Of a stretch of DNA of 64,000 bases, positions 1-64,000 are shown piece by piece. The notes under the pieces were generated by a model, which was not told the origin of the DNA, searched no databases, and worked only from the letters and a program-made list of their open reading frames with translations. Position 1 is the stretch's first letter. Every line of letters starts with the position of its first letter. The translations under genes were made by a program, and so were the position numbers. Source of the stretch: a bacterium. Lineage in GTDB: Bacteria > RBG-13-61-14 > DATKZS01. The stretch is taken from NCBI GenBank assembly GCA_963674965.2, contig CAXXFL010000004.1:352001-416000 (forward strand). The letters are read 5' to 3'.

Positions 1-8
1 TCCTAAAC

Positions 9-2591
9 GTGGGGCTGAACAAGCAGACCCTGCAGGGCATCATCGACAAGACGGGCAACCCCAGGTTCGGCTGGGACTCCTACCGCCGCTTCATCCAGAT
101 GTATACCAACGTGGTCATGGGGGTCTCGGGCCACGAGCTCGAGGAAATCCTCGAGGGCTTCAAGAAAAAGAAGAAAGCCCTGCGCGACGTCGAGCTTTCG
201 GCCGAGGACCTCGAGGAACTGGTCGAGCTTTACAAGAAACGCCTGGGCGAGTTGGGGGTGACCTTCCCCGAGAAGCCCATGGACCAGCTATATGGCGCCA
301 TCGGGGCCGTGTTCGAGTCCTGGAACACCCCCCGCGCCATCACCTACAGGAAGCTCAACGACATACCCGAGGACTGGGGCACCGCCTGCAACGTGCAGAG
401 CATGGTCTTCGGCAACATGGGCGACAGCTCGGCCACGGGCGTGGCCTTTACCCGCGACCCGGCCACCGGGGAGGGCAGGTTCTTCGGCGAGTGGCTTCCC
501 AACGCCCAGGGGGAGGACGTGGTGGCGGGCATCCGCACTCCTTACCCCATCAACCAGAAGAATAAAAAGTCAGACAAGGACGTCTCACTCGAGGAGTACA
601 TGCCCAGCGCCTACAACCAACTGGTGCGGATTTACAAAAGGCTCGAGAAACATTACAGGGACATGCAGGACATCGAGTTCACCATCCAGGAAAAGAAGCT
701 TTGGATGCTTCAGACCCGGGTGGGAAAGCGCACCGGCTTCGCCGCCGTCCGGATGGCGGTCGAGATGTGCGACGAGAAACTCATCGACAAGCGGGAGGCC
801 GTGAAGAGGGTGACGCCCGAGGCCCTGATCCAGCTTCTGGCGCCCATCTTCGACGTCTCGGAGAAGAAGAAGTCCATATCCGCGGGCAAGTTCCTGGCCA
901 AGGGACTGAACGCGGGTCCCGGCGCCGCCACGGGAAGGGTGGTTTTCTCGGCGGACAAGGCCGCGGCCCAGGCGAAAAAGGGTCCCGTCCTTCTGGTCAG
1001 GCTCGAGACCAGCCCCGAGGACATCCATGGAATGGCCGTGGCCCAGGGCATACTCACCGCCAGGGGAGGAATGACCTCGCACGCCGCCCTCGTGGCCAGG
1101 GGCATGGGAAAACCATGCGTGGTGGGATGCAAGGACCTGGACATTAACTATAAGGCCAACAAGATGACCGTGGCGGGCAAGACCGTCAAGGAGGGAGACT
1201 GGCTCTCCATCGACGGCACGACCGGAGAGGTGCTCCTGGGCCAGCTTAAGACTTTCCCCTCCGAGGTGGTCCAGGTCCTCATCAACAAGAAGATTAAACC
1301 CGACAAGTCGGTGGTGTACCAAAACTTCGAGAAGATACTGTCCTGGGGCAACGAGTACCGGAGGCTGGGAGTGCGCTGCAACTCGGACACGCCGGCCGAC
1401 ACCGAGGCGGGAAGGCTCTTCGGCGCCGAGGGCATCGGCCTTTGCCGCACCGAGCACATGTTCTTCGAGGGCAACCGCATCGACGCGGTGCGCGAGATGA
1501 TCCTGGCCGACGACGCCGCGGGCAGGAAAAAGGCCCTGGCCAAGATTCTTCCCATGCAGAAGAAGGACTTCGTCGGCATCTTCAAGGCCATGCCGGGAAT
1601 GCCCATAACCATACGCCTTCTCGACCCGCCCCTCCACGAGTTCCTGCCCCATGAGGACAAGGAAATCAACGCCCTGGCCAAGAAGATGAAGGTGGGGCCC
1701 GCCCAGTTGAAGGCCAAAGTGGCCCAGCTTCACGAGTTCAATCCCATGCTCGGGCACCGGGGATGCAGGCTGGCCATCACATATCCCGAGATTTACAACC
1801 TCCAGGTAAGGGCCATTATGGAGGCCGCGGTCCAGGTCAAGAAGCTGAACAAGATCGACCCCAAGGTCGAGATCATGGTACCACTGGTGGGACACCCGAA
1901 AGAGCTGTCCATCCTGCGGGAAAGGTCCGAGGCCATCATAAAGGAAATTCTCGAGAACGCGGGACTCCAGATAGACTATCACATCGGGACCATGGTCGAG
2001 CTGCCAAGGGCCGTCATCGCGGCCGACAAGGTAGCCGAGCACGCCGACTTCTTCAGCTTCGGCACCAACGACCTCACCCAGACCACCCTCGGCATGAGCC
2101 GGGACGACTCGGGGTCCTTCCTGCCCGATTACGTGGACCAGGGAATATACCAGCATGATCCCTTCAACACCATCGACCAGGAAGGCGTGGGGCTCATGAT
2201 GGAACTCGGCATCGAAAAGGGAAGAAAAACCAACCCCAAGCTCAAGATAGGCATCTGTGGCGAACACGGCGGGGAAACCGAGTCGGTGGTCTTCTGCCAT
2301 AAATTGGGACTCGACTACGTGAGCTGCTCCCCCTACCGCGTGCCCGTGGCCATTATGGCCGCGGCCCAGGCGGCCCTCGTCGATATGGTCGAGAAGAAAA
2401 AAGAAGAACAGCGCGAAAAGGCCAAACAAAAGGCCAAGGTCAAAAAAGCCGCCGAGGCCGCTAAAAAACAGGCCAAGAAAAAACCGGCCCGGCCGCTTCG
2501 TTTCCCGCCGGCCGCCAAGAAAGCCCAGGAAACCAAGACGGCCAAGCCGGACAAGGCGGACAAGGCGGACAAGGCGAAAAAGAAAAAATAA
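9..2591 (+). CDS. ppdK: Pyruvate phosphate dikinase (5' end outside window) with a Lys/Ala-rich C-terminal tail
   Basis: Motifs NAQGEDVVAGIRTP, GGMTSHAA (phospho-His), GIGLCRTEHMFF, FSFGTNDLTQ, GICGEHGG; reading frame is open from the window edge. Confidence 0.97.
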   Translation: MGLNKQTLQGIIDKTGNPRFGWDSYRRFIQMYTNVVMGVSGHELEEILEGFKKKKKALRDVELSAEDLEELVELYKKRLGELGVTFPEKPMDQLYGAIGAVFESWNTPRAITYRKLNDIPEDWGTACNVQSMVFGNMGDSSATGVAFTRDPATGEGRFFGEWLPNAQGEDVVAGIRTPYPINQKNKKSDKDVSLEEYMPSAYNQLVRIYKRLEKHYRDMQDIEFTIQEKKLWMLQTRVGKRTGFAAVRMAVEMCDEKLIDKREAVKRVTPEALIQLLAPIFDVSEKKKSISAGKFLAKGLNAGPGAATGRVVFSADKAAAQAKKGPVLLVRLETSPEDIHGMAVAQGILTARGGMTSHAALVARGMGKPCVVGCKDLDINYKANKMTVAGKTVKEGDWLSIDGTTGEVLLGQLKTFPSEVVQVLINKKIKPDKSVVYQNFEKILSWGNEYRRLGVRCNSDTPADTEAGRLFGAEGIGLCRTEHMFFEGNRIDAVREMILADDAAGRKKALAKILPMQKKDFVGIFKAMPGMPITIRLLDPPLHEFLPHEDKEINALAKKMKVGPAQLKAKVAQLHEFNPMLGHRGCRLAITYPEIYNLQVRAIMEAAVQVKKLNKIDPKVEIMVPLVGHPKELSILRERSEAIIKEILENAGLQIDYHIGTMVELPRAVIAADKVAEHADFFSFGTNDLTQTTLGMSRDDSGSFLPDYVDQGIYQHDPFNTIDQEGVGLMMELGIEKGRKTNPKLKIGICGEHGGETESVVFCHKLGLDYVSCSPYRVPVAIMAAAQAALVDMVEKKKEEQREKAKQKAKVKKAAEAAKKQAKKKPARPLRFPPAAKKAQETKTAKPDKADKADKAKKKK

Positions 2592-2619
2592 GCCCGGCCC
2601 GCGTAAACCGTTCCTGAAG

Positions 2620-2647
2620 CGGAGCGGCTCCGGGCCGCTCCGTTTTT
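2620..2647 (+). terminator. Rho-independent terminator after ppdK
   Basis: CGGAGCGGC-tccgg-GCCGCTCCG stem followed by TTTTT. Confidence 0.8.
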
Positions 2648-2690
2648 ACTTCGATACGGGTCGAGGGGACCCCTGGAGGATTGCCGATAG

Positions 2691-3485
2691 ATGAGGGCCC
2701 AAAAAAATATCAGCCAAAGGCAGTGGGGCAAGAGCGAGATATCCGGTGGGAGGCACGCTTTCAGAATCTCTCTTCTGGTGGAGGAAATATCGAGATTGCC
2801 CTCCCCCTCCGGCAAGGCCCTTGACGCGGGCAGCGGAGACGGGACGCTCACGCTCGAGCTTTTGAAAATGGGCCTTGCGGTCTCCGCAGTGGACGCCTCG
2901 ATCGATTGCCTCGAGCGGCTCCGTGAAAACCTGGCCCTGGCCGGAGAGGACATGGAATCCCCTTGCCCGCGGGTCACGATCGATCAAGCGGTCTTGACCG
3001 ACCTTCCCTTTCAGGACAATAGCTTCGACCTCGTGGTCTCCGGCGAGGTCCTCGAGCACGTCGAGGACCACCAGGCCGCCGCCGCCCAGATTGCCAGGGT
3101 CATGAAGCCCGGCGCCGCGCTGGTGGTCAGCGTTCCCGCCAACCCCGACCTCTTCAGCGTCGAGGACGAGTGGGCCGGGCATATAAGAAGATACGAGAAA
3201 AACCAGCTCGAGGATATCTTCAGCCGGGCGGGACTCGAGACCGTAAGGCTTTATCACTGGGGCTGGCCCGTCACGTATCTTTACGTCCGGCTCCTTTTCG
3301 TGCCGTGGCTGAAGCTGAGGGCGAAAAAGGGTGACCCCGACCGGAGCCGGGCCAAGAAAGCCGCCTCCCATCCCGCGGCCGTGAGGATCATGTCGGCCTT
3401 CTTCTCCATCGACCGCCTCTTCCTGGGACTGCCCTGGGGAATCGGACTTATCGGGGTCTTCAGAAAAAAAGAAACGCCGGAGTGA
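2691..3485 (+). CDS. Class I SAM-dependent methyltransferase
   Basis: LDAGSGDG motif I; LPFQDNSFDLV..EVLEHV; ARVMKPG; GHIRRY. Confidence 0.9.
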   Translation: MRAQKNISQRQWGKSEISGGRHAFRISLLVEEISRLPSPSGKALDAGSGDGTLTLELLKMGLAVSAVDASIDCLERLRENLALAGEDMESPCPRVTIDQAVLTDLPFQDNSFDLVVSGEVLEHVEDHQAAAAQIARVMKPGAALVVSVPANPDLFSVEDEWAGHIRRYEKNQLEDIFSRAGLETVRLYHWGWPVTYLYVRLLFVPWLKLRAKKGDPDRSRAKKAASHPAAVRIMSAFFSIDRLFLGLPWGIGLIGVFRKKETPE

Positions 3486-3520
3486 AACAATCCACCCCGG
3501 CGAGAAAAAAGCTCTCCAGA

Positions 3521-4369
3521 TCAGGTCTGGGTAAACATGGGGGTGTCAACCATGTGCTCCATGATGTACCTGCTGGTGCTGCCCATCAGGACCTCCCAAA
3601 TCTTCGAGACGCTGTGAATACCGATCACCGCCAGGTCTATGCCCTCCATGCCGGCGTAGTTCACTATCGCCTGCCCCGGGTTGTCGCCGTGGAGTATCTT
3701 GGACTTGACCGACATGCCGTGAACGTTGAAATATTCCTCGATCTCGGCGGGGAACTTCTTGCCGCCTCCGTTGTTGTGCTCGGGGGAAGCGTGAACGAGA
3801 TGGATTTCCGCCCCCGGAAAAGGATTGAGATGAACGTAGTTGAATAAAAGGCGGTCCGACAGCCGCTGAAGATCGAGCGCTATCATCACCTTCTTCACTT
3901 CTTTCTTCTTCTCGCTGGCCAGCATGAGGGGACGAAAGGAGCGGGCAAGCACCTCCTCCGCCGCGTTGCAGAACTGCCCGTCCGGAAGACCGCAGGTAAA
4001 ACGCGTCCTGCGGCCCATGATCACCAGGTCGCAAAGGGTCGAGTGCTTGAGTATCTCCTGGGTGGGGCTTCCCTCCACCAGGGACGCCTTGTACTTCACG
4101 CCGTGTTTCTCGCATATCTTGACCAACTGGTCCCGGGCCTTCTCCGCGAAGCCCTTGGCCTCGAGTATGGCCTTCTCGTAGTGCTCCTTGCCCGACGAGC
4201 CGGCCCCGAGGGGACGGGGCGAATGGTACGCCGTCTCGATGTCATAGGTGTCGGCTATCACCATCCCCAATACCTTGGCCTCGTGTATCTTCGCCAACTC
4301 GCATGCGTGCTCGGCCGCGCTCTCCGCGTACTCGCCATCGTCCATGGCGACCATTAACTGCTTTATCAT
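3521..4369 (-). CDS. Universal stress protein (tandem USP domains)
   Basis: KQLMVAMD, G-P..EI..DLVIMG, DLAVIG...LMGSTS..I signature. Confidence 0.9.
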   Translation of the reverse strand: MIKQLMVAMDDGEYAESAAEHACELAKIHEAKVLGMVIADTYDIETAYHSPRPLGAGSSGKEHYEKAILEAKGFAEKARDQLVKICEKHGVKYKASLVEGSPTQEILKHSTLCDLVIMGRRTRFTCGLPDGQFCNAAEEVLARSFRPLMLASEKKKEVKKVMIALDLQRLSDRLLFNYVHLNPFPGAEIHLVHASPEHNNGGGKKFPAEIEEYFNVHGMSVKSKILHGDNPGQAIVNYAGMEGIDLAVIGIHSVSKIWEVLMGSTSRYIMEHMVDTPMFTQT

Positions 4370-4661
4370 GAAAGAAATCCTCCTTAACTCGCTGCTGGGA
4401 GAATTATAGTTAATCTTTTGGACGGGAGCAAATGCAAAAGGTCAAGACCGGGCCGAAATAACCCCCGCCGCGCTTTTAACCGTTTATTAAATAGGCAAAA
4501 TCATGTTTGACAGACTAAGGCCGCGCCTTTATAATATGCAGAGCACGAAAAAATATACATTCGCGGACAAGCGGCCCAAGGCCGCCTCAACCGGCCGCGA
4601 AACGGGCGCTTCCAAGCAACGAAACGCCCAAATAGAGCGCTTTCCAATGAGGAGGTTACTT

Positions 4662-5999
4662 ATGCTGATGCGAAACGTTACAAGGGCTCTTTCCTATCCA
4701 TTCCAGATGATAGCTTTGACGGCTCTCGCCGCCGCGCTGGCTTTGCCGGCGCCGGCCTCGAGCGAGACCTACGCCCGTCCCGGCCAGGCCCGGGCCCACA
4801 TGGCCAAGGCCGCCAAGGCCGCCAAGGACGGCGAGTGCGAGGTCATGCGCTCGGAGCTGGCCGAGGCCGCCCGCCATGGCGTCTCCGTCGATCCCGGCGT
4901 GGCCCGGGAGTGGGGCTTCAAATGCGGGGTCCCCCTTAACGACGGCGTGTACTACTCGATGAACCTGACCAGCATGTCCGTCTCCGAGTCCGGAGAGGCC
5001 GCCGCCGCCGCCACCGCCGACGGCAAGGTCTTCATCTTCGACCTCTACGAGTCGAGGAGCGTGGCCCACTGGAACACCGGACTCTCCGAGGTCAAGAGCC
5101 TCGACTTCGCCCCCGACGGGTCCATGACCGCCGCCGGAGGCGACAAGTCGGTCGTCGTCTTCGACCCCAGGTCCAGGCGCGAGGTTTGGCGCGCCGAGAT
5201 GCCGGCCTTCGTCGACCAGGTCCGGTTCTCCCCCGACGGCAAGGCCCTGGTCGTGGGCATGAACAAGTTCACAGGAGGATCGGACGCCGGCATCAACCTC
5301 GAGGGCTTCGTCTCCTATATCAGCCTCCGCGACCCCGCCAGGACCGTGGACATGAAGTCGGTCTCAGGAAACCCCGCCGTGCTCGCCATTACCGCCGACG
5401 GGCAGCGCATCATCGGACTGTGCTGGTCCAAGAGGTACAGCTTCAGCACCGTCGCCAGCGTCCGCGTATGGGACGCGGCCCAGGGCAACCTGATACTCGA
5501 GCGCGAGATCAGGTCCTCCACCATGTACCCGGCCCACATCTCGAGGGACGGGAAAATCCTCGCCTACTCGAAGCTGCGGGACGAGGCCATCGACGCCAAC
5601 CGCAAGACCCTCGACCGGGAGGGGAGGATCAAGGACCCCTCCAAGTTCAGGACCTCCGCCTGGCTCCGCGACAAGGACTCCTACCAGGCCGTGGCCCAGG
5701 ACGTCTTCGGGGGAGGGGAAACCCCCATCATCAGCGGAAAGTACCTCCTCGGAGTTGACGACGCCGGAAAGTACGCCGCCGTCATCGACGCCAAAGGAAA
5801 CGCCCTCTTCGAGGAAATCGGCGTCGGACGCGTGTTCGACGTCAACGTCGAGTCCGGAGCGCTCGACGGAGCGGAAAAGCCCCTCGTCTCCATCGGCAGC
5901 GGGGTCATGGTCTTCGGAGCCACCAACGACGAGCTCCAAAGGTTCGGATGGCTGCGAAACGAAATCCCCTCCCCGAAAAAAGTCGCCGGCGCCATGTAA
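4662..5999 (+). CDS. Secreted WD40/beta-propeller protein
   Basis: GAGGAGG RBS before ATG 4662; signal-like hydrophobic stretch; repeats SLDFAPDG, VRFSPDG, VRVWD, ISRDG. Start chosen by RBS (ORF track begins at 4503). Confidence 0.75.
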   Translation: MLMRNVTRALSYPFQMIALTALAAALALPAPASSETYARPGQARAHMAKAAKAAKDGECEVMRSELAEAARHGVSVDPGVAREWGFKCGVPLNDGVYYSMNLTSMSVSESGEAAAAATADGKVFIFDLYESRSVAHWNTGLSEVKSLDFAPDGSMTAAGGDKSVVVFDPRSRREVWRAEMPAFVDQVRFSPDGKALVVGMNKFTGGSDAGINLEGFVSYISLRDPARTVDMKSVSGNPAVLAITADGQRIIGLCWSKRYSFSTVASVRVWDAAQGNLILEREIRSSTMYPAHISRDGKILAYSKLRDEAIDANRKTLDREGRIKDPSKFRTSAWLRDKDSYQAVAQDVFGGGETPIISGKYLLGVDDAGKYAAVIDAKGNALFEEIGVGRVFDVNVESGALDGAEKPLVSIGSGVMVFGATNDELQRFGWLRNEIPSPKKVAGAM

Positions 6000-6017
6000 A
6001 CCCCAAACCTACCACCC

Positions 6018-6048
6018 AACGCGGGCCCACCCGGCCCGCGTTTTTTTT
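6018..6048 (+). terminator. Rho-independent terminator
   Basis: CGCGGGCC-loop-GGCCCGCG followed by T8. Confidence 0.85.
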
Positions 6049-6321
6049 AAAAAGGCCTCCTCCATTATCGCCGCCCCTTCACGTCCTCCCTATTATCGGT
6101 ACGTTTTCCGGCCAATTGTGCTCGATCGCGCGCACGGGCGCGCAAATCCGTGCTCACATATAAACTACCGTTATTATTATATAATCTCGGTTTTGATCGA
6201 AATATCGGCCTGATTTTGTGCATGGGCGTATACAAATCGTAGAAAATCGCGATTTTTCCATTTTGGGCCAAATCGAGGAAATGGAAACCGTTACGGACAC
6301 TTCCGGCATTATCGCGAAAAT

Positions 6322-6336
6322 TGGCATAAAATTTGT
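6322..6336 (+). promoter_or_regulatory. Possible sigma-54 -24/-12 promoter for the giant surface protein
   Basis: TGGCAT-N5-TTGT, departs from the TGGCAC-N5-TTGC consensus including at the -12 C. Confidence 0.25.
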
Positions 6337-6427
6337 TTGTAATTCCTCGGGTTGGCGTCTATAATATAAACGGATCCAAAGACCTGCTAAAAGAAAATAA
6401 TGTCTTAGCCGCCCCAAGGAGGAGGAA

Positions 6428-9400
6428 ATGAAAACGCTCCCGATCTCGGCCAGGCAAAGGAAGATTAAATCTCTCATCCTATCCGCTCTCGTCTGCGTAA
6501 TGGCGGCGTTGCCGTTGCCGGCAGGCGCGGCCACATGGTACGTGAGCGCCACCACGGGAAACGACGCCACCGGCGACGGGTCGCAATCGGCGCCCTTCGC
6601 GAGTATCCAGTACGCCATGGGCCAAGCCTCGAGTAGCGACACGGTCCTGGTGGCCGGCGGGACCTACAATGAAACGGTAGAGGCCAAAGGCAACGTTAAA
6701 GTTTACGGAGGTCACGATCCAATCACGTGGGAAAGAAATCCTCTCGTCTTCAGGACGGTTATTGAAGGAGGTGGATTAAAATATTTTTCGTCTCATTGCC
6801 TTTTTGACGGATTCGTAATACAAAACGTAAATACTGGTTTATATGTCAAGAATAGTGGTTATGGAGCAATAAGCAATACAATCATCCGTAACGCGATCAA
6901 AGGCGTTAATATTGAAGCGACAGGGAATTATTTTTCGAATATGCTTATTAAAAATTCCCTTATTATCGGCAATGAATGGGGAATAGATACTAATCCAAGC
7001 TTGTACATTGAATGCTTTGAAGGTTATTGCGACCCTCATCACTCATGTCACTATTGGGGTTGCGAGTCTACCTTCTATAGTATTGGGTGTACAGGAATTT
7101 ATGGGGATAACGTTACAATTACGGACAATTCGAATCTTGCCTGGCTTACTCGATTTTCCGATGCGTGCTCGGCGCCAAATGGCGAGTATTGCAGTGGTAC
7201 CGCCGTGGGTTGGTTATCCGTAAGAAATTCCATATTGTATGGTAATGAAGCCGGCATAGCGGGGAATGGATCGCTTGGAGGCGACTACAATATACTCGAC
7301 CAAGACCCGTTATTCGGCGATACTTCACTGGGGGATTACGGCCTCCAATCGACTTCCCCCTGCATTGACGCGGGAGACACGGCCGAGAGTTACAAAGACC
7401 CCGACGGCTCGATAAACGACATTGGCGCCACGGGCGGGCCGGACTCGATATTCTTCGACGGCGACTACGACGGCATGCCCGACATATGGGAGGAATACTA
7501 CGGCCTCGATCCCGCCGACCCCTCCGACGCCGCCGGAGACCCCGACGCGGACGGCCTGACCAACTACCGCGAGTATCTGGCATGGAGCGATCCCGGCGTC
7601 CAGGACAATCCTTACGATACCGATAATGACGGCTTTAGTAATTGGGACGACAACTGCCCGGATCATTATAATCCAGGCCAGGAGGATGACGACACCGACG
7701 GAATAGGCGACGCGTGCGATTATGATTATGACTCAGACGGTGACGGCATGCCGAACGTGTGGGAGAACGATCATGATTGCATAATGGCGGACACGGTGGA
7801 CGCCGCTGAAAATCCCGACGGAGACGCGGTCACCAACCTGGAGGAATACCAGAATGGAACGGACCCTTGCGCTAGTAACGAATGCAGTGATGGGTTGGAC
7901 AACGACGGAGACGGCCTATCCGACCTTGACGACCCCGGCTGCGACGACCTCGCCGATGAGAGCGAGCGGGGAAGCAATATCTGCGACAACGGAGTCGACG
8001 ACGACGGCGACGGTTTGACCGATTATCCGGACGATCCGGATTGCTCGGGACCGGCGGACTCGAGTGAGTTATTAATAATCACCCCCACGCTTATAGGATC
8101 GTATGACACTCCGGACGAGGCCTGGGACGTGATGGTCGTGGGCGACTACGCCTACGTGGCGGACGACGGGGCCGGACTGCATATTATCGACGTATCGAGT
8201 CCGTCAAGCCCCGCCTTGATCGCAACTTACGATACATACCGTGCCCTTGGTATAAGCGTATCCGGTAGCCACGCCTATGTGGCGGACGGCACGGATGGTT
8301 TAAAGATAATAAATATTTCCAACCCATTCAGTCCTTATTTAGAGGGGGCGTATGACACGGCACAGGCCATAGGCCTTTACGTCTTGGGAGATTACGTATA
8401 CGTAGCGGTGCATGCATCAGGCCTTCAGATCGTCGACGCGTCCAATCCGGTCTCTCCAAGCCTTATAGGCGCTCTCAACACTTCCGGTTATTCATGTGAC
8501 GTTTGCATAGCGGGAAATTACGCTTACATGGCCGACGCGGAGGCCGGCCTGCAAATCATCGACGTCTCCAATCCCTCTTCCCCCACCCTAGTGGCCACCT
8601 ATGATACTCCCAACTACGCGCGCGGCGTTTTCGTCTCCGGTAACTACGCTTACGTGGCCGACCGCGACTCGGGTCTTCAGATTATCGACGTGTCCAATCC
8701 AGCCGCCCCAACCCTCACGGGCGCCTACAACACTCCAGGGTCGTCCAACGACGTTCAAGTTATAGGCGATTACGCTTTAGTAGCCGACGACTCTTCCGGC
8801 CTGCAAATAATCAACGTCTCCGACCCAGCCAATCCCGCCCTTGCGGCATCATATGACACCAGTGGAAGTTCCAGGGGCGTCTACTATGAAGGCGGCTACG
8901 CCTACGTGGCGGACGGCGCCGCCGGACTGCAAATAATAGCGCTTAATTTGCCGGCGCCAGATGAAGACGGCGACGGCCTTGGCGACGACGTGGACAACTG
9001 CCCGACCGTATCAAACCCCGGCCAGGAGAACGCCGACGGGGACGCCCTCGGCGACGCCTGCGACGCGTGCCCCAACGACGGAGACAATGACGCGGACAAC
9101 GACGGGGTTTGCGGGGACGTGGATAATTGTCCCGCCGTCTCGAACGCTGATCAATCCAATATTGACGGCGACGAGTATGGCGACGCCTGCGATAGTGACG
9201 CCGATAACGACGGCACCGACGACGGCTCGGACAACTGCCCTGGCGTTTATAACCCCGATCAGGGCAACATGGACGGAGATACCTTTGGCGACGCCTGCGA
9301 CGACGACAACGACGGCGACGGCATGCCCGACGCGTGGGAAAACGAGTACGCCTGCGTCAACGCCGAGTCCTTCGACGCGGACGCCAATCCCGACGGAGAC

Positions 9401-11401
9401 TCGTTTACCAACCTCGAGGAATATCAGAACGGCACCAATCCCTGCGAGATCATGGCTTGCGAGGATGGGTTGGACAACGACGGCGACGGCCTATCCGACC
9501 TTGACGACCCCGGCTGCGACGACCTCGCCGACGACAGCGAGAGGGGAAGCGACATCTGCGACAACGGCGTTGACGACGACTCCGACGGTTTGACCGATTA
9601 TCCGGACGACCCGGATTGCTCGGGACCGGCGGACTCGAGTGAGTTATTAATAATCACGCCCACGCTTATAGGATCGTACGACACGCCGGGGTTTGCATCT
9701 GCCGTTGTGGTGGTCGGAAACTACGCCTACGTGGCGGATAAGGTAGCCGGACTGCTTATTATAGATGTATCTAATCCATCAAGCCCCGCCTTGATCGCCA
9801 CCTACGATACAAGCAGCGCCCGCGACGTCCAAGTGTCCGGAAACTACGCTTACGTGGCGGACTGGGCCGAGGGCTTGAAGATTATTGACGTCTCCAATCC
9901 CCAAAGTCCATCTATGATAGGGGCATATGACACTTCAGACGCCACAGGCATTTTTATCTCGGGAGATTACGCCTACGTGGCGGACTATAGGTCGGGCCTT
10001 CGCGTTATTGACGTGTCCAATCCAGCCGTTCCAAGCCTTTTAGGCACTCTGGGATCCTCCGCTAATTCCTGCGGCGTATACGTGGTGGGCAATTACGCGT
10101 ATGTGGCGGACGGATCGGCCGGCCTGCAAATTATTGACGTGTCCGATCCCTCTTCACCCGTCCGCTTGGCAACTTATGATACCCCCGACTTCGCGAACGG
10201 AATTTTTATCGCAGGCGACTACGCCTACGTGACCGACCGCGACTCGGGGCTCCATATTTTCGACGTTTCCAATCCAGCCAGCCCTAACCTTGCGGGCGCC
10301 TACGACACCCCAGGCTGGGCCTACGACGCTCTCGTCATAGGCCAATACGCCCTCCTGGCCGACCTGTGGTCAGGTCTTCTAATCATTAATGTATCCAACT
10401 CCGCCAACCCCGTGCTTGTGGCTTCATATAACACTAATGGGACATCCCAGGAAGTTGACTTTGAAGGCGGCTATGCCTATGTGGCGGACGGAAACTCCGG
10501 GTTGCAAATAATATCGGTCAATTTACCGGACCCAGATGTAGACGACGACGGCGTTAGCAACGGCGTGGACAACTGCCCGGCCGTCTCGAACCCGAGCCAG
10601 GACAACGCCGACGGGGACGCCCTCGGAGACGCCTGCGACGCGTGCCCTAACGACATGGACAACGACGTGGACAACGACGGCGTATGCGGAGACGTGGACA
10701 ACTGTCCGGCGGTTTCCAACTCCAGCCAGGAAAACGCCGACGGGGACGCGCTCGGAGACGCCTGCGACGCCTGTCCAAACGACGCGGACAATGACGTGGA
10801 CAACGACGGAGTATGCGGAGACGTGGATAACTGTCCCAATGACGCGGATAACGACACGGACAACGACGGGGTCTGCGGCGACGTGGATAATTGCCCCGCC
10901 GTCTCGAACGCTGATCAATCCAATATTGACGGTGACGCGCTCGGCGACGCCTGCGACGCATGTCCCAACGACGCGGACAATGACGCGGACGACGATGGGG
11001 TCTGCGGGGACGTGGACAACTGCCCGGCCGCTTCCAACTCCAGCCAGGACAACGCCGACGGTGACGACCTGGGCGACGCCTGCGACGTCTGTCCCAATGA
11101 CGCTGACAATGACGCGGACGACGATGGGGTCTGCGGGGACGTGGATAACTGCCCGGCGGTATCCAATCCGGGTCAGGCGGACGGAGACGGGGACGGGGTG
11201 GGCGACGCCTGCGACGGCGGTGGTAGCGAGCCGAGTAGGCCCGACGGTGGGGACGACGGCGGCGGAGGCGGCGGGGGCTGCTCGATCTCCGGCGCGCCCA
11301 TGTCCGGAGGTGCGGCGGCCATGAACGGCCTTTTCCTGGCGGCCCCTCTTCTGATCGGGCTGGCCTTGAGGCTCCGCTCCCGGAGGACGGCGAGAGGATA
11401 G
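6428..11401 (+). CDS. Giant surface protein: signal peptide, DUF1565/beta-helix-like N-terminus, thrombospondin type-3 Ca-binding repeats, two LVIVD repeat blocks, Gly-rich/Cys/TM C-terminal anchor
   Basis: WYVS..TGND..GDGS..APFASIQ; many DNCP..N..Q.DxDGD..GDACD repeats; YAYVADG..GLQIIDVS repeats; GGGGGGGCSI-hydrophobic-RLRSRR end; AGGAGG RBS. Confidence 0.9.
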   Translation: MKTLPISARQRKIKSLILSALVCVMAALPLPAGAATWYVSATTGNDATGDGSQSAPFASIQYAMGQASSSDTVLVAGGTYNETVEAKGNVKVYGGHDPITWERNPLVFRTVIEGGGLKYFSSHCLFDGFVIQNVNTGLYVKNSGYGAISNTIIRNAIKGVNIEATGNYFSNMLIKNSLIIGNEWGIDTNPSLYIECFEGYCDPHHSCHYWGCESTFYSIGCTGIYGDNVTITDNSNLAWLTRFSDACSAPNGEYCSGTAVGWLSVRNSILYGNEAGIAGNGSLGGDYNILDQDPLFGDTSLGDYGLQSTSPCIDAGDTAESYKDPDGSINDIGATGGPDSIFFDGDYDGMPDIWEEYYGLDPADPSDAAGDPDADGLTNYREYLAWSDPGVQDNPYDTDNDGFSNWDDNCPDHYNPGQEDDDTDGIGDACDYDYDSDGDGMPNVWENDHDCIMADTVDAAENPDGDAVTNLEEYQNGTDPCASNECSDGLDNDGDGLSDLDDPGCDDLADESERGSNICDNGVDDDGDGLTDYPDDPDCSGPADSSELLIITPTLIGSYDTPDEAWDVMVVGDYAYVADDGAGLHIIDVSSPSSPALIATYDTYRALGISVSGSHAYVADGTDGLKIINISNPFSPYLEGAYDTAQAIGLYVLGDYVYVAVHASGLQIVDASNPVSPSLIGALNTSGYSCDVCIAGNYAYMADAEAGLQIIDVSNPSSPTLVATYDTPNYARGVFVSGNYAYVADRDSGLQIIDVSNPAAPTLTGAYNTPGSSNDVQVIGDYALVADDSSGLQIINVSDPANPALAASYDTSGSSRGVYYEGGYAYVADGAAGLQIIALNLPAPDEDGDGLGDDVDNCPTVSNPGQENADGDALGDACDACPNDGDNDADNDGVCGDVDNCPAVSNADQSNIDGDEYGDACDSDADNDGTDDGSDNCPGVYNPDQGNMDGDTFGDACDDDNDGDGMPDAWENEYACVNAESFDADANPDGDSFTNLEEYQNGTNPCEIMACEDGLDNDGDGLSDLDDPGCDDLADDSERGSDICDNGVDDDSDGLTDYPDDPDCSGPADSSELLIITPTLIGSYDTPGFASAVVVVGNYAYVADKVAGLLIIDVSNPSSPALIATYDTSSARDVQVSGNYAYVADWAEGLKIIDVSNPQSPSMIGAYDTSDATGIFISGDYAYVADYRSGLRVIDVSNPAVPSLLGTLGSSANSCGVYVVGNYAYVADGSAGLQIIDVSDPSSPVRLATYDTPDFANGIFIAGDYAYVTDRDSGLHIFDVSNPASPNLAGAYDTPGWAYDALVIGQYALLADLWSGLLIINVSNSANPVLVASYNTNGTSQEVDFEGGYAYVADGNSGLQIISVNLPDPDVDDDGVSNGVDNCPAVSNPSQDNADGDALGDACDACPNDMDNDVDNDGVCGDVDNCPAVSNSSQENADGDALGDACDACPNDADNDVDNDGVCGDVDNCPNDADNDTDNDGVCGDVDNCPAVSNADQSNIDGDALGDACDACPNDADNDADDDGVCGDVDNCPAASNSSQDNADGDDLGDACDVCPNDADNDADDDGVCGDVDNCPAVSNPGQADGDGDGVGDACDGGGSEPSRPDGGDDGGGGGGGCSISGAPMSGGAAAMNGLFLAAPLLIGLALRLRSRRTARG

Positions 11402-11472
11402 CTGGTTTTTTAAAGGATCAGGCAAGGGGAAAGGAAGTCCCTGGGAGGCTTAGCTCCGGGAGTCTGAGATAA

Positions 11473-11676
11473 TCAGCCCCCGGCCTCGCCGCCCACGCAA
11501 AACGCGTGGGGGACCCTGATTAAGGACCCGTGGGTGGCGCGGATAGCTCGCCTATCCGCGCGGCGCAAGCCGTTGGATATTCACGCGCGCGCCCGGCGGC
11601 CCGTCGCCCCCTTTCCCGCGCCTTTGGCGTCCAGATAGCCAAGCTATCCGGGCCACCCCGCGCAACATGCGTGGGG
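11473..11676. repeat. Cluster of GGGTGGCC-hairpin REP-like palindromes between convergent genes
   Basis: tcagcccccggcctcgccgcccacgc..gcgtggg (11473-11516) matches 26611-26670; gggtggcgcggatag..ctatccgcgc (11532) and inverted gatagccaagctatccgggccaccccgc (to 11661). Confidence 0.65.
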
Positions 11677-11700
11677 GGCCATGATTTTAAATCAGGCGGG

Positions 11701-12042
11701 TCAGTGGTGGTGATGGCCGGACTCGGAGTGTCCGCCGGCCATGACGTAGACGACTTTTTCGTTCCCGGGGTTTGCTATGGCGCACTGATGGGCCCCCACC
11801 AGGTGGACGGCCTCGCCGGGGTGGAGGGTGAGGTTAAGTCCTTCGCCTTGAATCTCGAGGTCGCCGGTGACCGCCAGGAGGATTTCCTCGTGGCCCGCGC
11901 CGGGGCAGACCTTCCGGTCCTTCTCGCCGGGCCCCAGTTCGCCGTAGATGAGGTAGCAGGCGTGAGTGCCCAGTTCCTCGAGCCCGAGAACGTACTCGCC
12001 GCCCTCCTTTTTCGCCTTCTCGATCAGGTTGTATCTTTTCAA
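11701..12042 (-). CDS. Small cupin-fold protein
   Basis: GHEEIL..VTGDLEI..L.PGEAVHL..N.G..VYVMAGG pattern; directly downstream of the GRE gene. Confidence 0.7.
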   Translation of the reverse strand: MKRYNLIEKAKKEGGEYVLGLEELGTHACYLIYGELGPGEKDRKVCPGAGHEEILLAVTGDLEIQGEGLNLTLHPGEAVHLVGAHQCAIANPGNEKVVYVMAGGHSESGHHHH

Positions 12043-12063
12043 CGCCGTTCCTTTCCTCAGGTT

Positions 12064-14613
12064 TCATATCCGGCCGTGTGAGGTCCGGGCGATAATGTCG
12101 TCCTGCACTGGTTTTCCCAGGTCCACGAAATAGGCGCTGTATCCCGAGACCCTTACCACCAGGTCCTTGTAGTCCTCCGGGTTTCGCTGGGCCGCTCGCA
12201 GGACCTCGTCGGAGACCACGTTGAACTGCACCTGCATGCCGCCCTGCTTGAAGTAGGCCAGGACCATGGCCGCTATTTTCTTCACCCCGCCGGGGGTCGA
12301 GAGCAACGTGGGCAGGAGCCTGATATTGGTCGAGCTTCCGTTGGGGATGAGCTCATGGTTCAGCTTGGCCGCGCTTTGCAGGGCGGCGACGGGCCCCTTT
12401 TGCTCGGCCTGGTTGGTGGGTGAGATGCTGTTCGAGATGGGCTCGCCCGCCTTGCGCCCGTCGGGGGTCGCGCAAAGGACCGTGCCCTCGAAAACGTGCA
12501 TGCCGTAGCTGAAGAAGCTGGGCCGGAATATCCCGCCGCGCCGGGGCTTGTGCTTCATGACCTCGCGGCAGAAATGCTCGGCGATTTCGCGGGCGATCGC
12601 GTCCGCCTCATCGTCGTCGTTGCCGTACTTGGGCGCGCGCGTTTTAAGGCGGCCCCGCAGGGTCTCCTCTCCCCGGAAGTTCTTGTCCAGGGCCTTGAGG
12701 AGGTCGGCCATCTTGAGGGACTTATCCTCATAGACCAGCTTCCTGATCGCTACCAGGGAGTCGGCCGCCGTGGCCAGACCCCGCCCCGAGATGGAGTTGA
12801 AGTTATAGCGGGCGCCGCCCCGGGTCATGTCCTTTCCGCTGTCGATGCACCCGTCCAGGGTGATGGAAACCAGCGGGTTGGGCAAAAGCTCCTCGAAGGC
12901 CTGGTCCTTGAGGTTGGTGGCCCGGGCGATAAAATCCACGCAGAAGCTTATCTGCTTTTTATAGGCGTCCATGAACTCCTCGAAGGTCTTGAAGCCGCGG
13001 GGGTCTCCGGTCCGGGGTCCGAAGCGTCTTCCCAGCATGACCAGCCTTCCGTCGCGCAGGGTCATCTCGAGGGCGCCCACCAGTGAGACGTCGTTCCCGG
13101 AGGTGCAGCCGAAGGTGTTGCCGTCGGAGGTCGGCTCGACGCAGCCGATGATGGCGTAGTCGCGGGCCTCATCAAGGGGATAGCCCGACCCGGCCAGGGC
13201 CGGCACGATGGCCTCGTCGTTGAAGATGGCCGGACCGTTCGAGCGCCCGTGCATGGCGATGATCTTCTCCACGTAGTCGCCGGGGGATTTCTCGCTGATC
13301 CGGAAGGACACGGAGTTGGACATGTGGCGCACGTTCTCGGTGGCCCGAATGAAAAGATAGCTGAGCGGATTGGTCGCGTCCTCTCCGTCCCGGCCCACGC
13401 CGCCGATGGTGACGGCCATGTTGTCGGCGCCCAGTTCGCTTCCCGTTTCCTTGCCGTAGGGCGGAAGCACGAGGAGGTTATAGCTGAGCTTGACGATCAA
13501 CTCCTCGAGAAGCTCGAGGGCGTCCTCCTCGCTTATCCGGCCGGCGGCAAGGTCGGACTCATAAAAGGGACAAAGGTACTGGTCCACCCTGCCCAGGGCG
13601 AATATGCCCACGATGCCGTGAGAGATAAGGGCCAGGGTCTGGGTCATCCATACCCACTGCAGGGCCTCGCGAAAGTCGCGGGGAGGAAGCCAGGGCACGC
13701 GCCGGCACCTCTCGGCTATGGCCATAAGCTCTTCCCTTCGCTTGCCGTCTCTTGCCTCCTTGGCCTTGGACTCGGCCAGGTCGGCGTAGCGTCCGGCAAA
13801 GTCGCGAGCCGCGTCGCAGCAAATAATCACCGACTCGAGAAAGGCCCTTGCCTCGGGGTCGCCGCCCGCCTCGAGGAGTTTCTTCTCCGCCCGGACCTTG
13901 GCCCCCTGGAAGCCCTCCTTGATCAGATATTTGTGGCCCAACACGAGGTGCCCCTGCATGTCGAACACGTTCATGCAAAGGCCGGGGTTGTTGAGCGGTA
14001 TCTCCGATCCGGCCATGGCCGCCACCTTGGGGTTGGCCCGGGCGTAGGACGCCTGCTTGAGGAGAGGGGCCAGGCCGAAGCTTTTCACCCTTTTGTAAAA
14101 GGCCGAGGGCGAAGTATTTAAGGGGACGAAAAGGCCCTCGTCTTTCCACAGCTCTTTCTTTCTATGCCGTATGCTCTTGTCCTTCCAATAGGGGATGATG
14201 TCGCCAAGGAGTTCCTTTTTCTCGTCGGGGCTTATTTTAAAGGGCCGGTCCTTGCGACTTAAAAGATAAGGAAGCTCCATCTCGAGCACCAGGTTGATGT
14301 CGCCCCTCTCGATGGGAATGACCGTGGCCACCAGCTTCGAGCTGCGGTTGCCCACGATGGCCTCCTCATCCAGGATGTAGACGGTGCAGTTCTTCAGGGT
14401 ATGGGCAAAGGCCTTGGCCGCCCGCAAGTCGGGGGCCTCGCCCTCGGTCTGGCGATAGCTCTGGGTGTAGTACCGGGCCCTTTCGACGCATATCTCGTAT
14501 GGAGCGTCCAGGATCCTTAGCCGGAGCCTCGCGGTCCTGGACTCCTCTGAAGAGGACGGCTGGACGGGGGCTGGGGAGGGGCCCGCCGAGTAGTCGGAAA
14601 CTGGCTGAGTCAT
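12064..14613 (-). CDS. Glycyl radical enzyme (PFL-like family, single active-site Cys)
   Basis: IIGCVEP Cys loop; QFNVV..L.AAQ.NPE.YKDLVVRVSGYSAYF glycyl-radical motif; ATPDGRKAG. Confidence 0.93.
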   Translation of the reverse strand: MTQPVSDYSAGPSPAPVQPSSSEESRTARLRLRILDAPYEICVERARYYTQSYRQTEGEAPDLRAAKAFAHTLKNCTVYILDEEAIVGNRSSKLVATVIPIERGDINLVLEMELPYLLSRKDRPFKISPDEKKELLGDIIPYWKDKSIRHRKKELWKDEGLFVPLNTSPSAFYKRVKSFGLAPLLKQASYARANPKVAAMAGSEIPLNNPGLCMNVFDMQGHLVLGHKYLIKEGFQGAKVRAEKKLLEAGGDPEARAFLESVIICCDAARDFAGRYADLAESKAKEARDGKRREELMAIAERCRRVPWLPPRDFREALQWVWMTQTLALISHGIVGIFALGRVDQYLCPFYESDLAAGRISEEDALELLEELIVKLSYNLLVLPPYGKETGSELGADNMAVTIGGVGRDGEDATNPLSYLFIRATENVRHMSNSVSFRISEKSPGDYVEKIIAMHGRSNGPAIFNDEAIVPALAGSGYPLDEARDYAIIGCVEPTSDGNTFGCTSGNDVSLVGALEMTLRDGRLVMLGRRFGPRTGDPRGFKTFEEFMDAYKKQISFCVDFIARATNLKDQAFEELLPNPLVSITLDGCIDSGKDMTRGGARYNFNSISGRGLATAADSLVAIRKLVYEDKSLKMADLLKALDKNFRGEETLRGRLKTRAPKYGNDDDEADAIAREIAEHFCREVMKHKPRRGGIFRPSFFSYGMHVFEGTVLCATPDGRKAGEPISNSISPTNQAEQKGPVAALQSAAKLNHELIPNGSSTNIRLLPTLLSTPGGVKKIAAMVLAYFKQGGMQVQFNVVSDEVLRAAQRNPEDYKDLVVRVSGYSAYFVDLGKPVQDDIIARTSHGRI

Positions 14614-14738
14614 GTCCGCTCCTTTTCGCGAGAATGAAATAACCTTGTGAATAAAATAGCAGATTTTCAGACGGGTTTAAACCGCCCGGCGAATGAAGGC
14701 TAAATTCGTTTTTTCCGCGTGAACTCCTCAATACGATC

Positions 14739-14767
14739 TTGACTCTCCGGGTAAGTTTTGTTACCAT
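14739..14767 (+). promoter_or_regulatory. Sigma-70 promoter for tRNA-Phe
   Basis: TTGACT-17 bp-TACCAT with extended -10 TGn, about 22 nt upstream of the tRNA. Confidence 0.65.
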
Positions 14768-14789
14768 CTTTATCTGTCAAATAACGAAA

Positions 14790-14865
<76 letters not shown>

Positions 14866-14912
14866 TGATCGTGAGGGATCGCAAAAAACATAAAGATTCC
14901 TTTGGATTTTCG

Positions 14913-14947
14913 CCGTAAGCCCAGTATTGGGGGTTTGCGGTTTTTTA
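14913..14947 (+). terminator. Rho-independent terminator after tRNA
   Basis: CCGTAAGCCC...GGGTTTGCGG stem (with G-U pairs) followed by T7. Confidence 0.7.
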
Positions 14948-15010
14948 TTGGAAGACCGGCAATTGTAGTAGAAGTATGGATAAACGCTTGAAAAATCGAG
15001 AAAGGAGAAC

Positions 15011-15442
15011 GTGGTGGACTTGGAGTCACTGGTAAATGGCGCGCCCTCGATGGCCCCGGCGATCAAAGTGGGCTTTTCCGGCGCGATGGGCAGGGGAGTT
15101 TTCGCGACCGCCGACTTTATGCCCGGCGATCTTATCGAGACGGCCCCCGTAATCGTCATCCCCGCGGCCGACTGGCCAATGCTTGAAAAAACCATTTTGT
15201 TTTCTTACGGTTACGATTTCAGTTCGAACGGGGACGAGGACATGGCCCTGGCACTCGGGCTGGGTTCAATGTATAACCATTCATATTCTCCCAACGCCAT
15301 GTACGTGAAGAAAATAACGGAGCGCGAAATCGGCTTTTTCGCCATATCCAGGATTAAAAAAGGCGAGGAGATCACGGTTAATTATAACGGCCGGCCCGAG
15401 AGTCTGGACCCGCTATGGTTCCAGGTCATATCCGGCGGATAA
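15011..15442 (+). CDS. SET-domain protein (lysine methyltransferase family)
   Basis: GRGVFA, GSMYNHSYSPNA, IKKGEEITVNY motifs; AGGAG RBS. Confidence 0.92.
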   Translation: MVDLESLVNGAPSMAPAIKVGFSGAMGRGVFATADFMPGDLIETAPVIVIPAADWPMLEKTILFSYGYDFSSNGDEDMALALGLGSMYNHSYSPNAMYVKKITEREIGFFAISRIKKGEEITVNYNGRPESLDPLWFQVISGG

Positions 15443-15476
15443 AGCCGACGACCTCGATTTATAGGCGAAGCGGGAT

Positions 15477-15515
15477 GGTCCCGCGATAATGTCTTCAATA
15501 TCGCGGCCACCCCGC
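15477..15515. repeat. GGGGTGGCC-hairpin REP-like element
   Basis: ccgcgata-atgtcttcaa-tatcgcgg-ccaccccgc; shares the tgtcttcaatat loop sequence (opposite strand) and the ggccaccccgc foot with 26611-26670. Confidence 0.65.
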
Positions 15516-15917
15516 CGCGGCGAAGGTTTCGGCGGGCGAGTAGGACATGTCCAGCCGGCCTATCCTCATGAAGGCGCCATCGTACATGAGCTTGATCCAG
15601 CCCTCGTCCATGTGGAGCTTGCGGCCCTGGTCGTGCACGACCTTGTCCTCATGCCGGAGCAGGATGAAACCCTCGGCGTGCTCGCTCGGGTTGATGTGAA
15701 TTTTTAGGTCGGCGTACCGCACATGGACGGTGCTCACCTGCTCGTCGTCGGCCGCGCCCGAGTCGAAATGAAAATCGTTCAAAGTCACCCTGGCGTCTAT
15801 CTTACCCGAGAAGCTCACCAGCGGGGTCTCCTCGGCGCCAAGGCCCGCGCAGAGCGGCGCCATCACCGCGATCAAACAAATCATCGCTAACTTCCATGAC
15901 AATAACCTTACTTCCAT
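15495..15917 (-). pseudogene. Probable 3'-truncated outer-membrane porin-like gene
   Basis: AGGAGG RBS, signal peptide, alternating beta-strand pattern (VSFSGKIDAR, ADLKIHIN, DEGWIKL, MRIGR); only about 140 aa, and the last codons (GWPRY*) come from the REP. Confidence 0.5.
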
Positions 15918-16139
15918 AACTTGCCTCCTAAATGGATTGTTTTCTCCGGCGATCAAAGCAGACGTCCCCACTCGTCGCCGCCTTTAAAACCATATGATCG
16001 CTAACGGGTAAACAATATTTGCCTGTTCCCCGCTGTCGCCCATATCGAGCTATAGTTTATCCGTTCGGCTAAAATGGAGCATTCTGAAACGCGAGTCATT
16101 CCCGGAATGTCAAACTCGCCGACCTGCTCGCTATGCTCG

Positions 16140-16335
16140 CCCATATAGCGGAGCTATATGGGTTACTTATAATTCAAGACCCGTCTGTGAGTTACCTGTT
16201 GGCCCATGCATTTTCACAAAATGCACGGTTGTAGCCGCAGGCTGAGTATTGCTGTTTACTAAATCAAGCACGGTTTTTTAGCTCCTCCCCTTGAAAAAGG
16301 CCTTTCGATACGATTGGCGTCAGAAGCGTTCAGCC
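16140..16335. repeat. REP-like hairpins plus a ~62 bp segment duplicated at 26554-26616
   Basis: Perfect hairpin CCCATATAGC-gga-GCTATATGGG; tggcccatgca..tgcacgg..agccgcaggctga arm (16198-16245); gttttttagctcctcc.cttgaaaaagg...tacgattggcgtcag...cgttcagcc. Confidence 0.7.
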
Positions 16336-16342
16336 TATCCGC

Positions 16343-16951
16343 TTACCTATGAATATTTTTTACCATTATATTTTGCTTGGCCTCAGAGATAATGCCGTAT
16401 ACTTTCCTTACGTCTCTTACAGACTCGAGACATTGAACGGATGGGCCGCGATTACCCCAAAACATCTTTGCAATATGGCCTCTGCTGGAGTGGGCCAATA
16501 AAGATGAATCCGTTGCCAGCGTTATGGTCCCGCTTCCGTCGCTGTTTTCAGTGACTTCAACCATTTGGGTAGTGGCCAGAGGTAATAATTTCGATTTGCT
16601 TTTTATAAATTGGGAAATGAAGACAATCCTGTCCGAAGTCACCGCGTATATCGTGTTTTTTCTTTTGTACGAGTCAAGTAAGAATCTTCCGAAAGCAAAG
16701 TATAGCCCCGCTAATAATATGGAGAGTAAAAACGATAAAGGAAATACCATTGTTGCGAATTTCTCATGGCCTCGGGAGATAACTATATAACAAAATAGGC
16801 ATGCCCCGCATGATAAAATGAATCCAAGGGGAACCATGAATAGGTCAAGAGGCGTCGTCTTAAATCCTTTTTTGGGGGAATCATGCCAGAGAATATTTTC
16901 CTCCGGCGATAAAACACCTTCAATATTTTCAACGCTTGGATGCTTCATCAA
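16343..16951 (-). CDS. Membrane protein with two TMs and a bacterial PH-like domain; putative immunity protein
   Basis: L.PEE.ILW..P, two TMs, TIYAVT.DRI, DGSGTI; low GC; paralog of 17000-17593. Confidence 0.7.
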   Translation of the reverse strand: MMKHPSVENIEGVLSPEENILWHDSPKKGFKTTPLDLFMVPLGFILSCGACLFCYIVISRGHEKFATMVFPLSFLLSILLAGLYFAFGRFLLDSYKRKNTIYAVTSDRIVFISQFIKSKSKLLPLATTQMVEVTENSDGSGTITLATDSSLLAHSSRGHIAKMFWGNRGPSVQCLESVRDVRKVYGIISEAKQNIMVKNIHR

Positions 16952-16999
16952 CCATTCTCCTGATAATCGATTAAAGACATCGCGGTCGTCGCGCGCCTT

Positions 17000-17593
17000 C
17001 TAGATGACGATTCTTTTGTTCTTCTTGGCTTCATCGATAATATTATATACTTTTCTCACGTCATCGATAAATTCAAAACTTGGGACAAAGGGACCGGAGT
17101 TCAAAGATGTCCAAACCGCCATTTTGTGCCTGTTAAAGTAGGATGATAAATACGTTTTTGCTCCGAACAGAATGGTCCCGCTTCCGTCTTTCTTCTCCGA
17201 GATACCGACCACGCCAAGAGTAGCTATGCTTAACGAAAACAATTTTAATTTCGTTATCTTAGAAAGAAAGATAATTCTATTTGTAGTTACGGCATAAATT
17301 GTTTTATTCCTTTTATATGAGTCAATGAAGAATCTTCCGAATGAGAGGTATAATCCGATTGAAAATATAGGAATATTAAAAATAAAGGCAAATAAAGACG
17401 CCCAGAAATCTCCGGGGCTAGTGAAAATATCAACATAAAAAAAGAATGGTACTGAAAAGAAAGCAATGCCAAAAGGAAAATTAATTACATCAAACGGCCT
17501 CATCATTAACTTAATATCAGGATAGCCGTGCCAGAGTATCTTTTCCTCTGGTAGCAGAATATTTTCAATGTCTTTTTTGCTTAATGGCCTCAT
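17000..17593 (-). CDS. Membrane protein with two TMs and a bacterial PH-like domain; putative cognate immunity protein
   Basis: Starts 19 nt after the Rhs stop; shares FGRF..DSYKR..TIYAVT and DVRKVY.II.EAK with its neighbour. Confidence 0.7.
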   Translation of the reverse strand: MRPLSKKDIENILLPEEKILWHGYPDIKLMMRPFDVINFPFGIAFFSVPFFFYVDIFTSPGDFWASLFAFIFNIPIFSIGLYLSFGRFFIDSYKRNKTIYAVTTNRIIFLSKITKLKLFSLSIATLGVVGISEKKDGSGTILFGAKTYLSSYFNRHKMAVWTSLNSGPFVPSFEFIDDVRKVYNIIDEAKKNKRIVI

Positions 17594-17611
17594 CGAGCAA
17601 TCTCCCGAGTT

Positions 17612-20002
17612 TCAGAAAAATGAAATTGGAACAGGCTCCGAGAAACCATATCCAATATAATTCCCACCACCAACGCCAAAACCAGCTGTTGGTTCAACGC
17701 TAAAAGGAGGTGTTTTACCTTCGCAAACATAATCTAATGAATTTGCAGGAATATTAAAATCAATATCATATCCATATCCATCATGCATTTCCCTTCCAAC
17801 TATAAATCCTGTCCCTGAATAATCCTCTTGAGTACCAAATCCAAGAAGTAAGCCTCCATTTAAATCAGCTCCAACCTGAGGACCCAAAGTACCATATCCT
17901 TGAACTAATAAAAATGGTTTAAAATTAGTAAAATCTATGCATAAATGTAATGATATTTCAGCTCCGATAATTAGACTTGCGCCAATTTCTGCTCCAAATC
18001 CAATAACAATAAGACCATATGGATCATTATAATTTATTGGGGAATTGACTACATATATATATTTATTGTTATATGTATTCACTATTGCTAATAAACCTGG
18101 CCACTTATCCTCCTGGGTAAATCGTCTTTGCTCGGGGCTGTAGTAGCGGGAGCGGTAGAACATGAGGCCGGTTTCGTCGTCATACTCTCTTCCTGTGTAG
18201 CCGTAGGGGGACTGGAGGGAGTAGGGGTTGTAGGTGGAGGTTTGGGCTCCGAAGGGGGAGTATTCGGAGCGCATGAAGACGGCGCCGTTGGACTCGAACT
18301 CGGTGAGGGAGCCGAGACCGTCGGTGAGGGGGAAGGCGGCACCCCCGGCGGAGTCCATCCCCTGGAGGAGGTCGTCGACGCCCGGGCCGTGGACGTAACG
18401 ATTCACCACCGTCGCCCCGTCGAACGACTGCACCACGTCCTCGCCGTCGTAAAAATAAATCGTCTCCTCCGTCCCAAGGTCCTTCAGCACCCGCCGCCCA
18501 AGCGCGTCGTAGACATACTCCACCACCGTGGTCGAGCCTTCCTTGACCTCCACCAGCATATCGTCGGCGTCATAATAATAATCACGAGCCTCCACCGTCG
18601 TGGTACCGTTAATCACGTCCCGGGAGGACATGGCGCCGGCGTCATCGTACTCGTACCGGACCACGTAATCCGCCGCCTCCGACGTGTTCCCGTCCGCGTC
18701 CATGTCATACCAGATCGCCTCCAGCCGGTTCATGCCGTACGCGTCGTAAAAGTACGTCTCCTCCTCCAGGTCGAAACCGCCGTCAACCTCGGTCACGGAC
18801 AGGATATTCCCCAGGGTATCATACTCGTACTCCAGCGTCGAGCCGTCCCAAGTCCCCGCCCTCGAAAGCCGATAAAACGAATCGTACTCGTACTCGACCC
18901 GCACCGACGAACCGCTCAAGGTCCGTACCTGCGCCGTTCGCTGCCCCTTGGCGTTGGCGCCCGAGTCGTATTCGTACTGATACCTCGACAGCGTGGTACT
19001 CCCGTCCTTGTGATGGATGTCCGTCAATCTCCCCTGCTCGTCGTAACCGTATTCCGTCGCCGACGACGCCGTCACCCCGTCCGCCCGGTACCGCGTAACC
19101 TTGCTCCGCATGCCCTGCTCATCGTACTCGTACTCCGCCACCGTCGTGCCGTTCCTGCTCACCGTTTGCAAAGACCCGTCGTCGTAATACCCGTACTCGA
19201 CCGTCTCCCCGTCCGCCGTCGCCATCCTCGTCACCCGGTCCCCGGCGTCATACTCATAATACACGGTCTCCCCGACCGTCGACCCGCAAGCCGCGTCCGC
19301 GCAAACCGTCTGCTCGACCGACGAAACCCGAAAGTACTCGTCATACTCGTAATCCAGCGCCGTGCCCCCAACCTTGTCGTCCTTGACGTAATCGATCCGC
19401 CCGCCAATATACCCCACCTCGATCGTCCTCAGAAGCGACCCCTTGTTCGCGCAGCTCGAACCGGCCCAATACTTCCTCTTCCAAGGCCGGTTCATGCCGT
19501 CGTATTCATAAGACACAACCGAGTTGCCCGCGTTCACCACGCACGTCACCCGTCCGATCTCATCGTAAGTATAGCTCGCCGTCGGGTCCCCCGCGCTCGC
19601 GTCCTCCCGGATCACCTTGTCCATCCGCCCGAAGTCGTCGTACGTGTACAGCGTCTCCAGCGCCGCGCCGGCCGGTTCCGCCGTGAAGCCGACCAGGTTG
19701 CCGACGCCGTCGTAGTCGAAGGTGGTGATGGACGCCGCGCTTCCGATCTCGACCTCGGCCAACCGCCCCCTGGCGTCGGACAGGTACTTCGCGTCCCTGC
19801 CGTTCACGTCGTTGACCGTCACCAGCGTCGCCGTGGCCGTGGTCCCGCCGATGGCCTCGGTCCCGTAGGTCACGCCGGTGTTGAAGCTCACGCCGTCCAC
19901 CTCGGGCAAAGTCACCTCGGTCATCCTGCCGATATCGTCCCAGGTGGCCTGCACTTTCCTGTGCGTGTCGCCGTTTAGCATGACGGACGCGGGCAGACCC
20001 AA
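17612..20002 (-). pseudogene. N-terminally truncated Rhs/YD-repeat protein with a Gly-rich hydrophobic C-terminal toxin domain
   Basis: YD repeats; core GYTGREYDDETGLMFYRSRYYSP...NSPINYNDPYG; abrupt GC drop at the CT; no convincing start or RBS. Confidence 0.85.
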
Positions 20003-20022
20003 AAAGTAACTATCTCCCCTTT
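20001..20022. repeat. Degenerate single arm of the GGGGACAG-TACTT family at a cassette junction
   Basis: aaaaagtaactatctccccttt resembles aagtacactgtcccc (27461-27475); lies between the immunity stop (20027) and the Rhs break. Confidence 0.4.
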
Positions 20023-20026
20023 CCGT

Positions 20027-20401
20027 TCAGTCAATTGGCGGTTTGAACTCGAACTCTTTTTTGCCGACGGGAATTAACTGGAGATCGCCGAATTCAATGG
20101 TTAAGAAATGTTCGCAATCATCCGGCGTCCAAATTTCGGCACGATATCCATTATCCAATAATGTCACTTTAATATCAGTAATCCAATCCCAACTCTGTCT
20201 ATCTTTCATAATGATTTCATATGAGGTGACTTCCTGAAAAAGTAATATTCCAGGCTCCGGTATATATCCTTCAGCGTATTCCCAGTCGAAGTTGACGTTC
20301 TTGAGATGAAGAGCAATCGATTTTTCTTGTTTGTCAATGATGGTTTTCAGTATTCTTCCATCATGAAAACAGCCATAATCCTTTATAATTTCAATTCCCA
20401 T
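20027..20401 (-). CDS. Putative immunity protein (N-terminal FHD motif, Imm50-like)
   Basis: GGGAGG RBS; low GC; downstream of an Rhs CT; CFHDGRI motif. Confidence 0.6.
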   Translation of the reverse strand: MGIEIIKDYGCFHDGRILKTIIDKQEKSIALHLKNVNFDWEYAEGYIPEPGILLFQEVTSYEIIMKDRQSWDWITDIKVTLLDNGYRAEIWTPDDCEHFLTIEFGDLQLIPVGKKEFEFKPPID

Positions 20402-20477
20402 CTAAGTCCTCCCATTAATTGTCGAGAAAACATCTGAAGTAACTAAAACATTCTGACTTACTATAGAATCCTCACTT

Positions 20478-22062
20478 TTAATAAACGAAAACGAACGATG
20501 GTGAAGGGGATACCATGAACGCTGATGAACCACCTAACATATAGGGACTTATCATTGGGGAAAATAATAGCTGGGGAGTCGCTGGATTTCCAAATTGATC
20601 TACTCCATATATTTCTTTTAATGCCCATTCCCTATCCATGCGTTCTTTTTCTCTATTTGAGAGTGCTTCATTCCACGAGCAAGCCAATCTATTGAGCGTC
20701 GATGGGGGTGACAAATCAACTTCATCTCCAGGGCGGAGATGGTCGTCTCCGTCATTAAAATGCCAATGATCCTTTCCACCAGGTGCTTTCGGGCCTTTAT
20801 CAGGATTTGCAGGATGGTAATCAAGATAGTCATTAGTGTATGCGTTTCTGTATCTCATGCCGTTCGGATGTTTATGGGTCCAATCGGTTCTCCATTCAGG
20901 TCCCAAACCATTCGGGCCACTGGGCAATCTCATTCTGGTGAGACCAAACGCATCGGTGAACTGGGCGGGGGAATTGTCAACGTAACTGTATTTGTTCGCA
21001 TAAGTAATTGGAAGCACCAAAATCCCGGCAAATTTATCCTCCTGCACGAATCGTCTTTGTTCGGGGCTGTAGTAGCGGGAGCGGTAGAACATGAGGCCGG
21101 TTTCGTCGTCGTGTTCGCGGCCGGTGAAGCCGTAGGGGGACTGGAGGGAGTAGGGGTTGTAGGTGGAGGTTTGGGCGCCGAAGGGGGAGTATTGGAAGCG
21201 CATGAAGACGGCGCCGTTGGACTCGAACTCGGTGAGGGAGCCGAGACCGTCGGTTAACGGGAAGGCGGACCCGCCGGAGTTTTCGCCCTGGAGGACGTCG
21301 TCGACGCCCGGGCCGTGCACGCAGCGGCCTACCACCGTCGCCCCGTCGAACGTCTGCACGATGTCCTCGCCGTCGTAGAAGTATATGGTCTCGTCCGTCC
21401 CCAAGTCCTTCAGCACCCGCCTCCCAAGCGCGTCGTAAACATACTCCACCACCGTGGTCGCGCCTTCCTTGACCTCCACCAGCATATCGTCGGCGTCATA
21501 ATAATAATCCCGAGCCTCCACCGTCGTGGTCCCGTTAATCACGTCCCGGGCCGACATGGACCCCGCGTCGTTATAATCGTACCTCACCACGTAATCCGCC
21601 GGCTCCGACGTGTCCCCGTCAGCGTCCATGTCGTACCAGATCGCCTCCAGCCGGTTCATCCCGTAACTATCGTAAAAGTATGTCTCCTTCTCCAGGTCGA
21701 AGCCACCGTCAACCTCGGTCACGGACAGAATATTCCCCAGGGTATCATACTCGTACTCCAGCGTCGAGCCGTCCCACGTGCCCGCCCTCGAAAGCCGATA
21801 AAACGAATCGTACTCGTAGTCGACACGCACCGACGAGCCGCTCAAGGTCCGCACCTGCGCCGTCCTTTGCCCCTTGGCGTTGGCGCCCGAGTCGTATTCG
21901 TACTGATACCTCGACAGCGTGGTACTCCCGTCCTTGTGATGGATGTCCGTCAATCTCCCCTGCTCGTCGTAACCGTATTCCGTCGCCGACGACGCCGTCA
22001 CCCCGTCCGACCGGTACCGCGTTACCTTGCTCCGCGCGCCCTGCTCATCGTACTCGTACTCC
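20478..22062 (-). pseudogene. Orphan Rhs core fragment with a C-terminal toxin containing DHWH (putative nuclease/RNase)
   Basis: Near-identical DNA to 18120-19136; core ends NSPAQFTDAFG; homology stops at 22062. Confidence 0.85.
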
Positions 22063-22077
22063 TTGACTTTACTTATC

Positions 22078-22094
22078 ATGGATGTCACCAGATC
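22078..22094. repeat. Single arm of the TGGGGACA family
   Basis: Minus strand gatctggtgacatccat versus gatatggggacatccat (29609) and gatctggggacagcat (22927, 27354); 1 nt from the stop of 22096-22329. Confidence 0.6.
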
Positions 22095-22095
22095 A

Positions 22096-22329
22096 CTAAC
22101 GCGCTTCTAATTCAGCAATTTGCCAATAATATGTGCAGCCTTTCTCAGAATTTAGCGTATTCAATCTATTCACTTCTAATTTGGCTCTTTCTAATGTTCG
22201 TACAAGCTTTTTAATTGTAAAATAAGTTCGCATGCCAGGCTTATGATCATAGTGATCTACTCGTACTATTGCATATACCTGATTCGCTGAAGTTTTATCC
22301 GTTGTATTCATGATGCTATCCTCATTCAT
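22096..22329 (-). CDS. Small hypothetical protein, putative immunity
   Basis: VYAIVR...IKKLVRTLERAKLEVNRLN.LN...YYW...LEAR; paralog of 22480-22695. Confidence 0.65.
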   Translation of the reverse strand: MNEDSIMNTTDKTSANQVYAIVRVDHYDHKPGMRTYFTIKKLVRTLERAKLEVNRLNTLNSEKGCTYYWQIAELEAR

Positions 22330-22479
22330 TATTCAGCATACTTGGGTAAAAGCGTTAGCCTCATATAAAGTCCAACAATCGTGATTATAAATCCGCTATA
22401 TTTACAGGCCGGATATCACGTTCTCTCACATTTGCACATACTGTCGAGATTATCTGCATTTCTCGCACTAAATTAATAC

Positions 22480-22695
22480 TCACCGCTCTTCCAGTCGAGT
22501 ATATCCCCAATAGTAATTACTGCCGTTTTCTGGATTAGTAGCGTTCAACCGCTCAACTTCAGACTCGGCTCTTTCCATAGTCCATACAATTTTTTCTATT
22601 GCAAGTTTCATCATAAATTCCCCATCGATTGATAAATGAACAATCCGCATTACCGCATATACCGGTTCAACCGGCCTACGATTCTTTTCTTTCAT
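22480..22695 (-). CDS. Small hypothetical protein, putative immunity
   Basis: VYAVMR...IEKIVWTMERAESEVERLNA.N...YYW...LEER; AGGA RBS. Confidence 0.65.
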   Translation of the reverse strand: MKEKNRRPVEPVYAVMRIVHLSIDGEFMMKLAIEKIVWTMERAESEVERLNATNPENGSNYYWGYTRLEER

Positions 22696-22802
22696 AAATA
22701 ATTCCTATCATTTTTGCTCAATCCCTGTAAAACCAATAAGCCAATCAATTTTTCCCGGTGAAATGAGGGCTTCGATTTATATTAGCGTTCAACTTGCTCT
22801 TG

Positions 22803-22925
22803 CTAATCCCATGATGAGTCAGTCATGGTGCCCAGAAACTTACGTGTAACCGGATCATGCACGCCACCGCTATGATCGAACAGTACATTATCTGAAGGAC
22901 CACGGCCCCAGTACTTCTTAATATG
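22803..22925 (-). pseudogene. 40-codon C-terminal remnant of a probable polymorphic toxin
   Basis: Manual translation HIKKYWGRGPSDNVLFDHSGGVHDPVTRKFLGTMTDSSWD*; no start codon; begins flush with the repeat element at 22926. Confidence 0.5.
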
Positions 22926-23063
22926 AGATCTGGGGACAGCATACTTATCTCGCCTTTATTTACGGCTAGAGAGGTGTTTATAAATATTCCATCAATATTC
23001 ATCGTCGAAGAACCCAGGTGATTCGGAATGTGTCAAGCAAAATGAGACACGCCTTTCCTGAAT

Positions 23064-24080
23064 TTAGTGTGGCAAACTGTTTGTTTCCTCCGGTTTCTCC
23101 GGTGGGTTGATCCACGCTTTGCCGGGCAACTCCGGCGCCGTCGGCGGTCTTTTCACGAAGCGCTCCGGGTTTTTTTCATAGGCGTGGTCGAGCGTTTTTT
23201 GCCGGGCGGCCACGATCTCGCTCGCCATTCCGTAATGGACCATCTCGGGCGTCATCAGGCCGATCCCGGTGTGCCGATGCTCGCGGTTGTACCAATCGAA
23301 AAACTTCACGCAAAAGGCCCTGGCGTCCTCGATGGAGCCGAACCGGCTCGGGAACTCGGGCCGGTACTTCATGGTCTTGAACTGGCTTTCCGAGTAGGGG
23401 TTGTCGTCGGACACGTGGGGCCGCGAGTGGCTCTTGGTCACGCCCAGGTCGGCCATCAAGAAGGCCACCGGCTTTGATTTCATCGAACTCCCCCGGTCGG
23501 CGTGGATTGTGAGTTGTCCCGGCTCGATCTCCTGTTTTCGGATGCTGTCCCCGATCAGGCGGCGGGCCAGCTCGGCGCTCTCGCGGCGGGCGATCATCCA
23601 GCCCACCACGCAGCGGCTGAAGATATCCATGATCACGTAGAGCTGGTAGCAGGTCCATTTGGCCGGTCCCTTGAGCTTGGTGACGTCCCAGGACCAGACC
23701 TGGTTGGGGGCCTCGGCCAGCAACTCGGGTTTTTTGTATCGGGGATGCCGAAGCTGGTTGCGCCGCTCCCTGACTTCCTTTTCCGAGTCGAGGACGCGGT
23801 ACATGGTGCGGACCGAGCACAGCCATGTCCCCTCGTCCAGGAGCGTTGCCCAGACCTCGCGGGGGGCCTTGTCGGCAAAGCGCTCGGAGTGGAGTCCGTC
23901 CAGCACCCGGCGCCGCTCGTCCTCGCTCAACGACCTTGCCGGCTTGGCCGCGCGCCTCGGCGGCGGAGGCCCGAAGGGAATTTTAGCGCGGCGGTCAAAC
24001 GTTGCCCGCGACAGGCCCAGGGCCTCGCAGGCGGCCTTGACGCCGACCCGGGGAGCGGCCGTGCTTGCCGATTCCATCAT
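23064..24080 (-). CDS. IS3-family transposase OrfB (rve DDE integrase core)
   Basis: PNQVWSWDVT, DIFSR.VVGW, IHADRGS, DNPYSESQFKTMK, WYN.EHRH. Confidence 0.95.
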   Translation of the reverse strand: MMESASTAAPRVGVKAACEALGLSRATFDRRAKIPFGPPPPRRAAKPARSLSEDERRRVLDGLHSERFADKAPREVWATLLDEGTWLCSVRTMYRVLDSEKEVRERRNQLRHPRYKKPELLAEAPNQVWSWDVTKLKGPAKWTCYQLYVIMDIFSRCVVGWMIARRESAELARRLIGDSIRKQEIEPGQLTIHADRGSSMKSKPVAFLMADLGVTKSHSRPHVSDDNPYSESQFKTMKYRPEFPSRFGSIEDARAFCVKFFDWYNREHRHTGIGLMTPEMVHYGMASEIVAARQKTLDHAYEKNPERFVKRPPTAPELPGKAWINPPEKPEETNSLPH

Positions 24081-24616
24081 TCGCTCTCTTCGCCGGGCGG
24101 CTTGGCCAGGGGTATCCCCAGCAGATCGGCAACTTTTTTTTGGAAGTCGATTATCATCTCGGCCTGTTCGAGCCGCTTTTGGAGCTTCCGGTTCTCGCGC
24201 TCGAGGCGGGCCACTTCATCGGCCAGCGGGTTTTTGGCCTTGGGCTTGCGGCCCCGCTTTACGGGCGAAAGCGCTTTCAAGGCCCCCTCGTCCCGCTGCT
24301 TGCGCCAGGCCGTCAGGTGCGACGAATAAAGGCCCTCCCGGCGCAGCAGGGCGCCGACCTCGCCATGCCCCGAGCAGGCGTCGGCCTTCCCGAGGATTGC
24401 GAGCTTGTAAGCCGCGGTGAAGCGCCGCCGGGCGGGCTTTTCCGGGACCTCCGGGTCGGGAAGAATGATCGGCGCCCCTCCCCGCTCGGGCCGCTTGGCC
24501 GGAGTGTCCTCCGGCTCGGCCGTCCCGGTTGGGGAGACTCCGGTCGCCCTACGGGCTCCCTCCGTCTCCCCAACAATCCCTGCCTTCTTCCTGTCTTCAT
24601 CCATCTCTCTATACAT
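24077..24616 (-). CDS. IS3-family transposase OrfA (HTH)
   Basis: RRRFTAAYKLAIL, GALLRREGLYSSHL..WR, coiled coil, QKKV on an A-run; ATGA overlap with orfB. Confidence 0.9.
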   Translation of the reverse strand: MYREMDEDRKKAGIVGETEGARRATGVSPTGTAEPEDTPAKRPERGGAPIILPDPEVPEKPARRRFTAAYKLAILGKADACSGHGEVGALLRREGLYSSHLTAWRKQRDEGALKALSPVKRGRKPKAKNPLADEVARLERENRKLQKRLEQAEMIIDFQKKVADLLGIPLAKPPGEESE

Positions 24617-24723
24617 CCTAATACCTCCCCCGCCCTACAGTAATTTAACATAGGGGAAGTGTCTCATCTACGTTGGCACAGAGGGATTTTCATAAATTAA
24701 GTACTCTGTCCCCAGAACTCCCA

Positions 24724-25647
24724 TCAACGGTCGTCATATTTATTGAGCAATTCCAATATCTCAAGTTCACCACGATTCTTCGCAATGTCAAAAGCATTGT
24801 TACCTTTGTCGTTGCGGATTGTCGGGTCGGCGCCGTTCTCCAATAGTATTTTCACCATTTCGATGTGTCCCCAGAAAATGGCACGATTAAGCGGCGTATC
24901 TCTTTTAGAAGTTAGGGCATCAATTTCAGCTCCTTTTGATATTAGATATTTGGCCACTCCAGCTTTGCCATAGGAAGCAGCATGGTGTAAAGCCGTGTAT
25001 CTTGAAGAGCTGTTGCAAAAGTGTATGTCGGCGTTATGTTTTATCTGATCAGCAATTCTTTTTCTTTCAAAAAATCTATCCGCGATCTCTGGAGAAATTG
25101 TATTTCCAAGAACAATATCATACACTCCATTGTCGTTTAAGTTGAGATAGTAATCTATCAGTTCCCTATTATCATTGCGAACGGCATCCGCTAATGGATG
25201 ATGTCCTCCTAAGTTATGAATATCAGCGCCATAAGTAAGAAGTAGATTTATCATTTTTGTGTCACAAGCTGTTGCATAATTTATCGGACTTTCAAATTGG
25301 GCGCAAACATCGGGATTTGCACCACTTTTCAATAATTTTTCAGCTTCTTTATAATTGCATGCAATTACAGCTTTATGCAGGGGCGATAAGGGAGTGGGAA
25401 TTATATCAGAACCCTCTATTTCTTTTAACGACTCATTCTCACATGTACGATATTTTTGTTGAACTCTTGCTTCGTACAAAGGGCTCTCAGGACTGATACG
25501 CATGTGGTTTTTATAATTTTTTAAAAATGTGCTTGCGGAGAAAAATATAATGATAATAAATACCATGAAAACAACTGAAATAATGGCCAGGGTTTTGCCC
25601 CGATGCATCCAAAAACTTGTTTTTGAAGTTGTATTTAGGTTGTTCAT
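24724..25647 (-). CDS. Ankyrin-repeat protein with an N-terminal TM; putative immunity
   Basis: SPLHKA, TALHHAA..G, TPLNRA..GH.EMVKILLENGADP; starts 1 nt after the Rhs stop. Confidence 0.85.
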   Translation of the reverse strand: MNNLNTTSKTSFWMHRGKTLAIISVVFMVFIIIIFFSASTFLKNYKNHMRISPESPLYEARVQQKYRTCENESLKEIEGSDIIPTPLSPLHKAVIACNYKEAEKLLKSGANPDVCAQFESPINYATACDTKMINLLLTYGADIHNLGGHHPLADAVRNDNRELIDYYLNLNDNGVYDIVLGNTISPEIADRFFERKRIADQIKHNADIHFCNSSSRYTALHHAASYGKAGVAKYLISKGAEIDALTSKRDTPLNRAIFWGHIEMVKILLENGADPTIRNDKGNNAFDIAKNRGELEILELLNKYDDR

Positions 25648-25648
25648 A

Positions 25649-26544
25649 TCACTTGAATCCTAAATCATAGCAGGCTTGGCAGTAATCGCTACATGCTTCG
25701 GCACAGTCAGTTGTTTGAGGGTCTAGTCCTGCTTGAACTCCCTTCCGATTTGCCAAGATATCTCCTGCGCATTCTTCTGGTTGTGTATCAAGATATCTAT
25801 ACTCTTGTAGATATCCATACACTTCTGATCCTAACACCCCCGTAACTCCATACTTTTGTGTAACTTCACAGTGAGCATTACAATGAGCATATTCATCCCA
25901 ATTCATCCCACCCTGTTTTTTCAGTTCATCCTCAAAGTATGTTATTAATGGACCTCTTTTATTTCCTCTATTTGCTTTTCGCTCTTTCGCTAAATCCCGC
26001 TTAAAATTGCGTTTAGCACGCCAAAAATGTAGCGGGATTAATACCGCAAAATCAAGTAGAGCTAAAGGGGCCTCTGTAAATGGATTATGTCTTCGTTCAC
26101 CTTCCGGGTCAATATAAATTATTGGATTATTATAGACGTAAAGATATTTATCCACATAGGTAGCAGGGTCACTGATTTCTCCCCTCCACTTATCCTCCTG
26201 CACAAACCTCCGCTGCTCGGGGCTGTAGTAGCGGGAGCGGTAGAACATGAGGCCGGTTACGTCGTCGTGCTCGCGGCCGGTGTAGCCGTAGGGGGACTGG
26301 AGGGAGTAGGGGTTGTAGGTGGAGGTTTGGGCGCCGAAGGGGGAGTATTCGGAGCGCATGAAGACGGCGCCGTTGGACTCGAACTCGGTGAGGGAGCCGA
26401 GACCGTCGGTGAGGGGGAAGCCGGCGCCCCCGGCGGAGTCCATCCCCTGGAGGAGGTCGTCGACGCCGGGGCCGTGGACGTAGCGGTTCACCACCGTGGC
26501 CCCGTCGAACGTCTGCACGATATCCTCGCCGTCGTAAAAATAAA
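25649..26544 (-). pseudogene. Orphan Rhs core fragment with a Cys/His-containing CT (DxYxHC...DxxAN..G)
   Basis: Core near-identical to 18120-18459; ends NNPIIYIDPEG; homology stops at 26544. Confidence 0.85.
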
Positions 26545-26553
26545 GCATTGATT

Positions 26554-26670
26554 GTTTTTAGCTCCTCCACTTGAAAAAGGGCCGTTCAATACGATTGGCG
26601 TCAGGAACGTTCAGCCCGCGGCTTCGCCGCCCACGCAATATTGAAGACAATATTGCGTGGGCCACCCCGC
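26554..26670. repeat. 62 bp duplicated segment plus GGGGTGGCC-hairpin REP
   Basis: Perfect hairpin GCCCACGCAATATTG-aaga-CAATATTGCGTGGGC; left part matches 16273-16335. Confidence 0.8.
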
Positions 26671-26707
26671 AGATTGTCCTCTCAATGAACTGGTAGAACA
26701 CTGCCAG

Positions 26708-27289
26708 TCACAAAACGGATAGCCTCTTCAGATCGTAAATATCAATTTGTTTTTCCACAAAGATATCTTCTAAAGCATCCGGCCCATTTTTTTCAGCAAA
26801 ATCAATTTCCTTTTCAGAAATAGGAACCGCTAATAACCACGCTACAGTCTTTTTTTCAAAGTACATTGTTTTCAATGTATCTTCCCATAAAAATGGAGGG
26901 ACGAATAAAAAATGCTTCATTGTTGGGGACAAGTTATACATTTTAAGTACGTCCGGGAAAATAGCCCCCGGGTAACAAGGCCATTTTGAGTTAATAATGC
27001 AAAATGCTGCCGTCCCTAGCGCAAGATCAAAGTCCGTGAATTCCGAGTAGCAAGCTCCCACAATTTCAAGTCGTGTTGGATACTCTAAGCCTTGCATGAT
27101 AAGCGGCGAGTCAGACAATCCGATCGTTGAATAAGACGACACGCCTTTTTCCGGATGATTAGGGCAAGTTAGTATGTCGACAAAATTCTCCTCCGCATCA
27201 TCCAGATGCCGACGTACTGTTGATTCCCTCCCGAAAGCTTGTACTAATGCCCTAGTGATTTCTAAGTTCTCTTCGGAAATGGCGCGCAT
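26708..27289 (-). CDS. Suppressor-of-fused (SUFU) domain immunity protein
   Basis: SYSTIGLSD, RLEIVGAC, PGAIF.DV, KHFLFVPPFLW, VAWLLAVPISE.E, G.DALE..F. Confidence 0.85.
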   Translation of the reverse strand: MRAISEENLEITRALVQAFGRESTVRRHLDDAEENFVDILTCPNHPEKGVSSYSTIGLSDSPLIMQGLEYPTRLEIVGACYSEFTDFDLALGTAAFCIINSKWPCYPGAIFPDVLKMYNLSPTMKHFLFVPPFLWEDTLKTMYFEKKTVAWLLAVPISEKEIDFAEKNGPDALEDIFVEKQIDIYDLKRLSVL

Positions 27290-27313
27290 AGTTATCCCCC
27301 CTGATGTGGTCTG

Positions 27314-27352
27314 TTATGGAATTTCGCTTCTATGATTACGGTTTGAACTTGT
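27314..27352 (-). pseudogene. 12-codon possible toxin tail remnant (TSSNRNHRSEIP*)
   Basis: Flush with the repeat at 27353; resembles the SSNRSHxxE ending I recall for GH-E/HNH-type nuclease toxins; very short. Confidence 0.3.
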
Positions 27353-27482
27353 AGATCTGGGGACAGCATACTTATCTCGCCTTTATTGACGGCTAGAGAG
27401 ACGTTTATGAATATTCCATCAATATTCATCGTCGAAGAACCCAGTTGATTTTCAAAAATTAAGTACACTGTCCCCAGAACTC
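27353..27482. repeat. ~130 bp MITE/REPIN-like element (copy B, intact)
   Basis: agatctggggacagcatacttat...aattaagtacactgtccccagaactc with terminal inverted repeats. Confidence 0.85.
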
Positions 27483-27520
27483 AATATAGGTGATCTAAAT
27501 TCTCCCATTAGGCCTGACCC

Positions 27521-28114
27521 TCACTTCTTCCTGTTAGTAAATTTGGGATCATCTACATTTAATGAAGGTCCGGATATGCGATAATCATCCTGCAAATGAT
27601 AAATATCCCCCTTTTCATCAACCATCCAGATATCTAATCCACTATCCGCGTCTAAATTTGCCACCGCATATGCATTCCATTTGTCAACTTCCCTGACGCA
27701 TTTATAATAAGATGGTAAAGACTCCTTTAGATTCCATACGCTTGGCATTAAAGTATCATTGTAGAAAATTGTATATCTCCCTTTGTTTGTAATATACCCC
27801 ATGTCAGCAAAATTTACAGCGAAATATCCCTTTTCTTTTCTATAAATCAGTTGCTTAGAATGAACTGAACGCAATTCACGTTGCGCCTCAAGACCATTTC
27901 CTCGATAGTTGAAAGCCTTGTAATTATCAATGTTGAGTGCAAACAGAAAAGTTGCAAGAATTATTAATAGGTAGGATAGCGTCAATTGAAAAATTGTCAT
28001 GCTATACTTCCTGTTAATACTTTTTATCCATATCATCAAATCTTTCATGCCATACCTTTTACTTTCTAATGTTCTATTAACTCGGTTTATTAGGGATATG
28101 CCGGCTAATCCCAC
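27521..28114 (-). CDS. Type IV pilin-like protein in the immunity position (degenerate prepilin site)
   Basis: SMTIFQL plus TM, EAQREL..V...Q.IY, AYAVANLDAD..LDIWMVD align by eye with the pilin at 45113; alternative start at 28048. Confidence 0.6.
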   Translation of the reverse strand: MGLAGISLINRVNRTLESKRYGMKDLMIWIKSINRKYSMTIFQLTLSYLLIILATFLFALNIDNYKAFNYRGNGLEAQRELRSVHSKQLIYRKEKGYFAVNFADMGYITNKGRYTIFYNDTLMPSVWNLKESLPSYYKCVREVDKWNAYAVANLDADSGLDIWMVDEKGDIYHLQDDYRISGPSLNVDDPKFTNRKK

Positions 28115-29605
28115 GGCTTACCTGTTAGGAATAGAGGGCCGAGCTTCCACCATGGGTCAAGTGAAAAAGATGTTCCATCGTCAAAGTTAACGTATGTGCG
28201 ATCATGAGATCCACCTGAATAACCAGGCACTTGGTGTGCATTAATCGTGACGTCATCAGGGAAATATCCCCAATTATTCATGAAATCAGCAAGGTCCTGT
28301 GAGTACACACTGCACTGAAAATCATCATCGATCCCGCCATCACACTTGCCCCCAAAAGCGCAGTCAACGACCACAAAGTAATTTAAAGGCCCGCTGAACA
28401 CTAAGCCATTTAGAGCTTTTAGTGGTGGAGGCACATCTGATGTCAACATCGATCTAAAGAAGTTGTTTGCAGGACCCCACATCCAATAGCGTGGGCTAGT
28501 AATTGACCATATTTGCATTAAAGCAACGGATTCAGCAGCAACCCATACTTTATCCTTAGCAGCCCATGCTTTATCCTTCAAATTCATTAAATATTTAATA
28601 TCTCGCCATATATAATCATTCGGGTTAAACTGATATTCTCTTCTTCCTGTTGGGTCAATTAGATTGACTGGATTATTGTCAACATATTTGTATTTGTTAA
28701 CGTAGGTTCCAGGATCATTAACTTCTCCCCTCCACTTATCCTCCTGTACAAACCTCCGCTGCTCGGGGCTGTAGTAGCGGGAGCGGTAGAACATGAGGCC
28801 GGTTTCGTCGTCGTGCTCGCGGCCGGTGAAGCCGTAGCCGCCCAGGCCGATGGAGTTGGGATCGTAGGTGATGGTTTGGTCGCCGAAGGGGGAGTATTCG
28901 GAGCGCATGGTGAGGGAGCCGTTGGCTTCGAGTTCCGTGAGGGAACCGAGCCCGTCGGTCAGGGGGAAGGCCGACCCGCCGGAGCCGACGTCCTGGAGCA
29001 CGTCATCTATCCCCGGCCCGTGCACGTAGCGGCCTACCACCGTCGCCCCGTCGAACGACTGCACGATATCCTCGCCGTCGTAAAAATAAATCTCCTCGTC
29101 CGTCCCCAAGTCCTTCAGCACCCGCCGCCCCAAAGCGTCGTAGACATACTCCGCCACCGTGGTCGCGCCTTCCTTGACCTCCACCAGCATATCGTCGGCG
29201 TCATAATAATAATCCCACGCCTCCACCGTCGTGGTCCCGTTAATCACGTCCCGGGAGGACATGGCGCCCGCGTCGTTATAATCGTACCGCACCACGTAAT
29301 CCGCCGCCTCCGACGTGTCCCCGTCAGCGTCCATGTCGTACCAGATCGCCTCCAAGCGGTTCATGCCGTAACCGTCGTAAAAGTATGTCTCCTTCTCCAG
29401 GTCGAAGCCACCGTCAACCTCGGTCACGGACAGAATATTCCCCAGGGTATCATACTCGTACTCCAGCGTCGAGCCGTCCCAAGTCCCCGCCCTCGACAGC
29501 CGATAAAACGAATCGTACTCGTACTCGACCCGCACCGACGAACCGCTCAAGGTCCGCACCTGCGCGGTTCGCTGCCCCTTGGCGTTGGCGCCCGAGTCGT
29601 ATTCG
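28105..29605 (-). pseudogene. Orphan Rhs core fragment with a CT carrying a C..H..DPW (transglutaminase/papain-like) pattern
   Basis: Core near-identical to the other copies; ends NNPVNLIDPTG; homology stops at 29605; the ORF-track extension to 29778 is repeat-derived. Confidence 0.85.
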
Positions 29606-29607
29606 GA

Positions 29608-29789
29608 AGATATGGGGACATCCATACTTAATTCGCTGTTTGGCAAATTATCTCCTCCGAGTGCCCGGGATAATATTTCGTTTCCCGCTTGTATTAAGCT
29701 ATTCAAAAACCGGCCTCTATAACTATCATTGTCGATATTGACGTGATATACCGGAAACGTCCAATAATTTAGTATCATATCCCCAGATC
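29608..29789. repeat. ~180 bp element with TGGGGACA-family terminal IRs (copy C, different interior)
   Basis: agatatggggacatccatacttaatt ... aatttagtatcatatccccagatc. Confidence 0.7.
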
Positions 29790-29946
29790 CCGCGCTATCT
29801 TAATATCTCTGAACTATAAGGGACCCATTTAGCTATAGAGGCGGCTATGTGTAACCTGTTTGAGAATCGCTCCGGGAGTAGCTGTCCCTGGCGGGAAGCC
29901 CGAGGTTTTTAGAAAAACCGTATGATGCGTCCGCCGTACGGCGGCT

Positions 29947-32769
29947 TCAGGTCAGGCCCAGCTCGCGGAACCTGGCGACGTAAAGGGCGCCCACCTTGGC
30001 GGGGTCGTACTTCTCCCTGATGAAGCGGGCGGCTTCGCGGCCGATCTTTCTTCCCCTGGCGGGGTCATCGAGAAGGAGCCTCATTTGCGCGGCCGCCTCC
30101 TCCACGTCGGGCTCGGCCCAGTACTTGCCGTTCCAGCGGGGGTAGGATCCACGCTCGATTGGGACCAGCTTATAACCCACGGGCAGGGAATTTTCCGGCA
30201 GGGTGAAGTCGAGGTTGCCCGAGTAGCCGGTGGCGATGACCGGCTTGCCCAGGTACATGGCCTCGGCCAGTCCGCGGCCGAACCCCTCGGCGCGGTGCAG
30301 GGAAACGTAGCAGTCGCACGAGTCGATAAGCGAGATCACGCGGTCCCTGTCCAGGCTGCCGGTTATCATTTTAATTCTGGGGTCTCGCCTGGCCGCCTCC
30401 CGCGCCTTCATGTAGGCCAGGGCCTGGTGGGAGGCGTTGACGCTCTTTATAACAAGGCCGACCTTTTCATCACCCGAGGGAAAGGCGGTCCTGAACGCCT
30501 CGATAACGGCCAGGGGATTTTTTCGGTCCAGGAAGGAACTCGAGTCGAAATGGAAATGAAAGAGGTAGTCCTCCTCGGGCAGAGCGAACTCATCCCGGCC
30601 GTAAACGGCCGACCTTTCGATCACGACCGCCGCGGGAGCGGTGACGACCGGCTTGTTCACCTTTTTAGCGATGGCTTCTCTTACGAAGTCCGATCCCACC
30701 CATATCTCGTCGAACAGGTCGGCCATGGGCGCGAACTCGTCGGGGAAATCCTCCAGCTCCCAGAACCAGTAGCCGATATTGTACCTGCCGGCGAAGGCGG
30801 AAAGGCCCAGAGTGCGCAGGGCGTGGAAGGCCTGGTCCGCGTTGACGTGGACCAGGTTGATCCGGTAGGGATTGTCCCGCTCGACCCGGTCCGCGAGGAT
30901 CGGCTCCGCGTGGCGCGAGCGTCCGTCCTCGAAGGGGTCGAGGGCCGCCGCGGGAACGCCCGCCGCGTCCAGGCCCTTGATAACCATGCGCAGGTTCTCG
31001 CCCAGCCCCTGCCGGCTGAGAACGTAGCCGATGGCGTTCACGCCATAGGGACGGGTGAAAATCCTTCGAGCCGCGGCCGGAGGATCGACGCTTTCCTCCG
31101 AGCGTTCATCGATAATGCTCTCGCCGGGTCCCTGCCCGCCAAGAAGCAATAATTTCTTGAGGCCTATCCAGGTCTCCCGCGCCTTGGGCTCGAGACCGGG
31201 CCACCTCGAGGCTATCGCCTCCCGCGCCCAGGGCCGGGCGCCGTCGAGAAAAAGATAAAGCTTGTTTTTTAAACGGGAGGCCAGTCCCCGCCCATAAACC
31301 GTTCCCACCCCCGCCCGCCTTTGCAGGGCGTGCTCGATGCCGTAATCGTCCACGCCCTGGACCAGGAACCAGTCGATGAATTCGGACCGTCCCTCCTGGT
31401 CCACGACGCTGAACCTCTCCGACAGCGTGTAGTCCGAGTTCCAGAGCATGTGCATGATCCGGGAAAGGGGATGTTCCTGGCCCAGATACTCCCGGGCCGG
31501 CTCGGTGAGAAAGTCGGCCAGGGCCATGGCTTCCGCGTCCAGGCCCTCCGATACTGCCCGCTTCTCCAGGAGGACGTGGGACGAGGAGTATTTCTCGAGT
31601 ATGGCGTGTTCCACAAGTCCCGTCGAGTCGAACCACTCGGAAAACTTTTTTGCGGCCTTCGGGCTTCGGAAAGTAAACTCCCGCATCAGGTCCTCGCGCT
31701 CCCGCCAAATCTTGTACATCAGTCTCGAGATCGGCGCCTTGGGATTTCGTGGAAGTCCCGGCTGGGGCGCGTTGCAAATGGGCCCGCCCCCGGCGAAGGG
31801 GTCCAGCCCGAGGGCCGACCCGTCCTCGATCATTTCGCGGTAAATCCTTCTGGCCTGGGGAAGTATCTTTTCGCCGTCGTCGTAATAATCGAACTTATAG
31901 GGAAGGTCCCTGGTCTCTTCCCAGCCGTTCTGGCTCGCGAGGCGGGAGTATTCCTCGATCAGCTTTTTCACCTCCGGCAAGTCATCTCTTTCAAACCTGG
32001 TCTGGTGTTTGGACAAACAGTTCTCGTCGCCGATCACGAGGCCGCTGAAATGAAAGAAGGCCAGGGGCCTTCCATTGGCCATCCATGTCCCGTCCTTGTT
32101 TTGTATCTCGCGGTGGGCAAGGTTCCAATAGGCGGCGTTATAGCCCGGGTCGCGCAGGATACAAACGTCTTCCAGGAAGGCGGGCAAAAGGTCGCACCAT
32201 TTCTGGTCCGTGAACAGTCCGTACCAGGGGTCGTTGAAGCACTGAGTCTCGAGCCTTTGGGCCCACCACCTTAAGAAGTCGTCCGTTTCCTCGCCCCGGG
32301 CCAGGGCCAGGAACCCGAGGTTGTATACGCCCATGCGCAGGAAAGTGAAGTCGTCCGGATACTTCCCGTCCTGAAGGGGGCGGGTAACGTGCGGGGTGAC
32401 GACCGCTTGTTTGCCGTCGGCCAGTTCCTTCTCGACCTTTTCCATGGGGGCGGTGACCAGTATGTCCGGGTCAAGGTATATAACGGCGTCCGCTCCCGAC
32501 TCCTTGAGCACGCGGAGAAAGGAGAAGGGCTTAAGGGCGGTGCAAAACTCGGTCACGTCGTACAGGAAGCTCATGCGCCGGAAGTCGGGAAGGTCGGCCT
32601 CTCCCATCTCGATGAGGTTGACGTCTTCCAGGTCCAGCGCGGCCGGGAGCTCGTGGGGCGCGATGAAATAGTACTCGTAATCGGGATGATGGCGCGCGGC
32701 GGAGCAGAGCATGGTCTTGGCCAGGGACAAATAATTGGGGGCCGCTATGGTGAACAGGGCTATCTTCAT
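29947..32769 (-). CDS. Multidomain glycosyltransferase (N-terminal GT-A-like plus C-terminal GT4/GT-B)
   Basis: EFCTALKP, YLDPD, DQKWCD, GYNAAYWN, FFHFSG; C-terminal RKNP.AVI.AF, SLHRAEGFG..LAEAM..GKPVIAT.YSG. Confidence 0.88.
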   Translation of the reverse strand: MKIALFTIAAPNYLSLAKTMLCSAARHHPDYEYYFIAPHELPAALDLEDVNLIEMGEADLPDFRRMSFLYDVTEFCTALKPFSFLRVLKESGADAVIYLDPDILVTAPMEKVEKELADGKQAVVTPHVTRPLQDGKYPDDFTFLRMGVYNLGFLALARGEETDDFLRWWAQRLETQCFNDPWYGLFTDQKWCDLLPAFLEDVCILRDPGYNAAYWNLAHREIQNKDGTWMANGRPLAFFHFSGLVIGDENCLSKHQTRFERDDLPEVKKLIEEYSRLASQNGWEETRDLPYKFDYYDDGEKILPQARRIYREMIEDGSALGLDPFAGGGPICNAPQPGLPRNPKAPISRLMYKIWREREDLMREFTFRSPKAAKKFSEWFDSTGLVEHAILEKYSSSHVLLEKRAVSEGLDAEAMALADFLTEPAREYLGQEHPLSRIMHMLWNSDYTLSERFSVVDQEGRSEFIDWFLVQGVDDYGIEHALQRRAGVGTVYGRGLASRLKNKLYLFLDGARPWAREAIASRWPGLEPKARETWIGLKKLLLLGGQGPGESIIDERSEESVDPPAAARRIFTRPYGVNAIGYVLSRQGLGENLRMVIKGLDAAGVPAAALDPFEDGRSRHAEPILADRVERDNPYRINLVHVNADQAFHALRTLGLSAFAGRYNIGYWFWELEDFPDEFAPMADLFDEIWVGSDFVREAIAKKVNKPVVTAPAAVVIERSAVYGRDEFALPEEDYLFHFHFDSSSFLDRKNPLAVIEAFRTAFPSGDEKVGLVIKSVNASHQALAYMKAREAARRDPRIKMITGSLDRDRVISLIDSCDCYVSLHRAEGFGRGLAEAMYLGKPVIATGYSGNLDFTLPENSLPVGYKLVPIERGSYPRWNGKYWAEPDVEEAAAQMRLLLDDPARGRKIGREAARFIREKYDPAKVGALYVARFRELGLT

Positions 32770-32849
32770 GAAGACTCCAGGGCGAAAGAGCGCCTTCGTA
32801 GCCGGAGGGCAAAGCTCCGGGCGAAGGGCTTTTCATTCCTCGGGAAAAT

Positions 32850-33209
32850 TCAGGCGTTGAAATTAACCTGGTTTATCACCTCGCGCTTCATGATGGCGCC
32901 GGTGATCTCTTTTCGCTCGGCCTCGTCGGTAACGGGCGTGACGACGCTGATGGGCAATCCATCCGTGCTCTTTCTCGACTTGTACTCGACGAGGTATCCG
33001 GGCACGAGGGCGTAGGCGCATCCGCCGAAGCCGCAGCAGGTCGCGTCAAAGGACCCGGCGCCGACGAGATAGAGGACCTCGCGTCCACCCACTTCGAGTC
33101 GCTCCTCCTTGGTGAGGACGTATCTTCCGCCAATGGAGGCTATCTCCTCCCCCAGCGGGTCGTGGATGAATTCCTTGGCCGCCATTTCCGATTTGCTTGG
33201 TGCGTCCAT
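32850..33209 (-). CDS. Conserved hypothetical protein with CCGxGGC motif
   Basis: Clean ORF with GGAAG upstream; DATCCGFGGC..ALVPG. Confidence 0.65.
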   Translation of the reverse strand: MDAPSKSEMAAKEFIHDPLGEEIASIGGRYVLTKEERLEVGGREVLYLVGAGSFDATCCGFGGCAYALVPGYLVEYKSRKSTDGLPISVVTPVTDEAERKEITGAIMKREVINQVNFNA

Positions 33210-33323
33210 TTCATCTTCCTTCCGGAAAGTATTGCTTGAGGTCCGATTATAGGACGGCGGGAGGGATAATGGAAAGCGCCCCGGCCACTCGCTGGTCGAG
33301 CTTTGCCGGGGCGCCTTTTTCCG

Positions 33324-34793
33324 TTACTTGTTGGGGATCAGCTTTTCGGGCGACAGGGACATGTTCTTGGCGGTTTTTCCACCGATGGAAATGACGATGG
33401 GCGCGTCCTTGATATCGAGGAAGTCCTTGAGCATCTGCTTGTCGTATCCGTCCTGTTTGTAGAAGTTGGGCGGGAAGTACCACTCGATCTGGAAGTCGTA
33501 CTTTCCGGGCTTGACTGAGGTCACCTCGATGTTGGTCCTGGCGTAACCGATGCTTCCGGGCACGTCCTCAGGCTCGAGTTTCTGCTCGAGGTCGTCGATG
33601 TAGGTCAGCTTGTTCACCGACTGTTCCATGAGGGCCTTCTCGATTTTGACCCTGAAGATGAGGCTGCCCTGGGGACCGGTCACCAGGTACCAGGGGACCC
33701 AGTCTTCGGGGATGGCCTTTTCCTTGTCCGTCATCTTGCCGTCGATGGTCACTCCGTCCATACAATTGGGACTGTAAAAGCGCATGCCTATGCCCTTCTC
33801 GTTGAAGTCGTAGCCGAACTCGATCCCCGCCCGGGTGATGATGGCGTCGGGGTTGATGGGGATGTTGAGCTGCATGGGGGACACGATGACCCGGTCGTAG
33901 GTGAACACGTCCGAATAGATGCGGGACGACTCGATGTCCAGCGGCAGCTTGACCGTCAGCCACTGGCGGCCGTAGCCCCTGACTTTCCCGTGTCTGAGGC
34001 TGTCGATGCCGCCGATCATGCTGTACTCGGTCTTATCCACCCTGATCTTGCCGAAGAAGAGCTCCATGTAGGCCCGCATCTTCTGGCAGTCCAGTATGTC
34101 CTCGCCGCTTCCTCCCGCGTCCTTGGGCACGATGAAGCTTTTGTTGATGGCGGTCTTGTAGTACTTGTCGCCGAAGCGGTTGACCAGGCCCTCGATGCGG
34201 TAGCTTTTTCCGCTCACGATAAAGGGCAGCTCGGGGCTTTTCCATGGGTCCCAGTGCTCGAGGACCACCGTGTCGATATCCAGCTCCGGCGGAGCGGCGC
34301 CCTCGAATAAAATGAGATAGCAATAGGACAAGCCACCGGTGATCGGGTCCTTGAGCTCGATCTCGAGGCCCTCGGGGGCCGGCCATCCTTCCTTGGCCAT
34401 CCTGTCGCCCGTGTCTCCCAGCCTGAAGATGAGGTAGTCCTGGGGATCGAGCTTGTTGTTGTGCTTGTCGGCGTTGGCCTTCTCCCCCAGGTCCATGATG
34501 AAGGTCCCGTCCGGAAGGCGCTCGTCGAACTGGTAGACGATCTGCTCCATTTTGCCGTTCTTGCAGGCGAAGAGCCTGAGGGAGGCGAAATCCTTGCCCA
34601 GCATGGACTCGAGCATATCGCCGGGGACCTGGATGGGGTCGTGCTCCCGGGGCATGGTGGCGGCCGTAATGGCGGGGGTTGAGCCGGCGTTTTGCGCGCC
34701 TTCCGATTCCTTGTCCTGGGCCATCATGGCGCCCGCGGCCAAAAGCGCCAGCGCCAGGGCCGGCGCCAGGACCGATTTAATCGTGGTCTTCAT
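33324..34793 (-). CDS. Secreted hypothetical protein
   Basis: GAGG RBS, Sec signal peptide, GC3-biased codons; no family recognised. Confidence 0.75.
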   Translation of the reverse strand: MKTTIKSVLAPALALALLAAGAMMAQDKESEGAQNAGSTPAITAATMPREHDPIQVPGDMLESMLGKDFASLRLFACKNGKMEQIVYQFDERLPDGTFIMDLGEKANADKHNNKLDPQDYLIFRLGDTGDRMAKEGWPAPEGLEIELKDPITGGLSYCYLILFEGAAPPELDIDTVVLEHWDPWKSPELPFIVSGKSYRIEGLVNRFGDKYYKTAINKSFIVPKDAGGSGEDILDCQKMRAYMELFFGKIRVDKTEYSMIGGIDSLRHGKVRGYGRQWLTVKLPLDIESSRIYSDVFTYDRVIVSPMQLNIPINPDAIITRAGIEFGYDFNEKGIGMRFYSPNCMDGVTIDGKMTDKEKAIPEDWVPWYLVTGPQGSLIFRVKIEKALMEQSVNKLTYIDDLEQKLEPEDVPGSIGYARTNIEVTSVKPGKYDFQIEWYFPPNFYKQDGYDKQMLKDFLDIKDAPIVISIGGKTAKNMSLSPEKLIPNK

Positions 34794-35035
34794 TTTTTCA
34801 CCTCGTTTGGCGGTTATTCAGGCCTCCAACCTCGATGGCCTCGCGGTATAGTCACTTCAAATAACAAATGTTATAATGTCGAGACAATATATAACATCTC
34901 GAAAGATATGACAAGTAAAAAATGAAATGTCAAACTTACAAAAAAAAATTGATTCGGCTTTGGCCCTCTGATAAATTGATGCACGGAAAAGGCAGGCGGA
35001 CGGCCAAACCTGGAATCGAAAAAAGGAGATTACCC

Positions 35036-36118
35036 ATGGACGGATACGACGACCTCATGGCCCTGCTGGATAAATACCCCACCGGGGCCCCGCCAACCGA
35101 GCACCTGAGACAAATCCTCCAGATCATTCTCACCGAGGAGGAGGCCGCCCTCGCCGCCAGGCTGGCGCCCCATCCCCTTCGCGAGACCTTGAACCGCTTG
35201 TGCGACAGGATCGGCATGCCGCCGGAAAAGGTCGGGCCCCTTTGCGAGAGCATGGCCGACAAGGGCGTGGTCTACGCCGAGAAAAAGGACGGCGAGACCA
35301 GGTACGCCGTCCTGCCCCTGGCGCCGGGCATATTCGAGCTTCAGTTCATGAAGGGAGAATACGATATCAAGTCCAAGAAACTGGCCCAGCTTTTCCACGA
35401 CTATTATTACGAGGGCTGGGGCGCCGAGAGCTTCGCCATCGGCGAGCCCTTCGCCCGGGTGATAACGGTCGAGAAGGAAATCCCCGCCTCCCAGGAGGTC
35501 CAGCCCTACGACAAGGTGAAAGAGCTGATCCTTAACCACAAGCACAAGGCCCTTACCACCTGCTTTTGCCGGCACGAGCACGAGCTTATAGGCAAGGGCT
35601 GCGGCCGGCCCAAGGACGTGTGCATGGTGGTGGGACCATTCGTGGATTACGCGGTCGAGCGCGGCTTTGCCCGCCGTGCCTCGGACGAGGAGATGCTCAT
35701 GGCCCTCGAGCGGGCGGAGGAGGCGGGCCTTGTCCACTTGTCGGACAACATCCAGGAGAAGGTCAACTTTATCTGCAACTGCTGCGGCTGCTGCTGCGGG
35801 ATTCTCGGGACCATCACCCGGCTGAACGTTCCCACGGCGGTGGCTCACTCGAGTTATATCGTGGCCTGGGATGAGGACGCCTGCGTGGATTGCGGGGCCT
35901 GCGTCGACCGCTGCGAGGTGGGCGCCCTCAAGATGGATGGCGGGGGCAAGCTTGAGGTCGACTTCGGAAGGTGCATCGGCTGCGGCCTGTGTATAAGGGT
36001 CTGCGACGAGAAGGCCCTTTCCCTCGAGCGCCGGCCGGAGGACGACGTGAACGTGCCCTACGACAGCTTCTTCAAAATGGGCATGGCCATCTCCAGGTCG
36101 GTCAAGCGCAAAAGGTGA
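35036..36118 (+). CDS. 4Fe-4S dicluster-containing protein
   Basis: CFCR, ICNCCGCCC, CVDCGACVDRC and CIGCGLCIRVC; AGGAG RBS. Confidence 0.88.
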   Translation: MDGYDDLMALLDKYPTGAPPTEHLRQILQIILTEEEAALAARLAPHPLRETLNRLCDRIGMPPEKVGPLCESMADKGVVYAEKKDGETRYAVLPLAPGIFELQFMKGEYDIKSKKLAQLFHDYYYEGWGAESFAIGEPFARVITVEKEIPASQEVQPYDKVKELILNHKHKALTTCFCRHEHELIGKGCGRPKDVCMVVGPFVDYAVERGFARRASDEEMLMALERAEEAGLVHLSDNIQEKVNFICNCCGCCCGILGTITRLNVPTAVAHSSYIVAWDEDACVDCGACVDRCEVGALKMDGGGKLEVDFGRCIGCGLCIRVCDEKALSLERRPEDDVNVPYDSFFKMGMAISRSVKRKR

Positions 36119-36133
36119 TCGGGCGGGGGAGGA

Positions 36134-36994
36134 ATGGACTTGAACAAGCCTCGCATGAAAAAAGTCAAGGGCGCTGGCGCCACGCTCCAGGCCCGCGTCT
36201 GGGAGGGAAAAGGCGAGCCGGTCATATTGATCCACGGGCTTACGGCCAACCTTATGTGCTGGGACGCGATGGCCGGGTCCCTTTCGCCCGCCCATAAGGT
36301 CGTTGCCTACGACCTCCGGGGCAGGGGACTATCTGAGGACCCGGGCGCGGGATACGATATCCAGGCCCACGTGGACGACCTTGCCGCCCTGATGGACCGC
36401 CTCAAGATCGGGAAAGCGAACATAGTCGGGCACTCATTGGGCGCGTCCATTGCCCTGGCCTTCGCGGCCGCTTTTCCCGAGAGGTCGTCGCGCCTGGTGT
36501 TGTTGGACGGCGCGGGCAAGCTGACGGAGGCCCAGGTGAAAAGGGTCTTCCAGGGCATCAAGCCCAGCCTCGAAAGGCTGGACAGGGTCTTTCCCAGCGA
36601 ATCCGAGTTTATAAAACTCATGAAGGCGGCCCCCTTTTTCAAGACCTGGACCCGGGCCCACCACGAGTATTTCAGGTACGACCTGGAAAAGGTGGAGGGG
36701 GGAGTGAGGTCTCGAGTCCGTCGGGACAGGATCATGCGCGAGAGCGTGAACCTGGTCGCCTTCAAGCCGGCGGACCTTTATAAAAAGGTCTCGTGTCCCA
36801 CCCTCATCCTCCGCGCGCCCGAGGGCATGATGGGAGGACGCGACGCGCTTCTGCCCAGGAACGCGCTTAAAAGGATGGTCGGTTCCATCAAGCGGACGTG
36901 GCTGGTCGAGATCGAGGGGGCGAACCATTACTCGATCATAATAAACCCCAGCAAGACCAGGGACAGGGCGCTGGCGGCGTTTTTAAGCTCGTGA
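36134..36994 (+). CDS. Alpha/beta hydrolase
   Basis: LIHGL, YDLRGRGLS, GHSLG nucleophile, ANH. Confidence 0.9.
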   Translation: MDLNKPRMKKVKGAGATLQARVWEGKGEPVILIHGLTANLMCWDAMAGSLSPAHKVVAYDLRGRGLSEDPGAGYDIQAHVDDLAALMDRLKIGKANIVGHSLGASIALAFAAAFPERSSRLVLLDGAGKLTEAQVKRVFQGIKPSLERLDRVFPSESEFIKLMKAAPFFKTWTRAHHEYFRYDLEKVEGGVRSRVRRDRIMRESVNLVAFKPADLYKKVSCPTLILRAPEGMMGGRDALLPRNALKRMVGSIKRTWLVEIEGANHYSIIINPSKTRDRALAAFLSS

Positions 36995-37030
36995 GCGGGC
37001 GTGACAATTCAGGATTGGCAGGGAGACGAA

Positions 37031-37870
37031 ATGGATATAAACGAGCCCAGGATAGTCAGGGAAGAGATACTTCTTCTTGACGACGCGAATTTCAACGGCG
37101 ACAACGTGGCCCTGGTAACGGGGATCGGGGGTGGGATCGGCAAAGCGGCTGCCCTGGCCTGCGCGGCCAACGGCCTCACCGTGGCGGGGCTGGACGTCAA
37201 CGAGGAGACGGCCAATAAGACGGCGGCCGAGGCCGAGGCCCTTGGCGGCAAGGTGGTGGCGATCAAGGCCGACCTGACCAGTGACGAGGATATCGAGTCG
37301 GCCGTCTCGAGGGCCGCCGGGCTGGGCCACGTGAAGTTTTTGGCCAACGTGGCGGGCATACAGCATATAGACCCGATCGAGGACTTTCCCATGGACAAGT
37401 ACGACCTCATGCAGAGGATCATGCTGCGGGCGCCCTTTTATCTTTCCAAGCTGGCCATTCCCCTCATCCGTAAAAGCCCGGGGGGCGACGGGGCCATCGG
37501 CAACATGGCCAGCGTCCACGCCCATATCTGCACCGTGAACAAGCCCGTTTACAACATTACCAAGTTCGGCCTGCGGGCCCTGACCCAGTCCATCGCCGCC
37601 GAGGGGGAGGGAAAGATCAGGTCCTTCAGCGTGAGCACCGGGTTTGTAAAGACGGGACTGGCACTCGGCCAGATACCGGCCCAGGCGAAACAGCGGGGAA
37701 TCACGGAGGAGGAAGTGGTGCGCGACGTGATGATGGGCAAGTCGCGGACCAAGGAGATGACGTCGCCCATCGAGGTGGGCAACCTCTTCGTCCTGGGCTT
37801 CTCCCGCTTCTCGAGATGCCTGATCGGGGGAGACCTCCTTTTTGACGGCGGCATGGTCCTCACCTATTGA
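37031..37870 (+). CDS. SDR oxidoreductase, 3-hydroxybutyrate dehydrogenase-like
   Basis: TGIGGGIG, AGIQHIDPIEDFP, ASVH, YNITK. Confidence 0.85.
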   Translation: MDINEPRIVREEILLLDDANFNGDNVALVTGIGGGIGKAAALACAANGLTVAGLDVNEETANKTAAEAEALGGKVVAIKADLTSDEDIESAVSRAAGLGHVKFLANVAGIQHIDPIEDFPMDKYDLMQRIMLRAPFYLSKLAIPLIRKSPGGDGAIGNMASVHAHICTVNKPVYNITKFGLRALTQSIAAEGEGKIRSFSVSTGFVKTGLALGQIPAQAKQRGITEEEVVRDVMMGKSRTKEMTSPIEVGNLFVLGFSRFSRCLIGGDLLFDGGMVLTY

Positions 37871-37890
37871 CCTTTCCATCGAGAGTGAAA

Positions 37891-38700
37891 ATGGAAACCA
37901 CCCCCAACGACGTTATAGCCGAGAGCTGGCCCGACCTTTGCGACAAGCTTTACGCCGAGGCCTGGCGAGAGGACATCGACCGGTGGCGCTCGCCCTACGT
38001 GTTCCGCGGGCTGTCCTGCTCGGATTATGAACTTATACACAGCCTGATGAGACTGGGCGGCGACTACGCCGATATGGAGTGCCACCTCCTGGGAAGTTTC
38101 AAGAAATACGCCGAGATCAACGGCGGCAGCGGCGAAATGTCCGACTGGAAATGGATCACCCTCGCCCAGCACCACGGACTGCCCTCCCGGCTCATCGACT
38201 TCACCCACTCGCCCTTCGTGGCCCTCCACTTCGCCACGGCCAACATGAGGCATTACGACCGCGACGGCGTGATCTGGTGCGTGGACTCGAAGAAGGCCCA
38301 CCAGCTTCTTCCCGGCGCGGGCTGGGAGAGCCTGCGCCTCGAGCGCGTCTTCTCGATCGGCAAGCTCGAGACCACGGCTCGGGACCTTATCGAGTTCGAC
38401 CGCGTCAGCGAGGAGGTGGTGACGGTGTTCTTCGAGCCGCCCTCCATGGATGCCCGCATCGTCAACCAGTTCGGGCTGTTTTCCGTCATGTCCAGCCCCA
38501 CCTCGAGGCTCGACCACTGGCTCGTGAACCACCCCTACCTGTACAAGCGGGTGATCGTTCCCAGGGAACTGAAATGGGAGGTCCGCTGCAAACTGGACGA
38601 CGCCAACATTACCGAGCGCATGCTCTTTCCGGGCCTGGACGGGTTGGCCTCCATGCTCGCGAGATACTACGGCCCCCGGCCGGACGCCCGCAAGAAATGA
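37891..38700 (+). CDS. FRG-domain protein
   Basis: VFRG, LAQHHGLPSRLIDFT.SP.VALHFA, RIVNQ.GLF, LFPGLDG. Confidence 0.92.
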   Translation: METTPNDVIAESWPDLCDKLYAEAWREDIDRWRSPYVFRGLSCSDYELIHSLMRLGGDYADMECHLLGSFKKYAEINGGSGEMSDWKWITLAQHHGLPSRLIDFTHSPFVALHFATANMRHYDRDGVIWCVDSKKAHQLLPGAGWESLRLERVFSIGKLETTARDLIEFDRVSEEVVTVFFEPPSMDARIVNQFGLFSVMSSPTSRLDHWLVNHPYLYKRVIVPRELKWEVRCKLDDANITERMLFPGLDGLASMLARYYGPRPDARKK

Positions 38701-40748
38701 CCCGCGCCGAGCGTCTCGACCTACCTTTGCCGGCCCGCGCCCGGTTCGCCATAATCCTTTTCGCGATTTTTCTCGCCGCGTCCTGCGACGAGCCTTTCAA
38801 GGGAAACGCCGTCCTCTCTCCCCTGCCCCCCGACGCGGCCGGCCTGGTTGAAGACGGCCGGGCCGGGCCGCCGCCCGCTCGCGATATCGAGGAGTACTTC
38901 AAGTCCTTCCGGATCATGCACCCGAGCTTTTCCGGGAAGGGCGGCCGGGTCCTTTACTCGAGCAATGAGACGGGCGTCTATAACGTTTTCGCCGAGAGCG
39001 TGAACGGCGGAAACAGGGTCCAGCTCACCCGCTCGGAGGACGATCCCCGCTTCGCCGTCGCCTTCTTCCCGGAGGACGGCCGGGTGCTTTTCCGCGGGGA
39101 CAAGGGCGGGGACCAGATGGACCGCCTGTACGTGATCGAGAAGAACGGCGGGGTGATTGACCTGAGCGGCGGCCGCGAGGTATATCAGAAATTCAAGGGC
39201 TGGAGCGGGGACGGAAAGAGCATGTACGTGGCGGACAACTCGAGGGACCCCGAGGTCTTCGATCTTTATCAATGGGACCTCGAGTCCTTGAATCCAAAGA
39301 TGGTATTTAAAAACGACGACTCCCGACCTTACGGCCTTGGCCCGGTATCCGGCGACGACGGGACCCTGGTCCTGTCAAGGGCGGAGGATGAAAACTACGG
39401 TCTTATCCAGTTTTACGACCTCGAGTCGGGCAAGATCACCCGGGCCCGGGCCAGGATGCAAGGCCCGGACAAGGAAGGAAAGAAAAGGAGCCGAGCGAGC
39501 TTTAGAAAAAAGCCCGTTAACGGCACGCCCAAGTGCTTCTCGCCCGACGGCCGATACCTCTTCTATCTGGACGGCCAGGGACGAGAGTTCAGGTACCTGA
39601 TGCGCCTGGACCTTAAAAGGGGAATCAGCGAGCTGGCCTACGCCTTCCCCTGGGACATAGTGGACGCCGAGGTCGCCCGCGGCCGGGACCTCCTTGTCCT
39701 GACGGTCAACTGGAACGGCGTCTCCCGGTTCGCGCTGGTGAAAGCCTCGACCGGAGAAGCCGCGGACCTGCCGGGTCTTCCCGAGCTCGCGGCGCGCTCG
39801 GTCTCGGTCAGTCCCGACGGCGAGCGCCTGGTTTTCCTGGCCGGCGGCGACGCGGTCTCGGACCGCTTGTACGAATATGAAATAAAGGCCCGGCGCCTCA
39901 GCGTGATACGCGACCCCAACAACGTCTCACTGCCGGAGGTGGACCTGGTGCGGTCGCGTCCGATACGGTTCGAGGCCCGCGACGGCGTGAGCATACCCGC
40001 CTACCTTTACCGACCCAAGGGGGCCGGCCCGAGCGGGAAGGCCCCGGCCATGATCTGGGTCCACGGGGGACCGGGCTTCCAATACAAGCCCGAGTACTCT
40101 CCAGAGTTTCAATTCCTTCTTGGCCGCGGCTACGCCATACTGGCGCTTAACAACAGGGGCTCGATCGGGTACGGCGCGAGCTTCTTCGCCTCCGACTATA
40201 AAAAGCACGGTCGGGAGCCGCTGTGGGATTGTCTTGACGCAAGAGACCACCTTGCCTCCCTGGATTGGATCGACGAAAAAAGAATCGGCGTCATGGGCAG
40301 AAGCTATGGCGGCTTCATGACGCTCATGGCCCTGGCCGAGGCCCCGGAGAAGTTCGCGGCGGGCGTGGATTTTTACGGCGTGACCGACTGGGTCCATTGT
40401 CTTTCGAACATGCCGGGCCATTGGAAGAACGCCGAGGGGCTCCTGTTCGCCAAGATCGGCCATCCCGAGGCCGACGCCGAGTATCTGTCCCGGATATCTC
40501 CGGTGAACCATCTGGACGATATCAAGGGACCTCTCCTGGTGGTGCATGGGTTCGGGGACGTGAGGGTGGATAAGAAGGAAAGCGACGAGCTGGTGAAGTC
40601 CCTTTTGGCAAGGGGCGTCAAGGTCGAGTATCTCGAGTATGAGGGGGAGGGACATCGGCTTAACCGGGTAAAGAACAGGATCGACTGCTGGTCCCGCGTG
40701 GCGGATTTCCTGGACGAAAACATGGGAGTCGATCCGGGGCCCGAATGA
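38697..40748 (+). CDS. S9 family (prolyl oligo/acylaminoacyl) peptidase, probable lipoprotein
   Basis: LAASC lipobox, beta-propeller, VHGGP, GRSYGG, DVRV, EGH; ATGA overlap with FRG. Confidence 0.9.
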   Translation: MTRAERLDLPLPARARFAIILFAIFLAASCDEPFKGNAVLSPLPPDAAGLVEDGRAGPPPARDIEEYFKSFRIMHPSFSGKGGRVLYSSNETGVYNVFAESVNGGNRVQLTRSEDDPRFAVAFFPEDGRVLFRGDKGGDQMDRLYVIEKNGGVIDLSGGREVYQKFKGWSGDGKSMYVADNSRDPEVFDLYQWDLESLNPKMVFKNDDSRPYGLGPVSGDDGTLVLSRAEDENYGLIQFYDLESGKITRARARMQGPDKEGKKRSRASFRKKPVNGTPKCFSPDGRYLFYLDGQGREFRYLMRLDLKRGISELAYAFPWDIVDAEVARGRDLLVLTVNWNGVSRFALVKASTGEAADLPGLPELAARSVSVSPDGERLVFLAGGDAVSDRLYEYEIKARRLSVIRDPNNVSLPEVDLVRSRPIRFEARDGVSIPAYLYRPKGAGPSGKAPAMIWVHGGPGFQYKPEYSPEFQFLLGRGYAILALNNRGSIGYGASFFASDYKKHGREPLWDCLDARDHLASLDWIDEKRIGVMGRSYGGFMTLMALAEAPEKFAAGVDFYGVTDWVHCLSNMPGHWKNAEGLLFAKIGHPEADAEYLSRISPVNHLDDIKGPLLVVHGFGDVRVDKKESDELVKSLLARGVKVEYLEYEGEGHRLNRVKNRIDCWSRVADFLDENMGVDPGPE

Positions 40749-40876
40749 CGGCCCGGGCTTTTTGCCCGTTTCATTATTCTTGGATATAATCTTGACCCAG
40801 GAAAGCGGCCCCGCCCCCGGGGACAATCACGAGGCAATTCCAAATTGCCCGGCACTTGCACGTTGAGGGAGAGGTT

Positions 40877-42814
40877 ATGGTGACCGAAAGGCGACCTGAG
40901 AAGAGCTTGGCGCGGTTGTTGATATCCCCGGGTCCGATCAGGCAGTTGGTAGGAAGGGCCATCGCCCTGACCTCTATTTTAGGCAACATTCAGATCGTCT
41001 TTATCGTGTATCTTGTTCACCGCTTCGTGCCGATTCTGGACTCGGATTTTTTTCCCATGGTGAAATGGGCTTTCCCCTACGTTTCGGTCCTTTTCCTGGT
41101 TTTTTTCCTGTGGCTTTTTTATTACTCCCGTCCGCTCATATCTTTCCTCTTGAGCGTCGAGAACGGCAAGGAGCAGACGGAGGAGCGAGTAAGGTTCATC
41201 CAGGAGAGGTGTCTCAGGCTTCCCTACGTGACGGCCATCGTGGCGCCTCCCTTTTACGTTATCGGCGGCTTGCTCACGGGTTACGTGGTCTATGCCACCA
41301 AGGACTGCTTCTTCGACGTAATTTATTACGCCATGATAGCGGGAGGGCTGAGTTCCTTCCTGATCACCCCCGTTCTGGTCCTTTGTTTCCACTGGTTCGC
41401 CGAGCCGGTCGTGGCCCTGGCCTCCGAGTCGGTCCCCGGTCTCGAGCCCGCCCGGCACGCCGGTTTCAAGAGCATGACCATACGGCGCAAGCTCATCGTG
41501 GCCATGTTCACCCTGGTGGTGGCGACAACCGGCTACGTGGTGCTTATTGGCTACGGCCAGTCGGATATCATGCTCGACAACATGCGTCTTATCGAGGCCA
41601 ACTTGCCGCCGTCCGTAAAAGCGGATATGGCGGCCAAGGGCGTCAGCTTCGCCGGCGACTTCGAGGCCAGGTGGGGCAACCTTGCCGCGGTGTACGCCAC
41701 GCTTATGATCATCGCCTGCATGGAGGCCCTGATCGTGGCGGCCCTGGCCTCGCGCGAGGTGGTGGGCCCGATAAAGCTCCTGGCGGGAGCGGCGGACAAG
41801 ATCAGGAAAGGCGGCTACGACGATCCCGTAAGGTTGGTTAACGACGACGAGTCCACCATACTGGCGGCGGCCGTCAACCGGATGATGGCCACCATCCTCG
41901 GGCACGTGCGGGACATGGAGGCCGTGATCGAGGAACTCCGCCATGGAATCGCCCGCATGGACGAGACGGCGGGAGAACTGAAAGAGGTCAGTCTCGAGCA
42001 GAGCAGCGGGGCAACCCAACAGGCCGGCGCCATCCAGGAGGCGTCCTCCATAGCCGAGGAAATCGTGGCCACGGCCAGGCAGATAGCCGAGAGGGCCAGG
42101 TCAGTGGACGACGTGGCCTCGAACACGCTCGAGTCGGTCAGGTCGGGAGAGTCCAAGCTGGCCGACGCCCTCGAGGCCTTCAAGCGAGTGGCCGAGCAGT
42201 CGGAGCTGACGGGCGGGGCCATGCGCCGCCTCGAGGACAGGTTCCAGGAGACCTACCGGATCGTGGAGATGATCAAGGACGTGGCCGACCGCACCGAGCT
42301 GCTCTCCCTTAACGCCTCCCTCGAGGCCGCCGGCGCGGGCGGACACGGCCGCAGGTTCGCGGTGGTGGCGGCCGAGACGAGGCGGCTGGCCATCAAGTCG
42401 GAGGAGGCCACCGAGGAGATAATGTCCCTGGTAAGGATCATCGAGGACGCCACCCTCGAGAGCACCCGGCTGGCCGAGGAAGGCAAAGTAAGGGTGACGG
42501 AGGGAGGCATGGCCATACACGAGGTGGTCGAGGCGCTTAACACCATCTCCCGTTTCGCCGAGTCGACCTCGAGCTCGGTCAACGAGATCACCCTGACCAC
42601 CAGCCACCAGACCACCGCCTCCGAGCAGCTCGCGGCCTCCGTCTCCGAGGTCCACGAGGTGGCCATCCAGATCGAGGAGGGCGCCAAAAGGGTTGAGAAC
42701 CAGATCGCCAACCTAAGGGACTTCGCCGAGGCCTTGAGAAAAACGGTGGAAGGAAAGGGAAACGGGGCAGCGCCGGGGTCCACCTCCCACCAGGCCCGGG
42801 AAACCGAGCATTGA
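40877..42814 (+). CDS. Methyl-accepting chemotaxis protein with a multi-TM sensor and HAMP domain
   Basis: LLSLNASLEAAGAGGHGRRFAVVAAETRRLA hairpin; several N-terminal TMs. Confidence 0.92.
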   Translation: MVTERRPEKSLARLLISPGPIRQLVGRAIALTSILGNIQIVFIVYLVHRFVPILDSDFFPMVKWAFPYVSVLFLVFFLWLFYYSRPLISFLLSVENGKEQTEERVRFIQERCLRLPYVTAIVAPPFYVIGGLLTGYVVYATKDCFFDVIYYAMIAGGLSSFLITPVLVLCFHWFAEPVVALASESVPGLEPARHAGFKSMTIRRKLIVAMFTLVVATTGYVVLIGYGQSDIMLDNMRLIEANLPPSVKADMAAKGVSFAGDFEARWGNLAAVYATLMIIACMEALIVAALASREVVGPIKLLAGAADKIRKGGYDDPVRLVNDDESTILAAAVNRMMATILGHVRDMEAVIEELRHGIARMDETAGELKEVSLEQSSGATQQAGAIQEASSIAEEIVATARQIAERARSVDDVASNTLESVRSGESKLADALEAFKRVAEQSELTGGAMRRLEDRFQETYRIVEMIKDVADRTELLSLNASLEAAGAGGHGRRFAVVAAETRRLAIKSEEATEEIMSLVRIIEDATLESTRLAEEGKVRVTEGGMAIHEVVEALNTISRFAESTSSSVNEITLTTSHQTTASEQLAASVSEVHEVAIQIEEGAKRVENQIANLRDFAEALRKTVEGKGNGAAPGSTSHQARETEH

Positions 42815-42908
42815 CGGTCTCGCGCCCGCGGCGTTGCCCGCCGGCTTATGATCTGATATCTTCCCCAAAAGCATTCCGGCCGATCGCGGCCCATGGTCCC
42901 TGGAGGGT

Positions 42909-43958
42909 TTGGTTTTGATTATTTTCCTGTTAAAGGCCTTTCGAGTCATCGAGAGGAGCGGATGGAAGGTCAGCCTTTGGGCCCTGTTCATCCTCTTCAT
43001 CGCCGGCTATTTCGCCATGAACCTGTTCGAGCCGGCGGGTGGAGACATAGCGCGCCTCGACGTCTACTGGTGGTGGTTCATGGTCACCACCACCACCGTG
43101 GGCTACGGGGATTTCTATCCCTCGTCCACCGGCGGAAGGGTCGCGGCCTCCATAATTATGCTCGGAGGCATCGGGGCCATAGGCATAGTGATCACGCAGA
43201 TAACGGCCATGGGCATGAAGATAAGGAGCATGATGATGGAGGGGACCGGTACCTATAACATGGAGGGACACCTTGTCATACTCGGATACCACCAGGGCAG
43301 GACCGAGAAAATAATCGAGGAAATTCTGGCCGACGAGGCGCAAACCAACGACGTCATCCTTTGCTACGATCCCGAGCAGGCCGACGAGACGCCCATGCAC
43401 GACCTGGTCAAGGGCGTCAAGGGAAGACTGACCTCGCGGGACGTGATGGAAAGGTCGGCCATCGCCCGGGCCGGAAGGATCGTGGCCGACGGAAGGGACG
43501 ATAACGAGACCCTGGTCATGGCCCTGGCCGCCTGCAAGGAAAACAAGACCGGCCATGTCGTGGCCGCCGTGGACGACGTCGAGCAGAGCCAGGAACACCT
43601 CTCGAGGCTCGACAGATGGATCGAGTGCGTGCCCGCCGACCTGGTCACCATGGTGGTCCAGGCCGTCCAGGACCCGGGCATCACCCGCGTTTACAACCGT
43701 TTCCTCTCCAACCTGGAGGGACACTCGGGCTTCAGGATGGACCTGGCGGGGGACGCGGGCAAACACAAGTACGGGGACCTTTTGGTCCACTTCAAAAAGC
43801 AGCACGACGCAACCCTGCTGGGGATCGCGCTCTCCCACGCCTACGACGCCGAACTGATCGAGAACCCGCCCTGGGACCGGGAGGTGGAGGGAGGCATGTC
43901 CCTTTATTACATCGCCGCCAAAAGACTCTCGAAGGTGGACCTTTCCAGGGTTAAGTAA
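42909..43958 (+). CDS. Potassium channel family protein (2TM plus RCK)
   Basis: TTTTVGYGD selectivity filter; GHLVILG RCK. Confidence 0.92.
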   Translation: MVLIIFLLKAFRVIERSGWKVSLWALFILFIAGYFAMNLFEPAGGDIARLDVYWWWFMVTTTTVGYGDFYPSSTGGRVAASIIMLGGIGAIGIVITQITAMGMKIRSMMMEGTGTYNMEGHLVILGYHQGRTEKIIEEILADEAQTNDVILCYDPEQADETPMHDLVKGVKGRLTSRDVMERSAIARAGRIVADGRDDNETLVMALAACKENKTGHVVAAVDDVEQSQEHLSRLDRWIECVPADLVTMVVQAVQDPGITRVYNRFLSNLEGHSGFRMDLAGDAGKHKYGDLLVHFKKQHDATLLGIALSHAYDAELIENPPWDREVEGGMSLYYIAAKRLSKVDLSRVK

Positions 43959-44006
43959 AGAGATGGCAAAAACAAAGAGCTGCCGGACGCGAACGGAGAA
44001 GACAAG

Positions 44007-44975
44007 ATGAATGAACTGATAAAAGTAAGGCGGGAGGGGGAGGTCGAGATAATCGAGTTCTGTAACCCGCCCATGAACTTCATTTCCAACCGGATGCTGA
44101 AGGAGTTTCACGCGGAGCTTTGGCGGGTCCGCAAAGACCCGGCCGTCAGGGTCCTGGTCCTTACGGGCGGGATGAAGGACTCCTTTATTACTCATTACGA
44201 CGTGGCCGAGCTCCTGAGGTTCGCGAGGCTGGGAGACCGGACCCGGGGCAGCTTCACGGCGGCCCGCGTAATGTCCTGGTTCACGGGCAGGATGACGGCC
44301 CATCCATGGCTCGAGAATATGGTGGCCAAAGCCCTCGAGAAAAGGCCGCCCGAGGAGGCGGGGATTTTCTACTGGTCCCGCTGCCTCGAGCTTCTCGATA
44401 CCACGCCCCAGCCCGTGATCGCGGCCATCTCCGGCATGTGCCTGGGCGGAGGGGTCGAGATATCCCTCTGTTGCGACTTTCGGTTCATGGCCAGGGGCGA
44501 GAACTACCGGATCGGTCTTCCCGAGGTACTGGTGGGCATCATTCCCGGCGGGACCGGCACTCCCCTCCGGCTGCCCCGGGTGGTGGGCGAGGCCAGGGCC
44601 CTCGAGATGATCCTGACCGGGGAGCTATATACTCCCGAGGAAGCCGAGGCCATGGGCCTGATCAACAAGGCCCTTCCCGCTGAGGACCTCATGCCCCGGG
44701 CCATGGCGCTGGCGCACAAGCTCGGGAGAGGGGCCCCCGCGGCCCAGGCCATGGCCAAGGATGACATAAGGCGCGGAAGCAGGACCTCATATCCCGACTC
44801 CCGGGCCATCGACCTTTTCGCCTCCCTCCAGGCCATCTACTCGAGGGACGCCGACGCGGGCATGGAAAGGTACGTCGAGATCACCGGCAAATACGATTCC
44901 CTCCAGATCAAGAAGGTCCTCGAGGACGTGGCCGACCTGCGCGAGGGAAGGGAAGTCAAGTACAAGGGGAAATGA
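44007..44975 (+). CDS. Enoyl-CoA hydratase/isomerase family protein
   Basis: PVIAAISGMCLGGGVEISLCCDFR, IGLPEVLVGIIPGG.G..RLPR. Confidence 0.92.
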   Translation: MNELIKVRREGEVEIIEFCNPPMNFISNRMLKEFHAELWRVRKDPAVRVLVLTGGMKDSFITHYDVAELLRFARLGDRTRGSFTAARVMSWFTGRMTAHPWLENMVAKALEKRPPEEAGIFYWSRCLELLDTTPQPVIAAISGMCLGGGVEISLCCDFRFMARGENYRIGLPEVLVGIIPGGTGTPLRLPRVVGEARALEMILTGELYTPEEAEAMGLINKALPAEDLMPRAMALAHKLGRGAPAAQAMAKDDIRRGSRTSYPDSRAIDLFASLQAIYSRDADAGMERYVEITGKYDSLQIKKVLEDVADLREGREVKYKGK

Positions 44976-45112
44976 GCGGCAAAAGCCGCGCGGGCGGTCC
45001 GGCGGCGCGGGCCGGGTATAAAGAGTGGGACTCGGCGTTCGCCTGGCGCTTGGCTCGGGGCCTGGCGTCGGGGCCGATATCGGGTCCTCGCCCGGATGGA
45101 GAAAGCTAAGGA

Positions 45113-45565
45113 TTATAGATCGATCTGGACATTTCGCAGGTCCTTGCCGTCGTTTATCGTCCACTGATCGCAAGTGTAGTCCTCGTCGATATTGCCCGAA
45201 GCCCCGGCCGTGAAGGAACTCTCATCGGAATATACGTCCATGGGTGTATGCCCAATGCACCCGCGGCCGCCGGCCGTGGCTTCTATCTCCTGCCAAGCTA
45301 TGAAATAGGAATAAAAGGTCGGTCCCTCGGGGCTCCAGTTTAGATAGGTAAAGCCCCCGAACCCTCCCGCGTATTCATTGTTGTCTCCGAAGTACGCCAT
45401 TTGCAGCGCGAAAATCTGGCCCAGGTTGTGTTTGGCCTCGGCCTGCTTGGCCCGCTTAAATGCCGAAATAAAATGGGGAACGCTGATAACGGCCAGCATA
45501 CCGATAATAGCCACCAGTATCATAAGCTCGATGACGGTGAATCCTTTTATACTAATCTTGTTCAT
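45113..45565 (-). CDS. Type IV pilin (deltaproteobacterial PilA-like)
   Basis: KG/FTVIELMILVAIIG class III signal; KQAEAK.NL; GNIDED...D.W; GAGGAGG RBS. Confidence 0.9.
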   Translation of the reverse strand: MNKISIKGFTVIELMILVAIIGMLAVISVPHFISAFKRAKQAEAKHNLGQIFALQMAYFGDNNEYAGGFGGFTYLNWSPEGPTFYSYFIAWQEIEATAGGRGCIGHTPMDVYSDESSFTAGASGNIDEDYTCDQWTINDGKDLRNVQIDL

Positions 45566-45614
45566 GACTATCCTCCTCATAATGGGGCGAAGTAATCTTT
45601 CCCATGGAATCGAT

Positions 45615-48041
45615 TCAGGGGTTTAACCCCGACACGGCAACGGGCTCGATCGAAAAGGCGGCCGCCGGCTCCGCCTGGCCGAACAGATATTTGCTCGAGT
45701 GTCCCCAGCACTTGACCGAGCCGTCCGAGATGGCCGCGCACGCGTGGAACTCGCCCGCGGAGATGGACACGGCCCCTTCCACGCCGCCGATTTCCACCGG
45801 CGTGGATACTATATCGAGGAGTTGTACTCCCTCCCCCGACGGAGAAGTCTGGCCTTCGGCGTTTTGGCCCCAGCAACGGACCGTCGAGTCTCCCATGAGC
45901 GCGCAGGTATGATTGAGGCCCGCGTCGATATCCACGGCCCCGCTTATGCCGACCACCGCCTGGGGGTCGGGCGAAGAATAATCACCCCACCAGTAATCCT
46001 CCCAATTGTACGAGGTTTCTCCATTTCCAAGCTGGCCCCAGTTATTGTATCCCCAACAGAAAACCGAGCCGCCCTCCAGAAGAGCGCAGGAATGGAAATA
46101 GCCCGCGGCCACCCGGGACGCGTTTTCGATCGATGACAAAATACAGGGTTTCTTAACGTCACAGGTGGAAGTGGAACTGACCTTGTATCCCCAGTCGGAC
46201 CCCCAACAGGCCACCGACCCTCCGGCCAGGACCGCGCAGGTATGGGTAATTCCCGCGTCCACGTCGATGGCGGCCGGCAGTCCCGTGGGTATCACGGGGA
46301 TATTCGAGGCGTAGTAATAATAACCCCATGGCCATTCGTATAACTCATATCCCCCGCTTCTTCCGTTTCCGAGTTGGCCGTTACGATTGCTCCCCCAGCA
46401 GAGAACCGATCCTCCGTCCATGAGGGCGCAGGAGTGCATGAACCCGGCGCTGACCTGGTAGGCGTCCGACAGGCCCGAGACGAACACGGGCGTCTTGGTG
46501 GCCGGCGCGGCCGTGTCGCCGTCGCCCAGGACGCCCAGGTAATTCGGGCCCCAGCAGGCCACCGAGCCCGAGTCCAGCACGGCGCAGGCGTGGATCATGC
46601 CCGCCGAGGCGTCTATTGCCGGACCCAACCCGGACGGGGTGATGGGAGTATGGGAGCTTACGGTCACGCCGTCGCCCAACTGGGCCTTCTTGCCCCATCC
46701 CCAGCAGAGCACGGAGCCGCCGTCAAGCAAGGCGCAGTTATGGTCGAACCCGGCGGAGATCGAGGCGACGCCCGAGGGAGGAAGCACGGTCGTGGGCGTC
46801 CGTATTACGGCCGGGTCCGTTGCCGCCCCCAGTTGGTTAAGGAGGTTGTTGCCCCAGCAAAGGATCGAGCCGCCGTCAACAACGGCGCAGGTATGGGTGT
46901 ATCCACCCGCGGCCTTTTGGGCCGCTTTGGTGAGTCCCGGCTTTCGAACGGGGGAGAGAGCGTATCCGCCCAGGTCGTTACCCAGGGCATATTCGAAGTT
47001 ATTGCCCCAGCACTCGATCGATCCGCCCTCCAGCACGGCGCAGACGTGATATTCGCCCGAGGCTATCTCGGCGGCGGGAGCGGACTGGCCGGCCGGCGTG
47101 GGCGAGGTCGAGTAGGAATGGGTCCCGTTTCCAAGTTGGCCGTATTCGCCGTCGCCCCAGCAGGTGATGGACCCGCCCTCGAGCAGAGCGCAGCTATGCC
47201 ACGCCCCGACGCTGAGGGCCGCGGCGTTGGACACGTTAGCCACGTTCACCGGATAGGGGGAGTCGGCGGTGCTCCCGTCCCCAAGCTGGCCGCCGCGAAA
47301 ATGCTCGACGCAGGGATTGCCGCAGCAGCAATCGAAGTAATGTTTCCTGGTATTAGAACCCCAGCACTTGATATCGTTGTTCTCGAGGATGGCGCAGGAG
47401 TGTCTGAGCCCAAGGGATACGCCTACCGCGTTATTGATGCCCAGGACGTTTACCGGGGTCGCGGAGTCCTGGGTGGTCCCGTCTCCCAACTGGCCATAAC
47501 CGTTATAGCCCCAGCAATAGACCGAGCCTCCCTCGATGACCGCGCAGGAATGAGAGCCCGGGGCGTATTCGTCATCTTCGTAATCATACATTTGTTGGCT
47601 CCATAGCCCCGCGTCCACGTCGATAACGGCGGTCAGGCCCGCGACCGTGACGGCGACGCTCGAGCTCGAGGTGGTCCCGTCCCCCAGTTCTCCCCGGTAG
47701 TTGGCGCCCCAGCATTTGGCCTTGCCCGAGTCCACCGCGCAGGAGTGGAAGCCGCCCAGCCCCAGGGACGTGACGTTCGCCAGGCCGCTTGCCTTGACGG
47801 CGGACTGGCGGGGAAGTTCGGTCCCGTCCCCCAACTGGCCGGCCTCGTTGTGGCCCCAGCACTTGACCGACCCGCCGTCCACGATGGCGCAGGAGTGGAA
47901 GGCCCCCGCGTCCAGGTCTTTTGCCTTGTGCTCGAGCTTGGGCGCGCTGATACTGAACGTACAGTCGGGAGAGGAAAATCCTCCCAGTCCGAGAGTTACA
48001 CATGCCAGCCCCATTAGCTGGATGATTCTCAATCGCTTCAT
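45615..48041 (-). CDS. Secreted RCC1-repeat (BLIP-II-like) beta-propeller protein
   Basis: About 14 repeats of G..HSCA...GGSV.CWG.N..GQLGDG; signal peptide; AGGAGG RBS. Confidence 0.92.
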   Translation of the reverse strand: MKRLRIIQLMGLACVTLGLGGFSSPDCTFSISAPKLEHKAKDLDAGAFHSCAIVDGGSVKCWGHNEAGQLGDGTELPRQSAVKASGLANVTSLGLGGFHSCAVDSGKAKCWGANYRGELGDGTTSSSSVAVTVAGLTAVIDVDAGLWSQQMYDYEDDEYAPGSHSCAVIEGGSVYCWGYNGYGQLGDGTTQDSATPVNVLGINNAVGVSLGLRHSCAILENNDIKCWGSNTRKHYFDCCCGNPCVEHFRGGQLGDGSTADSPYPVNVANVSNAAALSVGAWHSCALLEGGSITCWGDGEYGQLGNGTHSYSTSPTPAGQSAPAAEIASGEYHVCAVLEGGSIECWGNNFEYALGNDLGGYALSPVRKPGLTKAAQKAAGGYTHTCAVVDGGSILCWGNNLLNQLGAATDPAVIRTPTTVLPPSGVASISAGFDHNCALLDGGSVLCWGWGKKAQLGDGVTVSSHTPITPSGLGPAIDASAGMIHACAVLDSGSVACWGPNYLGVLGDGDTAAPATKTPVFVSGLSDAYQVSAGFMHSCALMDGGSVLCWGSNRNGQLGNGRSGGYELYEWPWGYYYYASNIPVIPTGLPAAIDVDAGITHTCAVLAGGSVACWGSDWGYKVSSTSTCDVKKPCILSSIENASRVAAGYFHSCALLEGGSVFCWGYNNWGQLGNGETSYNWEDYWWGDYSSPDPQAVVGISGAVDIDAGLNHTCALMGDSTVRCWGQNAEGQTSPSGEGVQLLDIVSTPVEIGGVEGAVSISAGEFHACAAISDGSVKCWGHSSKYLFGQAEPAAAFSIEPVAVSGLNP

Positions 48042-48390
48042 AATCCCTCCTCCTTTACGGTATGGCGCTTTAAGTTGGCGATCGGAACTTTTGTCGCGCT
48101 TACAAGATTGCGCAATTTATTGCCGTTGGCCTCATCTTCAATCCGTGCCATTGAATCCTCTTTTAAAGAGTACTTTCCCCATTTGATCAGGATGCGAGCC
48201 GGGCCTAAAAAAGGCCGCAATCTAGAAGCACCCACCAATAAAGCAACCTTTATGCCGGGAGGCGATTTTTTCCGGAAAAAGTTGAAAAGGGAAAAATCGA
48301 AAAAAGTATTCAGTCGCTATTACAACGGGATATATGCTATTTTTTCTTTTGGCCCGTTTCTTGATAGGCGAAATTTCAATAACCTGAAAA

Positions 48391-48468
48391 GTGACGTTTT
48401 TTGTCACAAATTTTGGGGTTGGCCGACAAAAATCGTCAGCGCTCTGAGGTGGTGACAAAAATTGTCAC
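48391..48468. promoter_or_regulatory. Three tandem dyad operator-like sites (T/C)GAC-N7-GTCA
   Basis: GTGAC-gtttttt-GTCAC (48391), CCGAC-aaaaatc-GTCAG (48423), GTGAC-aaaaatt-GTCAC (48452). Confidence 0.6.
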
Positions 48469-48528
48469 CTTGTAAATGCTTGAAATATGGGGGAAAACGA
48501 AATAATCGTGCCGAAGCCTGGTGGGTGG

Positions 48529-49699
<1,171 letters not shown>

Positions 49700-49700
49700 G

Positions 49701-49737
49701 AAAAAGAAGGCGGAGAAAGTATCCAATCTCCGCCTTG
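49701..49737 (-). terminator. Rho-independent terminator; IIC intron target
   Basis: Minus strand AAGGCGGAGA-ttggatactt-TCTCCGCCTT-CTTTTT, then C and the intron GTGCG. Confidence 0.85.
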
Positions 49738-49754
49738 TTCCATCGGTCTCGATC

Positions 49755-51593
49755 CTACATTTTTTTGAAGCCTCCGCCCTCGCAGGGAATCCACACGTGC
49801 ACTCCGTCAAAGGCGGGCATTCGCGGCGTGGTACAGGTTGGGAAAGGCTGGGGATTTATGGTCCCGTCTATCGTCCTGATCTTGAAGACGATATTAGTCG
49901 TGGAGTCCGTCACCCAGACGTTGGACCCGTCGAAAACCACCCCATAAGGGTTGGTGGTGAAGGCCAAGGTCTGGAGTATGGCGCCGTCGGTTTCTCTTAC
50001 CTTGAAGATGGAGTTTGACGACCCGCCGGCTATCCACATGTTCTGACCGTCAAAGGCTATGCCCTGCGCGGGAGCGGACAGGTTATAATAGTTGAAGACG
50101 CCGACGTTGTTTTTATCGTAGACGTAAACGTTCATACTGCCGGGACAGGTGACCCATACCCGGTCGTAGGAACAGGCGCACCACAGCGGCGTCGCTCCCG
50201 AGGGGAGGGTGGCAAAAACGGAACTGGTTGTTGGATCGACGACGCTGACCGATCCCGTCCCGTAATTGGCCACCCATAAATACCTTCCGTCAAAGCATAC
50301 TCCCATTGGCTGATTGCCCACGGCGACGGAAGACCCGGTCGTAATGTTTCTGATGTAATTACTGCTTCTGGCGGCGGCCCAAAAGTATTGCCCGTCGCAG
50401 GCTATTCCCGTGAGGTTGTTTCCCACTCCGCCAATCAAGCCGCCGGTGGCCATGTCAAGGGTGGTTTTATAGGCGCCGTTGCCGGTGAATTGCGTGAGCG
50501 CCACGGAGTTGGCCCCGTCGTAGGCGGCGGCGAAATATCCTCCTCCCGGCGAGGCCGAGGTCACAAGGTTGGCCTCGTGCCACTTGAGGGCGCCGATTTG
50601 CTTTTTTGTCCTTCTGTCCTGGGAAATGGCGCTGACGCCCAGGCCTCCCTCGACGAAGGCGTTGCCGTTCGAGAACACCCCGTACGCGTCGGGAGAATCG
50701 ACGCTTCCGTAGACCCCATAGTGGGTCCCGTCTTCGCCCATGGCCCTTCCATACACGCCGTATCGGGTCCCCGATCCGTCGTCCCAGGCCAGGAAGTATC
50801 CTCCCGCGGCGTCCCCGGTCCCGTAGTTATGGGCTATTCCCATCACGGCCCGGGAGGGCGAGGCGCCGTGGGCGCTCGAGGATGCCGAGGCGCCGATGGC
50901 GGTGGCGGATGAGGACGCGCTGAAGTCTCCGCCTATCCTGGTGGAGGTGGCGGCGGTGTTGCCCGCTTGGCCGTAAACGCCGCTTATGGGCATGGCCAGG
51001 GCCCCCACCGTCGAGTCGGTCGCCCCCTGGTTTACCCCGTACAAGGCGAACTGATCGCCGGTAACGTAGGCCCCATAAGTGGGAACGTTGGTGTTGGAAT
51101 AAAGGATGCCGAAGGACCCGCCCGCCTGATGATTCACGAGCAGGGCCCCATGCAGCTCAAGGTCGCCGGTGACCGTGTCGCCGGAGTTCAACACGTAGTC
51201 GTCTCCCGCGAGCCCGGCGGCGGAGAAGGCGTAAGGCGCCGTAACCATGGGCTGGCGAGGGGAAAGGGTCTCGCCGTCCACCGCCACCTCCAGCCAGGCC
51301 TTGCCCGAGGAGAAAACCGGAGAACTGAGGGAAGAGGCGTCTCCCAGGTTGACCTCGTAAAGCCCGTTGGTCACGGCCACGTCCTCTTGGGTTTCGGACC
51401 AAAGCAAGGTCCCACCAGATTGAGAAGCGTAGATCGCAAAGGACATGTCAACCGTGGCCGCCGTTAGCGGAGCGCCGGAGGAATCGAAAAGACGCCCCTG
51501 GTAGCCGATCTTGCCGGGTACGGACTGGGAAAAAGCGGCGGCCGCGATAATAAGCGAGCCGAAGGCCGTTAAAAGGATTGCTTTTAGCTTCAT
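49755..51593 (-). CDS. Secreted fibre/adhesin-like protein with a C-terminal YncE-like beta-propeller
   Basis: Signal peptide; VPGKIGYQGRL.DSSG.P..LWSE..V..GLY.V.LG..PYA N-domain; YGVYG repeats; FDG..WV blades. Confidence 0.75.
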   Translation of the reverse strand: MKLKAILLTAFGSLIIAAAAFSQSVPGKIGYQGRLFDSSGAPLTAATVDMSFAIYASQSGGTLLWSETQEDVAVTNGLYEVNLGDASSLSSPVFSSGKAWLEVAVDGETLSPRQPMVTAPYAFSAAGLAGDDYVLNSGDTVTGDLELHGALLVNHQAGGSFGILYSNTNVPTYGAYVTGDQFALYGVNQGATDSTVGALAMPISGVYGQAGNTAATSTRIGGDFSASSSATAIGASASSSAHGASPSRAVMGIAHNYGTGDAAGGYFLAWDDGSGTRYGVYGRAMGEDGTHYGVYGSVDSPDAYGVFSNGNAFVEGGLGVSAISQDRRTKKQIGALKWHEANLVTSASPGGGYFAAAYDGANSVALTQFTGNGAYKTTLDMATGGLIGGVGNNLTGIACDGQYFWAAARSSNYIRNITTGSSVAVGNQPMGVCFDGRYLWVANYGTGSVSVVDPTTSSVFATLPSGATPLWCACSYDRVWVTCPGSMNVYVYDKNNVGVFNYYNLSAPAQGIAFDGQNMWIAGGSSNSIFKVRETDGAILQTLAFTTNPYGVVFDGSNVWVTDSTTNIVFKIRTIDGTINPQPFPTCTTPRMPAFDGVHVWIPCEGGGFKKM

Positions 51594-51816
51594 GGGACGT
51601 CCTCCTTGGAAAAGTGGAAAAAGTCAGGTTCGATTTTCGCTCGCGTTTATCATAGCAAAAATTGTACTATCTTGTAAAAAAACGCGCGTGAAGATCGAAT
51701 TGTCCAGCTAGACGAACAGGCGGCTTATAGGTCAAAACTTCAAAGTTCCGTTTCGTTGTCGCAATCAAGCGGCTTGGCGTAGTATAATACATGGGCCTGA
51801 TATTAAGGAAGGAGCA

Positions 51817-52737
51817 ATGGTTATGATCGTGAAAAAGATATCGTTGGTTCTGGTGGCGGCCTTGGCCCTTTTCGTTTCATCTTGCGAGACCCGGCAGGAA
51901 TCGATAGACCGAGAGAATCGATACATATCCGAGCATCCGCCCGAGGACGTGGCAAAATATTATCGGGACGTGACCTACGCCGAGGTGGCGGGAGAGAAAT
52001 TAACCCTGGACGTTAGCGTTCCCGATGGTGAAGGACCTTTCCCCGTTCTTATGATCATTCACGGCGGCGGCTGGAGCATGCATACGAACACCATCATGGA
52101 GGGCATGGCCAGGTATATTACCAACCGGGGATACGTTGTTTTCAACGTGAATTACCGCGTTTTGCCCAACGTTGACATGAAGACCATCGTGGAGGACTGC
52201 CTGGGGGCCCTTCTTTGGGTCAAGGACCACGCCTCGGAATACAAGGGCGATTCCACCAGGGTGGCGGTTACGGGAGACAGCGCCGGCGGCCATTTAACGG
52301 CCATGCTGGTAACTCAGGCGGAGGACCCGGCCTTCAAGCCCACCTATTCGAGCGCGACAAAAGATTTCTCGCTCACTTGCGCCGTGCCGACCTATGGCAT
52401 CTACGACTTTATCGGCCTTAGCAGGCTTTCGCCCGGGATCGCCAAATCCTTCCTTGGGGCCGGCTACAAGGAAAACCCTGAGCTTTATCGTCTGTTATCG
52501 CCTTACTATCACGTCAGGAAGGACCTGGCTCCCCAACTGGTAATGGTCGGGACCGCTGATTTCCTCTATTCGGAAAATATCAAGTACGTGAAGGCCCTGG
52601 AAAAGGCCGGCGCTCCGGTCGAGCTTTGGAAATATCCCGGCAAGCCTCACGCGTTTTTAAACGAATACTGGAACGATAACGGCAGGAAAGGATACGACCG
52701 CATGGTCGAGTTCCTCGACAAGCACATGAAACAATAA
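51817..52737 (+). CDS. HSL-family esterase/lipase, lipoprotein
   Basis: VSSC lipobox, IHGGGW, GDSAGG, PHAF. Confidence 0.9.
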   Translation: MVMIVKKISLVLVAALALFVSSCETRQESIDRENRYISEHPPEDVAKYYRDVTYAEVAGEKLTLDVSVPDGEGPFPVLMIIHGGGWSMHTNTIMEGMARYITNRGYVVFNVNYRVLPNVDMKTIVEDCLGALLWVKDHASEYKGDSTRVAVTGDSAGGHLTAMLVTQAEDPAFKPTYSSATKDFSLTCAVPTYGIYDFIGLSRLSPGIAKSFLGAGYKENPELYRLLSPYYHVRKDLAPQLVMVGTADFLYSENIKYVKALEKAGAPVELWKYPGKPHAFLNEYWNDNGRKGYDRMVEFLDKHMKQ

Positions 52738-52751
52738 CCGGTTAGGGTCGT

Positions 52752-53666
52752 TTAGAATATCGAGTCGGGCACGGTGATGACGTCTCCGGGTTTAAGAGGG
52801 ATATCTTCTCTTCTGCCTTTTCTTACGTCTTTTAATCTTACTTTTATTATCGTAGTGCTTCCATCCGGTTCTTTCCTTGTGATAGTCGATCGGTTGGGAG
52901 CGGACACGTCGGAGAAGCCTCCAGCTCTAATAACGGCCTTAAGCGCGGTCATGCCTTCAAGGTAGGCGATTTCCTGGGGGGAGTTAACGGCTCCCTGCAC
53001 GTATATGTAGTTAATGTCCTTTTTGGGCAATATCACTACCAGGTCGTTTGGCATAATGGTTAAATTCTGGGAAATGTCTCCCATTTCATAAAGCTTGGAA
53101 AGGCTTGCAAGCTCGTAATTTTTTTGATCAGCGCCATCATCCAAGTTATCGGTTATCTTCTCTGGCGGTTGACTTTTTCCAGAGCCGGTCGCCAAGGCCC
53201 CTCCCCGGAAAACTTTTGCCTCGTCTCCAAAGTTATCCGTGGGTCCTCCGGCCATGGCAATCAGGTTAAGTAAGGTGATTGAATTGGTTTCCAGCGCGTA
53301 ACTGCCAGGATGGTTGACCGCGCCGATAATAGTGACCGTTTTCGATTTGTACTGCGTCACTCGAAGCTGCACCACGGGGTTTTTCAAATAGCCGTCCGCC
53401 AGCCTCTCGACTATTTTCCGTCTGGCTTGGATAACCGTGAGCCCGCCGATTTTAACTTCTCCGGCGAAAAAGACGACTATGGTCCCGTCGCTTGAGACTT
53501 CTCTATCCCCGTCGATATTCTCCGTTCCCCAAACGCGAAGGTTAACCACGTCACCCGGCCCGATGACGTAATCATCCCGCGTCGGCGCGGCGGCATGAAG
53601 AACAATAGGCGCTCCCACCAGCAAAACCAGAAGGAGCGCCAAAAAGACTGGCAACTTATTTTTCAT
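52752..53666 (-). CDS. Polysaccharide export OPX/Wza-family protein (Poly_export plus SLBB)
   Basis: DYVIGPGDV, DGTI, YLKNPVV, GAV..PG, AGG, L.PGDVITVP.S.F end. Confidence 0.9.
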   Translation of the reverse strand: MKNKLPVFLALLLVLLVGAPIVLHAAAPTRDDYVIGPGDVVNLRVWGTENIDGDREVSSDGTIVVFFAGEVKIGGLTVIQARRKIVERLADGYLKNPVVQLRVTQYKSKTVTIIGAVNHPGSYALETNSITLLNLIAMAGGPTDNFGDEAKVFRGGALATGSGKSQPPEKITDNLDDGADQKNYELASLSKLYEMGDISQNLTIMPNDLVVILPKKDINYIYVQGAVNSPQEIAYLEGMTALKAVIRAGGFSDVSAPNRSTITRKEPDGSTTIIKVRLKDVRKGRREDIPLKPGDVITVPDSIF

Positions 53667-53694
53667 TTTTCGACCTGAGAAGATATATAGTTTG

Positions 53695-55104
53695 TCACTT
53701 TCCTATTAAAATCGTCGGCAACACCTGCACCTGGAAATAGAAATAATTAATAGTGGAATCGTATGATTGCACATTGGCGCCGGGAATGGACGCGTAGATA
53801 TCATTGTAAGCCTCGGGACTATCGAGGTTAGAATCTCTCAACTGATACCTGTATCCGCCCTCGATGGAAAGCGTTCCCTGGCCTCCCTTTTGAAGGATAT
53901 CGTAATGGGCGATCGCCTCGAGTCTGGTGTTACGGTCTATCCGGTCCTCATCCCACATCCATTCCTTGTTGTTTTTCTCCATGTCATAGGTGGCCTGGCG
54001 ATAGTCGGCGATAAATTGCAAATTTATTTTCGGGGTCACGAAATAGGTCACTCTTCCGTTACCGCTGGTGTAAACGAAGAAAAGGTCCTGGCCATAGGTG
54101 CTTATTCCCTGAGTTCCCCTCAGGCTGATCTCTACTTTTTTCGATAACGTATACTGGTAGAGAAGTGAAGCCAAGGGATCGGCCATATCCTCGATATCGT
54201 TCCTGGTCGTGCCCGCCGGCCAAGGCGCCGGCAGTGGAATGGGGGTAACGTCACTATAATTCCTCCAGCCGTATCCTCCCAGGACCTCGATGCTCGAATT
54301 CGAGTCTATTTTATACCTCAATCCGATCATGGCCTGTATTCTGTCGAAGTCCACATAGTCCACATTATCGACTTCCTCTATCACGTTGGTGGAGTACTGA
54401 GCGTCGATAATGCCCGTGGTTTTTCCCGTGAAGTCTATTTCGTTTCTGACTATCCCGTTATGGGAATATGAATCGGACGGCCGCGAAACGTTTTCGGCTT
54501 CCGGGTCAGAAAAGATTAAGGTGGCGTACTGGTATTCAAGAAGGGTCCTTACCTTGCCCATGGGATTGAATTTGACCGAAGCGGAAGCCAGGTTGTTGGT
54601 GTACAATGACCAGTATCCTATCGCGTCGGTGTTTTCGCCGAAGACTTTCTCCAGACTCCTGGTCTGGGTTATCTCGTCTCGAAGAGAAAACATGACGTTC
54701 CGGCCGGAATAACTGTAAATGACGTTGCCGCTGATGGTGAAAAAGTCGTAATCGGAAACGTTCACGTTCGCCGTGTCCGAGTCCATGACCCATCCATCCA
54801 TGCTGATGAACTGCTCGTATCCGGCGTCCCCGCCCACGGAAATCCTGCTCCTCCCGTCCTGATAGACGAACGTGATGCCCACCAGATAATCCAGATAGGA
54901 GGCGGACACCGGATCCATGTTCGCCGCGTCAAGCTCGTCCAGGTCCTGGCCGTACATGTTGTCGTTGTAGTTGTACTTAACGCTGATCCTGGGCGTCATC
55001 TCCAAGGTACCGGCTTTTGCCTGTCCGGCAAAGGTCGTCAACGTCAGCGCCAAGATAAGCGCCAGTAAAACGACCACACTCTTACCCGATGAAATATTTT
55101 GCAT
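53695..55104 (-). CDS. Outer-membrane beta-barrel protein associated with polysaccharide export
   Basis: AGGAG RBS, signal peptide, TPRISV..YNDN start, Tyr-rich alternating strands; directly upstream of OPX. Confidence 0.7.
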   Translation of the reverse strand: MQNISSGKSVVVLLALILALTLTTFAGQAKAGTLEMTPRISVKYNYNDNMYGQDLDELDAANMDPVSASYLDYLVGITFVYQDGRSRISVGGDAGYEQFISMDGWVMDSDTANVNVSDYDFFTISGNVIYSYSGRNVMFSLRDEITQTRSLEKVFGENTDAIGYWSLYTNNLASASVKFNPMGKVRTLLEYQYATLIFSDPEAENVSRPSDSYSHNGIVRNEIDFTGKTTGIIDAQYSTNVIEEVDNVDYVDFDRIQAMIGLRYKIDSNSSIEVLGGYGWRNYSDVTPIPLPAPWPAGTTRNDIEDMADPLASLLYQYTLSKKVEISLRGTQGISTYGQDLFFVYTSGNGRVTYFVTPKINLQFIADYRQATYDMEKNNKEWMWDEDRIDRNTRLEAIAHYDILQKGGQGTLSIEGGYRYQLRDSNLDSPEAYNDIYASIPGANVQSYDSTINYFYFQVQVLPTILIGK

Positions 55105-55667
55105 GGCATAGCTCCTGATCACCTTCAACCCTCCATCGCCATTACGTTGGACCTCGTTTTTGGAAATGGTCATCGACCCCAACCGTTGACCGCCGTACGC
55201 CAAGGCTTCCGGTGTCGGCTCGGGACTCTTTTCCAAAAGTTCCGCAAACGATGTCTTCCCTGTTTGACGCCCCTTTTAAATGATTACAAGGTTATCTCAT
55301 GGAACGAATTTTGTAAATTCCATGTAACCTTGGGCCGGTTCCTGCCAAGTATTTTCATCTAACGGCTTCACCGGCCTGCCGGCCTGATTCTAATCTTTGT
55401 CGCTTTGTGATCGATCATACTTACAAATCAATAGCTTGTCAAGCCAGGATCAAATAAAAAATCAATCCTCGTCCCTTTTACGCGTGAACTTCTTTTTATC
55501 AAACCAAATTTACCATGTCAAGTGAAACTTGACGGTGCGCGGTAATTACTCGATCCGGCCGTGGACGGCCAAGTCATGTACAAGATCGTTTCCATCCATC
55601 CCGTTCCCATTGGCCCTTCCGGCAAAGCTTATCTCAAATCATTTTCCATCTTGTCCTGGGGTAGTTT

Positions 55668-55696
55668 TTGACTGTTGCCGCCAATAAATGTATTAT
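55668..55696 (+). promoter_or_regulatory. Sigma-70 promoter, probably giving a leaderless nadB mRNA
   Basis: TTGACT-17 bp-TATTAT, ATG 7 nt downstream, no SD. Confidence 0.5.
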
Positions 55697-55702
55697 TATC
55701 GA

Positions 55703-57328
55703 ATGCTTATTGAAACGGACTACCTGGTGATCGGGACGGGCGTCGGTGGGCTCAGCTTTGCTCTTAAGGCGTCCACTCACGGAAGCGTGGCGCTGGTGAC
55801 CAAGAAGGAAGCCGACGAGTCAAGCACCCGTTACGCTCAGGGCGGCATCGCCTCCGTTCTGGACCACAAGGACTCCTTCGAGTCCCACATCGGGGATACC
55901 CTGGAGGCTGGAGCGGGACTGTGCAATGAGGAAGCGGTAAACATAATCGTCCGGTCCGGCCCCGAGCGCATCAAGGAGTTGATCAGAATAGGGGTGAAGT
56001 TCACTCCTCGCGAGGGAAAAAAGGATGAGTATCATCTTACCAGGGAAGGCGGGCACTCGAACAGGCGCATAATCCATGCCGAGGACCTTACCGGGGCCGA
56101 GGTCGAGCGGGCCTTGATCACGGCTTGCCGTAAAAACAAATCCATCACTTTTTACGAATTCCATACCGCCGTGGATTTGATCACCACCGATAAAGCCAGG
56201 ACAAGGAAGAAACTGAAAAGACGATGCCTGGGGGCATACGTTTTGGACAACGCCGCGGGGGAGGTCCATACCTTCGTGTCCAAGGTGGTGGTGCTGGCCA
56301 CCGGCGGTGCGGGAAAGGTCTACCTTTACACCTCCAACCCCGACGTCGCCACGGGAGACGGGGTGGCCATGGCCTTCAGGGCCGGATGCGACGTGGCGAA
56401 CATGGAGTTCATCCAGTTCCATCCCACTTGTCTTTACCATCCCCTGGCCAAGTCCTTTCTCATCACCGAGGCCATGAGGGGCGAGGGGGCCGTCCTCCGC
56501 AGGATGGACGGCGAGCGCTTCATGAGGAGCTACCACCCCAAGGAGGAACTGGCGCCAAGGGACATCGTGGCTCGGGCCATCGACCATGAGATGAAGGTCA
56601 GGGGCGACGACCACGCGCTCCTGGATATAACCCACAAGTCCTCCGGTTTTATCAAGAAGAGGTTCCCCAACATCTACCGCACCTGCAAGGAGTACGGGGT
56701 CGATATTACAAAGGAGCCCATTCCCGTGGTCCCGGCGGCCCATTATTCATGCGGTGGAGTGGTAACCGATCCCAGCGGCGCGACGGACGTCCCGGGACTT
56801 TACGCCATTGGCGAGACCGCCTGCACCGGTCTTCACGGGGCCAACCGGCTGGCCTCGAACTCCCTGCTCGAGGCCCTGGTCGTGGCCCACAGGGCGGTGG
56901 AGGACTCGGAGGGATTCATCGGAAGGGACAGGCTGAAGATCGGCATACCGGAATGGGACATTGGACACGCCGTGGACTCGGACGAGGTGGTGGTCGTTTC
57001 CCACAACTGGGATGAAATCCGCATGGCCATGTGGAACTACGTGGGGATCGTAAGAACGAACAAGAGACTGGCCCGGGCCCTTAGCCGGATCGGCATGATC
57101 AACCGAGAGATAGACGACTATTACTGGGATTTCCTTTTAACCTCGGACCTTATCGAGCTTCGGAACATCGCCCTCGTGGCCGAGCTCATTATCAGGTCGG
57201 CCATATCCAGAAAGGAAAGCCGGGGCCTCCACTATAACCTCGACTACCGGACGGCGGACGATTCCCTGAAAAAGGACACGCTTATTAACCGTGAAAAGAT
57301 GGGCTGGAAAATCAATTCTCACCAATAA
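55703..57328 (+). CDS. nadB: L-aspartate oxidase
   Basis: [71 protein letters not shown]. Confidence 0.95.
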
Positions 57329-57331
57329 AAA

Positions 57332-60289
57332 TCAACTCCGGGAAGCCGCCCTCTTAACCATCTCGTCCAGGTCCCAGTCCAGGGACAGTTCCAGCATGCC
57401 CCTCCTCTTGTCCATGAACTTGAACTTTCCCTCGGTAAGGCCAAGCCTGAAAAGGTCCCGCGTTATCTCCACGTCCTTTTGGCAGTATTCCTCCACCAGG
57501 TCCAGGCGGCCCTCCTTGACCCACTGAAGGCTCTGGAGACCGTCGGCGCTTTTTTGCGACCCCAGGTTGTGCTCGGCCAGATGGGCCAGGCTCAGCCGGT
57601 ATCCCAGTCTCGAGTGAACGTCGGCCAGGATATCGAAGGTCTGGAGACGGCCAAGGGTCCCGTCGTCGTAGGCCGACAGGACCTTGTAATCGAAACCGAT
57701 CACGTTAAAGCCCACCACCAGGTCGGCCTCGGCCAGAAGATGGAGCATCTTCTCCACCTCGTCCTCCTTGAAGGATAAAAACCTATCCGGCCTCGAGTCC
57801 CAGACCACGGCCACCGCCACCCTCATCAGGTGCGCCTTGCCCCAGCCGCCCACCTCCTCGGCGCTCCGCATGGTCTCCACGTCCAGGACCATGACCCGGG
57901 GCGCGTCTTCCTCCTCCGGCTCGGGCGGGGCCGCGGGGGGAATTTCGCCAAGGGGGGCGTCCTCGGCGACCTGGCCCAGGCCCATCCACTCCCGGGCCTC
58001 GGGCTTGTCCAGCAGCATGGACAAAACCATGGCCGCCGCCTCCTTGTCCAGGGGCACGTTGCCGTTGCCGCACTTGGGAGAGTGGATGCATGAAGGACAC
58101 CCGTTCTCGCAGTCGCACTCCAGGATAAGCTCGAGGGTCTTGTCCAACAGGTCCTCGATCGAGCCGTGACTCCTCTCGGAAAGGCCAACGCCGCCCGGAT
58201 AACCGTCGTAAATGAATACCGCCGCCTTGCCCACCTGGGGGTGAAGGGGAATGCTGATACCTCCGACGTCATCTCTCTCGCAAAGGGCGAACAAGGGAAA
58301 CAAGGCGATGGCCGCGTGCTCGACCGCGTGGATGCCGCCCATGAAGTTAAGTCTCCTGGCTTCCACCGCCCTTCTGATGAAGTCGTCTATCTCGATCCAC
58401 AGCCCCACGGTCTCGAAGGTGTAAGGGGGCAGGTCCAGCTCGTGGACCGAGAGCCTCTCCCCCGAGGACACCCGGCGCTTCTCGTATCCGATCACCCTCT
58501 CCGTCACCTTCAGTTCGCCCAGGCGCGCCACGAAGTTCTTCACCGGCTTGCTTCGCCGGATGGACAGTATCTCCGTCTCCTTTTCCCGCCGGGGCATGGT
58601 GTAATAGTTGACCGTTACGGGTTTGGCCATGAGGTTCTTCCGGGCCAGGTCGAGCCTGGTCACCTGGTACTGGACCGCCCGGTGCAAATAAATGGCCCCG
58701 GGATGCCCCTCCGCGTACACCCTGTTGCCGTCGATGCTGCCGATTACGCGGGGCTTCTTGCCCGGAGGAAGGGGCGTCCTGGGTTCCTCGAAGATAACGT
58801 TGTTCTCCCCTATCCCTCGTATGTTCACGAACCGCTGCGGATACCTCCGGTTGGCGTGCCACAGGTCTCCCTCGATCGACTTCAGCAGCCGGCCTTCCTT
58901 CTCCAGTTCCGAGACGGCCGTCTGGGCCGGGCTTCCCTCCTCGATCCGGAACCAGCGGTCGTCCCGGAAAAGGGGCATCTCAGCGGCCGCGCTCTCGAGG
59001 TGGGACTTGAGGATCAAAACGTTGTCGGGGTCCACCACCGCCGGCTCGAAGCCGCGCTCGAAGAAAGCGCGGGGATGCTTCATGAAATACTGATCCAGGG
59101 CGTCGGGCTGGGCCACCATAATGATCAAAGAGTCCCGGTCCTGCCGGCCCACCCGTCCGCCCCGCTGCCAGGTGGTGGTCACCGCTCCCGGGTAGCCCAC
59201 CAGCACGCAGGCGTCCAGGGCCCCGATATCGATGCCCATCTCGAGGGCCGAGGTGCTGACCACGCCCTTTATCCGTCCGGAGAAGAGCTTGGCCTCGATC
59301 TCCCGCCTTTCCTCGGGAAGGTAGCCAGCCCGGTAGGCGCTGATCCAGCGTCTCATTCTCGGGTCGCTCTGCACGGCCCAGGTATAGATAAGCTCCGTCA
59401 TCTTGCGGGCCTTGGTGAAGACGATGGTGGCCAGGTCCCGCTCCACCGCCCGCCCTAACAGCCTGGCCGCCGCGGTCGAGGCCGCGACCTTCCTCGGGTT
59501 GATGAAGAGGAAGCTCCGGCCCGCGCTGGGCGCCCCGTTTACGTCCACCACCTCCACCTCGCGGCCCAGGAGGTTTCGGACCAGCTCGCCCGGGTTACCG
59601 ATGGTGGCGGAGCAGGCTATCACCCGGGGCTCGGAACCGTAACTCGCGGCCGTCCGGAACAGGCGCCTTAAAATTTGAGCCACGTGGGAGCCGAACACTC
59701 CCTTGTAGGTATGGACCTCGTCGAGCACGAGATACTTGAGGGACGACCAGAGCTTTTCCCATTTCTCGTGATAGGCCAGCATGCCCACGTGGAGCATGTC
59801 CGGGTTGGTGATGACCACGCCGGGCGGGTCGTTCCTTATCTTGCACCGCTTGTGGGAGGGCGTGTCGCCGTCGTAGATGTCGGCCTGGACCTTGCCGGCC
59901 AGGCCGCAGGCCGCCGCCAGGTCGCGGAAGGACCCGAGCTGGTCCTGCTCCAGGGCCTTGATGGGAAAAAGATAAAGGGCCTTCGCCTCCGGGTCCTCGG
60001 CGCAGGCCTTGAGCACGGGAAGGTTGTAGCAAAGGGTCTTGCCCGAGGCCGTGGGCGTCACCACCACCACGTCGCCTCCGGCCAGTATCTTGCCGATGGC
60101 CTCGGATTGATGCGAGTAGAGCCGGTCCACCCCCAGCCGGGCCATGCCCGCCTCCAGCTCCGGGCCGAGGGCGTCGGGAAAGCCGCTCCATTCAGCGGGC
60201 CGGGGCGGGATACTCTCGAGATGGACTATCTCGGGTCCCAGGTCGCGGCTTCGAGATATCTCCTTTATATAGTCGTCCAGAATGGCCAT
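57332..60289 (-). CDS. DEAD/DEAH helicase with DUF1998 (YprA/MrfA/Hrq1-type) fused to a C-terminal RNase H-like exonuclease
   Basis: TASGKT, DEVH, SAT, ALEMGIDIG, QRGGRVGR, YDG.PGG.G, CDCENGCPSC..SP.C; C-terminal LDVET, GFN..FD, YC.KDV. Confidence 0.92.
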   Translation of the reverse strand: MAILDDYIKEISRSRDLGPEIVHLESIPPRPAEWSGFPDALGPELEAGMARLGVDRLYSHQSEAIGKILAGGDVVVVTPTASGKTLCYNLPVLKACAEDPEAKALYLFPIKALEQDQLGSFRDLAAACGLAGKVQADIYDGDTPSHKRCKIRNDPPGVVITNPDMLHVGMLAYHEKWEKLWSSLKYLVLDEVHTYKGVFGSHVAQILRRLFRTAASYGSEPRVIACSATIGNPGELVRNLLGREVEVVDVNGAPSAGRSFLFINPRKVAASTAAARLLGRAVERDLATIVFTKARKMTELIYTWAVQSDPRMRRWISAYRAGYLPEERREIEAKLFSGRIKGVVSTSALEMGIDIGALDACVLVGYPGAVTTTWQRGGRVGRQDRDSLIIMVAQPDALDQYFMKHPRAFFERGFEPAVVDPDNVLILKSHLESAAAEMPLFRDDRWFRIEEGSPAQTAVSELEKEGRLLKSIEGDLWHANRRYPQRFVNIRGIGENNVIFEEPRTPLPPGKKPRVIGSIDGNRVYAEGHPGAIYLHRAVQYQVTRLDLARKNLMAKPVTVNYYTMPRREKETEILSIRRSKPVKNFVARLGELKVTERVIGYEKRRVSSGERLSVHELDLPPYTFETVGLWIEIDDFIRRAVEARRLNFMGGIHAVEHAAIALFPLFALCERDDVGGISIPLHPQVGKAAVFIYDGYPGGVGLSERSHGSIEDLLDKTLELILECDCENGCPSCIHSPKCGNGNVPLDKEAAAMVLSMLLDKPEAREWMGLGQVAEDAPLGEIPPAAPPEPEEEDAPRVMVLDVETMRSAEEVGGWGKAHLMRVAVAVVWDSRPDRFLSFKEDEVEKMLHLLAEADLVVGFNVIGFDYKVLSAYDDGTLGRLQTFDILADVHSRLGYRLSLAHLAEHNLGSQKSADGLQSLQWVKEGRLDLVEEYCQKDVEITRDLFRLGLTEGKFKFMDKRRGMLELSLDWDLDEMVKRAASRS

Positions 60290-60410
60290 GGGTTTACATT
60301 ATCTCAGATATTTCCGCCAATGGAACGGCGCCGCCGGAAAAGGAGAGGAATCGGGCGGGAGAGGACCGGGCGGGCCCGCCTCACTATCAAGACGGGCCCG
60401 GACTTGGCCG

Positions 60411-61673
60411 CTACTGCATTACGTAGGGGAAGGATGAATCCACGGGCTTTTTCTCGACGTATTTTCCATCAAAGGCGTTTTTAATAACGCACATGATCTC
60501 GGTGTCGTCCATGTGTTCCTTGATGGCGCCGGCGTTGGGTCCCTTCGCGAAGATGGGAACGCGCTGGCTCGAGTGATAAGCGTACCCGATGGTGACCATG
60601 GATGACCAGGAAACCCTTATATAATCGCCCTTTTTATAATCTCCCGGCTGGACCTCGATCCCGCCGCACTCGTGGTCGGCCGTGATGATGAGAAGAGTGT
60701 CGGGATGGGACTCCATCCATTCCATGACCATGTTGACGGTCTTGTCGAACTCGACCACCTCACCCACCAGCTTGTCCACGTCCACCCGGTGGCTCGAGTG
60801 GTCGATCCTGGCGCCCTCGATCATTAAAAAGAAGCCGCGCGGGTCGTTAGCCAGAACGTCAAGGGCGGCCTTGGACATTTCCGACAAGTGGGGCTCGTAA
60901 GACTCGGGAGAACGGTTGGCCTCGTATCTCAGCTTCTGATGAGCGAAAAGCCCGAGGAGGCGAGTGGTGGAACTCGCGTCCAGGCCCAGCAGTTCTTCCC
61001 TGGTCCTGACCACCTTGTAGCCGTTGCCCTCGGCCGCCGCGACGGAGTCGAACCTGGCTTTTTCACCGCCCAGGGGCAAAGGCTCGAAGGCCGCCCGTCC
61101 TCCTCCCATGATCACCTCGGGCAGGCTCTCCGTGGTCATCTGGCGGGCGATCTCCCTGTCCATGTTCCGGCTGAGGGCGTGGGACACGAAGGCCGCCGGG
61201 GTCGCGTCCCATACCTCGGTGGTGGTTACCACGCCGACCGCTTTTTTGTCGTGGACCATGTCCAGGATGTTGGGTACCTTCTCGTAAGAGCCATCGTCCT
61301 TCATGCTGATCACGCCGTTACTGGTTTTATGTCCCGTGGCCATGGCCGTGGCCGAGGCCGCCGAGTCGGTCACCTCGCCGATCGAGCAGGTGGTGACCAG
61401 GCCCCGGTGGGGCAAGGTCTCCCAGTTCAAGGGCTTGTCCGGCCCGTTAAGATAAACCCGGCCCGAGTATATCTGGTTGATTCCCATGCCGTCGCCGATC
61501 ATCAGGATCACGTTCTTGGCCTCGCCGGCCCCGGCGGCGTTGAAGCCCGAGCAGTCGGCGTGAGAATACCCGATCTCCTTGCACTCGTCGTAATAAACGT
61601 CCGACGGCTCGAAAGCCCAAAGCCCCGAAAGCGAGAGAAGGAACAACGCGATTGTTAAGCCGGTTCTTTTCAT
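60411..61673 (-). CDS. Alkaline phosphatase
   Basis: ILMIGDGMG, TDSAASATA, DATPAAF..H, EGARIDH..H, TADHECGG; signal peptide. Confidence 0.92.
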   Translation of the reverse strand: MKRTGLTIALFLLSLSGLWAFEPSDVYYDECKEIGYSHADCSGFNAAGAGEAKNVILMIGDGMGINQIYSGRVYLNGPDKPLNWETLPHRGLVTTCSIGEVTDSAASATAMATGHKTSNGVISMKDDGSYEKVPNILDMVHDKKAVGVVTTTEVWDATPAAFVSHALSRNMDREIARQMTTESLPEVIMGGGRAAFEPLPLGGEKARFDSVAAAEGNGYKVVRTREELLGLDASSTTRLLGLFAHQKLRYEANRSPESYEPHLSEMSKAALDVLANDPRGFFLMIEGARIDHSSHRVDVDKLVGEVVEFDKTVNMVMEWMESHPDTLLIITADHECGGIEVQPGDYKKGDYIRVSWSSMVTIGYAYHSSQRVPIFAKGPNAGAIKEHMDDTEIMCVIKNAFDGKYVEKKPVDSSFPYVMQ

Positions 61674-61857
61674 TTTATTACCTCTTTCATGTCTTATTAT
61701 AAACGTTCTTTCGCGGGGGTCGAAAGACCCTCGGCCCGGCCCCCGCCGGACCCGCCGCGGCCCCAAATTATAGCATAAGCAAAATTGGACGTATGTTAGA
61801 AATCCATTCGGATTTTTAGCCGGATGGAAAGCCGGCTCAATAGCTAATAATCAAGAC

Positions 61858-63996
61858 CTATGAAATCCATATCAGATATCTTTCCTTCGCGACCCAGGAA
61901 CCGTTTTCCTTGGCGAGAAGGCAGTAGAAACCACGCGAGGCCAAATCCCCGAAGGTAAAGCGTATATAAACCAGGGCCAGGTCTTTGTTTTTGTTGAAGC
62001 CAACGCGGGACATCCCGATAATTCCCGAATAGCCGGGGAAGTTCTGATGAAATCTTTCCCAGCCTCCGTCCCGGGAGAAGAGATGATCGATCTCGTTTTT
62101 CCCTATAATGTAGTATGGGCCGGATATCTTGAAATGAGGGCCGAGAGCGAAGGCCTGCTCGTTTTTCTTCTCAAAGTCGGCGTATAGCTCGGGAGTCAGC
62201 GAGGGCATTTCCTCAATCGCCTTTTCCAAATCCGTGAGTCTGGTATGCTCTCCGACAAGGCCGGTATGTCCTCTAATAACGACCCTGCCGCTTTTCGAGT
62301 TTTGGATATAGCCCGAATAGACTTCATAGTCTTCCGCGTCTTCAGGAAGCTGGGGGTATTTATCGTCATCGGGATAGGTTTTGCCGTTGGTCCCGGAGGG
62401 ACGGGCTTCTTCTATGGCGTTATGCTCGAGGAGAAACCGGGCCACTTCGTCATTCATACTTTGTCTGGCCATGCTCAGCGGCGTCCTGGAATATGTCGAG
62501 CGAGCGTTTACGTCCGCGCCGGCCGCGATAAGCTCCTTTGCCACGTCTTTGCAGATCGCCTTATGCAGAGGCGTCAGGCCCATGCCGTCCAGCGCGTTCG
62601 CGTCGGCCCCGGCCTCGATGAGGACCTTGACCAATTGCGCGTTTGTCCGGCAATTTAAATCCAGGCTGATGCCCCTCCATTGGCGGTATTGAGTCCTGTT
62701 GATCGCCGAGGCCATATGTATGGGCCTATCGCCGTTATGGTCCGCGGCGTCGATTTTGGCGCCTTTTGAAAGAAGGAGCCTGGCGAACTGTGGCGAACAT
62801 GAAAAAATCGATACGTGCAGGGGCGTAAAATTACAGGTGTCCCTGGCGTTGACGTCCGCTCCAGCCTCGATAAGGCGCTCGCCAATCTCTAAGCCCTTGT
62901 CATAAGGACTCCCCGCCGCCACGTGCAGGGGAGTTGTCCCTTCCGAGGCGTCCCACTCCTGGCTCGTCTCGGAGGCAATGTAGCTGGACGGATTCATGCA
63001 CCATGAACTGAAAATGATATTCTCCACCATCGTGCCTACGGCTTTCGCGTTAACGTCCACTCCAAAGTCGATCAGCATCCCGGCGATATCGAATTTACCT
63101 TTTTGTATAGCGTAATGAAGAGGAGTATAACCGCGCCGTCGCTCAACCTCCTTCATCCGTTCGGGACCTCTATCAAGGAACTTTTTAACTTCCCTCGTTC
63201 TTCCCAGAAACGTCTCGACGAATATATTCGTTTCCGCTCCGCTATCCAGCAGGTAATATATATACTCACGAAAATCTTGCTCGTCCGGCTCGCGGCCGGG
63301 GAACTCTTTCGAAAGGTCCGTACATGACGGAAATTCCGCTTCCTTGATCGCTATTAGGAGCGGAGTCCTTCCACTATAGTCCAGCGCGTTCACGTTCGCG
63401 CCGTTCTCAACAAGGAGCCGGGCTATTTCCGCGTCCGCGCAATTCGCGGTCTCGTGTAAAGGGGTTGAAAAAATTTCTCCAACGCACTCCCGACATTCGG
63501 GCGTTTCATTGTTGCATTCAAAAAACACCGGGGCGTAGGCTTTGGCCCCGTTCTCTATCAGTATCCGGCATATTTCCAGGTCCCTTTCCTTGATGGCCTG
63601 GAAAAGCGGGCCCCATCGCGCGGGGTCCGTCTCATTTACCGGCGCTCCCTTGGAGATAAGCAGCTTGACCATTTCCACGTTTTTGTTTCTTATGGCCTGT
63701 GTCATGGGACTTCCTTCTATGAGCCGATTAATGCTTGGATTCAGTATTTCCCTCAATGGATCGGGATTGGCGCCTCGGTCCAATAATATTTTAGCCGCCT
63801 CGATACTGTCCCACTTGGCGGCGTGCCATAAAGGCGTGAGGCCGTTGGCGTCCTCCGCGTCAACCGCCGCGCCCTCGCCAAACAGCCTGACGATTTCCTC
63901 CGCGTCGTTTAATACCGCCGCTTTATGCACGGGAGTAAGCCTGTCCCTTTCGGCGGAAAGAAGTTTCTCCTCGTCCGGCGACTCGGCCTGTCCCAC
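61858..63996 (-). CDS. Ankyrin-repeat protein (5' end outside window) with an extra C-terminal domain
   Basis: Repeated TPLH.A...A..LL..GA.VNA units; frame open to the window edge. Confidence 0.88.
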   Translation of the reverse strand: MGQAESPDEEKLLSAERDRLTPVHKAAVLNDAEEIVRLFGEGAAVDAEDANGLTPLWHAAKWDSIEAAKILLDRGANPDPLREILNPSINRLIEGSPMTQAIRNKNVEMVKLLISKGAPVNETDPARWGPLFQAIKERDLEICRILIENGAKAYAPVFFECNNETPECRECVGEIFSTPLHETANCADAEIARLLVENGANVNALDYSGRTPLLIAIKEAEFPSCTDLSKEFPGREPDEQDFREYIYYLLDSGAETNIFVETFLGRTREVKKFLDRGPERMKEVERRRGYTPLHYAIQKGKFDIAGMLIDFGVDVNAKAVGTMVENIIFSSWCMNPSSYIASETSQEWDASEGTTPLHVAAGSPYDKGLEIGERLIEAGADVNARDTCNFTPLHVSIFSCSPQFARLLLSKGAKIDAADHNGDRPIHMASAINRTQYRQWRGISLDLNCRTNAQLVKVLIEAGADANALDGMGLTPLHKAICKDVAKELIAAGADVNARSTYSRTPLSMARQSMNDEVARFLLEHNAIEEARPSGTNGKTYPDDDKYPQLPEDAEDYEVYSGYIQNSKSGRVVIRGHTGLVGEHTRLTDLEKAIEEMPSLTPELYADFEKKNEQAFALGPHFKISGPYYIIGKNEIDHLFSRDGGWERFHQNFPGYSGIIGMSRVGFNKNKDLALVYIRFTFGDLASRGFYCLLAKENGSWVAKERYLIWIS

Positions 63997-64000
63997 GCGC

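Follow-up and report, generated by a model that had tools for sequence, protein, structure and literature searches.

The array of toxin and immunity genes on the minus strand of the 64,000-nucleotide stretch of bacterial DNA analysed here (the window) is probably an ordinary orphan Rhs array, shaped by deletions that hairpin repeats seeded and selection for immunity spared, together with recombination through the Rhs cores, rather than by dedicated attachment sites. It consists of four 5'-truncated modules of Rhs core, toxin tip and immunity gene, and of two short tails. The order of the modules given in the initial annotation, its Rhs breaks at 29605, 26544 and 22062 and its SUFU and ankyrin genes were all confirmed. 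In the direction of the minus strand, the features are as follows (strand is given where assigned):

29608..29789: element C, 180-bp, non-coding, with two inward-facing GGGGWSAS arms; 5' edge of the array
28105..29605, minus: orphan Rhs core and toxin tip 1 (RHS_repeat), at most 3 nt from the element C arm
27521..28048, minus: AT-rich putative immunity gene, weakly pilin-like (position behind the tip; Pilin_GH only)
27353..27482: element B, 130-bp MITE-like TIR dimer, with 16 copies of at least 85 bp in the genome
27292..27352, minus: short tail of 19 codons, probable toxin end (from sequence)
26708..27289, minus: SUFU-family orphan immunity gene (PF05076, E 3e-27)
26545..26670: F2a REP dimer halved to one hairpin and the 62-bp spacer, in fusion with the Rhs core; joint shared with three other C2 cassettes
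25649..26544, minus: orphan Rhs core and toxin tip 2; in-frame ATG at 26548 supplied by the joint
24724..25647, minus: ankyrin-repeat putative immunity gene (Pfam Ank)
22926..24720: element A, a B-type TIR dimer (22926-23023 and 24685-24720; 95% identity to element B) interrupted by an IS
23024..24684, minus: IS3-like element (HTH_Tnp_1 and rve) with a 4-nt target duplication, outside the repeat system
22803..22925, minus: C-terminal tail (40 codons) of a polymorphic toxin domain, beginning at the element arm
22096..22695, minus: two small paralogous genes (22480-22695 and 22096-22329; ORFs), putative immunity
22063..22094, minus: family-1 element reduced to its outer 32 nt, in direct fusion with the Rhs core; matches C6:487150-487185 up to the break
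20478..22062, minus: orphan Rhs core and toxin tip 3 (RHS_repeat)
20027..20401, minus: AT-rich putative immunity gene with FHD motif (ORF)
17612..20026, minus: longest orphan Rhs fragment with tip 4; 5' junction without recognisable repeat
16343..17593, minus: two paralogous membrane-protein genes (17000-17593 and 16343-16948), one of them weakly similar to bPH_2
16022..16336: two adjacent REP dimers at the array end (F2b 16022-16202; F2a remnant 16200-16336)

Four TIGR03696 matches lie in the window, within reading frames 302-804 aa long. The window cores are 88-93% identical (88% to the other cores for that broken at 29605) and the tips are unrelated to one another; Pfam assigned no toxin family to any of the four. 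A full-length parent of this Rhs family was not found in the genome, whose four full-length Rhs genes do not match it, and a search of the contigs of other genomes for a parent or close relative returned only one distant locus at 27%. Since the assembly is 97.6% complete, the parent gene may sit in an assembly gap. The array is bordered by a SET-domain gene and a glycosyltransferase gene, with no linked site-specific recombinase.

Among the immunity candidates, the SUFU and ankyrin genes are identified by Pfam, and the remaining ones, recognized by position and GC content only, are putative. The labels "pilin-like" and "PH-like" in the initial annotation correspond to sub-threshold Pfam matches (E 0.13 and E 0.017, respectively); it is the position of these genes that suggests a role in immunity. 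Pfam revealed no family above the cut-off for the two small paralogs at 22096..22695, and no match for the FHD gene at 20027..20401. The ankyrin gene has a second, broken copy at the C7/C2 contig ends. The tail preceding the SUFU gene, described earlier as 12 codons long, is present, but comprises 19 sense codons in the frame ending at 27292; no Pfam family was found for it. All homologue matches of the 40-codon tail (17/17) lie at protein C-termini, including those of Rhs-type and PT-HINT proteins, which identifies the tail as the C-terminus of a toxin.

The repeats at the junctions had been linked to Y1/HUH enzymes, and this assignment holds. The family-1 arms correspond to the terminal repeats (GGGGWSAS) of a TIRtron located elsewhere in the genome (C7:625994-626742), in which the same inverted arms enclose an intact Y1 gene (PF01797; C7:626054-626719). 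The cognate TIRYT enzyme is short (221 aa), and Pfam shows Y1_Tnp only, with no C-terminal HTH; about 70 of 80 related TIRYT loci (counted by eye) have the same arm type. The family-1 12-mer, with at most one mismatch, occurs nine times in the window compared to 0.59 expected from shuffles, which bears out the eight family-1 arm positions; seven matches lie at the ends of listed elements, one in the ankyrin gene and one at 45700. The genome contains 41 family-1 clusters, which are TIR dimers and clusters dispersed without a Y1 gene. Element C has 10 related copies and arms like those around the Y1 gene at C7:626054; contrary to the earlier reading, it does not follow an immunity gene, as a glycosyltransferase gene precedes it by 157 nt. 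Element B was found in none of the 40 other genomes searched, hence a cross-strain comparison is impossible. Element A is not a large cassette site, but a B-type element of 130 bp interrupted by an unrelated IS3-like element, of which the genome has 24 full copies. The single arm at 22078-22094 was confirmed, as the element sequence runs on to the Rhs break. The "degenerate arm" at 20001-20022, on the other hand, is matched nowhere else in the genome, and 883 positions of the window reach an equal score on the arm matrix. Because this arm is unsupported, the statement that every junction carries a palindrome becomes a true repeat at six of the seven.

The second family comprises REP dimers, which are extragenic, multicopy and composed of two inverted hairpin arms with a spacer. 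The "62 bp repeat" does recur, but it is the inner spacer of a REP dimer of ~200 bp with 17 copies rather than a separate unit. A fourth REP family flanks a RAYT gene at C6:230361; F2a and F2b were not found to flank any Y1/RAYT gene, either in the genome or in two G001 loci. The spacer of the recurrent cassette head X was considered as the interior of an F2b dimer, with which it agrees in length and in the last five bases; however, the alignment z is only -0.7 to 2.2, and the 13 head X cassettes are therefore counted as near, not touching, a repeat.

The joints involve five unrelated repeat families, are cut at varying positions (within spacers, behind a GTAG foot or at the end of an arm) and exhibit microhomologies of 0-2 nt (2 nt at 22062). 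At 22062, 26544, C2:101779, C2:80618 and C6:480545 the joint truncates the repeat itself, which places the deletion at these five joints later than the repeat, with its end inside it. A toxin that is complete at C6:737300 is reduced at C2:80618 to its last 14 codons, which are joined to a REP spacer; the remnant is a tail with a SUFU gene. Particular repeat-to-core joints are shared by several cassettes (four for the F2a head, six for head Y and 13 for head X), and each is a single event that was subsequently copied. C2_o2 and C6_o1 do not differ at any of the 1511 nt (100% identity) that comprise the core end, tip, immunity gene and downstream head, while their upstream heads differ. The copied unit in the C2 and C6 arrays consists of tip, immunity gene and downstream repeat, and the crossovers lie within the Rhs core; the same would apply to the window.

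The initial annotation regarded the palindromes as att-like cassette sites. The five families, the lack of a fixed cut, the single copied joints and the whole-unit crossovers in the core speak against this, as do the genome-wide distribution of the repeats, 104 of whose 122 clusters lie outside toxin arrays (18 inside), and the presence of an Rhs core in only two of the 80 TIRYT-family loci. An integron or rAID-type array would have one att family, with a fixed crossover, at every boundary; here, seven of 14 break classes have no directly touching repeat. Nor do the short tails require capture, since a deletion running from a repeat through the downstream module would give an equal outcome. 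Contig joints in the read set were not accepted as excision products, as they match paralogous C2 copies and other repeat copies.

We propose that the array arose in three steps. First, REP dimers and TIRtron-derived elements insert just behind stop codons, in the arrays and elsewhere, as is apparent from their distribution. Second, deletions starting in or at the hairpin repeats would remove downstream toxin DNA, with the ends joined at 0-2 nt microhomologies, and the survivors would be those that left both flanking immunity genes intact; the products would be either a "head" (repeat and Rhs core) or a bare toxin tail. The joints of this step are directly visible, and stimulation by hairpins and selection are what we infer from them. 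Third, homologous recombination via the conserved cores would copy and shuffle units of tip, immunity gene and downstream head, so that a few founding joints mark most cassettes. The copying is evident in the alignments, and the repeats of 130-215 bp may in addition act as a second homology arm. In this scenario the Y1 enzyme would account for the spread of the repeats, and cassette shuffling could do without it. The data come from one genome, and deletion, insertion and strand transfer look alike in such data.

The motifs are enriched at Rhs arrays, as anticipated, yet most clusters lie in ordinary DNA. Repeat density is 5.4 per 100 kb in low-GC DNA vs 1.3, and arrays carry threefold more repeats than other low-GC DNA. 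The reported distances of 1-38 nt from stop codons were reproduced (38, 37, 3, 1 and 6 nt); a repeat is found at most 40 nt from a stop in 23/104 clusters outside arrays and in 7/18 inside (Fisher p 0.14). Breakpoints meet repeats above background, as predicted: of the 14 independent classes of Rhs break in the genome, seven are in contact with a repeat, compared to 10.6-13.9% (p 0.0003-0.001) in a background with gene calls from a simple in-house caller. With the prompting window excluded the effect is modest (4/10; p 0.016-0.039). A count of 9/16, with the two window tails added, was dropped because repeat-free tails were not enumerated. Scans for sigma-70 promoters (23 vs 17.8) and terminators (10 vs 16) were at chance level.

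In a purely passive scenario, the repeats were inserted after the breaks, into the only stretch free of constraint, which separates the stop codon of an immunity gene from a defunct toxin piece, and the association is due to ascertainment. The general preference of the repeats for low-GC DNA and their location behind stops outside arrays agree with it, and elements B and C, at which no target duplication was seen, are whole and could have been inserted at an old joint. It is contradicted for the truncated elements by the five joints that cut the repeat itself, and we consider it rather doubtful as a general account.

A somewhat less probable possibility is an active HUH cassette system, in which TIRYT or RAYT enzymes introduce nicks at the repeats in single-stranded DNA and link it to toxin DNA, so that cassettes are captured or deleted by an integron-like logic without an integrase. 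The intact TIRYT gene with the same arms, five internally deleted two-ended copies and five single-end remnants indicate recent mobility. One break lies exactly at a family-1 arm, as different DNA follows the ankyrin gene and B element in the window and at C2:1304, and another directly after the GTAG foot of the RAYT-flanking REP family. TIRs adjoin orphan Rhs pieces in G007 (L041), in G010 (L038) and in the metagenome locus L123. Furthermore, differing immunity genes are joined near the outer foot of one repeat (at 2, 8 and 37 nt for F2a and at ~4-13 nt for REP3), and eight of the 15 REP3 copies listed lie within Rhs arrays, which could reflect active targeting. On the other hand, besides the diversity of repeat families, the varying crossover point and the rarity of Rhs cores at TIRYT loci, no Y1 gene adjoins the array (all five PF01797 matches are on other contigs) and F2a and F2b were found around no Y1 gene. 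GGGGWSAS occurs in only five of 49 junctions of 20 arrays of another class, all in intervals >400 nt, and the orphan junctions G007 L037 and G011 L039 have no repeat. The broader proposal, that TIRYT and RAYT enzymes are general integrase-free diversifiers and that a repeat with an Rhs core serves as a reusable two-arm acceptor for tip/immunity cassettes, seems to us similarly improbable.

It is very improbable that the array is an assembly chimera joined at repeats. Among the short-read contigs listed, none spans the array and contigs stop at repeats, the junctions 26544 and 29605 being absent from the pieces listed; moreover, the read runs that hold the array belong to one study, probably the source sample. 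However, among the same pieces, contigs bridge 20001, 22062, 16335 and 24720 with at least 31 letters on each side, read depth is uniform across the unique parts (about 17-20 in X1), and the joints fall within repeats instead of linking whole copies.

The favoured combination of repeat-seeded deletion and core recombination extends what has been described for orphan rhs-CT/rhsI and cdiA-CT/cdiI arrays (Poole et al. 2011, PMC3150448; Zhang et al. 2012, PMC3482391), whose accounts include tandem modules of 5'-truncated core, tip and immunity gene, tails that keep immunity genes, and recombination in the conserved core. Core-mediated exchange is described in PMC3150448 for CDI/Rhs, and the legend of its Fig. 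1 reports a transposon-like stretch at one cdiI/orphan junction. Compared to the arrays in these accounts, the present genome has dispersed REP/TIR elements as shared cassette heads in three arrays, and its assembly contains no full-length parent of the Rhs family seen in the window. TIRtrons with a Y1 gene between GGGGWSAS inverted repeats, and dispersed TIR dimers and clusters, are known from Di Nocera et al. (2013, PMC3733652) and Quentin et al. (2018, PMC6006769); the passages considered do not tie TIRs to toxin arrays or flanking deletions, and the enzyme found here differs from TnpA-Y1 subclass 2.1 (PMC6006769) in its 221 aa and its lack of a C-terminal HTH by Pfam. The REP dimers resemble REPINs (Bertels and Rainey 2011, PMC3116915), described there as extragenic, dispersed, inverted hairpin pairs with a spacer of about 90-130 bp, unlike which they have no F2a/F2b-flanked RAYT in the genome and include half-deleted dimers fused to toxin genes. 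The rAID-1 clusters of Bacteroidales and integrons (Ross et al., bioRxiv 10.1101/471110) share AT-rich immunity genes with repeated intergenic DNA between them; rAID-1, as presented there, comes with a linked XerD-type recombinase and a single intergenic motif, whereas the window array has no linked recombinase, carries several repeat families and keeps toxin pieces. TnpA_REP subclass 2.1 has been described next to prochlorosin genes (Laurenceau et al., bioRxiv 10.1101/2020.03.09.984088), where a TIRYT-class enzyme and its fragments occur amid a hypervariable family of antagonism-type genes. Diversifying recombination of these lanthipeptide genes was proposed, a link like that of the HUH reading, though the authors' own later caveat is that causality was not shown; the cargo also differs from that of the window array. 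We found no literature linking REP/RAYT to Rhs or polymorphic toxin arrays in a search with poor coverage of subscription papers, and a Stenotrophomonas poly-immunity preprint holds no passage on palindromes or transposases.

The core-recombination model leaves unexplained the 5' ends of orphan modules and the joining of the far end of a new cassette. This genome provides base-level cases in which mobile hairpin repeats supply the joint, one of them with the ancestral allele still present. TIRtrons have barely been studied, and the intact enzyme, arms and natural joints found together here allow a direct test of their role in genome change. If the diversifier reading were true, an orphan transposase class would gain a host function; if the enzyme is uninvolved, the array would still be a clear case of repeats steering deletions in conflict loci.

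The locus is an orphan Rhs array bearing TIRtron and REP-dimer elements, in a genome of 6.5 Mb (7 contigs, C1-C7, ~58% GC); the window corresponds to C4:352001-416000. Its main features are the following.

16.0-29.8 kb, minus strand: orphan Rhs array with four Rhs core fragments, their variable toxin ends (tips) and small genes, two short tails and an IS3-like element
16022-16336: REP dimer of the F2b family, adjoining a remnant of the F2a family
Element B: gene-less TIR dimer (16 copies, each at least 85 bp long)
Element C: gene-less TIR dimer (10 hits in the genome)

The four core fragments are GC-rich (61-65% GC), and the tips and small genes behind them AT-rich (39-42% GC). The cores are 88-93% identical among themselves and to four further fragments at the start of contig C2, and none of these matches any of the genome's four full-length Rhs genes; hence neither array has its parent here, as far as the assembly goes. 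The 40-codon tail is the C-terminus of a toxin: in a search of 1.84 billion representatives 17 of 17 matches lie at protein C-termini, some of them on Rhs-type and PT-HINT proteins. For the 19-codon tail preceding the SUFU gene no family was found in Pfam; its end presumably resembles the ends of HNH-type nucleases. At the F2a joint (26544-26570) a GGAGGAG stretch lies 13 nt upstream of an in-frame ATG, so that the orphan cores behind it might be translated, although this spacing is longer than usual. A tRNA-Phe gene (14790-14865) lies ~1.1 kb past the array on its 3' side, separated from it by a SET-domain gene, and a Rhs-core frame at C3:235792 is likewise downstream of an apparent tRNA gene.

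It is highly improbable that the array is a misassembly joined at repeats. Short-read contigs from one study, probably of the source sample, bridge positions 20001, 22062, 16335 and 24720 and show even depth. At 22925, 26670, 27353 and 27482 they extend into the repeats by 27-30 nt; no single contig in that study spans the whole of it.

Family 1 arms, the type carried by elements A, B and C, number 9 in the window where 0.59 would be expected, and their core agrees with the TIRtron consensus GGGGWSAS (PMC3733652; PMC6006769). The initial annotation proposed a search for Y1 genes flanked by the same motifs, and one such intact Y1 HUH gene is present at C7:626054-626719, with five internally deleted derivatives keeping both ends and five single-end remnants. 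Among the motifs listed, at most 8 per locus, the same arm type surrounds most of 80 related metagenome genes (~70 by eye). Element A is a genuine repeat, but rather than a separate large element it is a B element interrupted by an IS (4-nt duplication). The repeat described as a REP plus 62 bp makes up one half of F2a, a REP dimer of ~200 bp whose spacer has 17 copies. At 22078 the arm is genuine, its element sequence continuing as far as the break; the one claimed at 20001 was not borne out. A degenerate TIRYT-like gene (C7:507790-508727; 311-aa frame, HUH motif reading E-Y-H) lacks GGGGWSAS arms over the stretch examined. Elsewhere, scrambled partial self-copies stand in tandem ahead of TIR arms (C4:239345-239606, C6:75781-75961, C1:615906-616005), possibly left by successive rounds of Y1 cutting and rejoining. 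A gene for a 347-aa IS110-family transposase (Pfam, first copy) lies beside an F2b arm at C2:7687-8730, C2:619325-620368 and C6:741829-742872, which suggests REP targeting.

Repeats are enriched in Rhs arrays: 18 of 122 family 1, F2a and F2b clusters fall within arrays, which make up 1.75% of the genome (family 1 alone, 4 of 41). Their density per 100 kb is 16.1 in arrays, 5.4 in other low-GC windows (p 0.0005) and 1.3 elsewhere. With a de novo repeat set, in which array copies are not independent, 16 of the 44 AT-rich array genes and 23 of the 320 outside arrays have a repeat within 40 nt of the stop. The position just behind a stop codon is not peculiar to arrays (7/18 clusters inside, 23/104 outside; Fisher p 0.14; random intergenic points, 14%). 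All of these counts are based on a simple gene caller written for this analysis. Other repeat-bounded rows exist: at C2:618900-625300 AT-rich genes without Rhs, including a paralogue of 17000-17593 and a WD40 protein, are each flanked by F2b dimers; at C2:268300-271900 B-type TIR elements bound each of several tandem FGE-sulfatase-domain genes; and further tandem duplications end at repeats (C1:628.2-628.8 kb, C1:911.8-912.5 kb, C2:335-338.6 kb).

The claim that every junction carries a repeat points to a real but weaker link. Genome-wide, the 5'-truncated Rhs pieces, excluding one cut by an IS and one internal deletion, number 34 and fall into 14 break classes. In seven of these a dispersed repeat lies within 5 nt of the break (29605, 26544 and 22062 in the window; C2:9090, the joint sequence termed head Y, C2:101779 and C6:480545), against a background of 10.6-13.9% (p 0.0003-0.001). 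Two, head X and C6:478667, have an F2b arm at a distance of 80-110 nt, and five are without a repeat. Outside the window 4 of 10 classes touch a repeat (p 0.016-0.039). Passive insertion of the repeats seems to us rather unlikely.

The repeat joints involve five repeat families and lie at arm ends, inside spacers or just past a GTAG foot, microhomology amounting to 0-2 nt. At five of them the repeat is itself truncated, indicating that the deletion ended in a repeat already present. Joints are common to several cassettes (F2a, n=4; head Y, n=6; head X, n=13), so each arose as a single event and was then copied. The copied unit is seen in the sister arrays. Over 1511 nt comprising tip, immunity gene and downstream head, orphan cassettes C2_o2 and C6_o1 show no difference, and they lie behind different upstream heads; for C2_o3 and C2_o5 the similarity across the whole unit is 87%; three more pairs agree over the initial 324-370 nt of the tip, then diverge and reconverge at a repeat or an older immunity gene; and one pair is 82% alike in tip and immunity gene, with different downstream heads. 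Crossovers within the core are observed alongside joint copying. At C2:80618 a REP spacer runs into the final 14 codons of a toxin whose complete form lies at C6:737300, with the same SUFU gene behind; this is the tail-plus-SUFU layout of the window with its ancestor still visible, as expected from a deletion running from the repeat through a downstream module. Beyond the ankyrin gene and its B element, the sequence differs between the window and C2:1304. Recombination between elements that are 95-98% identical, a deletion at the arm and a Y1 strand transfer would each account for this. We regard an active HUH cassette system, with the palindromes as integron-like attachment sites, as doubtful. 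Two large parent-plus-orphan arrays (C2:79143-101900 and C6:733300-758400) have only two recurrent repeat heads and hold common cassettes in different order, with tips including HNH and colicin/pyocin DNase-like domains and immunity genes including SUFU, DUF4304, DUF4265, Tdi1 and Imm11-like.

The pattern recurs in other genomes and is not general. Among six Rhs loci of relatives, a whole TIRtron adjoins an orphan core (L041), a GGGGWSAS motif lies within a junction (L038), ~60 nt upstream of an AT-rich gene (L042) or ~230 nt past the last gene (L040), and two loci (L037, L039) have no repeat between immunity gene and orphan. Rhs cores occur in 2 of 80 metagenome TIRYT loci (394 kb), with a TIR upstream of an orphan piece (L123) and TIRtrons downstream of immunity genes (L124); other TIRYT genes in the class neighbour ordinary genes. 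Across 20 arrays in the class of genome G041 (49 junctions placed, one not placed), the motif occurs at 5 of 49, each in an interval >400 nt, and about five more have REP-like hairpins by eye. In three loci of that class (L195, L197, L194) such hairpins lie inside Rhs core coding sequence, repeatedly at one short core motif.

Orphan Rhs arrays (PMC3150448, PMC3482391), internal expression of orphans (PMC7043789) and REP-dimer elements (PMC3116915) have each been described. The array resembles rAID-1 clusters in layout but, as those are outlined in 10.1101/471110, departs from them on both the recombinase and the single site. Within limited literature coverage we found no published description of repeat-defined heads in Rhs arrays.

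We consider it probable that these arrays were shaped by deletions starting in repeats and by copying of the founding joints. Y1 enzymes, for which insertion is established in these families, would place repeats behind stop codons; a repeat between the immunity stop and the toxin fragment would then be the first DNA in which a tolerated deletion can begin. Hairpins may stimulate such deletions under selection for immunity. Copying, which is seen directly, multiplies each founding joint, and the repeats may serve as a second homology arm.
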